Position numbers and translations under genes: made by a program
Origin: a virus
Virus record (IMG/VR): IMGVR_UViG_3300042484_001802
Strand: one strand, 5' to 3'
Length of the DNA stretch: 64,000 nt
Notes under the pieces: generated by a model
The model's database searches: none
Told to the model about the DNA's origin: nothing
Seen by the model: the letters and a program-made list of their open reading frames with translations, nothing else
Shown here: in pieces, positions 1 through 64,000 of the stretch
Numbering within the stretch: position 1 is the stretch's first letter
Layout of the letters: every line of letters begins with the position of its first letter

Positions 1-2
1 AC

Positions 3-689
3 GTCAATAATATTAAAAGAAAGCATTTTACAATTTGGTCTGGGATTGCGCCAGACGACCAAACAGAAGTTCCTGAAGAGGTTGAAAAAAGAGTTAATGA
101 AGCCAAAGAAAGGTCTAAAGGTCAAATTAGGTTATTAAAATTACCTAGTGATTCTGTAACCGTTAGTGAAATTAAATCTAAATTAAGAAAGATGATTGCC
201 GATGGTTTTAAAATAGATTTATTAACACTGGACTATGTTGATTGTATTTCACCAGAAAGAAGTGCATTTGGTGAAGAATGGAAAGGTGAAGGTGCTATTA
301 TGAGACAATTGGAATCGATGACTTCTGAGTTTGATATTGCAATCTGGACTGCAACACAAGGTAATAGAGAATCAATTAAAAGCGAAGTAGTTACAACGGA
401 CCAAATGGGTGGTTCTATTAAGAAAGCACAAATTGGTCACGTAGTTTTATCTATTGGTAAAACATTACAACAAAAAGAATTAAATTTGGCAACTCTTACA
501 TTGTTAAAATCTAGAGTTGGTAGAGATGGTGTTATATTTGATAACTGCCACTTTAACAATGAGTATTTAACGATTGATACTGATTCACAAAGCACTATGC
601 TTGGTTTTGAACAAGACAAAGAAGAAAAAAACAAGCAAAGAATTAGAAAACTATTAGACGAGAAAACAAAAACTCGCGTAACTAACTAA
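3..689 (+). CDS. DnaB/T4 gp41-like replicative helicase, C-terminal part (5' end outside window)
   Basis: Frame is open from base 3, upstream of the listed ATG at 192. Contains Walker B-like LTLDYVD, WTATQGNR and LKSR motifs of SF4 helicases. Confidence 0.85.
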   Translation, partial: VNNIKRKHFTIWSGIAPDDQTEVPEEVEKRVNEAKERSKGQIRLLKLPSDSVTVSEIKSKLRKMIADGFKIDLLTLDYVDCISPERSAFGEEWKGEGAIMRQLESMTSEFDIAIWTATQGNRESIKSEVVTTDQMGGSIKKAQIGHVVLSIGKTLQQKELNLATLTLLKSRVGRDGVIFDNCHFNNEYLTIDTDSQSTMLGFEQDKEEKNKQRIRKLLDEKTKTRVTN

Positions 690-703
690 AAAAACAATAA
701 ATT

Positions 704-1678
704 ATGGTAGAGAAAATTTTGGTTGAAAACCCAAACCGATTTGTTTTGTTCCCAATAGAACATGAGGATATTTGGAAATTGTACAAACAACAAGAAGCGT
801 GTATTTGGACAGCAGAAGAGATTGATTTAGGTCAAGATATTACTGACTGGGAGCATAAACTTAATAATGATGAGCAACATTTTATTAAGAATGTGTTGGC
901 ATTTTTTGCGGCATCGGATGGTATTGTTAATGAGAATTTAGCAATGAACTTCGTAAATGAGGTTCAATATACTGAAGCAAAATTTTTCTACGGATTTCAA
1001 ATAATGATGGAAAATATCCATAGTGAAACATATTCATTATTGATTGACACATACATTAAAGATAGAGAAGAACAAATGCATCTTTTCCGTGCAGTAGATA
1101 CTATCCCAGCAATTAAAAAGAAAGCTGATTGGGCTATTAAATGGATTAATTCTGAATCTTTTGTTGAAAGATTAGTTGCGTTTGCGGCTGTTGAAGGTAT
1201 CTTTTTTTCGGGTTCATTTTGTTCTATCTTTTGGTTAAAAAAGAGAGGTCTAATGCCTGGATTAACATTCTCCAATGAATTAATTTCTAGAGACGAAGGT
1301 ATGCATTGTGATTTTGCTTGTCATTTATACAACAGTCATATTGAGAAAAAAATACCTGAAAAGAAACTTAAAGAAATCATTGTTAGCGCATTAGAAATTG
1401 AGAAGGAATTTATATTAGAGGCGTTACCTGTTAGATTAATCGGTATGAACTCAGATTTAATGTCTCAGTATCTTGAATTTGTCACAGACAGATTATTAGT
1501 TGCTTTAGGTTGTTCTAAAGTATACAACGTAGCGAATCCATTTGACTTCATGGAGAATATCGCTATTCAAGGTAAAACCAATTTCTTTGAAAAAAGAGTT
1601 GCTGAGTACCAAAAAGCAGGAGTACATAATAAAGCTGAAGAAGAACTTGACAGCGCATTTTCTGACATGGATTTTTAA
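704..1678 (+). CDS. nrdB: Ribonucleotide reductase class Ia beta subunit
   Basis: [21 protein letters not shown] (radical Tyr), [17 protein letters not shown] di-iron motifs; eukaryote/Bacteroidota-like sequence type. Confidence 0.97.
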
Positions 1679-1689
1679 AATAATAAAAA

Positions 1690-4101
1690 ATGAAGGTAAA
1701 AAAAAGAAACGGTGAATTAGAAGAAATGAGATATGACAAAATTACTAAAAGAATTAGTGCCCTTTGTCATGACTTAAATTTGGAATATATTGACCCAACA
1801 TACATCACTCTTAAAGTAACGCAAGGGATATATGATGGAATTAGTACATTAGAGTTAGATAAACTAGCGGCTGAAACCGCCGCATCAATGACAACAACTC
1901 ATCCAGATTACGCAAAATTAGCTGGTAGAATTGCTGTTTCAAATTTACATAAATCAACACCAAATAAATTTTCACAATGTATTAAACAATTATATTCTTT
2001 CAATGAACCTAAAACTGGAAAAGAATCATCATTGATTTCAAAAAATTTATATGATTTTGTTTTGGAAAACAAAGAAGTAATTGACTCAGCGATTGATATC
2101 GAAAGGGATTTAGATTTTGATTTTTTTGGGATTAAAACTTTAGAAAGATCATACCTATTAAAGATTGGCGAAAAAATAGTTGAAAGACCACAGTATCTTT
2201 ATATGCGAGTTGCTATGGGTATTTGTAATGGTGATTTAGAAATGGGCTTAAGAATCTATGATGATTTGTCTACTCATTTATATACACACGCAACACCAAC
2301 ATTGTTTAATGCCGGAACACCAAAGGCACAAATGTCATCATGTTTCTTATTAGCGAATAAAGACGACAGTATCGAGGGGTTGTTTTCAACAATTAAAGAC
2401 GTTGCACACATATCTAAATGGGCCGGTGGTATTGGATTACACGTTCACAATGTTAGAGCAAAGGGTGCGTATATAAAGGGTACAGGCGGTGAATCTGATG
2501 GCTTAATCCCTATGATGAAGACATACAATGAAATTGCTCGTTGGATTAATCAAGGTGGTAAACGTAAAGGTTCATTTGCGATTTATTTAGAACCTTGGCA
2601 TTCAGACGTTTTTGAATTTATTGAATTAAGAAAAAATACTGGTAAAGAAGAGATGCGTGCTAGAGATTTATTTTTAGCAATGTGGACTCCAGATTTATTC
2701 ATGAAGCGAGTTGAGGAAGATGGTGATTGGTCACTATTCACACCAGACGAAGCTCCAGGTTTATCTGATACATATGACACACCAGAAGAAAAGAACTTTA
2801 CAAAATTATATGAACAATACGAACAAGAAGGTAGAGCGCGTAAAGTTGTAAAGGCAAGAAAATTGATGGATAAGATTTTAGAAGCGCAAATAGAAACAGG
2901 TACACCTTACATGTTGTACAAAGACCCTGCAAATTATAAATCAAACCAAAAGAATTTAGGTACAATCAAGTCATCTAACTTATGTACTGAAATTATTGAA
3001 TATTCATCTGCCGATGAACAAGCAGTTTGTAATTTAGCGTCAATCGCTTTACCAAAATATATTATTAATGGTGAGTTCAATCATGAATTGTTATATGAAA
3101 CTACTAAGCAAATTGTTAGGAACTTAAACAATGTGATTGATTTAAATTACTACCCGACAGAAGAAACTAAACGCTCTAACTTTAGACACAGACCAGTAGG
3201 TTTAGGTATTCAAGGTTTAGCAGATATTTTCTGTTTGTTAGGTATTGCATTTGAAAGTGAATTGGCGGATAAAATCCAAGTGGAAATTTTTGAAACAATT
3301 TATTTTGCAGCACTAACATCTTCAATGGAGATAGCACAAAAAGAAGGTGCTTATGAAACATTTGAAGGATCACCTTTATCTCAAGGTATTTTACAATATC
3401 AAATGTGGGGTAAAACTGATAAGGACACTTCAGGTAGATGGGACTGGAAATCACTAAGAAAACAAATCATCAAATTTGGTGTTAGAAACTCTTTATTGGT
3501 TGCACCTATGCCAACGGCATCTACAGCACAAATTTTGGGTAACAATGAAGCGTTTGAACCATTCACAACAAATCTTTACTTGAGAAGAACTTTAAGTGGA
3601 GAATTTGTTGTAATTAACAAACATTTAGTAAAAGATTTATTAAAGATTGGTATGTGGAACGATACCATCAAAAATAAATTAATTATGGAAAATGGTTCTG
3701 TTCAAAATATCCCAGAAATTCCTACAGAATTAAAAGAGATATATAAAACCGTTTGGGAAATGTCACAAAAAAGAATTATCCAAATGGCAGCAAATCGCGC
3801 TGTTTATATTGACCAATCACAATCTATGAATTTATTTATGGACAATGTGACAAAACCAAAATTATTGGCGGCACACATTTATGGTTGGAAAATGGGTTTA
3901 AAAACCGGAATGTATTATTTAAGAACTCGTTCAGCGGTAGACGCTATAAAAAGTTTAGGGGTGGATATTTCAGCCACAACACCAAAACCAGAACCAGTGC
4001 AAGCACAAACGACGAATTCAATACATTTTGAACAAAACGATGCAACCTTGACCGCAAAACCAGACGATTCACCATTTGAATGTGTTGGTTGTGGTTCATA
4101 A
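1690..4101 (+). CDS. nrdA: Ribonucleotide reductase class Ia alpha subunit with N-terminal ATP cone
   Basis: VKKRNG ATP cone, ATPTLFNAG, SSCF, SNLCTEI, VCNLAS, APMPTAST, GMYYLR and C-terminal CVGC. Confidence 0.97.
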   Translation: MKVKKRNGELEEMRYDKITKRISALCHDLNLEYIDPTYITLKVTQGIYDGISTLELDKLAAETAASMTTTHPDYAKLAGRIAVSNLHKSTPNKFSQCIKQLYSFNEPKTGKESSLISKNLYDFVLENKEVIDSAIDIERDLDFDFFGIKTLERSYLLKIGEKIVERPQYLYMRVAMGICNGDLEMGLRIYDDLSTHLYTHATPTLFNAGTPKAQMSSCFLLANKDDSIEGLFSTIKDVAHISKWAGGIGLHVHNVRAKGAYIKGTGGESDGLIPMMKTYNEIARWINQGGKRKGSFAIYLEPWHSDVFEFIELRKNTGKEEMRARDLFLAMWTPDLFMKRVEEDGDWSLFTPDEAPGLSDTYDTPEEKNFTKLYEQYEQEGRARKVVKARKLMDKILEAQIETGTPYMLYKDPANYKSNQKNLGTIKSSNLCTEIIEYSSADEQAVCNLASIALPKYIINGEFNHELLYETTKQIVRNLNNVIDLNYYPTEETKRSNFRHRPVGLGIQGLADIFCLLGIAFESELADKIQVEIFETIYFAALTSSMEIAQKEGAYETFEGSPLSQGILQYQMWGKTDKDTSGRWDWKSLRKQIIKFGVRNSLLVAPMPTASTAQILGNNEAFEPFTTNLYLRRTLSGEFVVINKHLVKDLLKIGMWNDTIKNKLIMENGSVQNIPEIPTELKEIYKTVWEMSQKRIIQMAANRAVYIDQSQSMNLFMDNVTKPKLLAAHIYGWKMGLKTGMYYLRTRSAVDAIKSLGVDISATTPKPEPVQAQTTNSIHFEQNDATLTAKPDDSPFECVGCGS

Positions 4102-4123
4102 TATAATGGGTGGCACCTAAAAA

Positions 4124-4186
4124 GTCACAATTATCGCGACATTTTTTAATAAAGCGTCACAATTATCGCGACATTTTTTAATAAAG
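4124..4186. repeat. 31-bp exact tandem direct repeat (2 copies)
   Basis: GTCACAATTATCGCGACATTTTTTAATAAAG at 4124-4154 and 4156-4186. Confidence 0.95.
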
Positions 4187-4200
4187 TGTCGCGATTTTTT
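4165..4200 (+). terminator. Intrinsic terminator after nrdA
   Basis: ATCGCGACA (4165-4173) / TGTCGCGAT (4187-4195) stem followed by a T run. Confidence 0.75.
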
Positions 4201-4226
4201 ATTTATTACCATTTCGGTATTCTTTA

Positions 4227-4233
4227 TATTTAT
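4227..4233 (+). promoter_or_regulatory. TATTTAT putative late promoter (representative of about 20 sites, listed in findings)
   Basis: TATTTAT 4 nt upstream of the gp25-like ATG; the same 7-mer lies shortly upstream of many structural-module starts. Confidence 0.65.
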
Positions 4234-4237
4234 TGGT

Positions 4238-4690
4238 ATGGCAACATCCTATGGTATAGATTTCCCATTTAGGGATAGTATGGTCGGTGACTTTGTTAGA
4301 ATGACAAAAACCCCCGAGCAAGAGATTAGAGCGAACCTAATACACCTTATATTAACAAAGAGGGGTACTAGATATTTTTTACCAGATTTTGGTACTAGAA
4401 TTTATGAATATATTTTTGACCAAAATGATGTTATCACCTTTAACCATATTGAAGACGAAATAAGAGAATCGGTAAAAAAATACATTCCAAATTTAGATAT
4501 AAATTCAATAAAGGTTGTTAACGCTGAAAATGATCCAGATGAACAGGTTAGTGTTAGTGAAGATGAAGATAGTCGATTATTTAGAACATCTGATTCATCA
4601 AACAAACCTTATACAGCAAAAGTAAGAATTGATTATACAGTAAATAATGGGGCATTTGGTTCAAGTGATTTTATAATTATTAACATATAA
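4238..4690 (+). CDS. Baseplate wedge subunit, gp25/GPW-like
   Basis: GIDFPF, NLIHLILTKRGTRYFLPDFGT pattern and size typical of gp25 family; precedes a J/gp6-like gene. Confidence 0.9.
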   Translation: MATSYGIDFPFRDSMVGDFVRMTKTPEQEIRANLIHLILTKRGTRYFLPDFGTRIYEYIFDQNDVITFNHIEDEIRESVKKYIPNLDINSIKVVNAENDPDEQVSVSEDEDSRLFRTSDSSNKPYTAKVRIDYTVNNGAFGSSDFIIINI

Positions 4691-4691
4691 G

Positions 4692-6521
4692 ATGAGTAAA
4701 AAAATATCGTACACGAATAGAGATTTCGCGGGAATTAGAGAAGAGTTAGTTAATTTAACAAAAGATTACTATCCCGAATTAATTAAAAATACAAATGACG
4801 CATCAATATTTTCGGTGTCATTGGATTTAAATGCCGCTGTTGCGGATAACTTACATTACCATATAGATAGGGTTTGGCAAGAAACTATGCTGGACTTTGC
4901 TCAACAAAAACAATCATTATTTCATATAGCAAAAACATACGGAATTAGGGTTCCAGGTCAAAGACCGGCCGTTTCATTATGTGATTTTAGTATTAATGTA
5001 CCAGTTAGAGGTGATAAGGATGATGAAAGATACGAAGGTATCTTAAGAGCTGGCGCTCAAGTGTCTGGGGGTGGTCAAATATTTGAAACAATTTCTGATA
5101 TTGATTTTTCTAACCCATTTAATGACAGAGGAGAACCAAACAGATTAAAAATACCAAATTCTGATGCCAATAATAAATTGATTTCATATACGATTACAAA
5201 AAGAGAAGCTGTTGTTAATGGTGTTACTAAAATTTTTAGAAGAGCAATCACGCAAAGAGACCAAAAACCATTCTTAAAACTCTATTTACCTGAAAAAAAT
5301 GTTCTAGGAGTTACTTCAATTATACATAAAGAAGGAACGTCTTTCGGTGCTAATCCAAATGCTTCTGAATTTATTAGTTCAACTAATAAATGGTATGAGG
5401 TTAAAACACTAATACAAGATAAAGTATTCATTAAAGACCCTACAAGCACTTCTGACAAAAAGAATTTTGTTGCAGGTACAAATGTTAAGGTTTCAAATAA
5501 ATTTATTACAGAATACACACCAGAAGGTTATTTCTCATTAACATTTGGTTCAGGTAATGTTGATCCGTTAGATAATTTGGACAACTATATTACAAGTAAT
5601 TTAAAGGTTAACCTAGGAACATATCTAAATAATATGTCAATGGGTACAATTCCTAAAGCAAACACAACCTTATTTGTAAAATATAGGATTGGTGGTGGTA
5701 AGGAAAGTAATCTAGGGGTTGGTGTTTTAACAACGGTAGAAAATGTTGATTTTGTGATGACGGGTCCTTTAAGTTCTATAAATAACCAAGTATCTCAATC
5801 ATTACAAGTTACAAACGTAACACCGGCTGTCGGTGGGGCGGATCAACCAACTGTTGAAGAATTAAGAAATATGGTTGCATATAATTTTGCGGCACAAAAC
5901 AGAGCAGTTACCCTTAATGACTATAAATCATTGATTGAAAATATGCCATCAACATTCGGGGCTCCGGCCAAAGTTAATGTTATGGAAGAAAACAACAGAG
6001 TGAGAATTAAGTTATTATCATATGATGAGAATGGTAACTTAAGTGATACCGTTTCTAACACCCTAAAAAACAATATTTTAAATTACTTGTCGGAATATAG
6101 AATGATTAACGACTATTTGGATATTGTTAGTGGTGAGGTTATTGATATGGGTTTAGAAATCGATTTGGTGGTTGATAAAAACCAAAACCAAGCGGATTTA
6201 TTAAGAGAAGCAATTACTAAAATAACAGCTTATTTCTCAATCGACAAACGTAAGATGGGAGACCCGTTATTTGTGGGTGATTTGCAAAAAGAAATCAACG
6301 ATATTTCTGGTATTGTTAACGTGGTTAGTATTAGAGTTTTTAACAAAATTGGTGGAGAATATTCAACAGCGCAGGTTGCTCAAGAGTCAAATCCTGTAAC
6401 AAAAGAAATTGTACAATCTGATTCAACCATATATATGAAAGCAAATCAGATATTTCAAATCAGATTTCCAAATAAAGATATTAAAATAAGAGTTAAAACC
6501 TTAGGTTCCACTACATACTAA
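4692..6521 (+). CDS. Baseplate wedge subunit, T4 gp6 / baseplate J-like
   Basis: YTNRDFAGIREEL N-terminus, LTFGSG, YRIGGG, GGAD..QNRAVTLNDY motifs. Confidence 0.9.
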   Translation: MSKKISYTNRDFAGIREELVNLTKDYYPELIKNTNDASIFSVSLDLNAAVADNLHYHIDRVWQETMLDFAQQKQSLFHIAKTYGIRVPGQRPAVSLCDFSINVPVRGDKDDERYEGILRAGAQVSGGGQIFETISDIDFSNPFNDRGEPNRLKIPNSDANNKLISYTITKREAVVNGVTKIFRRAITQRDQKPFLKLYLPEKNVLGVTSIIHKEGTSFGANPNASEFISSTNKWYEVKTLIQDKVFIKDPTSTSDKKNFVAGTNVKVSNKFITEYTPEGYFSLTFGSGNVDPLDNLDNYITSNLKVNLGTYLNNMSMGTIPKANTTLFVKYRIGGGKESNLGVGVLTTVENVDFVMTGPLSSINNQVSQSLQVTNVTPAVGGADQPTVEELRNMVAYNFAAQNRAVTLNDYKSLIENMPSTFGAPAKVNVMEENNRVRIKLLSYDENGNLSDTVSNTLKNNILNYLSEYRMINDYLDIVSGEVIDMGLEIDLVVDKNQNQADLLREAITKITAYFSIDKRKMGDPLFVGDLQKEINDISGIVNVVSIRVFNKIGGEYSTAQVAQESNPVTKEIVQSDSTIYMKANQIFQIRFPNKDIKIRVKTLGSTTY

Positions 6522-6578
6522 TAGTTTTTTTACTTATATTCTACATTAGAAAATCAGTAGGTTTCTATTTATATTAGT

Positions 6579-9500
6579 ATGGTTCAAAAACATAGAATTT
6601 TAACAAATGTTGGGAAGGATAAATTGGTTACTGTTGAATTACAACAGAAATTCGATTTATTAGAGATACTTTCATTAAAATTTACTCAACAAGACACTTA
6701 CGCATCATTGTGCGCCGACTATGGCGTTGTTTGTGGTAGAATATCAGTAAACAACGGATTTGGCGTTCCTAATGCTAGAGTATCCATATTTGTTCCATTA
6801 GCACAAGAAGACGAAGATGACCCAGTGGTATCAGCTTTATACCCATTTAAATCAGCACAAGATAAAAATGAGAACGGATATCGCTATAATCTACTTCCAG
6901 CAAGAAAACAACACGGCGGTCATGAACCAACAGGAACATTTCCAGACCAGACAGATATTTTAACAAGAGAAGAAGTTCTAGAGGTATATGAGAAATATTA
7001 CAAATATACTGTTAAAACAAATACTTCAGGTGATTTTATGATTTGGGGGGTACCCCTAGGTGAACAAACAATACACGTGGATGTTGATTTATCTGACATT
7101 GGTTGCTTCTCATTACGCCCAGATGATTTTTTAAGGAATGGTTATGGGGTTGACCAATTTAAGTCAACATATCAGTTTAAACCAAGCGTAGATTTAGATT
7201 CACTACCACAAGTCGTTTCTTTTGATAGAACCGTTGAAGTGCACCCTTTCTGGGGAAATGTCGAACTATGTACTTTAGGAATTACTAGAAGCGACTTTGA
7301 TTTGTCTAGTCAAGGGGTTAAAATACAACCAAAAGCATTTGTTATCGGTGGTTTATTTACTGACAAGGATAGTAATGCAATTAATAAGAATTGCCAACCA
7401 AGAAGACAAATGGGTAGAAAGTGTGATTTGGTAACAGTTAATTCCACTATCGAATCAATTAGATTTACAACACAGAGAGATTCAAGTAATCGACCAATAT
7501 TAGAACTTATTGAAACAAAAGAAGATATTGACGAAAGTGGTTCATTCGTAATGCCAATTGAAATGAATATGGACTATGTCTATACAAATGAATTTGGTGA
7601 AAACGAGTTTACAAATGACCCAAACAAAGGTATTCCAACGTCAGCCATTTATAGAATGCGAATGTCTGTTAAGAACGAAACATTGGGTAGGGTTAGAACA
7701 ACCGCAAGTTATCTTTTACCAAACATTAAAGAGTATAGTAACGACCAAATGAAATCGTATGCGTGGTCAACCGAATATTCTGATTACCCCGCATCTGCTA
7801 TGGGCGACATATTAAACAATGTCGACGGGTTTAATTACCCACAAGATTATTTCTATAGATTTTCATATAATAAAGTTTATACTGTTTCATCTTTCCAAAG
7901 TTCATATTTTAAAAACGTACCATTCTCAACCGATAATTTCTTAGCAATTAAAGAAATTGTTCCGGCAGAAGAAGAAGATTGTACAAGTTCGGCAAATACA
8001 TTCCCAGTTAACTTTGGTACTAAAAATGTAACTTTCACATTATTAATTGCTGAGGTTCTATTATTTTTAGAGCATTTAATAAATCTATTAACATTGACGT
8101 TTACAAATTCTTTAGTGCGTTTATTATTTACAATTGGGGATGGTGCAGATTTTAGACCTATTAGACAATTAGCCAAAAGCATTAAAAAGGCAGCATTTAG
8201 AGCACAAGAAAATGGTCAAAGACGTTTATATCTAATAAACTATCCAGAATGTGAGGAATGTAACGGTGATGACACTTATGGCTCTGTTGTAAGCGGTACT
8301 GGAACTAGTAGTGATTATTGTTCAGTTGGTAGTGTAACAATAACTGGAGATTATTTAGAAAATAGTAGAACGTTAAATGTGACATCATTAACATTTGCAC
8401 CATCGTCAACAGGTAATTGTTCTGGCGAAGATTTAGATGCCTTAGGCGCCGCATTAATTTCTGGCGGTACAGGTATTCTTTATTTTATAAATAATCAGTC
8501 AAATTATCTATTATCTAGTGTGACTTATGGAAACCAAAATTTAACCAATCAATTTTCGGGAACACCTGTTTTAGATATTAGCGGTAATACTATTAGTTAT
8601 AGCAATATAACATTTGAAGATATAGAAGCATCATTAGGTGAACCAATATCATACACATTAACAATTAGAAGCGCAACAGAAAAAGAAGGTACAGACACAT
8701 CAACATTAGTTCAATTAGAATCTGGTTGTGAATTATATGATACACCATATGATGAAAGTATTGTTAGCTGGTATTATCCAACAACCGGTTACACTAATTA
8801 CAGTCAATCGGGTGTAATATCACCAGCAAGTTATAATGCTGGTACAACATCAGTTGTTGCAACAAACATTACCAATACCGGATATGGTGCAACAACAGAT
8901 GCTTATACTTCAACACTTTCAGGTACAGACGATATTATTTTTTATCCTAGTTCAGGTGTTCCATTAGTTACATCTTTTGGTGGTGATTCCTATGAAAAAT
9001 TTACCCGTAGTGGTATGTCTGAATTTGAAAATGGTGTTTTCACCATTGTCCCTGGATCCCAATCAACAAGAAGGGTTTGGGAGATACTGAGAGAATATCG
9101 AAGAAGAAAACGTGTTGGTAAACTTTTTTGTGGTGGTATCGTAAATTATTCATTTGTTGATAACTGGTTATCTGGTTCGTTATATTTCTTTGCATTTAAA
9201 GCTAAGAATAAAACATCAACAGATGCTGATTATTGTAAAGATATTATAAAATGGGCGCCAGATCAAAATATATTTTATTACAGATCATGCCCGTATAATC
9301 CTAGTACAACTGCTTGGGGGGCAGGCGCTAGTTTATTTTTTACCAAAAAAAGAATTAATCGCCCAACAACATTTGTTGATTTAGGTCCTAGAGATGAATT
9401 CATTAAAGAAATTTGCACTGATCCAAATTTAGACCCAAACTGTTCTGTTAGTAGACAGATTGGTCCAACATCATATAAAAATTTTGGTGAACTGTTAGGG

Positions 9501-10469
9501 TTGGCAATTAACTATAGAATGGATGTTAGTAACAATGAACATGATATTAATAATTTTTTTGATAATGAAGGATTTAAAGTAAACGGTATTAATAAGGTGT
9601 TGGATGGTGATATTATGCAATTAATATCCATTAATAATGAAGTTGGTATTGAACCATTTGATTTACAAAGCCCAAAATATCTTGGGTATTCATATCAAGT
9701 ATTAGATCCAGATGTATACCCTAGTGTGTTTAAAAACGGAACAAATGTGTATGGACCATTACCAGTAACTTTTGAATTTGCCGAAGACGGCGAAAGACAA
9801 AGAGCTTGCTTAAATGAACCAACACATATCGCAAATGACGGGTTAACACTTGTACAGGGTAGATTGACAGAATCGGCTCAACCAGTACCATTTTATTTAT
9901 GGGAAAAAGGCGGAACCGGATTTGGACCACATAATGAAACAACGTTAGATAATCAACGATGGGATTATGGAAATGTTCAAGTACAACCTTTACAAGGAAT
10001 GACTTATGGCTATAATTTAACATCGGCGGCGGATGATTCTTCTGACAAATATCTGTTATTACCAATGACATATACATTCTCTGGTTTAACTATTGGTGGT
10101 ATTGATGTAACAACAACAGTTGAATTTGATGTGGTATCGTCATCTGATGGTCACGCATCATATAATGGTGAGTATCCAGGATTTACTTATCTATATTATA
10201 CTAGTGGTACTCAAATAGAACCAACATCAGGTACGTTATATACAAGATATGGTAATGCAGGAACAGATGGAATAGTAGGTTGGCATTCACAATCATGGGA
10301 TTATACCGATGACTTTATAATTAGAAAAACACAAGATTATTATAGTAGTTCAAAACAGATTTTATCAACACCATTTTTATTTTATTTCGGTTTAAGACCA
10401 GGCAAAACCGGCTTGGATAAGTTTATTGAAAGATTTGGTCCGAAAGGAGCATTCCCATCAGCAGAATAA
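6579..10469 (+). CDS. Large virion structural protein (baseplate module)
   Basis: 1296 aa. N-terminal GRISVNNGFGVPNARVSIF resembles a carboxypeptidase-regulatory/transthyretin-like fold; Cys-rich; position in baseplate operon. Confidence 0.6.
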   Translation: MVQKHRILTNVGKDKLVTVELQQKFDLLEILSLKFTQQDTYASLCADYGVVCGRISVNNGFGVPNARVSIFVPLAQEDEDDPVVSALYPFKSAQDKNENGYRYNLLPARKQHGGHEPTGTFPDQTDILTREEVLEVYEKYYKYTVKTNTSGDFMIWGVPLGEQTIHVDVDLSDIGCFSLRPDDFLRNGYGVDQFKSTYQFKPSVDLDSLPQVVSFDRTVEVHPFWGNVELCTLGITRSDFDLSSQGVKIQPKAFVIGGLFTDKDSNAINKNCQPRRQMGRKCDLVTVNSTIESIRFTTQRDSSNRPILELIETKEDIDESGSFVMPIEMNMDYVYTNEFGENEFTNDPNKGIPTSAIYRMRMSVKNETLGRVRTTASYLLPNIKEYSNDQMKSYAWSTEYSDYPASAMGDILNNVDGFNYPQDYFYRFSYNKVYTVSSFQSSYFKNVPFSTDNFLAIKEIVPAEEEDCTSSANTFPVNFGTKNVTFTLLIAEVLLFLEHLINLLTLTFTNSLVRLLFTIGDGADFRPIRQLAKSIKKAAFRAQENGQRRLYLINYPECEECNGDDTYGSVVSGTGTSSDYCSVGSVTITGDYLENSRTLNVTSLTFAPSSTGNCSGEDLDALGAALISGGTGILYFINNQSNYLLSSVTYGNQNLTNQFSGTPVLDISGNTISYSNITFEDIEASLGEPISYTLTIRSATEKEGTDTSTLVQLESGCELYDTPYDESIVSWYYPTTGYTNYSQSGVISPASYNAGTTSVVATNITNTGYGATTDAYTSTLSGTDDIIFYPSSGVPLVTSFGGDSYEKFTRSGMSEFENGVFTIVPGSQSTRRVWEILREYRRRKRVGKLFCGGIVNYSFVDNWLSGSLYFFAFKAKNKTSTDADYCKDIIKWAPDQNIFYYRSCPYNPSTTAWGAGASLFFTKKRINRPTTFVDLGPRDEFIKEICTDPNLDPNCSVSRQIGPTSYKNFGELLGLAINYRMDVSNNEHDINNFFDNEGFKVNGINKVLDGDIMQLISINNEVGIEPFDLQSPKYLGYSYQVLDPDVYPSVFKNGTNVYGPLPVTFEFAEDGERQRACLNEPTHIANDGLTLVQGRLTESAQPVPFYLWEKGGTGFGPHNETTLDNQRWDYGNVQVQPLQGMTYGYNLTSAADDSSDKYLLLPMTYTFSGLTIGGIDVTTTVEFDVVSSSDGHASYNGEYPGFTYLYYTSGTQIEPTSGTLYTRYGNAGTDGIVGWHSQSWDYTDDFIIRKTQDYYSSSKQILSTPFLFYFGLRPGKTGLDKFIERFGPKGAFPSAE

Positions 10470-12214
10470 TGGAAAAGAGACAAATTATATTACCAGAAAA
10501 GGAATACGCTAAAGCACCAGAAAAAGATTTGGTGACTAAAATTGGTTTGAATACATCTGAAGAATTGTTAAGAGAAGGTGACAAAACAATATTATTGGAT
10601 GTTCAAGAATTATTTGGTGAGGAGAGAAACGAAAGTCCTAAGTATAAAATATATGGTAAATTAAAAATGATTTTTAGAAATCTATATTCTGGAACAACAG
10701 GATATGCAAAATTACAAAAGTCGTTATATCTAAATGGTGACGGAGCAACTGGTGCACAAAATGAAGGTTACTTACCATATGATGAATTTGCTTTTTTAAG
10801 ACGTGATTTATTGCGTGAAGTCATAACAGAGCCAGATGTAAATGCTGGAACCATGGGCACGTATAGTGGTTATGGTGTTAGCGTTACAGGAAACAATAAC
10901 CATGCGTCAATATCAACTATGGACGCACCATACCATAACTGGAATTTATATCTTAGTTATGTTTATGGTTCTGACCCCGAATACCCTATTGCGTATACAT
11001 TAACCGGCGGGGTAAAAACACCAAGTGGAAATAAAGCTAAACACGGAATACCGGCAAGAGTAACCGATAAAGGAAGTTATTATAAGTTAACAACACCAGT
11101 CCCTCACGGAATTGAACAAAAAGAATTTGTGGTTATCAATGGTACGGCACATTCAATTAAAAGTATTGGTGATGAAGTTTATGAATCTGAAAAGTATGTT
11201 ATTAATGTTGACAAAACCGAATTAAGTGGAACCACTATTAGTGGTGTGATTATGATTAAAAGATGTTTAAGTGATAACGACGTAACAGGAACAACTTGTT
11301 CGTATTATGTACATAAACATAAAACACTTACAGATAATTCAGCTTATATAATGGATAAGGCAGGATTTGAAACGCCAATATTTGAGGATGAAAAAAAATT
11401 ATTATTTGAAAATAGCGCGCAAGAAAACGATGTGTTAGTTGAGAAAAATAGAATGGAGTCAGTGATATTTGATTTTAGGGAACCATTTATTTTAACTGGT
11501 ATTACTAACAATTTAGATTTTACACCAAGCGAAGTTTACTTGTCTGTTGTTTTTAAAAATGGCTCTGGATATTTTGAATACCCACCAAAAGTGGGATATA
11601 AGTTTCACTTACATAATTCATGGGTTGATGAACACTTCAGCGGATCAACATCTAATGAAACCGGAATGTCTGGTCAAACATTTACAAGAACTCAAGGATC
11701 AGACACTTATACATTTAGTAGTGGAACAACATTACCAAAAGGCACTGTATTAATTGGTGCTTTTGTGGAATATGACCCAGTTAATTTAAAAGAAAGAATT
11801 ATTAGTGAATCTTTACATAAAATCACTAACCCAGTTTCAATATTCGACTTTAATCAAGATGATTCTGTTTATTATGTGGGTAATAGCGCACAAAATAAAA
11901 TGGGGTTATATTATCAACCACATTATAGAATTAAATTAAGACAACTTTCGCCATATATTGAAACTTCAAATACGGATAATATATATGATTTACCAGATAA
12001 CGTACAATATTTTCCAAAAGAAGGTATTTGGAAATGGAGAGACGTTTATGACCACGGATATATCGATGACGAAGGTAACGGAACAAATTTTCCATTTGTT
12101 AATGGTCAACATTATGTTATGCAAGATATTAATTTCTATATGAGAAATGAGAAGGAATATTTAAATAAAACAAATGGCATTAGAGCGTTTGGTAAAAAGA
12201 AAACTATCTGTTAA
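10469..12214 (+). CDS. Putative baseplate/tail structural protein
   Basis: 581 aa, TAATG-coupled to both neighbours in the structural operon. Confidence 0.55.
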   Translation: MEKRQIILPEKEYAKAPEKDLVTKIGLNTSEELLREGDKTILLDVQELFGEERNESPKYKIYGKLKMIFRNLYSGTTGYAKLQKSLYLNGDGATGAQNEGYLPYDEFAFLRRDLLREVITEPDVNAGTMGTYSGYGVSVTGNNNHASISTMDAPYHNWNLYLSYVYGSDPEYPIAYTLTGGVKTPSGNKAKHGIPARVTDKGSYYKLTTPVPHGIEQKEFVVINGTAHSIKSIGDEVYESEKYVINVDKTELSGTTISGVIMIKRCLSDNDVTGTTCSYYVHKHKTLTDNSAYIMDKAGFETPIFEDEKKLLFENSAQENDVLVEKNRMESVIFDFREPFILTGITNNLDFTPSEVYLSVVFKNGSGYFEYPPKVGYKFHLHNSWVDEHFSGSTSNETGMSGQTFTRTQGSDTYTFSSGTTLPKGTVLIGAFVEYDPVNLKERIISESLHKITNPVSIFDFNQDDSVYYVGNSAQNKMGLYYQPHYRIKLRQLSPYIETSNTDNIYDLPDNVQYFPKEGIWKWRDVYDHGYIDDEGNGTNFPFVNGQHYVMQDINFYMRNEKEYLNKTNGIRAFGKKKTIC

Positions 12215-12972
12215 TGAAAATTTTAAAAACAACTGATGATTTTTATTTAAACATTCCACAATCCGTTGATTTCAAAACTAATGCTGGTTGGGAAGAAAAC
12301 TTTGCTAGTTATGAAAAAGAAACGATGAAAAAAATTATCAATCAAGTTGATAACTACGAAACGACCAGATACATACATGAACCATATTTAAATTCAGGAA
12401 TCAATCAAAGCGATATTTGGTTTTACTTTTATTTTTTAGACGCTAATAATGGGTATTCAAATGGTTTAGATTATAATCTAGTTGGTATATCTCCAGAAGA
12501 GAATGCTATGTTATTAGCACATACTGTTAAGAGTTTCTTCAGAATAGAATTTTATAGCACACCAAAAAAGGAAACACAAAAATTAATATTTGCCAAAACA
12601 TTATCATTACCATTAGGTCAAAAAGTATTCTATACCTCTTTAGGTGACTATATCCATGTTCCAGTTTTTACTGGTAACAATTACAGGAATAGTGAAAACA
12701 TGTACTTCTTTTGGTTCCAAGATAATTCCGTTTATTCTGGTGACACTTTTTACATTTCAGCTAGATTTTTTAATGCTGAGGATGGTTCAATTTTAAGTTT
12801 TTCCAATAAAAATATTATTGGATCAGAATTAAATCAAGATGATGACTTGTATTATGAAGTGCAAACAGATATGACAAATCATTCATATGTTATTTATGAG
12901 TATAATGGTTCAACTGGATCTAGAAAGGGTTTAAGAACAACACCAATAAATTTTTATGAAATACCAGAATAA
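12214..12972 (+). CDS. Putative structural protein
   Basis: 252 aa, translationally coupled, aromatic/beta-rich. Confidence 0.5.
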   Translation: MKILKTTDDFYLNIPQSVDFKTNAGWEENFASYEKETMKKIINQVDNYETTRYIHEPYLNSGINQSDIWFYFYFLDANNGYSNGLDYNLVGISPEENAMLLAHTVKSFFRIEFYSTPKKETQKLIFAKTLSLPLGQKVFYTSLGDYIHVPVFTGNNYRNSENMYFFWFQDNSVYSGDTFYISARFFNAEDGSILSFSNKNIIGSELNQDDDLYYEVQTDMTNHSYVIYEYNGSTGSRKGLRTTPINFYEIPE

Positions 12973-13887
12973 ATGAATAAAAATCAATTTCAAATATTAC
13001 AAAATACCGGAAAAACGTTCAATGTACCAATATTTTTAGAGGCAGATTTGGATGAGATGGGGGTAATGGTGGAATTTGATGGTGAATTAGAACAAATAGA
13101 ACAGCTATGTAATTTTACTTATTCAGGAAATGGTAATGCGATTACAGTTTATAATACCGGAAGTACAAATAGGTTAAAAAAACTTGTTGAAGCCGAATTT
13201 ACAGTTGATTGGGGTGACGGTGCATTGTTAACCGGATTTACATTACTATCAAATACATCACACACATATACTAGTAGCGGTGAAAAAACAATAACAATAA
13301 CAATGGATAGCCCCTGGGGTGTTCAAGAGGTTGAAAAAACAATACAGGTACCTTTGGTTAGTGGGTATACCGGCACAAATGCATTAGGAACACTAACGTT
13401 TGATGTGCCATATACAAGCATTACTGGAGTTACACAAGATTACTTGAACGATTATGATTATGCTACCGGACATACGGGTACCACCACTTTCTTAGGAGTT
13501 GGTACTAGTAGAGTAGACGAATTAAAATTATATGGTTCAGGAAATTCGTACAGTGGAATTACAACCGGAACAACAACAGTTGAAGGTGAAACATACGCAT
13601 ATACAGGATACACATTAGATGGATTACAATATAAAGATTTATCTGATGGTTCTACATATATTTCTGGGAACACGGCGTCATTTCAAATAGAATCAACAAT
13701 AAACGCAATGTTAACCAGAAATGAACATTTTTTAGGGTTTATTGATGATCCTGTGATATATTCTGACATTTTTGTTGAAAGAGGAAAGCAGGGTGTTTGT
13801 GAATATAACTTAAGATTAGGTGAAGTTGACAGTTTAGGTGAGTTAGAAGTGTATGGAAATGGATTTTTTACAGTAAGAAAACAATAA
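12973..13887 (+). CDS. Structural protein with PKD-like domain
   Basis: VDWGDG....SHTYTSSGEKTITIT matches the PKD signature. Confidence 0.65.
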   Translation: MNKNQFQILQNTGKTFNVPIFLEADLDEMGVMVEFDGELEQIEQLCNFTYSGNGNAITVYNTGSTNRLKKLVEAEFTVDWGDGALLTGFTLLSNTSHTYTSSGEKTITITMDSPWGVQEVEKTIQVPLVSGYTGTNALGTLTFDVPYTSITGVTQDYLNDYDYATGHTGTTTFLGVGTSRVDELKLYGSGNSYSGITTGTTTVEGETYAYTGYTLDGLQYKDLSDGSTYISGNTASFQIESTINAMLTRNEHFLGFIDDPVIYSDIFVERGKQGVCEYNLRLGEVDSLGELEVYGNGFFTVRKQ

Positions 13888-13911
13888 AAATTATATTTAT
13901 TATTAAAACAC

Positions 13912-14817
13912 ATGGCAGTAGGATCATACGGAATAGTTAGACCAGCAGACGCATCACCAGAAGATGTTGAAATCATCTACCATTATGCGGCGACAAGGTC
14001 GACAGATTCCGCCCCAATTTTGAAAAAATTATCTGCAACAGATATTTTAACTCCAGTATATCATAATGATAGTACGGGTGCTTCAAATGGTGTTGAAGTT
14101 TTAGGTGGTATGTACAATCTAAAATTAGAATCGTCAGATTTCACAGATATTGGAATATATACATTACATATTAGACCTAAACAAATTAGAACATTAATAG
14201 CTGATTGTGGGGTTTTAGCGTCATTACCATCAGTTAGAGGTATTATTGTAGATTTAGGTAATATTGAAACAGAGGATAGAAACAAGTTCACACCTCAAGG
14301 TCTAATTGGTCACAGAATTGAATATCTAGATGCTAATCATAAAAAAGTTCCTAATTTTTACCGAATAGTGACTTCTTCATTTTATTGTGAGCCAATCACA
14401 TCTAATTTAACAAACTCGTCACAAAAAGCGATTCGTTATAGATATACTGATTCTGCTAGTAATTTAATGTTTTTGACGGTGACACCATCATCGTCTCCAG
14501 CAAACAGACCGAATACAATACCTTTTATTGGTCAGCCAAACCAAGAAATAATCATTACAAATACATACTTTAACCCAACAACAATTGAGGTTGAAATGGT
14601 TGAACATGATGCATCGACATTAGCACTTGCTCTTTATGGTAATCAAACTAAAGCAATTAATAGTGGTATATACAGCATATACAATAAAGAAAATTATATA
14701 TACAAACAATTTAATCTTTACGAAGTTAAAGACGAATTTAATGAAACATTATATGAAGTTCGTGAAGAGAGAACAACTATTGATGAATCTTTAAACTTTA
14801 ATGATATTACAGAATAA
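13912..14817 (+). CDS. Putative structural protein
   Basis: 301 aa, TATTTAT at 13894, coupled to the next gene. Confidence 0.5.
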
Positions 14818-17800
14818 TGGCAAAATATAAGGTACCAAGTCAAGCAACGAGCGGAAATCAAACATTTTCCGACAGTATTATCGGTAGTCAAATTACCGAT
14901 GGAACTAGTCAATTGACCAATACCAATTTTGCTTTAGATAAAATCATACCAGAAAAAGATTCAAAATCGTTTAAAACTGCGCCGTTTTCAGATTTTTTAA
15001 CATTAGAAGATTTAAAAATTGAAACAGAATCACCAACAACTGTTACACAGTCGACAGGTGAAAAAAGACCAATCAAATTTAACGATTCTAAAGCAGATGC
15101 CGGAAAATCATTATATGGTTCATTAAGAGAAAGATTTAGAGTTTCAACAGCTAGGATTATTAATAATTTCCCAGCAGCACTTTTAGCAGATAGTACATCA
15201 CCTGTTGGTGTTAACAAAAACACCGCTGAAAATATTGTTTACAATATAATCACAAATAGAACTACGTTTACATTACAAACATCATTAATGTATAATCCAT
15301 TAGATGTTGTTTTAGTTGAACCGACAGTTGTTGTTACTGGAGAAACAACAAATAGTATAAGAAATTTATATTCAGCATATAAAAAATATGCCGTTGATGT
15401 TAACAACACAACTTATACTGTAACAAAATATACGGAGCCAGATGTTAATAATGTTGTTGGGTTCGAAGTTATTGGTAAGCCATTTACTGGTTCAACATAT
15501 ACAAGTTCATATTTAATTCGCCCAAATAACGGCGTTGTCGAAGAGTTTTATATAGGGTTAGACGATTTAGAACAAACAATTTTAAATAGAGAAACACTAC
15601 CAATATATAAGACAACGTTTCAAATACCTAGAGATACTTCCGGCGGAACAAAAACCGAAATTATTCCAGTTGAAGTTAATTGGCCAGTATCTAAAGACGG
15701 TTGGAATATTAGAATTGTTGGTTTAGAATACCAAAACTATATTGACACTGTTAACTCAATTGCGATTGAGGTAGATGAGTACAAATCTGATTTAATAATT
15801 AGATTTCTATCATCACCACAATTATTTGAATTTGATACAGATGACCAAAAAACCAATAAAATTTTCCAATTATATGGTCAAAATTTTGATAAGGTTAAAA
15901 AATATATTGACAACATTGCATACATGCGTAATGTTAGTTATGATACCATCAATAACATACCAGATGTATTCTTAAAAAACTTAGCAAACACGTTAGGTTT
16001 TAATACAATTAATATGTTTGATGAGAAAACATTACAAGATCAAATATATAACGCTTCAATTCAAACATACGACGGGGTTTCAATAGGTAAAAACTTAGTT
16101 GAAGCAGAACTTGAATTTTATAGAAGAATTGTTGTTAACCTAGCACATATCTATAAATCTAAAGGTACTAGAAGTAGTTTAGATTTCTTTTTAAGGTTTA
16201 TAGGTGCACCACCACAAATGGTAAAAATTGATGAGTTCGTTTATAACGTTGAATCAAGTTTACCTAGTTCAACAATTGAGCAAGATATCTTTGATGTTAT
16301 GCAAGGCAACAAAGTCAATAAAACGTTAACCTTTAACACTACTGGTTACACATATGACATTGTTGAAGAAACGGCATCAACATCATTTAGTTCTAGAACC
16401 GATTTCCCTGTTGATGAAAATACTGGGTTACCAATATCACCAACAACAAATGATGAGAACGTGTTCTTTCAAATGGGTTCTGGTTGGTATGAGGAAACAT
16501 TAGACCACAGATCATATGATGTTTTAGATGAAGCTAATTCAATTACAACGGGTAGAACTAAAACATTAAAAACCAAATCTAGAGAATTCACATATGGTGA
16601 GGACTTCTACAATTATTATAGAACATTACCAGGATTAGATTACGGTTATGAATTAAGAAGTAGTATTGATAATGTTAAAGGACAAATAGTCGACGATTTA
16701 GATGCAACTAATTTAATATTAAATAGAAAAAATATAAACGTTTTCGTATCATCTTCAAAAGCAATTGATTATGATATTTGGAGAAAATCACAAAACTTAA
16801 CATTATCTTTTGGCACACTAGATGTTCAAACCGAGATTAGTTTTGCTGAGTATCTTGATAACGTATTAAAAAATCATATTAGAAATTCTCATGTAATAAA
16901 ATACAAAAAGAATTACATCGCATTAGAAGAAATCTATCGTGAATACATTTCACATTCTGGTTTTACATCATACGATTTTGTTAGTGTTTACGAATTTGTT
17001 GACAAGATGGGTCCTTATTGGCCTAACATCTTAAATCAAATTATTCCAGCAACAACTTTATGGCTAGGTGGTAACTTAACAGAGAATAATGTTTTCGGTA
17101 GACCAAAATATCAATACGTTAAACCATGTACACCAACAGAGTTTGTTGATAATTTATATCCTGAATTTGAAACAGCTATTGAAGAGGATTTAGAAACTTT
17201 AATCGGTACTGAATCAAATTTAAGAGGTTTATTAAAACTTACGGGGGTAACATACCATTTAATTGTTGACGTTGACGGGGTAGAATATACTGGAGACACT
17301 AAAGTTAATTTAACCGGTACCACACTATTTGATCAATTCACACCAAAAACTGGTTGCACTTCATTTGTGTCTGGAACATCTTATGCTCCACTTATTTGTG
17401 ACTTTAAAGAATGGATTGGTTTAGATATTTCGACCATAAAAGTTTCTTGGAAAAATGCTTTATCAGATTTAATTGACCAGATTAATACAACACACACAAG
17501 AGATAGTGCAGGATGTATAACTGATTATATACCATATAGTGCAATTACATCAGGAGCAACATGTAATGTTGATTTACCAATATTATCTCATGAGTTTTTT
17601 GTTGACACTGACGGTATTGAAAAAGTTAAATTCTTTTCACAAAAAAACGCTGATGGTGTTTGTACAAAACAAATTGATTTCTTCTTCTCTTCAGAATTTT
17701 TATATGAAGAGCCACTATGCATGCAAGTTTATGTTTCAACACCTTGCGACATATATGAAGAAGGTACCGAAGATTGTCGACTTAAAAGTGATGTTTACAT

Positions 17801-20800
17801 TACAATTAGCGGAGCCACTAGAAATCAAGACGATGTAACTTCTTGGCCGGTTAACATATTTTATGATTGCGGAGAAAATGCTGAGAATTTCAACGAGAAT
17901 ATTAGTGGTTTAGAAATTCAACAAATTATTGGTGAGCCATGTATGTTTATCATACCAGACGTTTACGAAGATGGGGATATTGATGGTAATCCAATTGAAT
18001 TATTATTTACAGACGCAGCAAACTGCGAACAAAAAATAAAAATTGAAGGTCTACAACTTAAAGTAGAGCACGATCCATATCCACTAGGATATGGTAGATC
18101 ACATACACAATTCTTTGAGTTAATTGGTACAAAAGACGCTTTAGTTTTATCAACAATGTCAGGTGTTACTTTTTGTGACAACTACACTGGTTATACAATA
18201 CAACCTAAAGTTCAATATCGTGAAACATTTAATTATGGTATTAAGCACGGGTCAATTGTTTTAAAAGCAACCGGTAGCACTGTAAACGTATCAACTAAAG
18301 CGATTGTTGATGCTGCGATTACTTCTGGTGCTTTAATTGAAACAACAATTGAAAACGTAAACATTGGTGATTATATATTATCCGCAGATTTTAATCCATG
18401 CCCATTTGCCACAACAGATTTTAGAAACGCAGCAACAAATGGATACTCATTTAGCTTTACATATAAACTAATTCAAATAACAAATAAAGATTGTTTGGGT
18501 TCGGTTAAGAAACATTTAATTAACAACCAATTTGAAGTTTTACCAACAACAGAATTAAGAATTTTGCGTGATGGTAATTTCACAAGTGCGTTTCCAGAAG
18601 ATTTATTATTAAAAGAAACACCACCAGAAGAACCTTGTTGTGATGTTAATACATCATATTATGACGGATTCGCTGGAGATATGTTATTGGACCAGCTTGG
18701 TTTCCCAATTGAAGTTGAAACTGTTGAATTGGATTATTGCTCAAGAAGCATATTCTATCACTTGAACTGGAACGGTACAGGTGATGTGGTTCTTTTTAAT
18801 GGTGACAATAACAAACAAATCTTATTATCATTCACACAAAATAAATTTGTTTCATTAAACTTTGATTTAGAACAATTATATGTAAATGGTTCTAACACAA
18901 ACTATTTCCCTAGAGAAATGGGTGTTGAGGATTGTGATAACACACCAGTTGTTGAATGTGGTGAAGTATATGTTGCACAAACAAGAACACCTACACCTAC
19001 ACCTACATTAACACCTACGGTAACACCAACAAAGACGCCAACAAGTACACCAACAAGTACGCCTACTCAAACTTTAACTAGCACACCAACTAGTACACCA
19101 ACACAAACTGTAACTAGTACACCAACTAATACGCCTACGTTAACGTTAACGTCTACACCAACGTTTACACCTACTTTAACACCAACTTTAACACCAACAA
19201 ATACACCAACGTTAACTTTAACAGCTACACAAACACCTACGGCAACAATTGATTGTGACTTTAGCATTCAATACGTTGTTAATACTCCAACACCTACACC
19301 AACACAAACCTTAACAACAACACCAACAAATACACCAACGTTAACTTTAACAGCCACACAAACACCTACGGCAACAATTGAGTGTGATTTTAGTATTCAA
19401 TATGTTGTAAATACTCCAACACCAACACCTACATCAACACAAACATTAACACCAACTAACACACCTACGTTAACACTAACGTCAACTCCAACTAATACCC
19501 CAACATTAACACCAACAGCAACTGTTGATTGTGATTTCTCAATTCAATATGTTGTTAACACACCTACGCCTACACCAACTCAAACTTTAACTCAAACTCC
19601 GACGTTAACTGAAACACCTACGAATACCCCAACATTAACGTTGACGAGTACACCTACAGAGACACCAACTCAAACACCTACGTTAACGCCTACGGCAACA
19701 ATTGAGTGTGATTTTAGTATTCAATATGTTGTAAATACTCCAACACCAACACCTACACAAACCTTAACAACAACACCTACACAAACCCCAACTAATACTC
19801 CAACGGCAACCGTTGATTGTAATTTTGATTTTGATGTAATTGTTAACACACCAACACCTACACCGACTAGCACCCCAACTAATACTCCAACGTTAACACC
19901 AACTGAAACACCAACTAGCACTCCGACCAATACTCCGACTTTAACACCGACAGAGACGCCTACATTAACACCGACAGAGACACCTACATTAACACCAACA
20001 CCGACTGTTGATTGTGATTTCGCAATTCAATATATTGTTAACACACCAACACCGACACCTACACCAACTTTAACTGAAACTCCAACAAATACACCTACGT
20101 TAACCCCAACGGCTACTGTAGATTGTGCTTTTGATTTCGATGTAATTGTTAACACACCAACACCTACACCGACTAGCACCCCAACTAATACTCCAACGTT
20201 AACGCCAACAGAGACACCGACTGAAACGCCAACTAACACACCAACGTTAACACCAACAGAGACACCAACACAGACACCTACTGAAACACCTACATTAACA
20301 CCTACACCGACTGTTGATTGTGACTTTAGTATACAATATATTGTTAATGACCCAACACCTACACCTACACCAACATTAACAGAAACACCGACTAATACAC
20401 CTACGTTAACGCCAACAGAGACACCTACTGAAACACCTACATTAACCCCAACTAATACACCTACAGTAACTGTTGATTGTACTTTTGATTTTAATGTAAT
20501 TGTTAATACCCCAACACCGACTCCAACATCTACACCAACTAATACACCTACGTTAACGCCAACAGAGACACCTACTGAAACACCAACCAATACCCCAACA
20601 TTAACACCTACTGAAACACCTACACAAACACCTACTGAAACACCTACATTAACACCAACAGCAACTGTTGATTGTGATTTCTCAATTCAATATGTTGTTA
20701 ACACACCTACGCCTACACCAACTCAAACTTTAACAACAACACCTACATTAACCCCAACTAACACACCAACAGCGACTGTTGATTGTAATTTTGATTTTGA

Positions 20801-21707
20801 TGTGATTGTTAATACCCCAACGCCTACACCAACACAAACTCCGACTAATACTCCAACATTAACACCAACAGAGACCCCGACTGAAACACCAACAAACACT
20901 CCAACATTAACACCAACTGAAACACCGACTGAAACACCAACTAATACTCCGACATTAACACCAACGGCAACTATTGATTGCGACTTTAGTATTCAATACG
21001 TTGTTAATACCGCAACACCTACACCTACACCTACACCAACATTAACACCAACAAACACACCAACACAAACATTAACAAGTACGCCTACACCAACTATTGA
21101 TTGTTTATTTGAGGCGTCATTTACCGAAACAGGCGCACCAGTTGGTGAACCAGTAACAGTAAACGCAATTTTCATTGACTTGTTAATGAATAACGCGGGG
21201 TACGATACTCATAATTTTAGATTATATCAATCAACTACTGGGGTTGCAGATTATGGTTCATATGTATCAATTTCAAACGTTGATTCAAATAGACATTTAC
21301 CAACAGAATCAACTTCAGCAACCACTTCTAATTTAATCGCTGGACAAAGTGAATCAATAAATGGTAGTACTAGATTTTATAGATTCGCAATCAATAGTGC
21401 TAAATTAAAGAGTGATTATGAAGGTGTAACAACATATACATTTGATTTATATGGAACTAGATTAACGGCAGTTGATGAAACTGTAACAGTTAAACGTTCA
21501 ATAAAATCTACTAACCTAATTGACACAGCACTTAATAACGGAGTAGATTTTAGCACATCATTATCTGAATCATATTTTACAAATGATAGTTCTAAAGTAT
21601 GCTCTGCGCAATTTACTTATGTAAAAATTGGATATTTCACATATAATGTAACAAATAACTCATTATCATATAATAATATAAGCGACACTAACTGTACACC
21701 TAGTTAA
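14817..21707 (+). CDS. Baseplate wedge protein (gp7/P2 gpI-like N-region) fused to a degenerate Hint domain and a long Thr-Pro repeat arm
   Basis: [15 protein letters not shown] and [19 protein letters not shown] resemble gpI/gp7 wedge motifs; Hint-like blocks at about aa 1141-1339; (T-x)n region from about aa 1390 to 2095. Confidence 0.7.
18981..21110 (+). repeat. Coding (Thr-X)n repeat with 12 conserved plus 1 degenerate single-Cys modules
   Basis: [DE]C[DNAT]F(S/A)IQY[VI]VN or DCxFDF[DN]VIVN modules separated by variable-length TPT/TLT/TET linkers. Confidence 0.95.
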
Positions 21708-21763
21708 AAAAAAGCATTATAATAAATAAAATGAAAAAAAATATACATAAAAAATAAAAATAA

Positions 21764-23194
21764 ATGGCAAGGTATTTTGATATAAAGATAACATCAGGAA
21801 CAGCTTCTGGACCTTACACAGTTTACTACAACAGTGTGAATCCGGTTACTATTGCCACGATAACATCATCAAGTCAACCTGCAACCGGGATGACGTATAC
21901 TAGTTTAATAACTGGTAATGGTGTAAATGTGTTTGTTCCAGATGGAGTAACATCTTTAATATTAAAAAATGAAAACGTTTCTTGTGTTACCGAAGATGTG
22001 TATATGTTACCAACAGCAACACCTACGTTAACACCTACACCTACATTAACTCCTACGAATACACCAACTCAAACACAAACCTTAACAGCTACAGAAACCC
22101 CGACTGAAACACCTACGAATACCCCAACATTAACTTTAACTAGTACACCTACTAATACCCCAACTATTGATTGTAATTTTGCAATTCAATACGTTGTTAA
22201 TACTGCAACACCAACACCAACTCCGACACCTACATTAACGCCTACGAATACACCTACATTAACGTTGACAAGTACACCTACGGAAACACCGACAAACACA
22301 CCTACAAACACACCTACATTAACCGCAACTAACACACCAACGTTAACACCAACATTAACACCTACGTTAACGCCTACGGAAACACCAACAAATACACCAA
22401 CATTAACTTTAACTAGTACGCCTACTAATACCCCAACTGTTGATTGTGACTTTAGCATTCAATATGTTGTTAACACACCAACACCAACTCCGACACCAAC
22501 ACAAACATCAACAAGTACACCTACATTAACCGCGACTAATACACCAACATTAACTGCAACAAGTACACCTACATTAACTGCAACTAATACACCTACGTTA
22601 ACATCAACACCTACAAACACACCAACACAAACATCAACAAACACACCTACATTAACCGCAACAAACACTCCAACACAAACATCAACAAGTACACCTACAT
22701 TAACAGCGACAAACACACCAACATTAACATCAACACCTACTAACACACCAACGTTAACCTTAACGTCAACACCAACACCTACACCAACAACAACAGCTTA
22801 TCTAGGTTATTACAATTGTGGATACGGTTGTGAATACTACTCAACACCACCAGTTGGATGTATTGAGTGTAATCCAAATGCAACAAATGTTGTAATTAGT
22901 GCTTGTGTAATGGCCGGTGGTAATAATAGTACAACGGTACAAGTAAATTCCGATGTTTCGGTGAACACAAATGTTACCGTTGATGTGAGAATAATTGGTG
23001 ATTTAGGTACTAATACCGCACATACTATAACAATACTTAATGGTTATTCTTGTGTTAGTACTGTAAATGGGCCAGCTTTACAAAATTATGAAATAATAAC
23101 TGATGCTTGGATTATGGATGTAAACCCAGCATCAAGTGGTTCACAAAACTACATAATTGGATTAGTCGCGTTTAATAGTTGTTTTGGTTGTTAA
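21764..23194 (+). CDS. Thr-Pro-rich accessory virion protein
   Basis: About 80-aa beta-rich N-domain (GPYTVYY), (T-x)n arm with two copies of the same DCxFxIQYVVN module, Cys-rich C-terminal head. Confidence 0.65.
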
Positions 23195-23240
23195 ACCTTT
23201 AGAATAATTTGAAATAATAGTATATTTATAATAGACAAAT

Positions 23241-24329
23241 ATGGCATACGTAACAATAACATTAGCGGCTGGATCTTCCACAAATAGTGGGCCTTTTGAT
23301 ATAATTGGCACACCTGGGAACACTTTATTATTTTCAACTCAATCGTATAACGACCTATCAACTGGTCAAGTATATGATATTGATATGGGGATATATACTG
23401 GTATTACTTTAACTAGTTCAGGTACTTGTAATAATAGTGTTGGACCATATACATTTGATAGTGGACCTGTTTGCTTGTGTGATGAGGGATATACGGTGAC
23501 AAATGATGGTTTAGGTTGTTATAAAGTAACAATAACAAGTGCAACGTCAGTAGACACAAAACAACCAGGAACTGGCGCCGCTAACGGTGCTTATGGCGAT
23601 TTTGGTGTTTTGATATATAATGTTAGTGATTTCAATTTAAATGGTAGTTCAACTAGTGGTAATTACGCATATAACGGTAGTTATTTTGGAACTAACGCTA
23701 GTATGACAGTTAGTGAATTATTCTGGGCTAATAGAATGAATTATAACGGAGTTTGGGTTAGTGGAAACCCAAATTATATTGGTACACTTAGTTTTTGTAC
23801 AACAATAAATGTTGCAACAACCAAGGTTTATTATATAGGTATTGCTGGTGATAATGAAATTATGATTAAAGTTAATGGAACAACAATAGTAGACCAACCA
23901 GCAGGTGGAACGACAGTTGGCGGATCTACAACTCCGACAAACAACTTTAAATATTGGCACGTTTATCCATATGTATTAAACGCCGGACCAAATATTGTTG
24001 AATTATCAAACTATAATGCTGGTTCTGTTGGAGATTACGCAGCGGAAATATATGACAACACATTGGCACAATTAACTGGAGCAACTTCAGCAAGTAGTTT
24101 AAATATTATATTCTCAACTGGTGATTATTTACCAGCTAGGGCGATATCTGGTGTAACAACATCTGCTTCGGCGGGCTCCGTTCAATTTATTGAAAACGTA
24201 GGCGCTGGTTCAAAATACGGACAAGGTTTCTGTACTAATTATAGTTGCGCAAGTGGATATGTTTTAGATACATCTGATCCAGAAACACCAACTTGTAAAT
24301 TAATAGAATACGCAGTGTGTATTTCATAA
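23241..24329 (+). CDS. Accessory virion protein with PA14-like core flanked by EGF-like Cys motifs
   Basis: YYIGIAGDNEIMIKVNGTTIVD...LNAGPNIVEL is PA14/GLEYA-like; CLCDEGYTVTNDGLGC and CASGYVLDTSDPETPTC are EGF-like. Confidence 0.55.
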   Translation: MAYVTITLAAGSSTNSGPFDIIGTPGNTLLFSTQSYNDLSTGQVYDIDMGIYTGITLTSSGTCNNSVGPYTFDSGPVCLCDEGYTVTNDGLGCYKVTITSATSVDTKQPGTGAANGAYGDFGVLIYNVSDFNLNGSSTSGNYAYNGSYFGTNASMTVSELFWANRMNYNGVWVSGNPNYIGTLSFCTTINVATTKVYYIGIAGDNEIMIKVNGTTIVDQPAGGTTVGGSTTPTNNFKYWHVYPYVLNAGPNIVELSNYNAGSVGDYAAEIYDNTLAQLTGATSASSLNIIFSTGDYLPARAISGVTTSASAGSVQFIENVGAGSKYGQGFCTNYSCASGYVLDTSDPETPTCKLIEYAVCIS

Positions 24330-24358
24330 CATAAAACATAAAATATAAAATATAAAAC

Positions 24359-24877
24359 ATGGACATAACAATTAGTTTTTCAACAACACCATCATTATCT
24401 GTGGGACCTTTTACGGTTACCGTTAGAGATGGTAGTAATACCGCAACACAAACATTTTCAAATGTTACTAGAGCAACAATATTAAGTGGATATTTGATTC
24501 AAAATATAACTTCTTTAGACGAATCTATTAGAGTAGAAAGTTCTGGAACTTGTAGCACATTAGATACAGTGGACATTAGTTCGGTAACTGGTGGTGGTGG
24601 TGGCGGCGGTGGCGGCGAACACACATCAAATAGCGTATTCTATTATGGTACATCAAGTGTAAATGCTTGTAACGTAGGAACCGCATTACCTGTAACAGTA
24701 TTCTACGACGGTCTTTTAAGTGCATTAATGTCAGGAGATTATTTATATGAAGACCAAACTGGCACACCATTAAGTTCGGGTTACTATTTCAACGATGGTT
24801 TAACATTTGGATTATTTAATGTTGCGGCAGGAGGCATGATTTCAACAATAAGTGATTGTAGCGGTAGTACCCCATAA
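24359..24877 (+). CDS. Two-domain accessory virion protein with poly-Gly hinge
   Basis: GPFTVTV...SSGTC N-domain, Gly9 linker, small C-domain with two Cys. Confidence 0.55.
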   Translation: MDITISFSTTPSLSVGPFTVTVRDGSNTATQTFSNVTRATILSGYLIQNITSLDESIRVESSGTCSTLDTVDISSVTGGGGGGGGGEHTSNSVFYYGTSSVNACNVGTALPVTVFYDGLLSALMSGDYLYEDQTGTPLSSGYYFNDGLTFGLFNVAAGGMISTISDCSGSTP

Positions 24878-24898
24878 TCTTTTGACTTATAACTGATT

Positions 24899-24926
24899 AA
24901 AACCCCTTTATTTTAAGGGGTTTTTT
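24899..24926 (+). terminator. Intrinsic terminator (possibly bidirectional)
   Basis: AAAACCCCTT / AAGGGGTTTT stem with T tail. Confidence 0.85.
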
Positions 24927-24959
24927 ATTTAAATTATATGTAAAGGTATTTATACTATT

Positions 24960-26120
24960 ATGGGTGTTTCAATAAGATTAATTAATATTAGTGGGTCAAC
25001 ATCGTATAGCGTGGCGTATTCAACCTCGCCATACGGTTCATTTACAACAGCTCTTACAGGTACGACATCCACAGCAACAATTAGTGGTGCCCCATTTGAA
25101 TTCGACACGCAATATTATATTAAACTGACAGATTTGGTTACAAATAGATATATTATTGAAAATATATATATTCACGATAGTAAAGCACATCCATTCTATG
25201 ACACAATAGATTTTGATTTAAGTGCTTCATGTGTTCCTCCACCGGTAACGCCAACAGCAACACCTACTTTAACCTTAACAAGCACACCTACACAAACATT
25301 AACCGCTAGCATTGGTTTAACATCAACACCGACACCTACTTTAACATTAACTAAAACACCTACACAAACACCAACACCGACAACTAGTTTGGCTGAACCA
25401 TTGCCAGGTTGTGGTGATACATTAACAGGAACGTATATACCAACAGGTTTTACGATTCAAACACAAGCATTAGATTTATCTGAAGCTACTGATGAATCAA
25501 TAATAAGCGTTGGATACGTTGCGTACGATAGACCAAATAGATTTAATATTTACGGAAATGGAATGTTAATTGAAAATAGTGGATGGGTTGGTGCTGATAA
25601 TACGTATGCGGGTCCTTGGGGAACGGCTGGAAGTTTAGCTGACCCTGACGGTACCGGTTCATTTACATTTACATATCAAAGTGGAATGTCCTATGAATTA
25701 CGTGTTGATGTGGGTCCATCGAATCCACTTGCAGACCCACCAAACCCTTCAGACGGATGGTCGGTAACATTTACTTGTTTAGGATCACCAACACCAACTC
25801 CGACACCGACACTGACAGCATCACTTGGTCAATGTTACACATATCGTGTTGCACAAGCTGCGCCTGTTAGCACATCAGAATATGGTATAAGATACAGATA
25901 TCCTGGATCACTTTCAACTGACAATCGCCTCGATACTTTGGATCCAGGGATAGCAACAATTGAGGGTGTTGATTATTTCACATATTCAATATGTAGTTCG
26001 GAGGAACCAACATGGCTTATAATGACAACATCTACTTCGGGAACTGGTGGAGCGGTACCTAACGGTGTTTATAGATTCGGGCCATTAGGAGGATGTAGTG
26101 GTAATGTAGAATGTATATAA
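24960..26120 (+). CDS. Thr-Pro-linker multi-domain accessory virion protein
   Basis: Three small Cys-bounded beta domains joined by TPTPT linkers; TATTTAT at 24947. Confidence 0.55.
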   Translation: MGVSIRLINISGSTSYSVAYSTSPYGSFTTALTGTTSTATISGAPFEFDTQYYIKLTDLVTNRYIIENIYIHDSKAHPFYDTIDFDLSASCVPPPVTPTATPTLTLTSTPTQTLTASIGLTSTPTPTLTLTKTPTQTPTPTTSLAEPLPGCGDTLTGTYIPTGFTIQTQALDLSEATDESIISVGYVAYDRPNRFNIYGNGMLIENSGWVGADNTYAGPWGTAGSLADPDGTGSFTFTYQSGMSYELRVDVGPSNPLADPPNPSDGWSVTFTCLGSPTPTPTPTLTASLGQCYTYRVAQAAPVSTSEYGIRYRYPGSLSTDNRLDTLDPGIATIEGVDYFTYSICSSEEPTWLIMTTSTSGTGGAVPNGVYRFGPLGGCSGNVECI

Positions 26121-26132
26121 TATTTATTAATA

Positions 26133-26423
26133 ATGGCAACATATAATATAACAATATCGAATATAAGCGGAAGCACAACACCGTGTAGTGTTTATAACAT
26201 TTATACCGGAACTACTTGGGAAACAATACCAACAACACCGCTTTTTTCTGATGTTGCCATACCATTAAATGGAAAAACATTTCAAATAATATATTCTGGC
26301 GCATCAAAATATGTTTGTGTTTTTGTTGAACATTGTGATGACCATATAACATCAGTACCAAATGCAACGCCTAAAAAACAGGGGGGATATCAAATAAGAT
26401 TAGTGGAATTAATTCCATGTTAA
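26133..26423 (+). CDS. Small Cys-containing accessory protein (stand-alone N-domain type)
   Basis: 96 aa, MATYNITISNISGST N-terminus like that of 24960; TATTTAT at 26121. Confidence 0.5.
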   Translation: MATYNITISNISGSTTPCSVYNIYTGTTWETIPTTPLFSDVAIPLNGKTFQIIYSGASKYVCVFVEHCDDHITSVPNATPKKQGGYQIRLVELIPC

Positions 26424-26433
26424 AGATAAATAA

Positions 26434-27828
26434 ATGGCTAAAGGAGTAACAATAAATTTTACAATAGATTCGGATCATTCACAATCAAATTTTCCTCAGT
26501 ATGTTTATACTGGTTTAACTGCTGATAATGTGACTGGAACTACAATATGTAATGGGATAACCGCTAGCAGTTGTACTTTAACAGGTTTAAGTGACACTTT
26601 AACACAAGTTTATGTAAAAATTAATTGTAATGGTTGTGACGACCAAATATTTTTGGTTTCACTAATAGAACCTATAGCAACAAACACGCCGACGCCAACT
26701 TTAACAGCAACACCTACAAACACACCAACACCTACAAATACACAAACACCTACAAATACAACAACCGAAGGTGCGACTCCAACGGCCACGCCAACATTAA
26801 CGCTAACAACTACACCGACAAATACTCCAACGTTAACCTTAACATCAACCCCTACCCCTACATCAACAACAGTAACATGTGTACCTAAAGAATATAATAT
26901 AACCGCTGCAGGTAATTTCTATTGGACTGATTGTGAAGGAAATGAGAGATATGATTATTTTACAACCGGAGATAGTCCAATATGTATCTGTAGTTCAAGT
27001 AATTTACCAATATCGTTAGATGGTGGAACAGGAACATTAGCGGGCGGTGGATGTGAATGTAATCCAGCAACTTCAACCCCAACCCCAACAGCAACACCTA
27101 CTCTTACCCCTACGCAAATGGCGGGACAATGTTATAGTTTTTCTATACCATCAACATATAATACAAGTGGTTATGGTTTAAGAATTCAAATACCTGGTCA
27201 ACCAGTACAAGATATACCATTTAACGGATTATTCGCGGAACAAGGACCTGGTCCAAGTTTTAACGCAATTTATTATGTATGTAGTGCTAGTATACCAGAG
27301 TATGTTAATATATCAACTGGTGTAGGTACAACAACGCCAGAAGAAATATTAACAACAGGACCAGATGGTTCATGTTCAAGTTATGTTGATTGTTTTGGTT
27401 CAACACAAACACCAACCCCAACACAAACATTAACAGCAACACCGACATTAACACCTAGTGCGGGCGGGGCACCGGGATCAGCATGTATTTCAATAACAGA
27501 ATATTCTTCACAAAGTACCACTGAATGTTTATCTAATACTGTACCATATTTCTATACCGTTATTACAGCATTATTAACTGATGGTAATGGTAATGCAATG
27601 AATGCTGTTGGTGATGTATATGCCTATGTTAATGTTACGGTAAATGTCCTTTACGAGCAGGAAAATACATATGAATATCCAATTGAAATAAGTAGTGGAA
27701 CAAGTTCGGGCACGCTTACCATTGATACATCAGTACCTGTAGATAATGGACAAGCTAATTGTGAAAATGAAACAAGAGTAATAAATTCTTATAGTGCACA
27801 AGTCGGATATAGTATATGCGCACCTTAA
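26434..27828 (+). CDS. Thr-Pro-linker, Cys-rich multi-domain accessory virion protein
   Basis: Four small Cys-rich domains separated by (T-x)n linkers; the GQCY...YGLR..PG domain is paralogous to the last domain of 24960. Confidence 0.55.
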   Translation: MAKGVTINFTIDSDHSQSNFPQYVYTGLTADNVTGTTICNGITASSCTLTGLSDTLTQVYVKINCNGCDDQIFLVSLIEPIATNTPTPTLTATPTNTPTPTNTQTPTNTTTEGATPTATPTLTLTTTPTNTPTLTLTSTPTPTSTTVTCVPKEYNITAAGNFYWTDCEGNERYDYFTTGDSPICICSSSNLPISLDGGTGTLAGGGCECNPATSTPTPTATPTLTPTQMAGQCYSFSIPSTYNTSGYGLRIQIPGQPVQDIPFNGLFAEQGPGPSFNAIYYVCSASIPEYVNISTGVGTTTPEEILTTGPDGSCSSYVDCFGSTQTPTPTQTLTATPTLTPSAGGAPGSACISITEYSSQSTTECLSNTVPYFYTVITALLTDGNGNAMNAVGDVYAYVNVTVNVLYEQENTYEYPIEISSGTSSGTLTIDTSVPVDNGQANCENETRVINSYSAQVGYSICAP

Positions 27829-27859
27829 TGATAAAAATAAAAAAAGATATTTATAACAT

Positions 27860-29962
27860 ATGAGCTTTTTAAACAGTAATAATTCAGAATTTTTAACAGC
27901 AAGAATTACCCAAAAAGGTAGAAAATCTATCGCTGAGGGTAATTTTGTAATAAGTTATTTCCAAATAGGTGATTCTGAATTTGATTACAACTTCACAGGA
28001 TTCACTGGGAATGGCGTAACACCACATCAAAAAGTGTTGGCGCCAATGGATAAAGATGCTCAAGTAAAGTATCCATATAAATTAACATCATCTGAAAGTT
28101 TAACATACGGTAACCCAATAAAACAAAATACGTTAGATACAATTAAAAATGTTATGGGACCGGCAGGTTTCGTTTCAGATTACGTTGAATATGATTCAGT
28201 GGATTGTACTGGAACAACAATTGCATGTGAGATACAAGAAATATCGTTATCACAAGTTGATGGTACTAATTTATTAACAGTTTTAACTGGTGCAACATAC
28301 AATGGTTGTGAATATGTTACAATTCTTTTTAACAGTAGAACCTGTGGTGAGATACCAACATTAACTGGCGAAACAAATAGTTTGGTTTATAAAATTACAG
28401 GTATAACAGGTAATGAGTTAGCGTTTGATAGAATTATGCCAAACTTCTCATCATTAAGTGGTTATGCGCAAGTGATATGTCATAATTGTGATGTTGAATT
28501 TGGGTCTGATACTACAACAACAACTGTTTGTTCACCATCACCTGTAGATCCATCAGCAGCACATGATCCGTGGAGAATGGAAATCGTTTGGACAGAAAAA
28601 CCAGCAGGATTAAATGCATCAAATGAAAGTTTAACAGGATATACTGGAACACAATACGCATCAACAAAAGAATATTTAGGGTATAATAGCACATCAGGTC
28701 AAACATTTACAAATTTTACTGGAGGAACACTATCAACACCAACAACATTTGTTAATTCATTTGGTGAAGAAGTTAATGTTAAACCAGAAGACCAAAGAGT
28801 AATAGCAATATTACATTACTCAGAATTAGGTGATTCAGTTAACGACCCTGAAAGATTTTTTAAATACGATGATTACATCGCATCTGAAACTGAAGATGAT
28901 ATTTTAAGTTTCGAAGTGTACATTCCGTTTATGTTATATCATAGAAATACTGGTACCACTATTGGTGCAGTGTTTACTATGGGCGAAACAAATTATTATG
29001 TAACATCAAGTAAGAACGATAAACCAAATACTAATAATGTTGTATTCAGATATCTTTTAGATGAACAAGGTTATAAAGTTGGTAAAGTTTTCACAGGTAA
29101 AAAGATAATAGTATTTGATGATCAAGAAATTATAGCGGCATTAGAATATAAATCAAACAGAAGATTCACACTACCATCACCAAGAGTTAGTGCGGTTCCG
29201 GTTGATTTACCATGTACTGTTGGAGATTTACCAATGATAACAAGTGGTGAAACAGCATACATTACATATGAATTAGAACTAACAGGAAATACAGCATTAA
29301 GTGGGATACATTGTAATTACTATAATAGTGTTACTGGTATATCTGTGAATGCATCAATTAAATTCAATACTGATGATTTCAAGTATATGAATAATAATAC
29401 CAATTTAGTTGGTAGCACCAGCGGATTTAGAGCAAATAAGTTTAAAGCATTAGTTCAAATAGTTTCAGGAAGTACACAACCAGAATCAGATTCTTGGACT
29501 GTAATAGATTTAACAGACCAAATACCTAACCACACAGTTGGTAATTTAATTGATCCCGATAATTTATGTGACTATCAGTTTGTTATTGGTCAAGATATGT
29601 TAGATGGTGGTTCTTTATATTCAATCGGAACAAATACGTCAACAACAGATAATTTAATTGGTTATCAACCAACATTGACTAGCGGTGATGCTACACTTCC
29701 ACAATTTGGTGATAGTCAACCATTTCCAGGTAGCGTTAAGTTAACTAGGGCGTCTGACTTAGAGGTTATGACGTTTATGATTAACTTACCGTCATCACAA
29801 TTCACACAAACTCAGAATCCTACGTATATTTCTGGTGCAACCAAAAGAATTACAGAGGTAGCATTACTAGATGCAAGTAAAAATGTGTTGGCGATGTCAA
29901 AAACAGCTAAACCAGTGATAAGGTCTGGAGTACAAGTTTTTGCACTAAAAATTGATTTTTAA
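27860..29962 (+). CDS. Tail-collar/fibre attachment-like baseplate protein
   Basis: ARITQKGRKSIA...FQIGD at the N-terminus and ITEVALLDASKNVLAMSK at the C-terminus resemble the two halves of the tail-collar fibre domain split by a large insertion. Confidence 0.55.
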   Translation: MSFLNSNNSEFLTARITQKGRKSIAEGNFVISYFQIGDSEFDYNFTGFTGNGVTPHQKVLAPMDKDAQVKYPYKLTSSESLTYGNPIKQNTLDTIKNVMGPAGFVSDYVEYDSVDCTGTTIACEIQEISLSQVDGTNLLTVLTGATYNGCEYVTILFNSRTCGEIPTLTGETNSLVYKITGITGNELAFDRIMPNFSSLSGYAQVICHNCDVEFGSDTTTTTVCSPSPVDPSAAHDPWRMEIVWTEKPAGLNASNESLTGYTGTQYASTKEYLGYNSTSGQTFTNFTGGTLSTPTTFVNSFGEEVNVKPEDQRVIAILHYSELGDSVNDPERFFKYDDYIASETEDDILSFEVYIPFMLYHRNTGTTIGAVFTMGETNYYVTSSKNDKPNTNNVVFRYLLDEQGYKVGKVFTGKKIIVFDDQEIIAALEYKSNRRFTLPSPRVSAVPVDLPCTVGDLPMITSGETAYITYELELTGNTALSGIHCNYYNSVTGISVNASIKFNTDDFKYMNNNTNLVGSTSGFRANKFKALVQIVSGSTQPESDSWTVIDLTDQIPNHTVGNLIDPDNLCDYQFVIGQDMLDGGSLYSIGTNTSTTDNLIGYQPTLTSGDATLPQFGDSQPFPGSVKLTRASDLEVMTFMINLPSSQFTQTQNPTYISGATKRITEVALLDASKNVLAMSKTAKPVIRSGVQVFALKIDF

Positions 29963-29993
29963 CCATTTACATTTTTAATATCTATAGTTATTC

Positions 29994-30596
29994 TTGTTTA
30001 TGGAAACAAAATTCAAAAACAAATCTAAAATTTTAGGATTAGATATCTCAACCAAAACTATTGGTTGGGCACTATTCGATTTAGCCGGTAAGAAGTTGTT
30101 AGAGTTAACACATTTCTCACCAAAGGTTAAACCCCTACCAGAAGACAAATTAGAGGAATTAATGAAAAAAGCGGATGCTTTCAAGAAACAACTTGAGGGT
30201 TATCGTGATATGGGTATTGTTAAAGTTATCATTGAAGAACCATTATTAAATTCTAATAATATCTACACAGTAGGTACATTATTAAGATATAACACAATGA
30301 TTTGCAAGATAGTATACGATATTTTGGGTATTGTTCCGACATTTATTTCCACATATAATGCAAGAAAATTTGCGTTCCCAGATTTAGTTGGTCCAAATGA
30401 TAAAGGTAGAAATGTTCTATTTGGCGGTTATCCTAAAGATATTGATAAGAAACATGTGGTTTGGGAACACGTAAACGCTGTTTGCCCAGAAGTTACTTGG
30501 TTATATGGTAAAACCGGTTCATTAAGAAAAGAAAACTATGATATGAGTGATGCTGCAACAGCGGTAATCGGCTATATTAACATGTTAAAAGAATAA
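29994..30596 (+). CDS. RuvC-like Holliday junction resolvase (likely start ATG 30000)
   Basis: ILGLDISTKTIGWA, VIIEEP, DMSDA acidic RNase H-fold catalytic motifs. Confidence 0.85.
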   Translation: MFMETKFKNKSKILGLDISTKTIGWALFDLAGKKLLELTHFSPKVKPLPEDKLEELMKKADAFKKQLEGYRDMGIVKVIIEEPLLNSNNIYTVGTLLRYNTMICKIVYDILGIVPTFISTYNARKFAFPDLVGPNDKGRNVLFGGYPKDIDKKHVVWEHVNAVCPEVTWLYGKTGSLRKENYDMSDAATAVIGYINMLKE

Positions 30597-30608
30597 GGCA
30601 ACTAGTAT

Positions 30609-30639
30609 TTTGTTATTAATTATTAATAGCGTATATTAG
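30609..30639 (+). promoter_or_regulatory. Bacteroidota-type -33/-7 promoter
   Basis: TTTG (30609-12), 19 nt, TATATTAG (30632-39); one mismatch to TAnnTTTG. Confidence 0.65.
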
Positions 30640-30644
30640 TATAC

Positions 30645-30721
30645 AATACAGCAAATCGGGTGCACAGAAATGTACATCTGGTTGGTGTTCCCCTGGGGTG
30701 GTGTCCAGGGGATTTTTTTTT
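30645..30721 (+). ncRNA. Candidate ~75-nt small RNA (GAAA-capped hairpin plus terminator)
   Basis: AATCGGGTGCACA-GAAA-TGTACATCTGGTT stem with G-U pairs, then TCCCCTGG/CCAGGGGA + T9; GC-rich island with no ORF between promoter and terminator. Confidence 0.55.
30689..30721 (+). terminator. Intrinsic terminator
   Basis: 8-bp GC-rich stem followed by nine T. Confidence 0.85.
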
Positions 30722-30748
30722 CTCACATATTTTACATATATTAGGCAT

Positions 30749-31687
30749 ATGCCGGAAACCGAAATCGACTATTCAGCTATTGTTGACCTTTTAGAGGACA
30801 TATTGGGAGAACCACATATGCACAATGACTATAGGTGTCAAATATCTTTTGACTGCCCTGTCTGCTCGTATGAGTTAAAGGGGTTAGATGAAGGGGATGG
30901 TAAGGGTAATTTAGAAATTAACTATCGTTTTGGGGTTTATAAGTGCTGGGCGTGTAGTGAAACACACGATACTCACGGTGGGCTATATAAGTTAATCAAA
31001 AAATATGGTCGACCTAAACATACAAAACGTTATGAGTTATTGAGACCAGATGATATTGGTGAATTAAGAAAAGTAACTAAGGTTGCGAGGTTACCAAACG
31101 AGTACATTCCATTAAAAGACGCTAGTATGGGTTTAAAATTAACTCATTACTATAAACAGGCGATGAATTATTTACGTAGTAGAAATATTACTGACGAAAT
31201 GATTGAAAAATATCGAATAGGATTTGCATACACTGGTTTATACGCTAGTAGAATCATAATTCCATCATATGGGCATGATTTAATGTTAAACTATTTCATT
31301 GCCAGATCATATGCCCCAAACACTAAATTAAAATATAAAAATCCAGATGTCAGAAAAGAGGATTTGATTTTTAATGAACATTTGCTTGATTGGACTAAAC
31401 CAATTTATATTGTTGAAGGTGCATTTGACAGTATATTCGTACCAAACTCAATACCATTACTTGGTAAATTTGTTAGTGAGTTTGTTTTCAATAAGATATA
31501 TGATAACGCAACCGGGATTACGATATTATTAGATGGGGATGCGTGGGAAGATGCACAAAGAGTATATCATAAATTAAATGGCGGTAGATTATTTGGTAAA
31601 GTTTGGATAGTAAAACTAGATATTGATAAAGATATCGCTGACTTACAAGGAAAATTAGAAAATTATAAACCCTTTCAATTAAAGTAA
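30749..31687 (+). CDS. DNA primase (zinc-binding domain plus TOPRIM)
   Basis: DCPVC...YKCWAC zinc ligands, IIIP, YKNP, IVEGAFD and LLDGDA TOPRIM motifs. ATG 30749 preferred to GTG 30698, which lies inside the terminator. Confidence 0.9.
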   Translation: MPETEIDYSAIVDLLEDILGEPHMHNDYRCQISFDCPVCSYELKGLDEGDGKGNLEINYRFGVYKCWACSETHDTHGGLYKLIKKYGRPKHTKRYELLRPDDIGELRKVTKVARLPNEYIPLKDASMGLKLTHYYKQAMNYLRSRNITDEMIEKYRIGFAYTGLYASRIIIPSYGHDLMLNYFIARSYAPNTKLKYKNPDVRKEDLIFNEHLLDWTKPIYIVEGAFDSIFVPNSIPLLGKFVSEFVFNKIYDNATGITILLDGDAWEDAQRVYHKLNGGRLFGKVWIVKLDIDKDIADLQGKLENYKPFQLK

Positions 31688-31688
31688 C

Positions 31689-32546
31689 ATGGATTTAAAA
31701 GAAATCTCGTTAGAGATAAATGAATTATTGACTAAAAGAAGAAATGAATTAGAACTCACCTTTGTTGAGGACAAACACATTTATTATATGAAGGATCTTG
31801 ATGGTATTGTCAGAGATGACTTCCCATCTGTTTCTAGAGTAATTAAAAGATTTCACAAAGCATTTGACGCACCGGCCAAAGCATTAGAAATGTCTAAAGG
31901 TGACAGGACGAAACAACAACAATTATTGGGTGAATGGCGAGCGGCTGGGGACTACTCAACAAATATGGGTAGTCGTGTTCACTATGTTTTAGAGTCGGAG
32001 ACAATCCAACGTTATGGTGGTTATAAAGAGGTTAGAGAACCAATTTTCAATTGTGATGAAAGTCAAATTATTAAAGGCGACAACATGATTAAAGCTGGTA
32101 ATTCATTTTTAGATTTAATGGCTGAACGTGGAGCAGTTCTATTAGATACTGAAATTATTTTAGGTGATAATGAGCTGGGCTATACGGGACAACCAGATAA
32201 GGTTTGGTTAATGATGAATAAGGATAACACCAATTACGGAATCGTAATTACTGATTGGAAAACAAATCAACCAAAAAACTTCGAGGTTCATCATTATACT
32301 GGTAAATTGTATCCACCATTTAATGATTATCATGATAATGCATTAGGTCATTATTTTTTACAACTACCTCTTTATGTTCGTTTATTGTTAAAAATGTTAA
32401 GTGGAACAAAATATGCCGATTTAAAATTACTAGGCGGTGTAATTGTATTATTAAAAGACGACGGAACATATGTTGAATATAAGGTACCGCCTGTTATTAG
32501 TTCAACAATTTTAAGAATGGATTTAAGCAAATACACAAGAAAATGA
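31689..32546 (+). CDS. PD-(D/E)XK exonuclease (Cas4/lambda-exo-like)
   Basis: PSVS, GSRVH, GQPD, ITDWKT, QLPLY motifs. Confidence 0.8.
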   Translation: MDLKEISLEINELLTKRRNELELTFVEDKHIYYMKDLDGIVRDDFPSVSRVIKRFHKAFDAPAKALEMSKGDRTKQQQLLGEWRAAGDYSTNMGSRVHYVLESETIQRYGGYKEVREPIFNCDESQIIKGDNMIKAGNSFLDLMAERGAVLLDTEIILGDNELGYTGQPDKVWLMMNKDNTNYGIVITDWKTNQPKNFEVHHYTGKLYPPFNDYHDNALGHYFLQLPLYVRLLLKMLSGTKYADLKLLGGVIVLLKDDGTYVEYKVPPVISSTILRMDLSKYTRK

Positions 32547-33361
32547 TAAAAAAAATAATTCATATCGCAGATTTACACATCCGTACATATCAAATGCACG
32601 AGTTGTATAAAACACAGTTTGATAAGTTAATTGAAGAAGTACGTGAACATGCAGCACAATGGACTTCAGAAGGTATTCGATGGGAAGAAATTCGCATTGT
32701 AATTGCTGGTGACATAGCACATCAAAAGATTAATATATCCAACGAACAATTACTATTAACTAGTTGGTTCTTAAATCAACTATCAAGTTATGGTATGGTT
32801 GTTATCATCCCTGGAAATCACGACTTCTTAGAGAATAACCACGAGCGTTTAGACAGTATAACACCTATTATAGAATTGTTAAACAATAAAAATATTGTTT
32901 ATTATAGAGACATGGGTGTTTATAAAGATGATAATGTTAATTGGGTTGTGTATTCATTATATCAGCATAATCAACGACCTGAATTTGAAAAAGAAGAAGG
33001 TAAACTACACATCGGATTATTTCACGGACCAATTCAAGGATTATCAACTGATTTAGGTTTTGAGTTTGAAGATGCATATGACCAATTAAATTTTAGAGAT
33101 TTAGATTTATTACTATGTGGCGACATTCACAAAAGACAAACCTTTACATTGCCTAGCGGTGGTAAAGGTGTAATGATTGGTTCTTTAATACAACAGAATT
33201 TCGGTGAGACAGTTAATCATCATGGTTATGGCGTCTATGATGTTAATACAAACACATATGAGTTTAAAAACTTACAAGTTGAACAACCATTTTTACATTT
33301 TAAAATCACAGACATAAATGATATCGAAGAGCAAAAAGAGCATCTCGTTAATCTTGGATGA
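32543..33361 (+). CDS. sbcD: SbcD/Mre11/gp47-like metallophosphoesterase (catalytic domain only)
   Basis: HIADLH, AGD, PGNHD, FHG, GDIHK motifs. Confidence 0.88.
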   Translation: MIKKIIHIADLHIRTYQMHELYKTQFDKLIEEVREHAAQWTSEGIRWEEIRIVIAGDIAHQKINISNEQLLLTSWFLNQLSSYGMVVIIPGNHDFLENNHERLDSITPIIELLNNKNIVYYRDMGVYKDDNVNWVVYSLYQHNQRPEFEKEEGKLHIGLFHGPIQGLSTDLGFEFEDAYDQLNFRDLDLLLCGDIHKRQTFTLPSGGKGVMIGSLIQQNFGETVNHHGYGVYDVNTNTYEFKNLQVEQPFLHFKITDINDIEEQKEHLVNLG

Positions 33362-33839
33362 TGATTTTATACAATACTGCAAACTCAACAATATAGAGGA
33401 TCAACAATCATTTGCTAAAAGAATATTTAATCAAGGTTTCTCAATCATAAAGTACGGTGAAACCCCTAATGGGGTACAGGGTAAAGAGAAAATTGTGGAG
33501 AAGGAAGTTATCAAAGAAGTAATTGTTGAAAAGATTGTAGAGGTGGTGAAATTAGTAGAAGTCATCAAAGAAATACCTGTTGAGAAAATTGTGGAAATTA
33601 TAAAAGAAGTTCCAGTTAAAACGAAAGGGGAAACTCAAATTGTAACTAAAGAAGTTATTAAAGAGGTCTTTGTAGATAAAATAATCCCAGATGTTGAAAA
33701 GGATAAAACAATTCAAAAATTAACAGAGGAAAATCAAAAACTTACAAATGATTTAAATAAAATAACCACAGCGTTGGATAAGATGGGTAAAGCCAAGTAC
33801 CTTAAAAACAGCGACTTAAATGACTTGTATGGCGAATAA
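33318..33839 (+). CDS. Hypothetical protein with V/I-E-K charged repeats and C-terminal coiled coil
   Basis: EKIVEV / IKEVPV repeats. Confidence 0.6.
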   Translation: MISKSKKSISLILDDDFIQYCKLNNIEDQQSFAKRIFNQGFSIIKYGETPNGVQGKEKIVEKEVIKEVIVEKIVEVVKLVEVIKEIPVEKIVEIIKEVPVKTKGETQIVTKEVIKEVFVDKIIPDVEKDKTIQKLTEENQKLTNDLNKITTALDKMGKAKYLKNSDLNDLYGE

Positions 33840-33896
33840 AATCGGGCAACGGTTATTTTTTATTATGTGGTAAATAAAGTATATTAGTAAAAACAT

Positions 33897-34214
33897 ATGA
33901 ATATGACATTATTATTTTTCTGGGCTTTTATGGCTTACGGTATGACAACAATAATTGTTTACGGATCAATATTCGATAAACCTAGGGAGTTCATTAAGAG
34001 ACACTCAAAATTTTTTGGAGATCTTGTTGGTTGTATGCTTTGTACATCAACTTGGTGCGGATTTTTCTTATCATTAGTTTTGGGCGGGCTGTCAACTAAA
34101 ATATTTGACATTAATTGGATTCCAGCAATATTTTTTGATGGTATGTATACGGCCGGCATCGTCTGGGCTATAAACGGAATAGTTGAATTTTTTGAAGAAA
34201 GTAGAATAAAATAA
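33897..34214 (+). CDS. Small membrane protein, DUF1360-like
   Basis: Three hydrophobic segments, IFDKPRE and CMLCTSTW (CxxCxSxW) motif. Confidence 0.6.
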   Translation: MNMTLLFFWAFMAYGMTTIIVYGSIFDKPREFIKRHSKFFGDLVGCMLCTSTWCGFFLSLVLGGLSTKIFDINWIPAIFFDGMYTAGIVWAINGIVEFFEESRIK

Positions 34215-34234
34215 TATAAATAAAATAACAAAAA

Positions 34235-35188
34235 ATGACATCAAGTGAATTTGAAGTAAAAAAAATTAAATGGTTGGAAACCGCTAAAACCAAAAAAGGT
34301 ATTATAGCACAGTTAGACCCTGACGGATTATATTCCGCGTTTATTATTAGTAGATTAACAGGATTAGATGTTGTTGGCGTATCGGATTTATATAACAACA
34401 TTTATGGTATTGATGAAAACGACAAGCTAAGTGATTATGTTTTTGTTGACGTTGAAATGTTCTTACCAGATGTATTATCTGTTGGTAATCATAATAACAT
34501 TACAAGCCCTAAAGTTTACGAGGAAATTAAAGACAGATTGGTTAATTGTTTAAACCCTAACTATCAGTTTGGTGTAACCGTAAAAGAATATACTGGTAAG
34601 TACCCGTTTGGTACCGCACATTATCTAATTGAATTATATTCAGAAGAATTAAATCTTCCTGAGTTATTTGAATCAAAAGAGTTATTACAACTTCTGTATA
34701 TTTCAGATGCGGTATATAATACGGTAAACAAATACCCCACAAACTTTAAGAACTGGGCAGATAAATTATTTAAAAACGATTTATTTCAAGATAAATTTTT
34801 AAAGGTATTATTTAAAAAATTTAGTTTCTCAAAAGACACAGAACGCTTATTAAACGAAGCAAAAAAGATGTTTGGTGGTTATGAATTCTTTAATAAACGT
34901 TTAAACAGTAAAAATATTGACGAAGAAACTCGTTTATCTTTGGTAAAAGAGAAATTAAATCACTTATCTTTACCATTCCAAAACTTAGGTATGGATTTTA
35001 CTAAAATAAACATGGATAAGAATATTAAACTTAATAGTCACAAATATGGTGGTTACAGTGGTAATGAATTACCAGAAGATATTACGCAAAACCCGGCATC
35101 ATTATATGAAAATGTGATGACAATTAATTACACAGGACAAAATATCATTTCTTTAACCTATATTCCAAAGGAAACACAAAATGTATAA
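34235..35188 (+). CDS. Divergent DHH-superfamily phosphoesterase-like protein
   Basis: LDPDG, VFVD, GNHN (in place of DHH), YISD motif order. Confidence 0.5.
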   Translation: MTSSEFEVKKIKWLETAKTKKGIIAQLDPDGLYSAFIISRLTGLDVVGVSDLYNNIYGIDENDKLSDYVFVDVEMFLPDVLSVGNHNNITSPKVYEEIKDRLVNCLNPNYQFGVTVKEYTGKYPFGTAHYLIELYSEELNLPELFESKELLQLLYISDAVYNTVNKYPTNFKNWADKLFKNDLFQDKFLKVLFKKFSFSKDTERLLNEAKKMFGGYEFFNKRLNSKNIDEETRLSLVKEKLNHLSLPFQNLGMDFTKINMDKNIKLNSHKYGGYSGNELPEDITQNPASLYENVMTINYTGQNIISLTYIPKETQNV

Positions 35189-37520
35189 TAACCCTTTTAT
35201 TAAAGTTGAGTGGGAAGATACTCCAGAGAATCTTACCCAAGAAAGAATCAAACGTGTTAAATCGTATTTCCAAAACAAATACAATAGCACGAATGTTAAG
35301 ATTGTTACAAAGACAATCAACAACTCATCCAATGCGAAGTTGAAATCGTTAGAGGCGTCTGATAATATATTGGACCCTCAATATCAAAAAAACTTGGTAA
35401 AGGAGTTCTTAACTGAGAACCAGTCAACGATTAAATGGGATTTTATAAATCGTTTAGATGACCGTGTTAATGGTGAAATCGATAAATTAAATCAGAACAA
35501 GGTTAGATATAATAAATGGTTTATTAAAAAGGTTGAATTCTCAAACTTCCTATCCTATGGTGAAGGGAATGTAATTGATTTTACAGATTTAGACGGCATC
35601 ACAGTAATTGAATCAACACCTAAAAATTTTGGTGGTAAGTCAACCGCAACTGTTGATTTATTGATGTTTTTGTTCTTTAATTCAACAACCAAAACAAAAA
35701 CTAACGGAGAGATATTCAACAAGTTTTCCGATTCAGATGAAGTTAAGGTAAAAGGTGAGGTTACAATTGATGGTGATGATTATCTTATCAGTAGAACTAT
35801 TACTCGCAAAAAAAGTAAGTCAGGTGAATACACGGTTAAAAATGATTTGGAGTTCTTTAAGAAATCACCAGAAGGTGAATTGATTAATTTATCTGGTGAA
35901 CAAAGAAGAGAGACAGAGATATTAATTACATCCGCTATTGGAACTGAAGAAGATTTCTTATCTACAATTTTAACAACTGGTTATAACTTAGAAGAACTTA
36001 TTGAAAGTAAACCAACTGCTAGAGGACAAATCATCACTAAATTTCTTGGGTTAGAATCCTTAAAACAAAAAGAGGATATTGCTAAAGAAATGTATAGTGA
36101 ATGGAGTAAGAAATTAGTTTCTAACACCAACAACAAAACAGATTTAGAGGATCAGATTAAAACGTTTGAAGATTCAATTGAAAATTCTAATACGCAGATT
36201 GGTGAATTAGGTGTAGCTTTAGATGGTTTTAAAGACGCCTTAAAAAATCTAGAAGATAGACGAGATTTTATATTGGGTCAAAAGAATAACGACATCGATG
36301 ATGATCTTATAAGAACTAACCCAACTTTATTGCAAAGAGAGATTGATGACCTTAAGCGTCTTCAATCATCTAGTAAGAGCCAAGGCGATGCGGTAAGTGT
36401 TGTGGAGCCATCGCAGTATTATTTAGACGAAGAACACGATAAGTTAAAAGATAAAGTTAATTCAATCGTTGTTGAAGGTAAACTGGTTAGTGAAACCATT
36501 ACTCGTAATGAAAATTTAGTTAATCAATTAGAAAAAGGTAGTGTATGTCCAACATGTCACAGAGCGTTAGATGAGGTTGACCACACTAGTGAGATTGAAA
36601 AAATCAAGAAAGAGATTGAGGATTTAAAAACTAAACAAGGGGAACTAAAATCTCAATACACCGAAGCAAATGACGCTGAAAAGTTATACGCTGCGATTAA
36701 AAAAGAATATGACGAATACGAAAGAAATAAACTTCGTAAAAGTAGATTCGAATTAGAGGTTGAACAAAAACAAGTTGAGATTGATTCTAAACAATCAAAG
36801 TTAGACCGCTATGATAGCAACAAATCTAAATTGGAAAATAACCAAAAGATTGAGGCAGAAATCATTACTTTAAGAACTAAGATTGAAACAGCAAACGCGG
36901 ATATTCAACAAACCTTAAACAATATTGAAAGACATAAAAATAATATTAGCAATCTTAAAGAAAAGATTGAAAACAATATTAAGTTGATTGAAAAAATTAA
37001 AGGCGAGGAAGAATATTTGCAAGTGTTCAAAACCTACTTGATGGTGTTTGGTAAGAATGGTATTTCAAAAGTTATCTTGAAAAATATGATACCACTTCTA
37101 AATCAAGAATTATCAAGATTGCTTTTAGATAGTTCATACTTCACACTAGAATTGAATATCAATGACAAGAATGAAGTTGAATTCATTATGATTGATAATG
37201 AAACAAGAGTGGTTAAACCACTTAATGCTGGCTCTGGTTATGAAAGAACAATATCGTCATTAGCATTAAGAAGTGTATTAACTAAAGTGTCATCTCTACC
37301 TAAACCAAACATTGTAGTGATGGACGAAGTATTTGGTAAGATAGCTGATGAAAATTTAGAAATGGTTGGTGAGTTCTTTAAAAAGATTAAGAATTATTTC
37401 GAACATATATTTGTTATCTCACACAACCCGTTAATTAGAAACTGGTCAGATAATATTATCATGGTTAAGAAAGATGATAACATATCATCAATCGACTATG
37501 TGACGGCTAAAATGAATTAG
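35181..37520 (+). CDS. sbcC: SbcC/Rad50/gp46-like SMC ATPase with ~110-aa N-terminal extension
   Basis: FSNFLSYG, NFGGKST (Walker A), long coiled coil, CPTC zinc hook, GSGYE signature, VVMDE (Walker B), ISHN. Confidence 0.92.
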   Translation: MYNNPFIKVEWEDTPENLTQERIKRVKSYFQNKYNSTNVKIVTKTINNSSNAKLKSLEASDNILDPQYQKNLVKEFLTENQSTIKWDFINRLDDRVNGEIDKLNQNKVRYNKWFIKKVEFSNFLSYGEGNVIDFTDLDGITVIESTPKNFGGKSTATVDLLMFLFFNSTTKTKTNGEIFNKFSDSDEVKVKGEVTIDGDDYLISRTITRKKSKSGEYTVKNDLEFFKKSPEGELINLSGEQRRETEILITSAIGTEEDFLSTILTTGYNLEELIESKPTARGQIITKFLGLESLKQKEDIAKEMYSEWSKKLVSNTNNKTDLEDQIKTFEDSIENSNTQIGELGVALDGFKDALKNLEDRRDFILGQKNNDIDDDLIRTNPTLLQREIDDLKRLQSSSKSQGDAVSVVEPSQYYLDEEHDKLKDKVNSIVVEGKLVSETITRNENLVNQLEKGSVCPTCHRALDEVDHTSEIEKIKKEIEDLKTKQGELKSQYTEANDAEKLYAAIKKEYDEYERNKLRKSRFELEVEQKQVEIDSKQSKLDRYDSNKSKLENNQKIEAEIITLRTKIETANADIQQTLNNIERHKNNISNLKEKIENNIKLIEKIKGEEEYLQVFKTYLMVFGKNGISKVILKNMIPLLNQELSRLLLDSSYFTLELNINDKNEVEFIMIDNETRVVKPLNAGSGYERTISSLALRSVLTKVSSLPKPNIVVMDEVFGKIADENLEMVGEFFKKIKNYFEHIFVISHNPLIRNWSDNIIMVKKDDNISSIDYVTAKMN

Positions 37521-38311
37521 GTATTAAGATGTTGATAGATTGCGAGTAATGCTTTTTGAAATACGTCAATAGTGTTCTCGCAATCAGTTAACGCTTCATG
37601 AGCCATTTCTAATTTCTTAGCATACTCATCTGGATCTGGGTTAAACCCTTTCACTAAATCAGCGAGTGCGCTTGATTTTTTATTTTCGCCTGGAATTTGA
37701 TTGTACAATGTTTTATGTCTATCACTTGTCTTTGATAATTCAGCTAAAATTGGGTGAAATCTATATCTAAAGAATTCTAGTGTATCAAAGACCAAACGGT
37801 TTTTTGTTTTAAACACTTCACTTATTTCAACAAACGGCAAATCAAATGGTGCATTATGTATAAATAAAATAACATCACCATGAGAATCTAGATAGTTATC
37901 AAATTCTTCTAGTGCTTCTCTTTCTTCAGTAAATGATTCTGAGTTTGCTAAATCGTAATGGTTATATTTTAAAATTGCTTTTTTAGAATAACTAAACATC
38001 TTTTTTAATCTTTCTGGGTCATCTGGCAATTCTCTATCAGGTTCATCATTAACCTTGGCTAACATTTCTGGATTTAATTTAATTTTAACATTAAATCTAT
38101 CTATTTCAGCAAACCTTAGGGTTTCGGTATTAAAGAATGTCGCTATGGCTCCAATTTGGGTTAATTGGTCACCACTTGAGGGTCCACGGCCGGTTGTTTC
38201 GGTGTCGAAGAACACATATGTGTGATCAGCGTGGTCTGCAAACCACCTTAATAATTTATTAGCACCCGGAGAAACAATCTCCTCATTTAGCACGTCTAAG
38301 ATTTTTATCAT
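37517..38311 (-). CDS. DEDDh 3'-5' exonuclease (DnaQ/RNase T-like)
   Basis: FFDTETTG, HNAPFD, FDTL, AHEALTD motifs. Confidence 0.88.
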   Translation of the reverse strand: MIKILDVLNEEIVSPGANKLLRWFADHADHTYVFFDTETTGRGPSSGDQLTQIGAIATFFNTETLRFAEIDRFNVKIKLNPEMLAKVNDEPDRELPDDPERLKKMFSYSKKAILKYNHYDLANSESFTEEREALEEFDNYLDSHGDVILFIHNAPFDLPFVEISEVFKTKNRLVFDTLEFFRYRFHPILAELSKTSDRHKTLYNQIPGENKKSSALADLVKGFNPDPDEYAKKLEMAHEALTDCENTIDVFQKALLAIYQHLNT

Positions 38312-38351
38312 AATAATAAATATGAAATTTTTTTTATTGGGGTTAAAATCA

Positions 38352-38359
38352 TATATTTG
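38352..38359 (+). promoter_or_regulatory. Bacteroidota -7 element upstream of clpP
   Basis: Exact TAnnTTTG (TATATTTG) 17 nt before the ATG; -33 box unclear. Confidence 0.55.
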
Positions 38360-38376
38360 TTAAAAAGATAGATACT

Positions 38377-39048
38377 ATGACACCCAAAGATTACAAAGAT
38401 TTTGGTTTATATGCAAAAGACCGTGGGATTAGTTCCTTAAACATGCATTATCATCAAAAAAGTATTGAGGATAGTTTAACACCGTATGTCTTAGAAGAAA
38501 GACAAATGAATGTCACACAAATGGATGTTTTTTCACGTTTAATGATGGAAAGAATCATTTGGGTTGCTGGTGAGGTTAACGATAATATGTCAGTGATTAC
38601 TCAAGCACAGTTAATGTTCCTAGACAGTTTAGATACTAATGACATAACTATGCATATCGATACCCCAGGCGGAAGCGTTAAATCTGGTTTATCAATGGTT
38701 GATGTTATGGATTACATTAAGTCCGATATTAGGACGATTAATACTGGAATGGCCGCATCTATGGGTTCAATCCTTTTAGGAGCAGGAACAAAGGGAAAAC
38801 GTGGTTCATTGAGATTCTCAAGAACAATGTTACACCAATCATCTGGAGGTTTTAGAGGTAACATCCAAGATGCTAAGATTGATATGGTTGAGTGGGATAA
38901 ATTAAATAACACATTATTTGACCTATTAGGTGGTTATTGTGGTAAAACAGGTGAACAAGTTAAACAAGATGCATCTAGGGATCTCTGGTTGAGTTCTGAC
39001 GATGCTTTAGCATATGGTATTATTGACGAAGTTGTCAAAAGAAAATAG
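38377..39048 (+). CDS. clpP: ATP-dependent Clp protease proteolytic subunit
   Basis: MDVFSRLMMERII, TPGGSV, AASMG (Ser), MLHQ (His), RDLWL (Asp), YGIIDEV. Confidence 0.95.
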   Translation: MTPKDYKDFGLYAKDRGISSLNMHYHQKSIEDSLTPYVLEERQMNVTQMDVFSRLMMERIIWVAGEVNDNMSVITQAQLMFLDSLDTNDITMHIDTPGGSVKSGLSMVDVMDYIKSDIRTINTGMAASMGSILLGAGTKGKRGSLRFSRTMLHQSSGGFRGNIQDAKIDMVEWDKLNNTLFDLLGGYCGKTGEQVKQDASRDLWLSSDDALAYGIIDEVVKRK

Positions 39049-39083
39049 GGTTAATTTATTCAACATTTTGGTTTCAACAAATC

Positions 39084-39109
39084 GGGAAGTTTTTAACTTC
39101 CCTTTTTTT
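39084..39109 (+). terminator. Intrinsic terminator after clpP
   Basis: GGGAAGTT / AACTTCCC + T7. Confidence 0.88.
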
Positions 39110-39132
39110 ATTTATTCCCTTATATTTATTCC

Positions 39133-40045
39133 TAGACCTTGTGGTTGAAGTCGAAGTGTCCCAGAGGCATTTGAGTTGGAATTAATACCAACGAATTCGG
39201 GTTCAAATACAAAAAAAATATAAGGAAATGAACAGAAGAATTTCAGTTAACACAACTGGTCTTGCTGTACCACAATCTTTCATTACTAAAGGTAAACAAA
39301 GATTAAAACAGCACATTGACACCGTATATCTTAATAACGGTGATGAGTTCGAAATCGAACTTTTTAATCCAACACACAATAAAGTTTTAGCAAAAATTGA
39401 GATGAATGGTAATGCCGTTGGTAATGGTATTATAATTCGTCCAGGTGAACGCGTTTTCCTCGAAAGATATCTTGATGAGGCAAAGAAGTTTTTATTTGAA
39501 ACATATGTTGTAAATGGTGATAATTTAGAAGTACAAGAAGCAATTGCTGATAATGGTGATGTGGTTATTAAGTTCTATAACGAAACTCCTCCACCGACAT
39601 ATTATAGCGGTAATTCAGGCACGTTAACGATATCTAACCCAGGTTGGATAAACAACACGGGAACACAATATTACAACATTCCAAACTTTTCCACAACAAG
39701 TACAAGTACGTTTTACAATGCGTCTTTAACAAGTGGAACGTTTAGTACCTCAAATACATTCTTAAACAACCCCGATAAGGTTAAAAAATCTAAAAGACAG
39801 GTTGAAACAGGTAGAGTTGAAAAGGGTTCCAATTCTAATCAATCCTTTACATACGATAGCACATCTTTCAATAGTTGGGCGTCTAACACAAATTGGTGGA
39901 AAATAAAACCCAAATCAACTCAATTGGTAACAATGGATGATTTGGCTACATATTGCACTGAATGTGGCGGGAAAAGGAAAAAAGACACATATAAGTTCTG
40001 CCCACAATGTGGTACAAAATACTAATAAACTAATCACAAGGTCTA
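39133..40045 (+). repeat. 15-nt long-range inverted repeat bracketing one gene
   Basis: TAGACCTTGTGGTTG (39133-39147) versus TAATCACAAGGTCTA (40031-40045): 13 Watson-Crick and 2 G-U pairs. Confidence 0.85.
39228..40025 (+). CDS. Hypothetical protein with C-terminal zinc ribbon
   Basis: Beta-rich N-domain, S/T/N-rich linker, ETGRVEKGS motif, CTECG...CPQCG. Confidence 0.7.
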   Translation: MNRRISVNTTGLAVPQSFITKGKQRLKQHIDTVYLNNGDEFEIELFNPTHNKVLAKIEMNGNAVGNGIIIRPGERVFLERYLDEAKKFLFETYVVNGDNLEVQEAIADNGDVVIKFYNETPPPTYYSGNSGTLTISNPGWINNTGTQYYNIPNFSTTSTSTFYNASLTSGTFSTSNTFLNNPDKVKKSKRQVETGRVEKGSNSNQSFTYDSTSFNSWASNTNWWKIKPKSTQLVTMDDLATYCTECGGKRKKDTYKFCPQCGTKY

Positions 40046-40050
40046 ACTCT

Positions 40051-40073
40051 GAGGTCGCTTTTGCGACCTCTTT
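40051..40073 (+). terminator. Intrinsic terminator
   Basis: GAGGTCGC-TTTT-GCGACCTC followed by TTTGTATTT. Confidence 0.75.
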
Positions 40074-40096
40074 GTATTTATAATAAAACAGATAAT

Positions 40097-40432
40097 ATGA
40101 AGATTGATAAAACAAACATCCTATTAGTTTTGATTGCTTGTTTGGCTGGCTATACCATATTTCAAAATCAAGGTATAAAAACTGACGTTGCGGGTTATAA
40201 CGCTAAAATTGAATCCTTACAAAAGGAAATTGATTCGGTTTATATTGCAAACAAAGAAATAGACAATCAAATCGAAAAAGTTGATAATCACATTGTTAAT
40301 GTTGATAAAGATATCGACAACGTGACAAAAAACATAACTATTATTAAAAACAACACAGATGAAAAAGTTAATTCTATTACTACTATTGGTAATGTTGAGC
40401 TTGAGCAGTTATTCGCAAACAGATACAACTAA
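40097..40432 (+). CDS. Membrane-anchored coiled-coil protein, spanin-like
   Basis: N-terminal hydrophobic anchor plus heptad coiled coil; ATG 40097 follows TATTTAT at 40075; overlaps the next gene. Confidence 0.5.
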   Translation: MKIDKTNILLVLIACLAGYTIFQNQGIKTDVAGYNAKIESLQKEIDSVYIANKEIDNQIEKVDNHIVNVDKDIDNVTKNITIIKNNTDEKVNSITTIGNVELEQLFANRYN

Positions 40433-40784
40433 AGTTATTGTATTAGATACTACTAAAGTTACTATACCAACAAAAGTTGCTAGATTAGTATTTCAAGATT
40501 TGCTTCGTTACGACGGTGCTAAGTTAGAAATTATTGAGTTAAATAAAGTAATAACACTAAAAGACGAACAAATTGGTTTGTTTAAACAAAAAGACACTTT
40601 AAAAGACCAAAAAATAACAAACTTAGAAGTTATTATTTCTAAGAAAGATGAACAGTTTGGTTTAGAAAGACAAAAATCTGAAAGTTTATTAAAAGAACTT
40701 AAAGGGCAAAGAACCAAAACATTTTTATATAAAGTTGGAACTTATGTCGGGATAATTGCTACTAGTATATTATTGATTAAGTAA
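40359..40784 (+). CDS. Exported coiled-coil protein with C-terminal hydrophobic segment, spanin-partner-like
   Basis: MKKLILLLLL..SYSQ signal peptide (cleavage before Gln, Bacteroidota style); 74-nt overlap with the upstream gene as in Rz/Rz1 pairs. Confidence 0.5.
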   Translation: MKKLILLLLLVMLSLSSYSQTDTTKVIVLDTTKVTIPTKVARLVFQDLLRYDGAKLEIIELNKVITLKDEQIGLFKQKDTLKDQKITNLEVIISKKDEQFGLERQKSESLLKELKGQRTKTFLYKVGTYVGIIATSILLIK

Positions 40785-40785
40785 T

Positions 40786-41427
40786 ATGAAAAAACATTTA
40801 ACAGCCAAGAATTTTATTATTGTTATTTTAATAATTTTATTATTCTTGGCTTTTTACAATCCAGGCGGGCATTTACCAAATAGAACAATCACAAGGGTTG
40901 ATTCAATAGGTTATGCCGTACACGATACAATATCAGTGGATAGTTTAATTGAGGTAGAAATTGAAATTGAGGTTCCAGTTGAGGTGGAGGTTGAAAAAAG
41001 AGTAGAGGTACAGGTATTAACACCAGTTGACACAACAGAAATTTTAAAGATTTATTTTGCGAAAATCCAACATAAAGATGTGCTAACATTACCTAACAAT
41101 GTTGGGACTATTACGATTATGGATACAATATCTAAAAATAGTATTGTTAACAGAAAGTTTATTAGTGACATTAAACAAATGATTATTAAAGATACAGTTT
41201 ACACAAAAGAACCTAAGAAAGGTCAAATGTACTTTGGATTTAATGGTAGTTTAAGTAAACCTGATGTAGTTTCACATCTTGGCACTGGTATAATGTATAA
41301 AACAAAAGAAGATAAGATATATCATCTAGGTATTGGTGTGGCAAACAGAATCTTAGACGGGACGACCGGAAAATTTACCCCATATGTTGACGGCGGTGTT
41401 TATTTTAAGATAAAAACAAGAAGGTAA
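40786..41427 (+). CDS. Membrane-anchored/exported protein with beta-rich C-terminus
   Basis: N-terminal transmembrane segment, VEVE repeats, amphipathic beta strands ending GGVYFKI. Confidence 0.55.
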   Translation: MKKHLTAKNFIIVILIILLFLAFYNPGGHLPNRTITRVDSIGYAVHDTISVDSLIEVEIEIEVPVEVEVEKRVEVQVLTPVDTTEILKIYFAKIQHKDVLTLPNNVGTITIMDTISKNSIVNRKFISDIKQMIIKDTVYTKEPKKGQMYFGFNGSLSKPDVVSHLGTGIMYKTKEDKIYHLGIGVANRILDGTTGKFTPYVDGGVYFKIKTRR

Positions 41428-41431
41428 TTAA

Positions 41432-41911
41432 TTACTCAATAAAATTCCAAGGGTGTAAGGTAACCCCCACCACAAATAGATGTTCGTCCAATAATAGGGT
41501 GACTCTTTCAATACCTAAATGAACATCCCTACTACCTTCACTATCAACTATATATTCACTCCAATCTAATTGAAGAATGTGTTCAAATGTATCTTCGCCA
41601 TCATCGGTTAATGGTTCAACTTCAATTTCCACTTCAATATCCCTAGGACCGCGCACATTGGTTATTTCAATAGAATCAATCCCCCAACCCCTTAAAGTCA
41701 TATATAGGTCATAGACAATATTCATTTTACCAATTGGGTTAACATTATAAATTCTTTGCCCATCATATTGGCGCGGATGTTCAATTTCAACCTCAACATC
41801 GGTTCTGAAATCAAGTAAATCCTTACCTATACTTTCATTGATAAGACCTTTAGATAGGTTTTCAGCTAAGTTTTGAACCTGTTTTCTTTTTAATTTTATT
41901 GTTTTTGGCAT
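41432..41911 (-). CDS. Hypothetical acidic protein (possible head-packaged protein)
   Basis: 159 aa; minus-strand TATTTAT at 41933-41939; basic leader ending LINE. Confidence 0.55.
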   Translation of the reverse strand: MPKTIKLKRKQVQNLAENLSKGLINESIGKDLLDFRTDVEVEIEHPRQYDGQRIYNVNPIGKMNIVYDLYMTLRGWGIDSIEITNVRGPRDIEVEIEVEPLTDDGEDTFEHILQLDWSEYIVDSEGSRDVHLGIERVTLLLDEHLFVVGVTLHPWNFIE

Positions 41912-41954
41912 AAAATTATATACTAATTTATAATAAATAGTTATATTATGCGAG

Positions 41955-42392
41955 ATGGTAACTTACATATTGTTTATTTATGCAAATTTTGAGGATCACG
42001 AGGACGTCGAGTTCTTTTGTACCGAACATTTCTCTCAAATATCTGAAAGAGGAGTTAAATACGTCATTGAAAAGGACGGTAATTGTATTATAATATTCGA
42101 ATCGGATAAAGATAAGGATAAATTAGATTCTGATTTAGAGGATTTATTGGATATTGAGCAAATAAACTTCTATTTTCTATTTGAACGGGCGTCAGTGGTA
42201 TCCGTATTTTTACCTGAAACCATCAAAGATTTCATATTTAAACCCCTAGAAAACGAGAATGTTAAACTTAAAATAACGGCTAATCGTAATCAAAAACACG
42301 ACCTAGATGACATCTTAGAAAAGATTGAAAATGGGGGGATTGAGAGCTTGACACTAGAAGAAAAAAAATTTCTGGATGATTTTGGAAAATAA
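41955..42392 (+). CDS. Hypothetical protein with DUF6576-like C-terminus
   Basis: LDDILEKIENGGIESLTLEEKKFL resembles the helical tail of Bacteroidota rhomboid proteases. Confidence 0.55.
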   Translation: MVTYILFIYANFEDHEDVEFFCTEHFSQISERGVKYVIEKDGNCIIIFESDKDKDKLDSDLEDLLDIEQINFYFLFERASVVSVFLPETIKDFIFKPLENENVKLKITANRNQKHDLDDILEKIENGGIESLTLEEKKFLDDFGK

Positions 42393-42412
42393 CTGGAAAA
42401 ATCGTACTATTG
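42381..42412 (+). promoter_or_regulatory. Bacteroidota-type -33/-7 promoter for the sigma gene
   Basis: TTTG (42381-84), 20 nt, TACTATTG (42405-12). Confidence 0.55.
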
Positions 42413-42433
42413 CTATACAAAACCCAAAAACGA

Positions 42434-43240
42434 ATGAAAAATACCAGCCCAATGGTTAAAACCGAAGAACTAAAATATTACATCAAGGATTTAAAAAGAA
42501 TCCCAGTAATAGAAGCGCAAAGAGAATTTGAAATTTTCATGGCGTTTAAAAACAAAGAGACAACTAAAGAACAAAAAAACGCTTTAGTTGAAGAATTGAT
42601 TTTAGGTAATTTAAGATTTGTTATTTCCGTTGCTAAGATGTATCAAAATCAAGGAATGGATTTATTGGATTTAATTTCAGAAGGCAATATTGGTTTGATG
42701 AAAGCCATTGATCGATTTGACGTTACTTCTGGTTTTAAATTTATATCATATGCTGTGTGGTGGGTGAAACAATCTATAATGCAGTCGTTAACGGAAAATT
42801 CAAGAACAATAAGAATACCGTCAAACGTTTTGCAAGATATTCAAAAGCAAAAGAAAATAAAAAATGAAGAGGATAGTTACCTTATCGAATACAATGATAA
42901 TGTTTTAATCGGTATTCCAACAACAGTTGATTTATATAAAGAAATAAATGAAGATGGTGACACATTAATAGAAGTTATTGCTAATCCTAATTCAATTGAC
43001 CCTATGGAATCTATGAATAATCTTGATGAGATTAAGAAAAAGATGAAGTATATGTTAGCAATCCTAGATGACAGAGAGAAAACCATTATTGAGGGTTATT
43101 TTGGTTTGTGTGGTACCGAAAGAAACCTAGATGACCTAGGTGAAGAATTTGGTTGCACCAAAGAACGTATTAGACAATTAAAAGATAAAGCAATTAAGAA
43201 ATTGCGAAACGAGAGTTTTGGACTCCTAAACTATTTATAA
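42434..43240 (+). CDS. RNA polymerase sigma-70 factor, RpoD/SigA-like lacking region 1.1
   Basis: NLRFVISVAK, DLISEGNIGLMKAIDRFD, FISYAVWW, RTIRIP, TKERIRQ; ATG 42434 preferred. Confidence 0.92.
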   Translation: MKNTSPMVKTEELKYYIKDLKRIPVIEAQREFEIFMAFKNKETTKEQKNALVEELILGNLRFVISVAKMYQNQGMDLLDLISEGNIGLMKAIDRFDVTSGFKFISYAVWWVKQSIMQSLTENSRTIRIPSNVLQDIQKQKKIKNEEDSYLIEYNDNVLIGIPTTVDLYKEINEDGDTLIEVIANPNSIDPMESMNNLDEIKKKMKYMLAILDDREKTIIEGYFGLCGTERNLDDLGEEFGCTKERIRQLKDKAIKKLRNESFGLLNYL

Positions 43241-43257
43241 AAGTAAAAATTAAAGAC

Positions 43258-43551
43258 ATGAAAAAGTTAATTGATTTAATTAAAACATATAAACTACAAA
43301 TATTGGTAGTTTTAACACTTTTTTTCTTCTTTCGCTCTTGTAGTAATTCAAGTAAAGTGACTAAGTTAGAAAAAAATGAAAAGAAAAATATTGCGACAAT
43401 AGATAGTATCAATATTGCACATAAAAATGACAAAATCGCAATTCATAGTTTTTACGATAATTGGATTACACAAAAAGATAGAGGACCGCAGTTAATGGAA
43501 TTACATTTTATCGTTAAAGAAAATCTAAAAAAAGAACAAGAATCTAAATGA
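43258..43551 (+). CDS. Small membrane-anchored protein, possible lipoprotein
   Basis: Hydrophobic stretch ending FRSC; TATTTAT at 43232. Confidence 0.5.
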   Translation: MKKLIDLIKTYKLQILVVLTLFFFFRSCSNSSKVTKLEKNEKKNIATIDSINIAHKNDKIAIHSFYDNWITQKDRGPQLMELHFIVKENLKKEQESK

Positions 43552-45092
43552 AACATTGGCTTAATACACATTATAAAACATTAATTGTTGCTGCGTTTTT
43601 GATACCAATCATAACTGTGGCAATAGTTTCAATATCTCACGTTACCCAATGGTACGGGATATCAAATCCCATTAGCTGGGCAATATATCTTTCAATAGGT
43701 ATTGAGATTGCAGCATTATCGGCATTAGCCGCCATCTCAGCAAACATGGGCAAGAAGGTGTATTTCCCATTTGCAATCGTTACCCTAGTTCAATTTATTG
43801 GTAATGTATTTTTTGCATATTCATACATTGATATTGATTCAAAATCTTTCCAGGATTGGGTGGGTTTAGTTTCCCCGTTATTAGAATTAACTGGGGTTGA
43901 ATCAACTGACTTTGTTGGTCATAAAAGATTTTTAGCGTTTTTTGCTGGGGGTATGTTACCAATAATATCTTTATCTTTCTTACATATGTTGGTTAAATTC
44001 ACAGAAGAAGATAGAGTTATTCAATCTAAAGAAGAAACTAAACCAGTTGAACCTACACAAACAATCGAACAATTAAAAGATTTTGTTGATGAAACAACAA
44101 GATTACGTTTATCTGAAAATGATTTAAAGATACTTGAAGAGGCATTATTAAATCCACCACCACCAAACGAGGCGTTATTAAAGGCGGCTGAAGAACGCAA
44201 AAGAAGAGGTGAGTTATTAAAGGAAATAATGAAGAACGACCAAGAGTTGGGTTTATATGATGAAGAACCTTATGCTGGTGCAAGCATATTCCCTAAAGAA
44301 GTGGAGTATACGGATGAATATAGTAAACCATTATATGAAAATCCAATACCAACACCTGTTGAACCACAAGTTGATTTAGAATTGGTTGAAGAAGAACCAG
44401 AAGAAGATATTTCTGATTGGGATGTGACGCTAATGGATGGGTTAGAAGATGAAGAACCATTTTTCACTGAAAAAGAAACGGAGAATATTTTCCAAGAAGA
44501 ACCAACAGAGGAAGAAATCCATGTAAATTTTTCCATTATAGAACCTGAAACGGAGAATATTTTCCAAGATAATACCACAGAAACTTTGGTTCCTGAAGAA
44601 GTGATTTCTAATTTATTAAATGAACTTATTGAAGATGTCGATAATCAGGAATTAAGAACAGAAGAACAAGTTCCTGAGTTATTTGTAATGCCAGAAGAGG
44701 TTGAAACGTTTAAAATAGATATTCGAGCAATTAACGAAATATTAAATGACGTTAATGAGGTTATTGATAACGAAGAAGACGACTTAAAAAAAAAAGATGA
44801 GCTAGAAATAACATCATCAATTGAAATTGTTGAAACACCTACGCCAACCCCAACGCCTACTGAAACACAATTAAATCGAGATACCGATTCATTATATTGG
44901 GAATCCGGTGAAAACCCAATCCCATTAGTTGATGATGAATCACCAACACAAGTAACTTACGAAGACAACACAAACGAATCACCAATTGAAGAATCGGAAC
45001 AATTTAATCCTTTTGGTTCTATTTTTCCAAGAGGTGGAAGTAAAATAATACCTAGAAATGTTAGAAATACGAAACGTAGAGGTTTTAGATAA
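43548..45092 (+). CDS. Four-TM membrane protein with long acidic low-complexity tail
   Basis: Four hydrophobic helices in aa 12-150, then Glu/Pro-rich tail; 23-bp exact repeat at 44475 and 44547. Confidence 0.7.
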   Translation: MKHWLNTHYKTLIVAAFLIPIITVAIVSISHVTQWYGISNPISWAIYLSIGIEIAALSALAAISANMGKKVYFPFAIVTLVQFIGNVFFAYSYIDIDSKSFQDWVGLVSPLLELTGVESTDFVGHKRFLAFFAGGMLPIISLSFLHMLVKFTEEDRVIQSKEETKPVEPTQTIEQLKDFVDETTRLRLSENDLKILEEALLNPPPPNEALLKAAEERKRRGELLKEIMKNDQELGLYDEEPYAGASIFPKEVEYTDEYSKPLYENPIPTPVEPQVDLELVEEEPEEDISDWDVTLMDGLEDEEPFFTEKETENIFQEEPTEEEIHVNFSIIEPETENIFQDNTTETLVPEEVISNLLNELIEDVDNQELRTEEQVPELFVMPEEVETFKIDIRAINEILNDVNEVIDNEEDDLKKKDELEITSSIEIVETPTPTPTPTETQLNRDTDSLYWESGENPIPLVDDESPTQVTYEDNTNESPIEESEQFNPFGSIFPRGGSKIIPRNVRNTKRRGFR

Positions 45093-45684
45093 GACACTTT
45101 TGAATGTCAAAAAAAGAAAATCTAAAAAAACACAAATATTATTACATGACACTCATAGACGGTTAGATGAGTACATTATGATGTTAAAACATAGAAAGGA
45201 TGGGAAATATGAAGATATTCCCCATTTTTGTATTGATAAACTAGGTAATATCTATAAAATATTTGAACCAGAATATTCATCAAACACATTTAAGATACCT
45301 AAAATAGATAATGGGCAAATTAAAATTGCCATTGAAAATCTAGGTTGGTTAAATAAACATAGTGTAACTGGTATACTTTTTAATTGGATTAATAGCCCAT
45401 ATAGAGCCGACCCCTACATTAAGAATTGGCGCAATTATAGTTTTTGGGATAGGTACACCGAACCTCAAATGAATTCCTTGGCGGAGTTATGTATGGTACT
45501 CTGTGTTGAGTACGATATTAACTATCACTGCGTACCATCATCTGGTTATATTGAAAATTGTGAAAAGTTCCGCGGAATATTAAGTAAATCCAATTTCTCG
45601 AATATTTATACTGATATAAACCCTTCATTTAATTTTAATATATTCGAAGAACATGTCAAACAAGCAGAACTGGGGATACGATGA
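45058..45684 (+). CDS. N-acetylmuramoyl-L-alanine amidase-like protein, possibly inactive
   Basis: ILLHDT, PHFCIDKLGNIY, IAIENLG, YTEPQMNSL; second Zn-ligand His not evident. Confidence 0.7.
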   Translation: MLEIRNVEVLDKTLLNVKKRKSKKTQILLHDTHRRLDEYIMMLKHRKDGKYEDIPHFCIDKLGNIYKIFEPEYSSNTFKIPKIDNGQIKIAIENLGWLNKHSVTGILFNWINSPYRADPYIKNWRNYSFWDRYTEPQMNSLAELCMVLCVEYDINYHCVPSSGYIENCEKFRGILSKSNFSNIYTDINPSFNFNIFEEHVKQAELGIR

Positions 45685-46165
45685 TACAAAAAAGATGTTA
45701 AACAAACTTAGAACGTTAAACGAATCTAAGTCAAACACATCGTCAATCCTTAAAGAAGATATCCAACAAACTGAACCAACACCAGATAATGGGGTTGATT
45801 ACACAGTAATAAACGACGTTGAGGTGAAAATTCACTCATCCGATGAAAAAGATTTAATGATTTCAGACGAAGAGAAACAAGCAATTTCACAATTAATTGA
45901 TAATTTCCGTCAGCAAGTAGCTGAATTAGCAGAATTTGAAGAGGGATTTAACATCACCACAGATGAGGTTAGATTAGATGGTACAATACCAGACAACGAT
46001 ATTAGTTTTGTCTTTGTTATTGGATCTGAGAGTGGTGTGTATGTTAATTGCGACATGACTAAGTTAGAACCAGAAGTTATTCAAGTAATGGATAAACTTG
46101 AAAAATTCTATCACACATTTAGTGATTCCGCTAATGATTTCATTTTAAATAGAAAAAACAATTAA
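45653..46165 (+). CDS. Hypothetical acidic protein (putative head-associated)
   Basis: 170 aa; LNE/LKE motifs after a basic leader; TATTTAT at 45603. Confidence 0.55.
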   Translation: MSNKQNWGYDDTKKMLNKLRTLNESKSNTSSILKEDIQQTEPTPDNGVDYTVINDVEVKIHSSDEKDLMISDEEKQAISQLIDNFRQQVAELAEFEEGFNITTDEVRLDGTIPDNDISFVFVIGSESGVYVNCDMTKLEPEVIQVMDKLEKFYHTFSDSANDFILNRKNN

Positions 46166-46166
46166 A

Positions 46167-46406
46167 ATGGCATTAAGTAACGACGATAAGAAGGAAATTG
46201 AAAAAATAGCCAAAAAGGAAATCAAGGATTTCTTAGACACAACTAAGGCACACGAAATTGTAATTAAAATCATTCAGAAAGAACTAGGTTCAAAAAAAAT
46301 TGATGATAAGATAGTTGAGTTGTCAACTAAAGTTGTTGTTGAGTTATTCAAAACCTTATGGCAAAGAAAAGGTTTCTGGGAATCAGCACTTAAAAGCGTT
46401 AAATAA
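46167..46406 (+). CDS. Hypothetical helical protein
   Basis: 79 aa, coupled to neighbours. Confidence 0.55.
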   Translation: MALSNDDKKEIEKIAKKEIKDFLDTTKAHEIVIKIIQKELGSKKIDDKIVELSTKVVVELFKTLWQRKGFWESALKSVK

Positions 46407-47296
46407 TGCAGTATACTAAGCCAAATTTAAACCGCGAATGGAATGAAGCACGTAGATACTCATTTTTAAAAAAAATGGGAAAGAAGGCGTGGGTTGAGTT
46501 TGCTAGTAAAAATTTTCAGATTTTAAATTATGAATCAATTAAAGACCAATTAGGTAATGTTGATTTAGATTATGAAAATTTAGATAAAGATAAGAAAATA
46601 CGCTTTGAAAGGGACTTTAAGAAAGGTGTTATTGAAATACCGATAGCTGTTAAAATATACGAGGATTATTACGATTTAGTAGGTGGTAACACAAGGTTAG
46701 CCGGTTTGATTAAAAACAACATAAACCCAAAACTATGGGTAATAGATGCGACGGATAAGATAGATGTTGAAGACCCAATAGAAGAAAGTAAAAATATTAT
46801 GAAAAAAGAGAATAAAGAATCAACCGACGCATCGTCATCTGGAGCATTTTCAGCCCCACTAGGCGCTAAAAACAAAGGTCTTGGTAAAGTTATAAAGAAA
46901 CCAATTTCTGGGCTTAAAAACAGCAAGAAATACAATGTTGAGCAAGATATGGACGAAGCTACTGACGCTTCATCATCCGGGGCTTATGATGTACCATTCG
47001 GCGCTGGTGGTAAATCACCATTAAAGATTGGTGGACCAAGCAGTGTTAAAACTAGTAGAGCGGTTAAAGATAAAAATTTTCCTAAGTGGGGTGGTCCTGG
47101 AGGTGTTTATGTTGCGGTAAAGGAAAAATGTAAAAAGTTTCCTTATTGTAACCAAGGGGATATTAATTCACTAGAGTTTATTTCGGAAGTAGAGGGTTTA
47201 AAGGAAGCAATTAACGAAGTTGCAAAAAAACACGGGTTTTCACCTAAAGAAGTTGAAAAATTAGTATTAAATGAAATAAAACAGATATTTATTTAG
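46406..47296 (+). CDS. Hypothetical protein with ParB/Srx-like N-domain and duplicated E-[SA]-TDASSSGA motif
   Basis: PIAV...LVGGNTRL resembles ParB-like GxxR; ESTDASSSGAF and EATDASSSGAY repeats. Confidence 0.55.
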   Translation: MQYTKPNLNREWNEARRYSFLKKMGKKAWVEFASKNFQILNYESIKDQLGNVDLDYENLDKDKKIRFERDFKKGVIEIPIAVKIYEDYYDLVGGNTRLAGLIKNNINPKLWVIDATDKIDVEDPIEESKNIMKKENKESTDASSSGAFSAPLGAKNKGLGKVIKKPISGLKNSKKYNVEQDMDEATDASSSGAYDVPFGAGGKSPLKIGGPSSVKTSRAVKDKNFPKWGGPGGVYVAVKEKCKKFPYCNQGDINSLEFISEVEGLKEAINEVAKKHGFSPKEVEKLVLNEIKQIFI

Positions 47297-47297
47297 T

Positions 47298-48623
47298 ATG
47301 AAAGTTAACGAATTAAAACAACTAATAGAAAATACCCTTGCTAAAGAGGTTAAAAAAGCAATATTAGAAAGTGCTGACGAAGTATATATAATAAAAAATA
47401 AAGAAGGTGAACCTATTGAAATGTGTGCAACTCAAGAAGAAGCAGACGAAAAATTAGATAGCTACCAAAAATCAGGTAAAGAATTCATCATCGAAAAAGA
47501 ACCAAAACCATCCATTGACGAATTAGACGAAATGGGTGAAAATTTAGAAAACATGGAAACAGAAAAACAACCAATGGAAGGAAATGAGTTCACAGGAGCT
47601 CTTAAAGCAGCTAAAGATGCTGGTGAAAAATCATTCACAGTAGATGGTAAAGAATATGATGTTGAAGAATGCTGGTCCAAACAAATGGAAGAAGATGAGT
47701 GTATGGAATGTGGTTCAAATATGAAAGAAGGTGATGACTCTGAACACAGCAAAAAATTTGATATGGCAATAGATACTTCAAAATATAAGTTTTTAAAGAA
47801 CATAAATACTAAAACTTCAAAAGATAAAACACCTGAAGAACATAATGAATCAATGGGCGACTCTGAAGACAAATATTCATTCAATAAATTAAAATTTGAA
47901 CCAAAATCAGAAGAAGGTGAAGTATCAGAAGATGATGCTCAAATGTGCTCTGAGTGCGGTTCTCAAATGTACGAAGGTGTGTGTAATGAGTGTGGTGGCG
48001 CAATGAATGAAAGCAAGAAAAGAAAGGTTAAATTAACTGAAAGTGAATTAGTTGACTTCATTAATAAAATAGTAAAAGAATCTGTTCCAGGTTTAAGAAT
48101 TGCTACTGATATGAAAAGTAAAAGTGGTAAAATTAATACTGACGCAAACAAAGAAACTGGTGATAAAATCAAAAAGTCATTAAATTTTGAGAATAATAAT
48201 AATCCAGATTTCCCTAATCAAATAGGTAAAGAAAAAGAAAAAGCAGCTAGAACAAATTCAGAAGATGAAGATGAATATGTTCAAGATTGGAGAGGTGGGT
48301 CAATGTTAGATTTAAAATATGATAGTGAGCCATCAGATCAATTTAAAGATAGATTAAAGAAAGCATTAGAAGGTGACAAAACAACTGGAAACGCACAAGA
48401 TGGTGACGTTGCTAATGTAATCAAAAGTGATTTAGGTAAAAAAATAGCGAAAGCGGTAGAAAGAAAAAAAGAAAACGTTAAAAAGATGCCATTGTACAAA
48501 AAAGATATTCAACCATCGAAAGAAACATCGTCGGTTAATGAATCTTTAAAAACCAAATCAGTTCTTAATGAGGAAATCAAAAGAATGAAGGATATGGTTC
48601 AGTACAATAAAAAAACTCAATAA
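47298..48623 (+). CDS. Acidic putative prohead core/internal protein with CxxC motifs
   Basis: CMECG, CSECG..CNECG; many [ILV]-x-E sites; TATTTAT at 47286. Confidence 0.5.
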   Translation: MKVNELKQLIENTLAKEVKKAILESADEVYIIKNKEGEPIEMCATQEEADEKLDSYQKSGKEFIIEKEPKPSIDELDEMGENLENMETEKQPMEGNEFTGALKAAKDAGEKSFTVDGKEYDVEECWSKQMEEDECMECGSNMKEGDDSEHSKKFDMAIDTSKYKFLKNINTKTSKDKTPEEHNESMGDSEDKYSFNKLKFEPKSEEGEVSEDDAQMCSECGSQMYEGVCNECGGAMNESKKRKVKLTESELVDFINKIVKESVPGLRIATDMKSKSGKINTDANKETGDKIKKSLNFENNNNPDFPNQIGKEKEKAARTNSEDEDEYVQDWRGGSMLDLKYDSEPSDQFKDRLKKALEGDKTTGNAQDGDVANVIKSDLGKKIAKAVERKKENVKKMPLYKKDIQPSKETSSVNESLKTKSVLNEEIKRMKDMVQYNKKTQ

Positions 48624-48670
48624 TAACCTTTTAAATTTTCCTTTTATCCGCATATTTTAATATATTTGGG

Positions 48671-49127
48671 TATGAGAAAACAGGAAGGGTATTTAGAATT
48701 TATCTCCTCGGAAAACTACAAAAATCAAGTGGAGGTTTGGTATCGCGCTTATAATATTATACGCGAAAAGGTTGAATTGTTTCACGATTTAATCACAACT
48801 TTACACACTATTATCGAAGAAACCTACTTGGGTCCTGATGTTCTAAATGAAGACAAGGATCAAAAGGGGCATTTCGATTGGTGCTGGAGAAAAACCCTAT
48901 CTAATTTCGAGAAAGAGAACATTCATTTTAAAGAAAGTGGTGCCCACTATGACTATTTTTGGGCTTTTTTCCACGAAGCATTCTATATAAATGAGGTTGA
49001 AGGTAAGAACAATCGAATCAAAGATTATTTTTATAAGTTATTCACATTCAATTACAAAAAAACCAGATCTGAGTTAGATATCCTAACGGAAATATACAAG
49101 GTATTCGAGTCAAATATCAAAAAGTAA
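48671..49127 (+). CDS. Hypothetical protein (start approximate)
   Basis: About 151 aa aromatic-rich helical ORF; ATG two codons after the listed TTG. Confidence 0.55.
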
Positions 49128-49146
49128 AAAAAAACCTCGATATTGA

Positions 49147-49178
49147 CTTGTTAAACCGGGTTTTTTTATGTACATTAG
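49147..49178 (+). promoter_or_regulatory. Bacteroidota-type promoter upstream of the Hc1-like gene
   Basis: CTTG, 20 nt, TACATTAG. Confidence 0.5.
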
Positions 49179-49193
49179 ATCAAAATAATTACT

Positions 49194-49373
49194 ATGGAAA
49201 CTTTAAAGAAAATCAAAGAGCTTGTCGAAAAGATGTCTGTTGATACCCAAAAAGTGTTTGAAAAGGGAAATCGAAGTGCATCTATTAGAGCAAGAAAACA
49301 TGCACAAGAAATTAAAGCACTATTAGGTGTATACAGAAAAGATATTCTAGAAGAAATTAAAAAACATGATTAA
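49194..49373 (+). CDS. Histone H1-like (Hc1 family) small basic protein; absent from the ORF track
   Basis: Hand translation METLKKIKELVEKMSVDTQKVFEKGNRSASIRARKHAQEIKALLGVYRKDILEEIKKHD; KGN.SA..RARK is the Hc1 signature. Confidence 0.8.
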   Translation: METLKKIKELVEKMSVDTQKVFEKGNRSASIRARKHAQEIKALLGVYRKDILEEIKKHD

Positions 49374-49545
49374 ACAAATCGAAACTTTTTTATTGGTGCT
49401 CAGTTTAGTATACCTATTAAGGTTTGCTATTGAGTTTCTTCTTAAATTAAGAGATGAAAATCCTAAACCCATAGAGATTGCTAAAGTGAATCAAGTGTTC
49501 ATTTATTTAGCAATTTCATATGTGATAACATTTATTATTGTATAA
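49366..49545 (+). CDS. 59-aa two-TM membrane protein; absent from the ORF track
   Basis: MIKQIETFLLVLSLVYLLRFAIEFLLKLRDENPKPIEIAKVNQVFIYLAISYVITFIIV exactly fills the gap between neighbours. Confidence 0.65.
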   Translation: MIKQIETFLLVLSLVYLLRFAIEFLLKLRDENPKPIEIAKVNQVFIYLAISYVITFIIV

Positions 49546-49546
49546 C

Positions 49547-50020
49547 GTGTACGAACTAATATCAGATTTACGACCATATTTCTTTTCATTGCGAGAGATT
49601 GAAAAGAATGTCAGCTTAGACCTAAAAATACCAACAAACTGGAGGATAGAACATATCCAAGAAGTTGTGTCGCAATATAAATCAATGGGGTATAAAGTTC
49701 AAGACAAGAACGACAAATACCAATTAGTTTCATTAATTGCATTAGCAACACAAGAGGGGTATAACACTGCAAGGTCATGTGCCATAGAAATAATTAAATA
49801 CAATCTTGAATTAGAAGAAAAGGAAATATTATTTAAGGATAAGCAAAGGCAATTGCAAGAAGAATATCAAAACAAGATTAGAGAATTACAGGATCAATTT
49901 AAAAGCGAACCATTAGATAAATTAAAAGGAATTAATATTCAAAAAGAAGATGGAGAAACGGATAAAACAGGGGCTGGACTGGTTGAATCGGGAGATGGGG
50001 AAGGACCAGACGGAGATTGA
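49547..50020 (+). CDS. Hypothetical protein with C-terminal coiled coil
   Basis: GTG 49547 follows the upstream stop by 1 nt. Confidence 0.55.
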   Translation: MYELISDLRPYFFSLREIEKNVSLDLKIPTNWRIEHIQEVVSQYKSMGYKVQDKNDKYQLVSLIALATQEGYNTARSCAIEIIKYNLELEEKEILFKDKQRQLQEEYQNKIRELQDQFKSEPLDKLKGINIQKEDGETDKTGAGLVESGDGEGPDGD

Positions 50021-50153
50021 TTTGCATAAGCAAAAAGTAATAGAAGAAATAAAAAAAATAGATAAATCAAAATTCTTTCAACCTAAACCAAAGAAAAAGA
50101 TATCTATATTAGATAAGATATTAATGATTTTCGGATATGGAAAAAAAGGGTGA
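49950..50153 (+). CDS. Hypothetical basic protein
   Basis: 67 aa, overlaps both neighbours. Confidence 0.5.
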   Translation: MEKRIKQGLDWLNREMGKDQTEIDLHKQKVIEEIKKIDKSKFFQPKPKKKISILDKILMIFGYGKKG

Positions 50154-50370
50154 CTTATTTAATCAATTAGCGATAATATCTGATTTAGTTGAAAGGTGTA
50201 ACTTGGTTAGTGTCTCAAGTACAATTGTTTTTGAATTAAACAGAGCAGAGTTTGAAAAAGTTTATACTTTAGTTACTCGTAAAACTAAAATGAGCGGCGG
50301 TATGCCAAAAGACACTTTTAATATTCAAATAGGCGAGGTTAACATATTATTTAATATGAATAATGCCTAA
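50137..50370 (+). CDS. Hypothetical protein
   Basis: 77 aa, last gene of the + run. Confidence 0.5.
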   Translation: MEKKGDLFNQLAIISDLVERCNLVSVSSTIVFELNRAEFEKVYTLVTRKTKMSGGMPKDTFNIQIGEVNILFNMNNA

Positions 50371-50998
50371 ACAATTCATGCCTACTAAAACCCTTCGTGA
50401 TTAAAAAATCATAGAGTAGTTTTCTTTGGTAGGTTGTGATATCTTTAATGAAAAGAAAGTTCCTTCTTTTCTTCTTATGTAAATCATTTTTTACCAATTC
50501 AAATAATCTATCAGTATCATGTAGATTTTTGTTACCAAACACTTTGACATCATTTTCTATTTGAACGAATATTTTATTGTTCAATGTGAATATCTGACAA
50601 ATCTCCTCAATCCTATTAAGTTTGAACATCATTTCGTGATAACGGATGTGTTTTTTTTGTTCAAAATCATAGATACGTTCTTCTTCCCACCAAGGTATTA
50701 TTTCTTTAACCCTAAACTTAGGATCATCCAAGGACACCTCGATATTTCTACCTAGTTCGTCTTTTTTATATGCTTTATCAGTAGTTGACCATCTATTGAT
50801 GGGGTAAACTAGGAACAATTCAAAATTTAACTTAGTGCGCTTTCTACCTCTAATTTCAGCACAATATGTTGGTTTTCTTTGCGTTTTATACTCTGACCAG
50901 TAGTCCATAATAGTGCTACGTTTTGCACACTTATGTAGAACTTTCTTCTTTACACCATTTAGATATAAGATTATGAAATACTTAAAATTCTGCTTCAT
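50351..50998 (-). CDS. Hypothetical basic protein
   Basis: ATG 50998 preferred (ATGA overlap with upstream small ORF); Lys/Arg-rich. Confidence 0.6.
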   Translation of the reverse strand: MKQNFKYFIILYLNGVKKKVLHKCAKRSTIMDYWSEYKTQRKPTYCAEIRGRKRTKLNFELFLVYPINRWSTTDKAYKKDELGRNIEVSLDDPKFRVKEIIPWWEEERIYDFEQKKHIRYHEMMFKLNRIEEICQIFTLNNKIFVQIENDVKVFGNKNLHDTDRLFELVKNDLHKKKRRNFLFIKDITTYQRKLLYDFLITKGFSRHELFRHYSY

Positions 50999-51144
50999 AT
51001 GAATTTGGTGATTAAAGAATAAATCCCATAAACAGCAAATGCTGACCAGATAACGAGGAACCAAATAGCTGATTTTGTGGTATATTCGCTAACCTCATCA
51101 AACTGTCTTTTTAATTCTTTCTTTTTACAACTTGTACATGACAT
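50995..51144 (-). CDS. 49-aa CxxC membrane peptide; absent from the ORF track
   Basis: MSCTSCKKKELKRQFDEVSEYTTKSAIWFLVIWSAFAVYGIYSLITKFI; ATGA-coupled to the next gene. Confidence 0.6.
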   Translation of the reverse strand: MSCTSCKKKELKRQFDEVSEYTTKSAIWFLVIWSAFAVYGIYSLITKFI

Positions 51145-51244
51145 AAGGTAATATAGTGGTTTATTATATATATTTCAACCCAATATTTCTTTTTTTGTTT
51201 TTTTTGTAATATATTTAATAATCTAATTAAAAATATTTATTAGA

Positions 51245-51769
51245 ATGGAAAACAAATGGTATGTGTTAAAAGTAACACCAGGAAAAGAAAGACAAATGAA
51301 TGAAAATTTTAATACGTTAATCGCATTAGATAGAATGGGTTACGTAAATAGATTCATATGCCCAATGGAAAAGGAGTTTGTTGTATTAAGAAAAAAGAAG
51401 GTTTTAAGGGATAAAATATTGTATAGCGGATATCTTTATTTTGAAACACCAAGAGAATTAAACGATAATGAATTAAAAGAAATCTCAAGCCATCCTTTTG
51501 TTATGTCTATGTTAGGGGATAAGAAACCTAGATTGATGGGTAGACACGATATTGGTAAAATTATTAAAGATGAGATGTTAAATGAACATAAGTATGTAAA
51601 ATCAATTACCTTTGTAGCGGGTGAGGATGTTGTACTAACAGACGGACCATTTGCTTCATTCAACGGTACCATTATGGAAATTAAAGGTGACAAAGTGGAA
51701 TTGCAAGTTAAAATTTTTGGTCGCTTAACACCTGTAACAATAGACATTCAAAATATTAAAAAGATATGA
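51245..51769 (+). CDS. nusG: NusG-family transcription elongation/antitermination factor
   Basis: KWYVLKVTPGKE, LYSGYLYFE (NGN domain), GEDVVLTDGPFASFNG and VKIFGRLTPV (KOW domain). Confidence 0.92.
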   Translation: MENKWYVLKVTPGKERQMNENFNTLIALDRMGYVNRFICPMEKEFVVLRKKKVLRDKILYSGYLYFETPRELNDNELKEISSHPFVMSMLGDKKPRLMGRHDIGKIIKDEMLNEHKYVKSITFVAGEDVVLTDGPFASFNGTIMEIKGDKVELQVKIFGRLTPVTIDIQNIKKI

Positions 51770-52059
51770 GTAACCCAGAAGTTTTAATATATGTAGAACG
51801 CATTAAACATTTCCTTAAAATAAATGAAGATGCTAGAAACTATTTCATTGTTAATGGTAATGAAGATAAATTTTTCACCCAACTATCAAACATTTCAGAA
51901 AAAAATTTTAAAAAGAACGGAGAACCAGAATTGACAAAAGAGCAAATGGAATCCTTGCGTTTAAACGTTGTATTAGAAACTGTGGACGAAAGGCCGAAGT
52001 ATAGACAAGAAGGAATCTATTTTATTTTTAACGATTATCCACCAACTTCATTGAATTAG
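51766..52059 (+). CDS. Hypothetical protein
   Basis: 97 aa, start overlaps the nusG stop region. Confidence 0.55.
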   Translation: MSNPEVLIYVERIKHFLKINEDARNYFIVNGNEDKFFTQLSNISEKNFKKNGEPELTKEQMESLRLNVVLETVDERPKYRQEGIYFIFNDYPPTSLN

Positions 52060-52095
52060 GTTTCACTTTTCACTTTTTTTACGTATCTTTAATTT

Positions 52096-53160
52096 ATGAG
52101 AAAATTTCCAGTAGAACTAAAAATATACGAGACAACATATGGTACTGATATACCATCAGAACAATTATTTTTACTTTATTTTGATTCTGTGGTCTCAAAA
52201 GAGACGGGTAAAGAATATTATAACCCATTTGTTTTCACGCACTTTACGGAGAATGGTTTTGAAATTGAATGTCGTAATGTTAGAAATCGTAGACATGACA
52301 CCTATAATGATAATCTTTTAGTACACAAGGAAAAAGAGATTATGATTAAGATTTCTAGCTGTTCAGAAAAAGATCCTGACTTATACCAAATAGAGTTTTT
52401 TTACAATATTAAAAAGGGTAAAAGGGATGAGCAATTCTCTTTTTTAGATTTGAAAAAATACGAAAAGAAAAAAATTAAAGCAAACATTTCGTTGGTTAAA
52501 AGTGAGATGGGACATTTAGAAACGCAAGATTATGATTTACCAATACCAGATATTGATTTGGGATTAAACTACGGTAAAGATTTCTTAAAGGTTCACGATG
52601 TTATTATTGAAAAACTAAATAAACCAAGAGGTAAGGGTATTATTTTATTACACGGTGAGCCAGGTACTGGAAAAACATCTTATCTAAAGTACATTACCAA
52701 GTTAATAACCGAAAAGGATATTTTATTTATTCCGCCATCATTAGCTGAAGCATTATCTGAACCATCAATCATACCATTCTTAATGGAACATCGTGACAGT
52801 ATTTTAGTAATTGAAGATGCTGAACGTGTAATCTCAGATAGAGAGGGTAATGGTTCTCCGGCCGGTGTGTCTAATGTTTTAAACATAACAGACGGTATTT
52901 TGGGTGATTGTTTGAACATCCAAATAATTGCAACGTTTAACATGAAAAGAGAACGTATTGACCAAGCATTACTAAGAAAAGGTAGATTAATTGCTGAACA
53001 TAAATTTGAGAAACTAGCAATTGAGGATACAAACAATTTATTAAAGCATCTAAAAAAAGATATTGTTTCAGAAGAAGCAATGACACTTGCGGATATATAT
53101 AATATAGACATTGAACTTATCAAATCAACAAATAAAAATACAAGTAAAATAGGATTTTAA
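52096..53160 (+). CDS. AAA+ ATPase (single classic AAA module) ending in KIGF
   Basis: HGEPGTGKT, VIEDAE, DGILG, IDQALLRKGR (second region of homology). Confidence 0.9.
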   Translation: MRKFPVELKIYETTYGTDIPSEQLFLLYFDSVVSKETGKEYYNPFVFTHFTENGFEIECRNVRNRRHDTYNDNLLVHKEKEIMIKISSCSEKDPDLYQIEFFYNIKKGKRDEQFSFLDLKKYEKKKIKANISLVKSEMGHLETQDYDLPIPDIDLGLNYGKDFLKVHDVIIEKLNKPRGKGIILLHGEPGTGKTSYLKYITKLITEKDILFIPPSLAEALSEPSIIPFLMEHRDSILVIEDAERVISDREGNGSPAGVSNVLNITDGILGDCLNIQIIATFNMKRERIDQALLRKGRLIAEHKFEKLAIEDTNNLLKHLKKDIVSEEAMTLADIYNIDIELIKSTNKNTSKIGF

Positions 53161-53466
53161 ATGAAATTAATAACAGCAGAACAATTAAAAACAAAATTAA
53201 ATAACGGGGAAAAATTACTAGTGGACTTTTACGCTGAATGGTGTGGACCCTGCAAGTCGTTAATGCCTAGATTAGAAAAATTAGAACAAGAATTTTCACA
53301 TATTCAATTTGTTAAAATAGATGTTGACCAAAATCAATCGTATATGGCGGAGAGTGGTATTAGGTCTGTCCCAACAGTTAAAATTTATGATGGTGAAACG
53401 TTAATCAATCAATCTGCTGGGGCAAATCCAGATAAGTTTTATATAGAACATTTGGAAAAACTTTAA
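53161..53466 (+). CDS. trxA: Thioredoxin
   Basis: VDFYAEWCGPCK, KIDVD, IRSVPT. Confidence 0.95.
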   Translation: MKLITAEQLKTKLNNGEKLLVDFYAEWCGPCKSLMPRLEKLEQEFSHIQFVKIDVDQNQSYMAESGIRSVPTVKIYDGETLINQSAGANPDKFYIEHLEKL

Positions 53467-53468
53467 TT

Positions 53469-53741
53469 ATGTATACAGTTAATATTTTTACATTAAATGG
53501 GTGTAGTCACTGCGTTGAATTAAAAAAAATGTTAAAGGAAAATAATATCACATTTAACGAACTTGAAATTTCACAACATAAATCAACTTTTGATGAGATT
53601 GTTAAATTAACTGGTAAAAACTCATTACCAACAACATATTTACAAAATCCTGAAACAGGTGCCGGACCAATTTTTGTTCCTGGGAGAGATTATCAGAGCA
53701 AAGAAGAACTGCTAGAAAAGATACTAAAATACATTAATTAA
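53469..53741 (+). CDS. Glutaredoxin/NrdH-like redoxin
   Basis: GCSHC and SLPT cis-Pro motif; 90 aa. Confidence 0.85.
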   Translation: MYTVNIFTLNGCSHCVELKKMLKENNITFNELEISQHKSTFDEIVKLTGKNSLPTTYLQNPETGAGPIFVPGRDYQSKEELLEKILKYIN

Positions 53742-53753
53742 GATTATTTTAAT

Positions 53754-53780
53754 AAAGGGGATGAAAAATCCCCTTTTTTT
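53754..53780 (+). terminator. Intrinsic terminator
   Basis: AAAGGGGAT / ATCCCCTTT + T run. Confidence 0.88.
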
Positions 53781-53829
53781 ATGTCAAGAAACATAATAAA
53801 AGTATTTATGTTAAAGTACCTAGACATAA

Positions 53830-54621
53830 ATGGCTTTACAACAGATAAATTGGTTACAAATTGATACAGCAAACGTCCCATCGGGGTCGATTGTTGATTT
53901 GGGGGCTATCTCCGGAGCATTGCATGCGGTTTACGCAGATAATTTATATATTTCAGGGCAAACGTTAGCCGAAGTCATTGCTGGATCAGGAACTGACGAA
54001 TTAAATTTATATACAGCATCATTAAAAAGCGCTATTGAACTTACTGGTTCAAATGTCACAATCAAGGGTGACTTATTGGTTAAAGGTACAACTACAGCGA
54101 TACAGTCAAACACTGTTAGTATAGGTGATAACATCATTGAATTAAATGGTTCAGCAGCTACTTTTGGTGGTTTATTGATAAAAGACCCAACTGCGCCAAA
54201 TACTATCTCAGGTTCATTATTATGGGACACTGTAAATGACCAATGGATTGCAGGCCCTGAAGGGTTTGAGGAAGCGATAATATTACAAGGTGATTATGAC
54301 GCTTTTTCTAGTTCAGTCGCAATAGCAATCAATGAAAGCGGTATTTGGAGACCAACCGGCTCATTTTATGCAACAACAAACGATTTAGAATTAACTGGTT
54401 CGTTAACAATTAAGGGTAATTTAAGAGTTGAGGGTACAACTACGTTAATTCAAACCACTGATCCTAATAGAGAATCTTTAATTGTATCCGGGGCAATGAA
54501 TATCGTTAAAAATCAAATAAATTCACAAGTTATTTCCGCATCATTAGCAATACAAGGACTAGGTAGGTTAGCTGACGCTAATCAGTTTGCAATTTTTGAT
54601 TGTGGTGATGGATTTTTCTAA
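53830..54621 (+). CDS. Tail fibre-related protein
   Basis: Beta-repeat shaft (TGSLTIKGNLRVEG) and DNIIELN...LLWD module shared with 54663 and 59172. Confidence 0.65.
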   Translation: MALQQINWLQIDTANVPSGSIVDLGAISGALHAVYADNLYISGQTLAEVIAGSGTDELNLYTASLKSAIELTGSNVTIKGDLLVKGTTTAIQSNTVSIGDNIIELNGSAATFGGLLIKDPTAPNTISGSLLWDTVNDQWIAGPEGFEEAIILQGDYDAFSSSVAIAINESGIWRPTGSFYATTNDLELTGSLTIKGNLRVEGTTTLIQTTDPNRESLIVSGAMNIVKNQINSQVISASLAIQGLGRLADANQFAIFDCGDGFF

Positions 54622-54662
54622 TTAAAAATAAAGTATTTATATAAAACAACTAAAATTAAAAA

Positions 54663-57401
54663 ATGGCACAAATAATTAAACACAGAAGGGGTAGCGTCAC
54701 ACAACTGAAAGATGTTACAGCTAGAATAGGTGAACTGGTTATGGCCACCGGATCAATCGGTGACTTAAACGGACCTTTCCTATTTGTAGGTGAAACAGAA
54801 GGTGCAGCAGGTGCTTACCGCCCAACTTCAAAAATTTATCAGGGTTCAGCCGCCCCAACATTAACTGTTGGTTCACATGGTTCGGTACTTGATGGAACAC
54901 CATTTTATGCGTCAGGAAATGAATCATTGTACGTATTAAGTAAAGACGGTAACAGTAGATTAGATTTAACAGGTAACATCGAAGGAAATTTAATTTCTGG
55001 TGTAACAATTAACAATTTAACTGGTAGTAACGCGAATTACACAAACCTAACGGGAAACACGTTTACTAGTACAAATGGTAATATAACATCACTTACTGGT
55101 AGTAACGCGAATTACACGAATCTAACAGGAAACACGTTTACTAGTTTTAATTCTAATATTACATCACTTACAGGTAGTAACGCTAATATTTCAAATATTA
55201 CTGGAACTACACTTACAAGTACAAATGGTAATATAACATCACTTACTGGTAGTAACGCATTTGTTACAAATATAACTGGTGGAACTTTAACAGTTACAGG
55301 TACAACTAATTTAAATGGTGATCTTTTAATTAGCGGTAATACCATCCAAACAGGATCAATAGATTTAACGGGTAACATCGTTTTAGGTGGTAACATTACA
55401 ATTGGTGATCAAACAACAGATATTATCCAATTTGGTGGTGAAGTTAGTTCTTCAATTATACCAATTGTGGATAATTCGTTTGATTTAGGTTCAACGAATA
55501 AAAACTGGAGAAATTTACACGTAAGTGGAACTGCATATATCAATACTTTAGAAGCACAACAAGTTAATTTTAATAACTTAGGAATCTTAACTGACTTAGT
55601 TGTAAGTGGTAGCACTTATTTAGGTAATGGTGGTGACGTAACCGTTATTAGTGGTTCATTATATAATGATCAATTGACTGAAAAGAGAATGGTTGTTGTG
55701 GGTGCTGATGGTTTATTAACTGATTATAGTGGTTTAACATTTGATAACGGTAATTTAAATTTATCTGGTGCTCTTGAAGTAACAAACATTCAAGGTACCG
55801 GTTCATTATATCTAAAGGCAGATAAAAATGATTCAAGACATTTTGAGATTTATAATACATCAACAGTTGACACACACATTAAATCTAATGGTGGGTTAAG
55901 TTTCTTTGGTGATGACATAAATTACTTAAAAATAGATGACTCATTACAAACAGCAACAATTGTTGGTGTAAATGGTGTAATTGTTAGTTCTTCATTACAA
56001 GTAACTGGTTCAGTGTTCACTGACAAAATTTTAGGTACTGGTTCACTTTATTTACAACCCGATCAAATCGACGGAAGATATTTTGAAATTTATAACACAG
56101 GCGCAAGTGATGTACACATTAAATCTAGTAATGGTTTAAGTTTCTTTGGTGACGACACCAATTACTTAATGATTAATGATAGTGCACAAACAGCAACAAT
56201 TGTTGGTGTAAACGGTGTGTTTATTAGTTCATCATTAAATGTTACAGGTTCAACAACTTTAAATTCAACATTAGAAGTTAAAGGAGCAGCAGGACTTAAC
56301 TCAACTTTGGATGTTACAGGTTCAGCAATTTTAAAATCAACATTAGAAGTTCAAGGGGCAACAGGACTTAACTCAACTTTGGATGTAACAGGTTCAGCAA
56401 TTTTAAAATCAACATTACAGGTTGATTCAACATCAGAACTTAAAGGTGCTGTAGGTATGAACTCAAGTTTGGATGTAACAGGTTCAGCTCAATTTAAATC
56501 CACAATTAATGTTGATGGTGAAGCAACTTTATCATCTGCAACAGTTGAAGATTTAACACAGGATAGAATTGTTACAGTAGGTGTGGGCGGTTCATTAATT
56601 GACAGTTCAGGATTTACATATAATGGCACTCTTTTCAAAATTGGAAATGGTCAATTTGAGGTAGACACAAATGATGGCGATATTAGAACATCAGGTTCAT
56701 TAACTGTTAATGGTGGGCAAACAATTAATGGTAACACCACAATAAATGGTGTACTAACAGTAACAGGTAACACACAATTACAAGCAAACCTATATGTTTC
56801 AGGTAACTTAGAAGTTTTAGGATCAGCTACAGAAGTACACATTCAATCACAAACAATTGAATTAGATGATAATATAATTAGATTAAACGCATATTCACCT
56901 TTTGAAAGATATGCCGGATTTGAAGTTATCGATTCAGGTTCTTCTGGTGTTTCAGCATCTTTGGTATGGGATTCATTAAATGATTATTGGATGTTTGTTT
57001 CTGCTAGTGGTCAATCAAGTAAATTACTTGGTACAACTGCGGGAACTTATGGTTCTGAAACAAGTTTAACTAGTGGTACAATCCCTAAAGCAACTGGTTC
57101 TAATACAATCGGTGATAGTTCATTAACAGATGATGGTACAACATTAAGTTATAATACAAATAAATTCCAAGTAACATCAACAAACGGAAATACTTTAATT
57201 GCTGGTAACGTTACATTATCTTACTCAGGTGGAACCGATAACGGATCTAAAACATCTGCGATTGTTTTCAAAAACGGTTCGAATGTACTTGGTTACGTTT
57301 CAACAACTGTTGTTACAGAAGTAACTGATGGTTTATTAGGTTACAAAGTATCTAATGGTGCACTAGTATTCTCCGACTTAATTGACGGTGGTTCGTATTA
57401 A
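54663..57401 (+). CDS. Long tail fibre protein with internal repeats
   Basis: MAQIIKHRRG..GEL N-terminus, 25-aa, ~80-aa and 24-aa internal repeats, C-terminal IDGGSY. Confidence 0.75.
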   Translation: MAQIIKHRRGSVTQLKDVTARIGELVMATGSIGDLNGPFLFVGETEGAAGAYRPTSKIYQGSAAPTLTVGSHGSVLDGTPFYASGNESLYVLSKDGNSRLDLTGNIEGNLISGVTINNLTGSNANYTNLTGNTFTSTNGNITSLTGSNANYTNLTGNTFTSFNSNITSLTGSNANISNITGTTLTSTNGNITSLTGSNAFVTNITGGTLTVTGTTNLNGDLLISGNTIQTGSIDLTGNIVLGGNITIGDQTTDIIQFGGEVSSSIIPIVDNSFDLGSTNKNWRNLHVSGTAYINTLEAQQVNFNNLGILTDLVVSGSTYLGNGGDVTVISGSLYNDQLTEKRMVVVGADGLLTDYSGLTFDNGNLNLSGALEVTNIQGTGSLYLKADKNDSRHFEIYNTSTVDTHIKSNGGLSFFGDDINYLKIDDSLQTATIVGVNGVIVSSSLQVTGSVFTDKILGTGSLYLQPDQIDGRYFEIYNTGASDVHIKSSNGLSFFGDDTNYLMINDSAQTATIVGVNGVFISSSLNVTGSTTLNSTLEVKGAAGLNSTLDVTGSAILKSTLEVQGATGLNSTLDVTGSAILKSTLQVDSTSELKGAVGMNSSLDVTGSAQFKSTINVDGEATLSSATVEDLTQDRIVTVGVGGSLIDSSGFTYNGTLFKIGNGQFEVDTNDGDIRTSGSLTVNGGQTINGNTTINGVLTVTGNTQLQANLYVSGNLEVLGSATEVHIQSQTIELDDNIIRLNAYSPFERYAGFEVIDSGSSGVSASLVWDSLNDYWMFVSASGQSSKLLGTTAGTYGSETSLTSGTIPKATGSNTIGDSSLTDDGTTLSYNTNKFQVTSTNGNTLIAGNVTLSYSGGTDNGSKTSAIVFKNGSNVLGYVSTTVVTEVTDGLLGYKVSNGALVFSDLIDGGSY

Positions 57402-57420
57402 CATAGAATTTCAATAATAC

Positions 57421-57452
57421 AAAAGGGAGAGTTTAATACTCTCCCTTTTTTT
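57421..57452 (+). terminator. Intrinsic terminator
   Basis: AAAAGGGAGAGT / ACTCTCCCTTTT + T run. Confidence 0.9.
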
Positions 57453-57556
57453 GTTTATATAGTTTATTCAGCTTCAATCATTTTTAATATGAGCTAAGTA
57501 AGATAATTTTTCTTGGATTTCGTTTATTTAATCCTAATTTTTATGTATTTATAAGA

Positions 57557-57594
57557 AGACCTACATAGGTCTAATTAACCGTGGTACATACCAC
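57557..57594 (+). promoter_or_regulatory. Twin 5'-leader hairpins with identical U-ACAU-A loops
   Basis: AGACCT-ACAT-AGGTCT and GTGGT-ACAT-ACCAC. Confidence 0.6.
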
Positions 57595-57618
57595 AAAACA
57601 TAGGAGAGAACCATATAT

Positions 57619-59088
57619 ATGGCACAAATAGTAAAACTGCGTAGGAGTAGTGTATCCGGTCAAAAACCCACTAACTCGAATTTACAATTGGGAGAATTAG
57701 CATTAAACACTACTGACGGTAAGGTTTATATGGCTAAATCTGGTTCTCTCGGGCCATCGGTTGAGGAATTAATTTTAACAAACACGGTTAATACAGGTTC
57801 AATACATCTTACTGGAGCTGTAACAGCGTCAAACTTTTCAGGTTCATTTATTGGTAATGCTAGCGGATTAACAACAGTACCATTTCACATATCTGGTTCA
57901 GATATTAGTGGAACAACAGTAAATAAAACATTTACAAAGTTACAATTTGATGATAGTACTGGATTAAATGTTGAAGAAACAGATCCAGGCACAGCATTCG
58001 TTTCAATCGGTTCACACTTCAAAGACATATTTGTGTCTGGTTCATCAATATTAAGAGCAACAGGTTCTGATGCTTTTGAAATTATTCCGGCAGGTGGGAT
58101 TGAAATTACAACATCAACTAGTGATACTAATGGTAATGGTTATGTTAAAGAATTAAACATTAGCGCGACATCATTATCGTCATCACTAAATGATAGAATT
58201 GATATTATAACTGGTTCGATTACTAGTTTATCATCATCTATCATCACAACATTAGATATTATAACAGGTTCCGTTGATTCTTTAAATTTATTCACATCAA
58301 GTGTAGTTTTAACAAGTGAAACAGGATCAATGACCGTGTTAAGTTCATCATATGCCTTAACTGCTTCATTTGCGTTAAATGCTGGAGGTGGTGCCGAAGG
58401 TAGGACAGCTAAACTAACACAATCATCACCTGCAACAACTTGGACATTTAACCACAATTTAGGAGAACAATACCCAGAAGTTACTGTTTATGACAGTTTA
58501 GGTTATGTGGTTATTCCTACCAATATATTGGCATACAGTAATAACCAAATGATTATCACATTCTCAAGTGCACAATCTGGTACGGTTACAGCAACAGTTG
58601 GTGGTGGTTTGCCGGAAATTAGTGCGAGTTATGCTGGTTATGTATTATCAAATAATGGGACAGTACCTTCTTGGAAATCTGGAATCGTTAGTGGTTCATT
58701 ACAAATAACTGAATTTGGTTATGCAATTACTGGTTCAAACACATTTACAGCTAATCAAACAATTAATGGAACCTTAACCATTAACAACGCAAAAATAGGA
58801 ACAACTTGTGTGTCTTTAGCGTCAACAACGACTGTTTTAAATTTAAGCACATTTGATGGTGTGAATATAGATTATGTTATCAAAAAAAGTGGTAATATGC
58901 GAGCAGGTAATGTTATGGGTGTATGGAATGGAAGCACTGTAAAATATAGTGAAACGTCAACAATGGATATTGGAGATACTAGCGAATTTACATTTACAAT
59001 TAACAATACTGGGGCTGTTACAGCCAATTTCACAACTGGAACTTGGGTTGTTGAAATATTTTATAGAGCGATTGGCGGGTGCTCTTAA
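57619..59088 (+). CDS. Tail fibre protein with Mtd/hyaluronidase-like N-terminal domain
   Basis: KLRRSSVSGQKP..LQLGELALNTTDGKVY; TWTFNHNLG..YPEVTVYD module. Confidence 0.75.
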   Translation: MAQIVKLRRSSVSGQKPTNSNLQLGELALNTTDGKVYMAKSGSLGPSVEELILTNTVNTGSIHLTGAVTASNFSGSFIGNASGLTTVPFHISGSDISGTTVNKTFTKLQFDDSTGLNVEETDPGTAFVSIGSHFKDIFVSGSSILRATGSDAFEIIPAGGIEITTSTSDTNGNGYVKELNISATSLSSSLNDRIDIITGSITSLSSSIITTLDIITGSVDSLNLFTSSVVLTSETGSMTVLSSSYALTASFALNAGGGAEGRTAKLTQSSPATTWTFNHNLGEQYPEVTVYDSLGYVVIPTNILAYSNNQMIITFSSAQSGTVTATVGGGLPEISASYAGYVLSNNGTVPSWKSGIVSGSLQITEFGYAITGSNTFTANQTINGTLTINNAKIGTTCVSLASTTTVLNLSTFDGVNIDYVIKKSGNMRAGNVMGVWNGSTVKYSETSTMDIGDTSEFTFTINNTGAVTANFTTGTWVVEIFYRAIGGCS

Positions 59089-59144
59089 AATTAATTATTT
59101 AATACCCATTTAATTCGTTTAAAATTAGTATTTATTAGTAACAC

Positions 59145-59166
59145 ATTAGTGGAAAGTGAAACTAAT
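59145..59166 (+). promoter_or_regulatory. 5'-leader hairpin with purine-rich loop
   Basis: ATTAGT-GGAAAGTGAA-ACTAAT between TATTTAT (59129) and ATG (59172). Confidence 0.45.
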
Positions 59167-59171
59167 AGATT

Positions 59172-62100
59172 ATGGCAAACGAATTTAAAATTAAGAACGG
59201 ACTTGTTGTGTCCGGATCAGCAGAAATTGAAAATAATTTAATCGTACGTGGTACCTTAACAGCGGATTTGGTAAACATCTCTCTTGTTAGTTCATCAGTA
59301 CTATATGAAAGTGGTTCAACCAAATTTGGTAACACTTCAGACGATTTTCATGAATTTACAGGTTCATTATCTATTAGCGGTTCGTTAAATATTAACGGAA
59401 CATCTTATACTTCAGCAACAAGCGGAACATCAGGTACTTCTGGTTCATCAGGAACTAGTGGTTCATCAGGAACTGCCGGCTCTAGTGGTACGTCAGGCAC
59501 ATCTGGTAGTTCAGGAACTGCTGGTACTTCGGGTTCTAGTGGCTCAAGCGGAACATCAGGAAGTTCTGGGTCTTCCGGAACAAGTGGAACCTCAGGTACG
59601 TCTGGGTCTTCTGGTTCGAGTGGTACTTCAGGTACGAGTGGGTCTTCAGGAAGTTCTGGTTCGTCAGGAACGAGTGGTACATCTGGCACTAGTGGAACGT
59701 CAGGTTCTTCTGGTAGTTCGGGGTCAAGCGGAACTTCAGGTTCTTCGGGTTCGTCTGGAACATCTGGAAGTTCAGGTTCTAGTGGAACGGCTGGCACTAG
59801 TGGTACATCAGGTTCTTCAGGTAGTTCTGGAACAAGTGGTAGTTCAGGGTCAAGTGGTACGTCTGGGACGAGTGGCACATCCGGGTCTTCAGGATCTAGT
59901 GGTACATCAGGTAGTTCAGGTTCATCTGGAACAAGTGGCACTTCAGGTACGTCAGGGTCTTCTGGTTCTAGTGGTACATCAGGGTCTTCTGGTAGCTCAG
60001 GAACGTCAGGTTCTAGTGGTACTAGTGGTAGTTCAGGTTCTAGTGGAACATCAGGTTCTTCAGGTAGTTCTGGAACAAGTGGAACTTCTGGTACATCGGG
60101 ATCAAGTGGATCTAGTGGAACATCGGGATCAAGTGGATCTAGTGGAACATCAGGTTCTTCGGGTTCAAGTGGTACCAGTGGTACATCTGGCTCTAGTGGA
60201 TCTAGCGGTACTGTAACAATGACTGGAACACAAGATAACGGTATCTTAACACTTAATGGTTCCTCACCAAATGCTACAGTTGAAAGTAATCTAAGATTTG
60301 ATGGCTCATTACTAACGGTTGTCGGCAATGAAACTATATCAGGTTCATTAATTGTTACAAACGACTTTACAGTATTAGGTTCTTCTTCAATATTATATGT
60401 AACATCATCACAACTTAGAATTGCAGATAATATTATCACAGTTAACACTTCAAATCCAGGCGCCAGATTTGGTGGTTTAGAGGTATTTGATTCTGGTTCA
60501 ATTAATAATGCCACCGGATCAATTCTTTGGGATTCTGTTAATAACAGATGGATATATCAAAATTCAAGTGATGCTGGTTATGGTGGGGGTATGTTTTTAT
60601 CTGGACCACGTAGTTCAGGGTCTTTAGGGTCTGAATTATCGTTAACAAGTGGTAAAATAGCAAAATCGGCAGGTGGTGACCATCTTAACGATTCAAATAT
60701 AACTGATACGGGTACTTTAGTATCAATAAATTCAAATACAGAAATAACAGGTACGTTAAGAGTAACTTCAAATTTATTTATTAACGGAACTTCATATACT
60801 GCTGCTACTTCAGGTACTTCGGGTACATCAGGTTCAAGTGGTACGTCTGGAACATCCGGTTCATCGGGAACTGCGGGTTCATCTGGAACATCAGGTAGTT
60901 CAGGGTCATCTGGTACATCAGGTTCTTCAGGTTCAAGTGGAACATCGGGCACTAGTGGAACATCAGGTAGTTCAGGTTCAAGTGGAACATCTGGGTCTTC
61001 TGGTAGTTCAGGAACGTCTGGAACAAGTGGAACATCCGGTTCTAATGGTTCTAGTGGAACTTCAGGTAGTTCTGGATCATCAGGTACTAGTGGTACTTCA
61101 GGTTCGTCAGGTAGTTCAGGGTCAAGCGGAACGTCTGGGTCTTCTGGTTCTAGTGGTACATCGGGTTCTAGTGGAACGTCGGGTTCTTCAGGTTCAAGTG
61201 GTAGTTCGGGATCAAACGGGTCAAGCGGTACTTCAGGTTCTAGTGGTTCTAGCGGCACATCGGGCAGTTCAGGTTCTTCTGGTTCGTCAGGCACTTCTGG
61301 ATCTAGTGGGTCTTCAGGTAGCTCAGGATCTAGTGGTTCATCAGGTTCATCAGGAAGTTCTGGGTCTTCTGGAACATCTGGTTCTAGCGGGTCTTCTGGG
61401 ACATCTGGTTCTAGTGGTAGTTCTGGCTCATCTGGATCTAGTGGTTCATCAGGAAGTTCTGGTTCGTCAGGTACTTCAGGTTCTAGTGGGTCTTCTGGAA
61501 GTTCTGGATCTAGTGGTTCATCAGGTTCATCAGGTTCATCAGGAAGTTCTGGTTCATCAGGCGCTGCGACAATTAATAGTAACGTAAACGATTATGTTTT
61601 AACAGCAACAGGTACCGCCGGACTAATTCAAGGTGAATCAAATTTAACATTTGATGGTTCAACATTATCAACGAGTAACGTTACCGCTACTGGTACGTAT
61701 AATACAAATGCGTCATCAAGTAGAAACAAATATAACGTTTATTCAACGGGTGCAAGTCCTTACGCTATTGGTATGCAATCAGCAATCACTTATGGTGGTT
61801 TAAATGACTGGGGAATGACCTTCCAATTTAACAACGACAGCGGCAGAGGATTCTGGTGGGGTGACGAAGGACATTCAACAGCACAAGGTGCTATGGCATT
61901 AACTACTGACGGTAGATTAACAGTGGCAAATGATGTTAGAATCGGTTATGGTGAATCTGACGTCACAACACCAACACTACCATTACAAGTATATGGTTCT
62001 GGTGGAACAATTGTTGATATTCAAGGTTCTAGTGGGCAGTTATTCTCGGTAACAGATGATTTAACTGGTGACATATTCTCTATTTCAGATATATCAGGTA

Positions 62101-62375
62101 TACCATTCATAAATGTTAATACAACAAATGGTACTAGTTTTGGATATCATATATTCCCATCAGTTAACAACACCTATAACTTAGGTACATCAGCACTTAG
62201 ATGGGCAAACGTTTTTACGAATGACTTACACTTAAGTAATGAAGGTAAAGAAGGTGGGAATGAAATTGATGGTACAACTGGTAATTGGACTATTCAGGAA
62301 GGGGAAGAAAATCTGTATATTATCAATAATAAGAATGGTAAAAAGTTCAAAATCAATCTAACGGAAATAGAATAA
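59172..62375 (+). CDS. Collagen-like (Gly-Ser/Thr-Ser) tail fibre protein
   Basis: Two Gly-X-Y tracts; C-terminal DLHLSNEG..DGTTGNWTIQEGEENLY motif typical of aquatic myovirus fibre termini. Confidence 0.8.
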   Translation: MANEFKIKNGLVVSGSAEIENNLIVRGTLTADLVNISLVSSSVLYESGSTKFGNTSDDFHEFTGSLSISGSLNINGTSYTSATSGTSGTSGSSGTSGSSGTAGSSGTSGTSGSSGTAGTSGSSGSSGTSGSSGSSGTSGTSGTSGSSGSSGTSGTSGSSGSSGSSGTSGTSGTSGTSGSSGSSGSSGTSGSSGSSGTSGSSGSSGTAGTSGTSGSSGSSGTSGSSGSSGTSGTSGTSGSSGSSGTSGSSGSSGTSGTSGTSGSSGSSGTSGSSGSSGTSGSSGTSGSSGSSGTSGSSGSSGTSGTSGTSGSSGSSGTSGSSGSSGTSGSSGSSGTSGTSGSSGSSGTVTMTGTQDNGILTLNGSSPNATVESNLRFDGSLLTVVGNETISGSLIVTNDFTVLGSSSILYVTSSQLRIADNIITVNTSNPGARFGGLEVFDSGSINNATGSILWDSVNNRWIYQNSSDAGYGGGMFLSGPRSSGSLGSELSLTSGKIAKSAGGDHLNDSNITDTGTLVSINSNTEITGTLRVTSNLFINGTSYTAATSGTSGTSGSSGTSGTSGSSGTAGSSGTSGSSGSSGTSGSSGSSGTSGTSGTSGSSGSSGTSGSSGSSGTSGTSGTSGSNGSSGTSGSSGSSGTSGTSGSSGSSGSSGTSGSSGSSGTSGSSGTSGSSGSSGSSGSNGSSGTSGSSGSSGTSGSSGSSGSSGTSGSSGSSGSSGSSGSSGSSGSSGSSGTSGSSGSSGTSGSSGSSGSSGSSGSSGSSGSSGTSGSSGSSGSSGSSGSSGSSGSSGSSGSSGAATINSNVNDYVLTATGTAGLIQGESNLTFDGSTLSTSNVTATGTYNTNASSSRNKYNVYSTGASPYAIGMQSAITYGGLNDWGMTFQFNNDSGRGFWWGDEGHSTAQGAMALTTDGRLTVANDVRIGYGESDVTTPTLPLQVYGSGGTIVDIQGSSGQLFSVTDDLTGDIFSISDISGIPFINVNTTNGTSFGYHIFPSVNNTYNLGTSALRWANVFTNDLHLSNEGKEGGNEIDGTTGNWTIQEGEENLYIINNKNGKKFKINLTEIE
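59424..60209 (+). repeat. Coding (G-S-S/G-T-S)n tract 1, about 87 triplets
   Basis: Gly every third residue. Confidence 0.95.
60813..61562 (+). repeat. Coding (G-S-S/G-T-S)n tract 2, about 83 triplets
   Basis: Gly every third residue. Confidence 0.95.
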
Positions 62376-62378
62376 TAT

Positions 62379-63011
62379 ATGGCTTTCAATATTGGTGGTA
62401 CAACCCTAAGTAGCTCAACAATTACACCTACAAGTGGATTGTTTACATTATCAAGTACGGAATTATCTGGAACTGGTTATGTAACAAAAGGCACAACAAA
62501 AGCATTTAGTGCTAATGGAAGTACTGGTGGTGCTTATAGTAATGGTTGGCAATATCCAAACAATACTGGGTGGGATGGTGCTGGTAATTGGCAAGTGTTT
62601 ACTGGGTCAAAAATTGGTTGGGTAACAGATGCACAAAGAGGTAGTGATTTTAGCACCTCAACAGGGAGATTTACCGCTTCTGTAGCTGGTTGGTATGTGT
62701 TTAGTGCAAGTGCATATGCGTTAAATGATTTAGCTGCGCCATATAACACTGGTTCAGGTTATATTCACTTACAATTTGCCAAAAATGGGTCAAGAGATTG
62801 GAACAACGGGTATAACCCATTAACGATTTATATGTATGGTGCTGCAGGAGGTAATTCTGGGGCTAGTAGTGGTTATGCAGATGGCGCAACAGTAAATGGT
62901 GTTATGCAACTTGCTGTTGGTGACTACGTTGAGATGCATATGTATATAAACGCAAATTCAACAAGAGTTTATGCACCATATACTACGTTTTTTGGTGCAC
63001 TAGTTGGTTAA
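62379..63011 (+). CDS. C1q/TNF-like domain protein (putative receptor-binding tip)
   Basis: AFSA, FSTSTGRFTASVAGWYVFS, QLAVGDYVE, TTFFGALV. Confidence 0.8.
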   Translation: MAFNIGGTTLSSSTITPTSGLFTLSSTELSGTGYVTKGTTKAFSANGSTGGAYSNGWQYPNNTGWDGAGNWQVFTGSKIGWVTDAQRGSDFSTSTGRFTASVAGWYVFSASAYALNDLAAPYNTGSGYIHLQFAKNGSRDWNNGYNPLTIYMYGAAGGNSGASSGYADGATVNGVMQLAVGDYVEMHMYINANSTRVYAPYTTFFGALVG

Positions 63012-63039
63012 TAATATTTATATTTATAAAAAGTAAAAT

Positions 63040-63330
63040 ATGGTAACATACACAATTACATTATCAGATGCAGAAGACAAAGCATTAGGATATGTCGCAT
63101 TATCACAACAAGATTGGATGGAAAATGCAATTAAAGCAAGATGCGAAAACGCAATTCAAGAAATTTTTCAATTAGAAGTTGAAAGAAAGATTGCTGCGGG
63201 TGAATCAATAACTGGTACTAAAGAAGAAATTGTTTTAGCAGCTAATATTAGAAGTGCTGCTGAAAGAGCATCTGACCCACCACCAGACATTTATGGAATA
63301 ACTAATATAATCCCAGATCCTTTCGTATAA
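63040..63330 (+). CDS. Small tail-fibre-associated protein (putative adaptor/chaperone)
   Basis: YTITLSDAEDKAL..QDWMENAI..R; lies between C1q-like genes. Confidence 0.55.
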   Translation: MVTYTITLSDAEDKALGYVALSQQDWMENAIKARCENAIQEIFQLEVERKIAAGESITGTKEEIVLAANIRSAAERASDPPPDIYGITNIIPDPFV

Positions 63331-63902
63331 TGGCAACATATATTGGTAATAGCACATTAACATCATCAACTTACACGGCATCAGGTAACTCACTTGGTGT
63401 CAGTGGTAATCTTGCTATTACTGGGAACGTTAGTATTAGTGGACAACCAGCATTTAACGCTAGAGGTACTGGTGGTTGGCTTTATAATAGTAGTTTTTCA
63501 GGTGCTGGATGGGGTGAATTAGGTTCTGGAATGGGTTGGGTGTCCACACAGCAAGGCACAGGTTCTTATGGATTTAATAATAGTAATGGCAGATACACCG
63601 CACCAATAACAGGAAAATATTATTTTCACGCATCTACACACTATTACAATGACAGTAACGGTACAGCAAATTATATACATTGGCTTTTTGGTGTGAATGG
63701 TTCACCAAGTTGGAATGTCGGAAGTACTCCATATAACATTTATGCTCACGGAGAAGTTGCCAACTATGCGGATGGTATTAACGTATCTGGTGTCATTAGT
63801 TTAAGTCAAGGTGATTATGTGAGTATACGTCCATATTGGGCTGGGAGTGGCGGTAGATTGTATGCTTACCACACATTATTTTGTGCACATTTAATCATGT
63901 AA
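63330..63902 (+). CDS. C1q/TNF-like domain protein, paralog of 62379
   Basis: QPAFNA, FNNSNGRYTAPITGKYYF, LSQGDYVS, YADG motif shared with 62379. Confidence 0.8.
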   Translation: MATYIGNSTLTSSTYTASGNSLGVSGNLAITGNVSISGQPAFNARGTGGWLYNSSFSGAGWGELGSGMGWVSTQQGTGSYGFNNSNGRYTAPITGKYYFHASTHYYNDSNGTANYIHWLFGVNGSPSWNVGSTPYNIYAHGEVANYADGINVSGVISLSQGDYVSIRPYWAGSGGRLYAYHTLFCAHLIM

Positions 63903-63905
63903 ATT

Positions 63906-64000
63906 ATGGGAATTAACGTAGGCGGTACAACATATGATTCAACGATATTCACACCAACAGGTGGGATATTAAACATTTCTGGTAATCTAACTATTGGTAC
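63906..64000 (+). CDS. 5' end of a probable third C1q-like paralog (truncated by window)
   Basis: MGINVGGTTYDSTIFTPTGGILNISGNLTIG resembles the N-termini of 62379 and 63330. Confidence 0.55.
   Translation, partial: MGINVGGTTYDSTIFTPTGGILNISGNLTIG

Follow-up and report, generated by a model that had tools for sequence, protein, structure and literature searches.

Conserved N-terminal domains, exchangeable heads and one-cysteine strand modules in a candidate host-adhesion cassette of a presumed freshwater jumbo myovirus

The window analyzed here, a stretch of 64,000 nucleotides, is part of an IMG/VR record of 90,962 bp that is rated 27% complete. A single co-oriented block of genes extends through it from the gp25-like/gp6-like genes (4238-6521) to position 27828. 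Behind the wedge genes, the block contains the gene of a giant protein and six smaller genes that each start with a short N-terminal domain (N-domain), and a conserved gene lies downstream (Table 1; genes are named by their first position). Contigs related to the phage of the window reach up to 310-335 kb, and the closest cultured relatives are Flavobacterium phages with ~28% identity. Among GenBank phages no relative of the giant protein, the 27860 gene, or the A-type N-domain was found. Searches against Pfam, PHROG, and PDB sequences gave no match for the giant protein and nothing usable for the other heads or the 27860 gene; matches to PHROG 15511 fall on Thr-Pro tracts only, and no protein encoded here has a sequence match to characterized tail-fiber, tailspike, or anchor families.

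Table 1. Positions of the genes, protein parts, and strand modules
Feature	Position	Strand	Basis or detail
gp25-like and gp6/Baseplate_J-like baseplate wedge genes, opening the block	4238..6521	+	Pfam PF04965 E 7e-12, PF04865 E 3e-6; PHROG baseplate wedge families
Giant 2296-aa protein: conserved body, strain-variable stalk and head	14817..21707	+	ORF and translation
Giant protein, conserved globular part, aa 1-1384	14817..18968	+	matched by 44 viral contigs, 45-100% identity
Giant protein, Thr-Pro stalk, aa 1385-2093	18969..21095	+	mucin-like, diverged tandem repeats
Twelve 12-aa single-Cys strand modules (36 nt each) and terminal variant	19248..21131	+	pattern [IV][DE]C.F...VN
Arm module starts	19248, 19377, 19524, 19701, 19812, 20007	+	
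Arm module starts, continued	20118, 20313, 20472, 20667, 20778, 20973	+	
Arm, terminal module variant	21096-21131	+	
Giant protein, C-terminal head, aa 2106-2296	21132..21704	+	fold not recognized by PDB sequence search
A-type protein	21764..23194	+	AlphaFold2 N-domain pLDDT ~90
21764 N-domain, one Cys (C74)	21764-22009	+	
21764 Thr-Pro stalk	22004-22807	+	modules 22166-22201, 22439-22474
21764 head, 8 Cys	from about 22808	+	
B-type protein: N-domain ~75 aa (C63), no linker, head with 8 Cys	23241..24329	+	clusters with 24359
B1-type small protein	24359..24877	+	
24359 N-domain (C65)	24359-24589	+	
24359 Gly9 linker, then small head with 2 Cys	24590-24616 (linker)	+	
C-type protein: N-domain ~92 aa, two Thr-Pro linkers, two head domains	24960..26120	+	
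D-type N-domain alone, 96 aa, 4 Cys	26133..26423	+	
E-type protein: N-domain ~82 aa (4 Cys), three Thr-Pro linkers, Cys-rich heads	26434..27828	+	
700-aa conserved gene without Thr-Pro tract	27860..29962	+	bounds the variable cassette downstream in every relative

The first ~800 aa of the giant protein are found in every relative, including minimal versions of 807-821 aa (L037-L044), and the alignment of its conserved part (A6) has a mean column identity of 64%. In minimal relatives the 27860 gene stands directly after the 807-aa form; 192 stretches related to this gene were detected, and 80 loci with 44-77% identity were kept. Tandem Repeats Finder reports periods of 24-354 nt with 70-87% match in the stalk DNA, and the GC skew is inverted over the stalk because of its C-rich codons. 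We place the giant protein in the baseplate tentatively, from its gene neighborhood only.

A preliminary description of this locus held that the six smaller genes start with similar domains followed by flexible linkers. ORF calls place the six starts where it had put them, and several of its motifs are readily found: GP[FY]x[VI] occurs in the first three genes as GPYTV, GPFDI, and GPFTV, their single cysteines stand in the contexts NVSC, SSGTC, and SSGTC, NISGST is present in 24960 and 26133, and nothing follows the N-domain in 26133. The proposed start pattern M-x-x-[VIF]-x-I-x-[ILF] fits loosely, its register shifting by one residue between genes. A TP or Gly9 linker had been ascribed to most of the proteins; Thr-Pro is present in 21764, 24960, and 26434 and Gly9 in 24359, but 23241 has neither. 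Not borne out was the assumption that the six N-domains are one shared domain. Pairwise Smith-Waterman scores compared with shuffled sequences are significant only for 23241/24359 (z 5.1, with 0.6-3.0 for the others), and profile-profile comparison using 15-54 relatives per family groups 21764, 23241, and 24359 (A/B) and 26133 and 26434 (D/E), leaving 24960 (C) alone. The profile match is 97.5% (E 5.5e-12) for A and B and 89.5% (E 2e-6) for D and E but only 31% for B and E, and the C family (39 unique members) has no profile relation to any other. The A family has 19-23 unique members among the relatives; each of the examined cassettes with a module array contains a B1 orthologue of 160-245 aa, and the homologues found for 24359 are metagenomic "hypothetical protein" entries only.

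The A/B domain is a newly defined, unannotated family of N-terminal beta-sandwiches with an invariant and apparently unpaired cysteine and more than 2000 sequence clusters. Its profile matched 2137 cluster representatives (602 at E<=1e-10), in nearly all of which the domain begins at residue 1, and the single cysteine was retained in 35/35 aligned sequences and in 150/150 best matches. The A type was the N-domain chosen for folding, and AlphaFold2 predicted residues 1-82 of 21764 with a pLDDT of ~90 (~80 when no module was docked) as six strands and a short helix, including a final strand of its own (76-81). VIA-align of this model returned generic C2/FN3-like beta-sandwiches only (best Z 5.8), and Foldseek found nothing at E<=0.001 in the PDB or BFVD. 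The top viral row, an uncharacterized 77-aa protein of Virus NIOZ-UU157 (E 5e-3, TM 0.71 by target), is probably a member of the family; nonsignificant rows (E>=0.4) include the fimbrial subunits AggA and AggB. The total number of cysteines is odd in 41/54 B-type proteins, and once the N-domain cysteine and the isolated linker cysteine are removed, the remaining number is even in 18/20 (p 4e-4, a value that, like those of the co-occurrence counts below, overstates independence, the sequences being mutually related). The C, D, and E proteins have no odd-cysteine bias.

In more than 120 loci of related viral contigs the N-domain families A to E follow each other in the same order, and heads and lengths vary 5- to 10-fold among loci (A, 476-1659 aa; B, 172-955 aa; C, 125-1063 aa; D, 95-779 aa, the relatives of 26133 sharing an N-domain and differing in their heads; E, 108-1087 aa). 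The heads of relatives include cadherin with SprB repeats, vWA, BspA-type LRR, and Cys-rich domains. A direct replacement can be seen in strain L002, which is 98.5% identical to the window up to 19351 and 93% identical from 22037, with the segment 20771-22037 replaced and, in this 98%-identical background, a vWA domain in place of the giant protein's head. These loci support the earlier suggestion of conserved N-terminal domains that carry interchangeable heads on flexible stalks beside baseplate genes; for the label "glycan-binding," which had been given to the heads, this analysis provided no support.

We interpret the region as a hypervariable cassette for host adhesion (receptor binding) in an uncultured jumbo myovirus from fresh water and assign this reading a probability of roughly 0.6. 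The small, autonomous beta-sandwich domains would attach the proteins to the virion, with a separate site on the particle for each type, a role suggested by their position and pattern of conservation. The Thr-Pro or Gly stalks would act as tethers and the heads, presumably adhesins, would make contact with the host; the giant protein of the baseplate block would likewise end in a strain-variable Thr-Pro stalk and head. A conserved putative anchor joined to a variable, presumably receptor-binding part is the usual pattern. Recombination within the stalk-coding repeats could then swap heads and change stalk length between strains. If so, the cluster illustrates how a large group of uncultured freshwater jumbo phages may diversify host attachment, combining a few conserved N-terminal domains with heads that recombine through low-complexity stalk-coding DNA.

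Could the polarity be reversed, with the N-domains as distal domains of the carbohydrate-binding-module type and the C-terminal parts attached to the virion? Glycoside hydrolases often join a carbohydrate-binding module to a Pro/Thr linker, an architecture that the small beta-sandwich with its Pro/Thr linker resembles, and the generic sandwiches returned by the fold search of the A-type N-domain are compatible with this possibility. We nevertheless give it little credence, since conservation and synteny belong to the N-domains and variability to the C-terminal parts, the heads of relatives are adhesin domains, and 26133 and its relatives of 95-112 aa consist of the N-domain alone. Known phage fibers attach by their conserved end (PMC6872550, PMC12692247).

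Both the arm of the giant protein and the stalk of 21764 contain a second newly defined and unannotated element, a one-Cys strand motif of 10-12 residues. All 12 arm modules (8 of type A and 4 of type B, besides the terminal variant) match the pattern; 21764 has 2, and each N-domain family has its own type of cis module. The cysteine is invariant in every module, and alternating hydrophobic residues form a C-F-I-Y-V face. Searched without regard to context, the pattern had 127 matches in 191,521 residues of the clade's structural-region proteins versus 0 in 150,192 residues of its nonstructural proteins. The motif C-[DEN]-F-x-phi-x-phi-x-phi is found in relatives down to 45% core identity, where (at 45-55%) it is kept with different codons, and synonymous codon differences among module copies exceed nonsynonymous ones (140 versus 82 for type A) and include AGY/TCN serine switches. 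The strand module is thus conserved across the clade and under purifying selection. Arm and A-protein modules are 64% identical as peptides within a genome but 29% between genomes; the DNA flanking them is only 64-73% identical and has no long identical tracts, so that recent gene conversion was not seen as the source of this likeness. From their sequences, we consider the amphipathic one-Cys strands to be functional peptide elements in the stalks. Together with the beta-sandwich family, they can now be searched for and tested.

Alternatively, the modules could have no function of their own and be left over from slippage or unequal recombination, in which the Thr-Pro-coding repeats happened to take in a domain edge. 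The array does consist of tandem DNA repeats (periods 111-354 nt), a duplicated 306-nt two-module unit explains the alternation of A and B modules, and the copy number differs between near-identical strains (12+1 modules in the arm and 2 in the A protein of the window versus 9+1 and 4 in L002). However, the repeat copies are only 70-87% identical in DNA and yet keep the module peptides with an excess of synonymous changes, the motif is conserved with other codons at a core identity of only 45-55%, and within a genome the modules of arm and A protein agree although their DNA shares no long identical tracts. We therefore regard this explanation, already disfavored, as very improbable. The modules were also considered as orphan first strands of the C-terminal head, a reading that was rejected since the window and L002 have different heads behind the same terminal variant, and as plain copies of the N-domain's last strand, for which there was weak support (A-type terminal strands have a median module score of -10, compared with +19 for true modules and a background mean of -21). 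Pairing two by two within one molecule was not supported, as odd module numbers per protein are as frequent as even ones.

With what, then, do the modules pair? They would most likely serve as beta-strand nodes between chains, presumably locked by a disulfide. As partners we favor, tentatively, modules of the same type on neighboring chains. The preliminary description had proposed instead that single-Cys strands of the arm capture the N-domains by strand complementation and a disulfide. For 24960, 26133, and 26434 this does not hold, because C, D, and E N-domains are common, usually with one of each, in related phages without modules (including L016, L047-50, L079-86, and L116), an outcome that the preliminary description had itself named as refuting the idea. 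Restricted to 21764, 23241, and 24359, docking would mean that a module strand adds to the sheet edge of an N-domain of A or B1 type and is held there by a Cys-Cys bond, so that the arm displays many heads and 21764, having both parts, branches or polymerizes the assembly. The invariant single cysteine of the N-domain sits before its last strand, the cysteine of the modules is invariant too, and one cysteine is left over in A/B proteins once those of the heads pair off. An A or B1 gene directly follows every module array examined, and arrays occur together with A/B in 21/23 locus types and are negatively associated with D/E. In an AlphaFold2 model of residues 1-155 of 21764 the cis module (140-146) forms a paired strand (pLDDT ~75, linker <50), and the last N-domain strand is module-like in some A members (e.g., ENCLFDVVYSVPTPTP), 22% of which exceed the 99th percentile of background. 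On the other hand, both modules had a pLDDT of 31-37 in a second run with residues 1-245, the N-domain is predicted with confidence to fold with its own terminal strand, and a cis module is present in only 9/150 best family members. G004 (a giant protein of 1820 aa followed by A, C, B, and B) and G005 have A/B domains and no modules in the sampled region. We consider docking on A/B domains unlikely. Its full form, in which A/B N-domains capture one-Cys donor strands by sheet augmentation and a disulfide and a glycosylated arm becomes a covalent, branching display tree with branch points of the 21764 type, seems to us rather improbable; if it were true, it would bring a pilus-like or cellulosome-like assembly principle to a phage baseplate. 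Should the strands be covalent assembly points, they would represent a new way to build multivalent phage appendages and possibly a compact tag-and-catcher pair.

The preliminary description knew of no phage precedent, which goes too far: published receptor-binding complexes are branched and use a branching domain together with a conserved docking peptide (PMC13352976, PMC6872550, PMC8825819). Branched systems with multiple receptor-binding proteins (RBPs) include TSP1-4 of Ackermannviridae phage CBA120, the Klebsiella KP32-type pair with a branching domain in RBP1 and a docking peptide in RBP2, and the hyperbranched fibers of jumbo phage PhiKp24 (PMC8825819, PMC6872550, PMC13352976, PMC9700779). 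As in these complexes, several presumed receptor-binding genes form a tandem series next to baseplate genes, interchangeable distal parts are joined to short conserved N-terminal ones, and one large protein could be the attachment platform. Unlike them, the stalks are long Thr-Pro tracts and not trimeric beta-helices, the short element is on the putative platform (in up to 25 copies) and not at the N terminus of the secondary protein, and Pfam, PHROG, and PDB sequence searches detected no T4gp10-like, XD, or tailspike domains. By analogy only, the Pro/Thr-linked repeated sites on one long protein recall a cellulosome scaffoldin, and proteins with a common end domain and varied functional domains recall its partners; however, the repeated element is a 12-residue strand instead of a 140-aa domain, 3/6 partner domains occur without any such sites, and neither cohesin nor dockerin was found when the seven proteins were scanned with Pfam at E<=0.1. 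Donor-strand complementation of the chaperone-usher type offers another parallel, since here too a small beta-sandwich could be extended by a short strand in which hydrophobic residues alternate. In contrast to that system, the A-type N-domain has a confidently predicted fold that includes its last strand and apparently leaves no open groove, several strands lie inside the chain instead of one at an N-terminal extension, and pilus assembly proceeds without the disulfide lock proposed for the modules.

The stalks have a further parallel. GT60 polypeptide alpha-GlcNAc-transferases modify mucin-type Thr/Pro repeat proteins in Dictyostelium and Trypanosoma cruzi, and the tracts described here similarly have Thr at every second position over long distances (~700 aa in the giant protein, with further tracts in 21764, 24960, and 26434). 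A literature search found no paper on Pro-Thr linkers in tail fibers. The 90,962-bp record (27% complete) yielded no GT60 enzyme. The stalks may nonetheless carry glycans, because 3/4 large near-complete relatives encode a GT60 (PF11397) GlcNAc-transferase (E 2.5e-37 to 9.3e-61); with these enzymes, a connection of glycosyltransferases encoded by phages to mucin-like proteins of the virion can be tested.

The six genes downstream of the giant 2296-aa ORF, together with the arm of that ORF, form a cassette that we read as a multi-adhesin set, in which anchor domains at the N terminus carry exchangeable heads on tethers (probability about 0.6). Branched complexes of phage receptor-binding proteins, in which docking peptides and domains for anchoring or branching take part, are known from the literature (PMC6872550, PMC8825819, PMC13352976, PMC9700779). 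Phage receptor-binding proteins typically keep a conserved N-terminal end and exchange the distal end, and the cassette of the window is alike in this. The source IMG/VR record measures 90,962 bp (27% complete according to CheckV), and the window is 64 kb of it. The twelve arm modules have the form [IV][DE]C.F...VN and run in the order A-A-A-A-B-A-B-A-B-A-B-A (module types) before a terminal variant; the 21764 protein contains two more.

Position and surroundings of the cassette features, and glycosyltransferase genes of large relatives
Feature	Position	Strand	Remarks
Ribonucleotide reductase genes		+	upstream of wedge genes
gp25-like and gp6/Baseplate_J-like wedge genes		+	after ribonucleotide reductase genes
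Five unannotated genes		+	between wedge genes and giant ORF
Giant 2296-aa ORF	14817-21707	+	
Giant protein, globular body	aa 1-1384		contains Cys
Giant protein, Thr-Pro tract	~700 aa		broken up by twelve 12-residue modules
Giant protein, head	~190 aa		C-terminal to terminal module variant
Six ORFs	starts 21764, 23241, 24359, 24960, 26133, 26434	+	after giant ORF
Conserved 700-aa gene	27860	+	after the six ORFs
RuvC-like resolvase gene, then primase gene			downstream of 27860 gene
PF11397/GT60 gene, G006	C1:70576-71463		near-complete relatives, 287-336 kb
PF11397/GT60 gene, G007	C1:15212-15970		as for G006
PF11397/GT60 gene, G008	C1:100733-101590		as for G006

Long antisense ORFs at 20027-20590, 22186-22458 and 22459-22746 (all minus strand) translate to (G/V/N)V repeats; we rejected them as genes, each being a shadow of the repeated ACN-CCN codons on the other strand. 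Between 18 and 24 kb, it is also these codons that invert the GC skew.

Relatives of the giant-protein body (45 to 100% identity) occur on 44 viral contigs. For the 27860 gene, 192 related stretches were matched and 80 loci retained, the contigs being up to 335 kb long. Among the relatives compared, everything between the giant-protein body and the 27860 gene is variable. Minimal relatives have a giant protein of 807 to 821 aa followed directly by the 27860 homologue; others carry one gene each of the N-domain families C, D and E, or A, B1, C and B3, or all types as in the window. The order of the N-domains is kept and they are still recognizable, the total length of the cassette proteins ranges from 95 to 1659 aa, and the heads include cadherin and SprB repeats (E-values of 6e-54 and 4.5e-36), vWA, BspA-type LRR and various Cys-rich domains.

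The near-identical strain L002 is 98.5% identical to the window up to position 19351, identity returns from 22037, and it is otherwise 93 to 98%. Here, window positions 20771-22037 are replaced as one unit by L002 positions 15916-17496, a segment that takes in the end of the arm, the giant-protein head and the following gene's N-domain. L002 has a vWA head instead of that of the window, its A-type N-domain also differs, and both breakpoints lie inside Thr-Pro/module-coding repeats. Module counts in the arm and the A-type protein are 9+1 and 4 in L002, and 12+1 and 2 in the window. The head of 23241 (window 23520-24329) has a block, FWANRMN...VW..GN...YYIGIAGDN, in common with the proteins L054:385-2133 and L083:671-2521; because this conserved block recurs in other cassettes, the head type may itself be a mobile module.

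Judged by their sequences, the modules are selected peptide elements. A context-free pattern (C-x-F, then alternating hydrophobic residues) matched 127 times in the structural-side proteins of these loci (191,521 residues) and not once in their replication-side proteins (150,192 residues). The module repeats of the window are 70 to 87% alike in DNA, the peptide nonetheless being kept, and codon differences among the copies are synonymous in 140 cases versus 82 non-synonymous. Variants such as CDFDIDVDV, CEFVIDTVAVIA, CDFTVxVTYIA and CAFDFVCSVI are found in the arms of many relatives at 7 to 25 copies per arm, with more in the stalk of the following A-type protein, and some relatives have family-specific cis types, CxFDGxxVYG for B-type and C[ND]FSGGSA for C-type proteins. 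Module peptides of the arm and the A-protein share 64% identity when both come from one genome, against 29% across genomes. Because the DNA around the modules of the two genes is only 64 to 73% identical, a recent conversion tract between them is not apparent. One A-type protein (L051:1767-3656) has 12 modules with a regular 23-residue period (strand of ~12 aa, linker of ~11 aa) and, after them, a vWA-like head.

All of the motifs quoted in the preliminary description were found in the ORFs, but the six N-domains, described there as similar, fall into two superfamilies (A/B and D/E) and one orphan (C) by profile-profile comparison. Non-homology of the N-domains, which would speak against the proposed docking, is thus seen in part, between the A/B, D/E and C groups. 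Pairwise local alignment of the six against shuffles was significant for 23241/24359 only (z = 5.1). Clustering of N-termini from relatives at 126 loci gave five families, A (21764), B (23241 and 24359), C (24960), D (26133) and E (26434), with 15 to 54 unique members each in the profile comparison. A matched B with a probability of 97.5% (E-value of 5.5e-12, 80 columns) and D matched E with 89.5% (2e-6); B and E reached 31%, and C had no profile match to any other family. Across 35 aligned A/B sequences, three columns never vary: Met1, one Gly and the Cys preceding the last strand. An A/B profile search of 1.84 billion proteins returned 2137 cluster representatives, 602 of them at an E-value of ≤1e-10; the domain begins at residue 1 in nearly all matches, and the sole source name of the homologues is "hypothetical protein." The Cys before the last strand is kept in 150 of the 150 best matches, 119 of which have no second Cys within the first 90 residues.

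Cysteine parity, in sequences that are related to each other, is suggestive of a reactive spare cysteine in the A/B-type N-domain. The Cys total is odd in 41 of 54 complete B-type proteins, and when the N-domain Cys and isolated linker Cys are subtracted from those with a single-Cys N-domain, the remainder is even in 18 of 20 (P = 4e-4; sequences interrelated). A-type proteins have the same tendency (13/19, not significant), and no bias was seen in C, D and E proteins. In the window, the heads of 21764, 23241, 24359 and 24960 have 8, 8, 2 and 6 Cys, respectively, and hence could pair them internally, leaving the N-domain and module Cys spare.

What do the modules bind? It had been proposed that the N-domains capture them by strand complementation and disulfide formation. 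This docking does not extend to the C, D and E genes, which are present without any module at L016, L047-50, L062-74, L079-86 and L116. For A/B genes, the expected association with modules holds in most locus types: arrays of at least two modules and A/B genes occur together in 21 of 23, three seeming exceptions have arrays in the whole-arm sequence, and the gene directly after each array examined is A or B1 without exception. It breaks down in two relatives whose sampled region is free of modules: in G004, the genes A, C, B and B come after a complete 1820-aa giant protein, and G005 has B3 and A genes. The N-domain was confidently predicted as a fold in both AlphaFold2 runs, and a cis module docked onto it in one only. 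With residues 1 to 155 of 21764 (18 aligned relatives), the N-domain was modeled as six strands plus a short helix at a pLDDT of ~90, the linker was below 50, and module residues 140 to 146 formed a beta strand at ~75, which implies pairing with the N-domain. Extension to residue 245 (12 relatives) gave ~80 for the N-domain and lowered both modules to 31 to 37, so the docking is not robust. Fold searches with the N-domain model returned generic sandwiches only.

At L061, from position 800 onward, two modules stand back to back with no Thr-Pro linker (IDCDFDIDVNILDCNFDIDVDVIF) right after the conserved giant-protein body. Docking of one bulky domain per module is hard to fit with this arrangement. 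As module partner, we regard the edges of A/B N-domains as unlikely. Our tentative candidate is same-type strands on neighboring chains, which would explain why the modules are irregularly spaced, why their types differ between families and why they match within a genome; the partner could also be something else.

The Thr-Pro stalks that would serve as tethers in the multi-adhesin set may be O-glycosylated in the manner of mucins, the modules then being bare islands, because a PF11397/GT60 GlcNAc-transferase is encoded in 3 of 4 large relatives (E-values of 2.5e-37 to 9.3e-61), and G006, G007 and G008 have 4 to 6 GT2 enzymes each. PF11397 was found in 0 of 14 control prokaryotic genomes, and the 91-kb record containing the window gave no match to PF11397 or GT2.

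For the gp6-like wedge protein (window 4692-6521), the closest cultured phages are Flavobacterium phages, with vB_FspM_immuto at 28% identity, and the 484-kb uncultured phage LR756508 is also among the nearest. The wedge-protein relatives and the SprB and cadherin heads in related cassettes are hints of a Bacteroidota host. Upstream of the giant gene, a 304-aa protein (window 12973-13887) gave a sub-threshold PKD-domain match (PF18911, E-value of 7e-5).

Follow-up and report, generated by a model that had tools for sequence, protein, structure and literature searches.

The studied locus lies in a 64,000-nt stretch of viral DNA (further referred to as the window), a fragment of a huge phage of the jumbo-phage class whose host probably belongs to the Bacteroidota. 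The locus is a self-contained transcription unit with a single gene. It follows a gene encoding a ClpP-like protein (Pfam PF00574, E = 3.5e-54), whose intrinsic terminator, a stem-loop at 39084–39102 followed by a T-run, shields the unit from read-through. The features of the unit are listed below; P1, P2, P3 and P4 denote RNA helices, and the letters a and b their 5' and 3' strands.

39084–39109, plus strand: terminator of the preceding ClpP-like gene, of the intrinsic type, with an 8-bp stem, a 3-nt loop and a T-run.
39121–39129, plus strand: promoter-like element TATATTTAT (family consensus TATAYTTA).
39134–39146, plus strand: P1a, the 5' strand of the long-range end helix, AGACCUUGUGGUU, forming a 13-bp helix with 40032–40044.
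39146–39155, plus strand: P2a, the 5' strand of the closing helix of the leader, with its partner at 39196–39205.
39156–39170, plus strand: P3 hairpin of 5 pairs (GUGUC, 5-nt loop, GGCAU).
39171–39174, plus strand: junction J3/4, UUGA, invariant or nearly so.
39175–39192, plus strand: P4 hairpin of 5 pairs (GUUGG, 8-nt A-rich loop, CCAAC).
39193–39195, plus strand: junction J4/2, RAA, directly 5' of P2b.
39196–39205, plus strand: P2b, the 3' strand of the closing helix, assigned from RNAalifold and pairing counts.
39206–39227, plus strand: conserved A-rich spacer AAUACAAAAAAAAUAUAAGGAA with a Shine-Dalgarno-like (SD-like) AAGGA at 39222–39226, for the most part unpaired in the prediction.
39228–40025, plus strand: open reading frame of 265 aa, with the stop codon TAA at 40023–40025.
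40032–40044, plus strand: P1b, 3' partner of P1a in the end helix, AAUCACAAGGUCU, 6 nt past the stop codon.
40051–40078, plus strand: downstream intrinsic terminator that ends the unit; its G+C-rich stem has 8 bp and its loop 4 nt, a U-rich tail follows, and the stem-loop (40051–40070) lies 6 nt past P1b.

The element TATATTTAT contains TATTTAT at 39123–39129 and is similar to late promoters or to the −7 box of Bacteroidota. The start of transcription, estimated from the promoter motif only, would lie at about 39134–39136. All five copies of TATAYTTAT in the window are found on the coding strand just upstream of genes, and TAT[TA]TAT ends 4–22 nt before the ATG in at least 14 other genes, including a baseplate wedge gene. 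The present gene is exceptional, as its ATG is 98 nt past the promoter motif, compared to 4–22 nt elsewhere. Small shares of the stretch were found in 16 freshwater, lake or estuary metatranscriptome runs. In the four runs that were examined, contigs of relatives (85–99% identity) covered the leader, the 5' part of the open reading frame and the next gene. These contigs are uninformative on the start site, processing or circular junctions, since contigs cannot show ends and two of them extend into the promoter sequence.

The original prediction stated that the two ends of this single-gene transcript are complementary. Its coordinates and letters all match the sequence, and both terminators and the TATTTAT element are located where it placed them. 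The arms TAGACCTTGTGGTTG (39133–39147) and TAATCACAAGGTCTA (40031–40045, beginning 5 nt past the stop codon) are indeed complementary over 15 positions: 11 consecutive Watson-Crick pairs are followed by a G.U pair, two more Watson-Crick pairs and another G.U pair, both wobbles being formed by G or U on the plus strand. The 15-bp helix is present in both the minimum free energy and the centroid structure predicted by RNAfold for the 946-nt transcript. A search for inverted repeats lists the arm pair as 14 nt with 93% complementarity, and the 11-mer of the arm has no second copy in the window. Taken in one sequence alone, such a repeat is statistically unremarkable; the same 1.4 kb contains further 14-nt pairs with 86% complementarity. 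It exceeds chance because the pairing is kept, with compensatory changes, in 58 homologous loci and in a second deep clade.

The main-clade set comprised 58 non-redundant homologous loci with 28 distinct arm pairs. P1 is kept in this clade as a 13-bp helix, with 90% of the alignment cells paired in the 58 loci; when the partner was slid by 1–3 nt as a control, the fraction of paired cells was 29–46%. The covariation score of P1 was 0.234 vs 0.112 for shuffled data and was reached in none of 500 shuffles. Covariation is seen at offsets −4, −3, −2, +6, +7 and +8, with G-C/A-U, G-C/U-A and G.U/A-U/G-C exchanges at offsets −2, +6 and +7. The second deep clade (L090, L095–L112) encodes proteins with about 30% identity. 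Its arms, AGCUGUUCG/CGAACAGCU, are unrelated in sequence to those of the main clade, occupy the same two positions and covary through compensatory changes. Given this conservation with compensatory changes in the main clade and again in the second one, comparison of the sequences shows that P1 pairing is under selection. Thus, examination of the homologue flanks bears out the core of the original prediction, a closed-loop mRNA with its ends paired at the RNA level: complementarity is retained, and the two clades achieve it with unrelated arms. The argument from G.U pairs, put forward earlier in favor of RNA-level pairing, gains modest support from P1 (21 G.U vs 11 A.C cells) and strong support from the leader helices next to it, where G.U pairs are frequent and 98.5% of the cells pair on the plus strand.

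The arrangement of the unit varies little between loci. The promoter motif ends 4–7 nt before P1a in 44 of the 58 loci, the spacer between the stop codon and P1b is 4–11 nt long (mode 7–9), and a terminator begins 0–8 nt past P1b in 57 of the 58. Two loci, L086 and L109, are devoid of the 3' arm. In L086 the predicted 5' end sits directly in an 11-bp P2, so the conserved requirement may be a paired 5' end. In homologues from Lak megaphages (about 33% identity, with TAG in frame upstream), inspection by eye recognized no comparable arms, and the gene is followed only by a large terminator.

P1 adjoins a conserved Y-shaped leader, a three-way junction formed by P2, P3 and P4. RNAalifold predicted 19 pairs in the leader, 12 of them compensatory. 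The leader cells are 98.5% paired, as compared to 30–44% when the partner was slid, and the covariation score of 0.475 (0.175 for shuffled data) was reached in 0 of 500 shuffles. P2 consists of 4 bp, a 1x1 mismatch and 5 bp, and seven of its nine pairs have changed on both sides. The mismatch (39150/39201) is fixed in position in every clade, with differing bases. There is no unpaired base between P1a and P2a, and hence P1 and P2 may stack into a rod of about 23 bp. P3 and P4 are 100% paired. Four of the five pairs of P3 are compensatory, while the stem sequence of P4 is almost invariant, the sole compensatory case being L079 (GUUGA/UCAAC). Alignment columns T41–G48 are invariant, and the UUGA junction recurs in the second clade, as UUGAG in L090-type leaders. 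A covariance model of the leader found no copy besides this one, either in the window or in the 90,962-nt record, and the leader is present once per genome record. The spacer downstream of nrdA in the window bears a tandem repeat of a different kind. The model also detected the leader upstream of homologues with about 35% identity (L086, L085). The leader is always linked to this one gene family.

The leader constitutes a new structured RNA family, unmatched in Rfam and widespread in uncultivated huge phages, including freshwater ones. Rfam 15 was scanned with cmscan over 38000–41500 with E-values up to 10, and no family matched the leader; the only matches, four in number and all elsewhere, are at chance level (17–22 bits vs gathering scores of 50–56). 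ARAGORN found neither tRNA nor tmRNA in the unit or its vicinity. A three-way junction whose junctions are rich in GA brings to mind the type III hammerhead ribozyme. This candidate was rejected: AUUUGA stands in place of CUGANGA, the absence of any nucleotide between P2a and P3 excludes a cleavage site, and Rfam gives no match. We also considered an alternative partner for P1b in the P3 loop, CCUUGUGG, and discarded it, as the match is confined to some loci and lacks conservation.

The product combines an Ig-like β-sandwich (residues 16–119 and strands 191–202 and 220–228), a disordered S/T/N-rich insert (residues ~126–188), and, at the C terminus, a putative zinc ribbon of the form CxxC...CxxC together with a conserved basic KRKK. 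The cysteines C243, C246, C258 and C261 are invariant in 70 sequences. The basic clusters K21, K23, R25, K27 and K251, K252, K256 are invariant as well. Neither Pfam nor PHROGs gave a match above threshold, the Pfam Zn_Ribbon_1 and DZR models scoring 17 bits vs cut-offs of 25–27. Foldseek found no match in PDB at E ≤ 0.001, and VIA-align (wide) returned only generic sandwiches of the Ig, MSP or PapD type (Z ≤ 7.1).

Pairing of an mRNA with its own other end is known for few messages of bacteria or phages; hbs, icaR and hok are each based on experiments in one species. The products of hok mRNAs are small hydrophobic membrane toxins (about 50 aa), and these mRNAs are characterized by tac and ucb elements, an overlapping mok-like frame, an antisense RNA and activation by 3' trimming. 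Similarly to them, the extreme 5' end of the phage mRNA pairs with the 3' end of the full-length message. However, the phage arm is directly followed by a terminator, and a toxin of the hok type was rejected, since the product is soluble, has 265 aa and a β-sandwich/zinc-ribbon architecture, and counts more than 2400 relatives in a conserved family. No antisense unit was seen at the locus, and there was no Rfam match to the Sok/hok families. The RNase III processing stems of rRNA precursors and of early and late phage T7 mRNAs also pair distant flanks around a functional RNA, the flanks here being about 0.9 kb apart. The phage element differs from them in that one strand of the rod is broken by the exit of the open reading frame and the enclosed segment is translated.

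The closest known case is the hbs mRNA of Bacillus subtilis, where pairing of the 5' and 3' UTRs over 14 bp modulates how RNase Y cleaves the leader (Braun, Durand & Condon 2017, PMC5737220). As in hbs, complementarity between the two UTRs is found upstream of the terminator, here between 39134–39146 and 40032–40044. Both mRNAs are monocistronic and have a structured 5' UTR, a helix of about 13–14 bp and a free ribosome-binding site. The hbs helix limits access of RNase Y to the leader, whereas the evidence for the phage element comes from covariation, not from experiment. Unlike hbs, the phage helix has its 5' strand right at the beginning of the predicted transcript, and this strand can stack on a conserved three-way junction; the element is carried by phages and present in hundreds of huge-phage lineages; the sequences are unrelated; and the host is probably from the Bacteroidota, not the Firmicutes. 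In Staphylococcus aureus, the icaR 3' UTR uses UCCCCUG to mask the Shine-Dalgarno region and block initiation (Ruiz de los Mozos et al. 2013, PMC3868564). The phage mRNA likewise has a 3' UTR that pairs with its own 5' UTR in a duplex of the type recognizable by RNase III. Masking of the ribosome-binding site as in icaR was rejected: P1b pairs with the first 13 nt, about 75 nt upstream of the SD-like AAGGA, which thus falls outside the end helix, and the ribosome-binding region of the window locus has a predicted unpaired probability of 0.86.

The pairing of the two ends is real, and its function is what we infer from here on. Most likely, with a probability of roughly 0.5, it is that of a clamp that protects and organizes a late mRNA expressed at a high level. 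P1a, which makes up the first ~13 nt of the predicted transcript, pairs with P1b, 4–11 nt past the stop codon, and the gapless transition from P1 into P2 brings both mRNA ends into one compact domain, with the A-rich ribosome-binding region and the open reading frame looped out between P2b and P1b. A 5' terminus buried beside the 3' terminator would block decay that depends on the 5' end (entry of RppH and RNases E, G, J and Y), and the clamp would also block 3' exonucleases. The outcome would be a long-lived, heavily translated late mRNA, in which the junction keeps the stop and start codons about 30–40 nt apart. P1 could survive translation, as the spacer between the stop codon and P1b (mode 7–9 nt) matches the reach of a terminating ribosome. 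The clamp is consistent with the structure and geometry of the unit, the exceptional leader, the free ribosome-binding site, the hbs precedent and the exceptions L086 and L109. Several observations count against it. A local hairpin would suffice to protect the 5' end, so that the clamp leaves the long-range partner unexplained, along with the near-invariant junction nucleotides and P4 stem, and lineages without P1 exist (L086, L109, Lak phages). The invariant junction and P4 sequence probably also bind a factor.

Such binding is central to a possible, if rather unlikely, alternative, that the three-way junction held by P1 and P2 is an autoregulatory operator, a protein-binding site that controls translation or decay of its own message. 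Models of this kind, in which a protein sets the translation or decay of a message, are T4 gp32 and the ribosomal-protein leaders. Identity of the protein drops to 43%, while the unpaired UUGA and RAA, the sequence of the P4 stem and the A-rich spacer hardly vary, and near-invariant leader bases beside a diverging protein are typical of a surface contacting a protein or a ligand. The presence of the UUGA junction also in the second clade and the coupling of the leader to this gene family only, one per genome record, point in the same direction. The most economical binder would be the gene's own basic zinc-ribbon product, which carries the invariant basic clusters; a translational regulator of the phage or the host is conceivable as well. 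Arguments against an operator are that the ribosome-binding region is outside the conserved helices, that RNA binding by the product is purely hypothetical and that its fold is a generic β-sandwich. An operator is also compatible with the end-clamp rather than exclusive of it. Improbable, in our opinion, is the use of the stacked P1 and P2 (~23 bp with one conserved mismatch) as a processing stem. A cut made there by RNase III, or by a different nuclease specific for double strands, would remove the leader, the terminator or both from the mature mRNA, or else trigger its decay. RNase III substrates span about two helical turns, ~20 bp or more. P1 (13 bp) running directly into P2 yields about two turns and falls into this size class, and the position of the mismatch is kept in every clade with variable bases. 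The icaR 5'/3' pairing, moreover, creates an RNase III substrate (PMC3868564). However, the 3' strand of the rod is discontinuous, being interrupted where the open reading frame exits between P2b and P1b. Removal of a terminator hairpin normally destabilizes an mRNA, and the lineages without P1 also speak against processing.

We see little chance that the structure is a switch sensing completion of the transcript. It would require that nascent P1a pairs locally, with UACAA past P2b or with AAUAAGG of the ribosome-binding region, until the 3' arm is made; the stronger P1 would then free the initiation region, and only full-length transcripts would be translated efficiently. Folding of the leader alone does produce a 7-bp helix of P1a with AAUAAGG in the GUU-type loci (L031, L035, L046, L048, L050, L055, L058, L079 and others), where the unpaired probability of the ribosome-binding region drops to ~0.5. 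GUGG-type loci form a 5-bp helix of P1a with UACAA instead. P1b (CAAGG) and the SD-like UAAGG have a common core, complementary to the invariant CCUUG. On the other hand, masking is not conserved: without P1b, the ribosome-binding region in the clade of the window stays 0.8–0.86 unpaired. Pairing of P1a with the ribosome-binding site is beyond covariation testing, as the core bases are invariant, and by inspection loci of the L054 type contradict the sole apparent covariation. Finally, it is very unlikely that the arms are an inverted repeat acting at the DNA level, either as the ends of an invertible or mobile cassette or as a protein-binding palindrome. The unit does have its own promoter and terminator, and its neighborhoods differ by clade at similar protein identity (SbcC-ClpP in the clade of the window). 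Nevertheless, all 58 loci have one orientation, with the promoter motif upstream and the terminator downstream, and the inverted form was not seen; no recombinase or transposase was found in the unit or next to it. One position is most often G.T, which pairs in RNA and is mismatched in DNA. Moreover, the 5' arm runs without a break into RNA helices with strong plus-strand covariation, and the arms lie exactly within the limits set by the predicted start site and the terminator.

Returning to the end-clamp, a more far-reaching and rather speculative form of it is an mRNA circularized non-covalently, in which the junction senses or recruits a factor, couples termination to re-initiation across the ~30–40 nt and so recycles ribosomes, or licenses only completed transcripts. 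If true, it would give bacterial viruses an equivalent of the closed loop of eukaryotes, one that has persisted in deep phage lineages despite replacement of the arm sequences. The natural covariation found in two deep clades, between which the arm sequences have turned over, demonstrates with unusual clarity that closure of the mRNA itself is selected. It also marks the abundant, uncharacterized β-sandwich/zinc-ribbon protein, whose family comprises 2462 representative clusters, as a product whose expression the phages take special care over. Should the clamp stabilize the message or recycle ribosomes, it would offer a natural design, compact at ~110 nt overall, by which SD-poor systems of the Bacteroidota type could be given long-lived mRNAs, and the benefit of a closed loop to bacterial mRNAs would become directly testable. 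In the window, an SD-like motif precedes 4 of the 48 genes.

The original prediction described a single-gene transcript whose complementary 5' and 3' ends pair at the RNA level. Its coordinates for the terminators, TATTTAT, both arms and the ORF all proved right when checked against the sequence. The parts of the unit in the window are listed below.

39084–39102 followed by a T-run, + strand: terminator of the ClpP gene (terminator prediction)
39123, + strand: TATTTAT, within TATATTTAT at 39121–29 (sequence)
39133–47, + strand: 5' arm, pairs with the 3' arm
39228–40025, + strand: ORF, stop codon TAA
40031–45, + strand: 3' arm, 5 nt past TAA, pairs with the 5' arm
40051–70, + strand: downstream terminator (terminator prediction)

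The 15 positions of the arms form eleven Watson-Crick pairs, a G.U, two Watson-Crick pairs and a second G.U. Other 14-nt pairs with 86% complementarity are present in the same 1.4 kb; the arm repeat is not exceptional in one sequence alone, and therefore the case depends on the comparison of homologues. Folding of the full 946-nt transcript with RNAfold recovered the 15-bp end helix in the MFE structure and again in the centroid. The 5' arm of this helix (P1a, pairing with P1b in the 3' UTR) passes straight into P2a, the 5' strand of the helix closing the leader structure, and U39146 is assignable to either helix. Stacked P1 and P2 can thus make up a rod about 23 bp long, in which the 3' strand is broken by the looped-out A-rich spacer, start region and ORF.

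The ORF family is large (2406 matches in 90% clusters; 2462 representative clusters at 50%). From IMG/VR we collected 83 homologous loci, denoted here by L-numbers, and retained 58 after exclusion of duplicates and truncated loci; protein identity was 43–82%. In all 58, the ATG is preceded at a distance of 86–105 nt by a 5' arm, and the stop codon is followed by a 3' arm complementary to it; L033 has one mismatch in the P1 core. The arms were aligned on the invariant CCUUG/CAAGG, which gave 14 positions (−4 to +9) and 28 distinct arm combinations. Among these combinations 90% of P1 cells are paired, versus 29–46% when the 3' partner is slid by 1–3 nt. The covariation score equals 0.234, versus 0.112 ± 0.016 in column shuffles, and none of 500 shuffles reaches it. 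Exchanges preserving the pairing occur at positions −2 (G-C 14, A-U 12), +6 (G-C 18, U-A 7), +7 (G.U 15, A-U 4, G-C 3) and also +8. The conserved P1 comprises 13 bp, 39134–46 with 40032–44 in the window. These comparative tests bear out the pairing of the transcript ends as a structure; its function, considered below, we infer.

The leader of about 95 nt upstream of the ORF is conserved above the protein, with mean column identity of 73% in 42 sequences and long invariant runs. By RNAalifold it is predicted to fold into a three-way junction of 19 pairs, with compensatory changes at 12, composed of P2 (4 bp, a 1x1 mismatch and 5 bp), P3 (a 5-bp hairpin) and P4 (GUUGG/CCAAC with an A-rich loop of 7–9 nt). 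Leader cells are paired in 98.5% of cases versus 30–44% when slid, 114 cells are changed on both sides versus 30 in shuffles, and the covariation score of 0.475 (0.175 in shuffles) is reached in 0 of 500. G.U pairs are many and A.C almost absent, hence the structure belongs to the + strand RNA. The junction segments UUGA (between P3 and P4) and RAA (between P4 and P2b) vary little or not at all.

No Rfam 15 family matches the leader at E-values up to 10. The leader covariance model finds one copy in the window, the same single copy in the whole record, and also matches upstream of homologues with about 35% identity (L086, E 1.6e-4; L085, E 2e-3). The element is a new RNA structure family, widespread in huge phages. 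In the leaders of L003, L004, L007, L009, L011–L013 and L039 the P3 hairpin is GUCCUUGUGGC, which duplicates the P1a core CCUUGUGG, so that in those loci the 3' arm could pair with P3 instead; this match is not kept across the family. In L045 (IMGVR_UViG_3300045125_000071) the homologous frame ends at about 129 codons and tblastn similarity runs on to the C-terminus, which a frameshift, a recoded stop or an assembly error could explain; its leader is matched by the model with E 8e-14.

End pairing recurs in a second clade. L090, from a 634-kb phage, encodes a homologue with about 30% identity and a C-terminal SHOCT extension, and has at the same two places an 8–10-bp complementarity, GCUGUUCG/CGAACAGC, unrelated to the main-clade arms. 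Twenty relatives of L090 yielded 13 distinct arm combinations, forming a helix of 10–13 bp with compensatory changes (C-G to A-U at offsets 0 and +5; G-C, G.U, U-A and A-U at +6). The 5' arm begins a few nt after a ATATATAA(T) motif; the 3' arm lies 10–14 nt past the stop codon, with the terminator next, and UUGA is also found in this clade's leader. Since unrelated covarying arms occupy the same places, the pairing of the start with the region after the stop has outlived full turnover of the arm sequences. The sister clade formed by L090 and L095–L112 (IMG/VR contigs; LR745206.1), whose proteins have a C-terminal SHOCT-like extension, has the leader CUUAUGUCGGG...UUGAG...GAUAUAGG and the end-pairing arms AGCUGUUCG/CGAACAGCU; in several of its loci the gene is preceded by another ORF ending in a zinc-ribbon.

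End pairing is not universal in the family: L086 and L109 have no 3' arm, the terminator following the stop immediately, and no arms were seen in Lak phages. In L085/L146 (LR756500.1; IMGVR_UViG_3300025030_000039) the 5'-end blocks GUUAAGG and UCUCACUUUGUU are complementary, in crossing order, to the 3'-UTR blocks GCCUUAAC and AACAAAGUGAGA; if both helices form, the result would be a long-range pseudoknot, and no terminator is evident there.

The geometry of the unit is also conserved. TATAYTTA ends 4–7 nt upstream of P1a in 44 of the 58 loci, the spacer between the stop and P1b is 4–11 nt (mode 7–9), and a strong intrinsic terminator starts 0–8 nt past P1b in 57. In the window, TAT[TA]TAT ends 4–22 nt upstream of the ATG in at least 14 other genes, among them baseplate wedge and other structural genes (e.g. 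4227–33, 6567–73, 13894–900, 23223–29, 24948–54, 26122–28, 27849–55, 47287–93, 51235–41 and 63021–27, all + strand); only the gene at 39228–40025 has a 98-nt gap between the motif and ATG. Judging by its placement, the motif behaves as a promoter element of leaderless or nearly leaderless mRNAs, which are probably late. From the motif and terminator positions, the transcript would start at about 39134–36, at the first P1 pairs, and end past the terminator, so that both message ends would share one compact domain. A ribosome with a stop codon in the A site covers 7–9 nt of downstream mRNA in its mRNA channel; given the equal length of the spacer, P1 would sit just outside the terminating ribosome.

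The RNA architecture is conserved: it brings the 5' end of the transcript to the 3' UTR next to a three-way junction, and the initiation region stays free, with a predicted probability of 0.86 at the window locus that the ribosome-binding region is unpaired. We infer that it acts as an end-clamp, which would guard a late, strongly expressed message against both 5'-end-dependent decay and 3' exonucleases, and hold the stop and start near each other. The nearest precedent, combining a 5'/3'-UTR helix with a structured leader, is Bacillus subtilis hbs, where a 14-bp helix modulates RNase Y cutting of the leader in an mRNA encoding an abundant protein (PMC5737220). The phage unit adds a new variant to the rare bacterial-type mRNAs whose two ends pair with each other.

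A repeat acting at the DNA level is very unlikely, because all 58 loci share a single orientation, no recombinase was found in or beside the unit, G.T is the most frequent state at one arm position, and the covarying RNA helices of the leader continue directly from the arm. Besides the proposed clamp, the invariant junction nucleotides suggest that the junction binds a protein, and the zinc-ribbon product possibly autoregulates. With its 23 bp and conserved mismatch, the P1/P2 rod may also be processed by RNase III. In some subclades only, P1a is predicted to mask AAUAAGG until P1b is transcribed, a switch sensing completion of the message.

The product, 265 aa long, was modeled confidently by AlphaFold2 from a 70-sequence alignment (pLDDT 84.6, pTM 0.71). 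In the model, residues 16–119 and strands 191–202 and 220–228 form an Ig-like β-sandwich split by a disordered S/T/N-rich insert, and the C-terminal zinc ribbon has four invariant cysteines and conserved basic residues. PDB searches retrieved only generic sandwich folds (Z ≤ 7.1), none informative. A Foldseek search of BFVD retrieved uncharacterised proteins from large DNA viruses of eukaryotes with E from 7e-9 to 1e-3, namely giant viruses, nudiviruses, iridoviruses and nimaviruses (Pithovirus, klosneuviruses, iridovirus ISKNV ORF098, nudiviruses, WSSV wsv390, baculovirus P22.2), with ranavirus ICP-18 next (3e-3). Huge phages and giant viruses may share an unrecognised β-sandwich/zinc-ribbon fold. 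Nucleic-acid binding is plausible given the basic clusters of the product. A minus-strand 58-aa ORF at 39203–39379, antisense across the leader/ORF boundary, has no gene-like marks and is probably spurious.

The window lies on the minus strand of a viral record of 90,962 nt with an estimated completeness of about 27%. Genes neighboring the unit encode an SbcC-like ATPase, a DEDDh-type exonuclease, a ClpP-family protease (Pfam E 3.5e-54), a sigma-70-family protein, baseplate and tail-fibre proteins and ribonucleotide reductase. DNA and protein searches identify the relatives as uncultivated huge phages (IMG/VR contigs of 200–330 kb, one contig of 636 kb, LR7565xx "huge phage" genomes and Prevotella Lak megaphages). 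SD-like motifs at only 4 of 48 gene starts in the window, together with the Lak relatives, would fit a Bacteroidota-type host. The neighborhood of the unit varies between clades and protein identity does not parallel that of the neighbors; with its own promoter and terminator, the self-contained unit looks like a portable expression cassette. There was no sign that the arms help to move it. Elsewhere in the window, the 138-nt spacer after the nrdA-like gene (1690–4101) folds much more strongly than shuffles (z = −4.2). At 4120–4200 it contains two tandem copies of a unit of about 35 nt, GTCACAATTATCGCGACATTTTTTAATAAAG, each with a GTCGCGA-type palindrome, and a third, partial copy running into a T-run at its end; the copies may serve as a repeated terminator or as binding sites for a protein.
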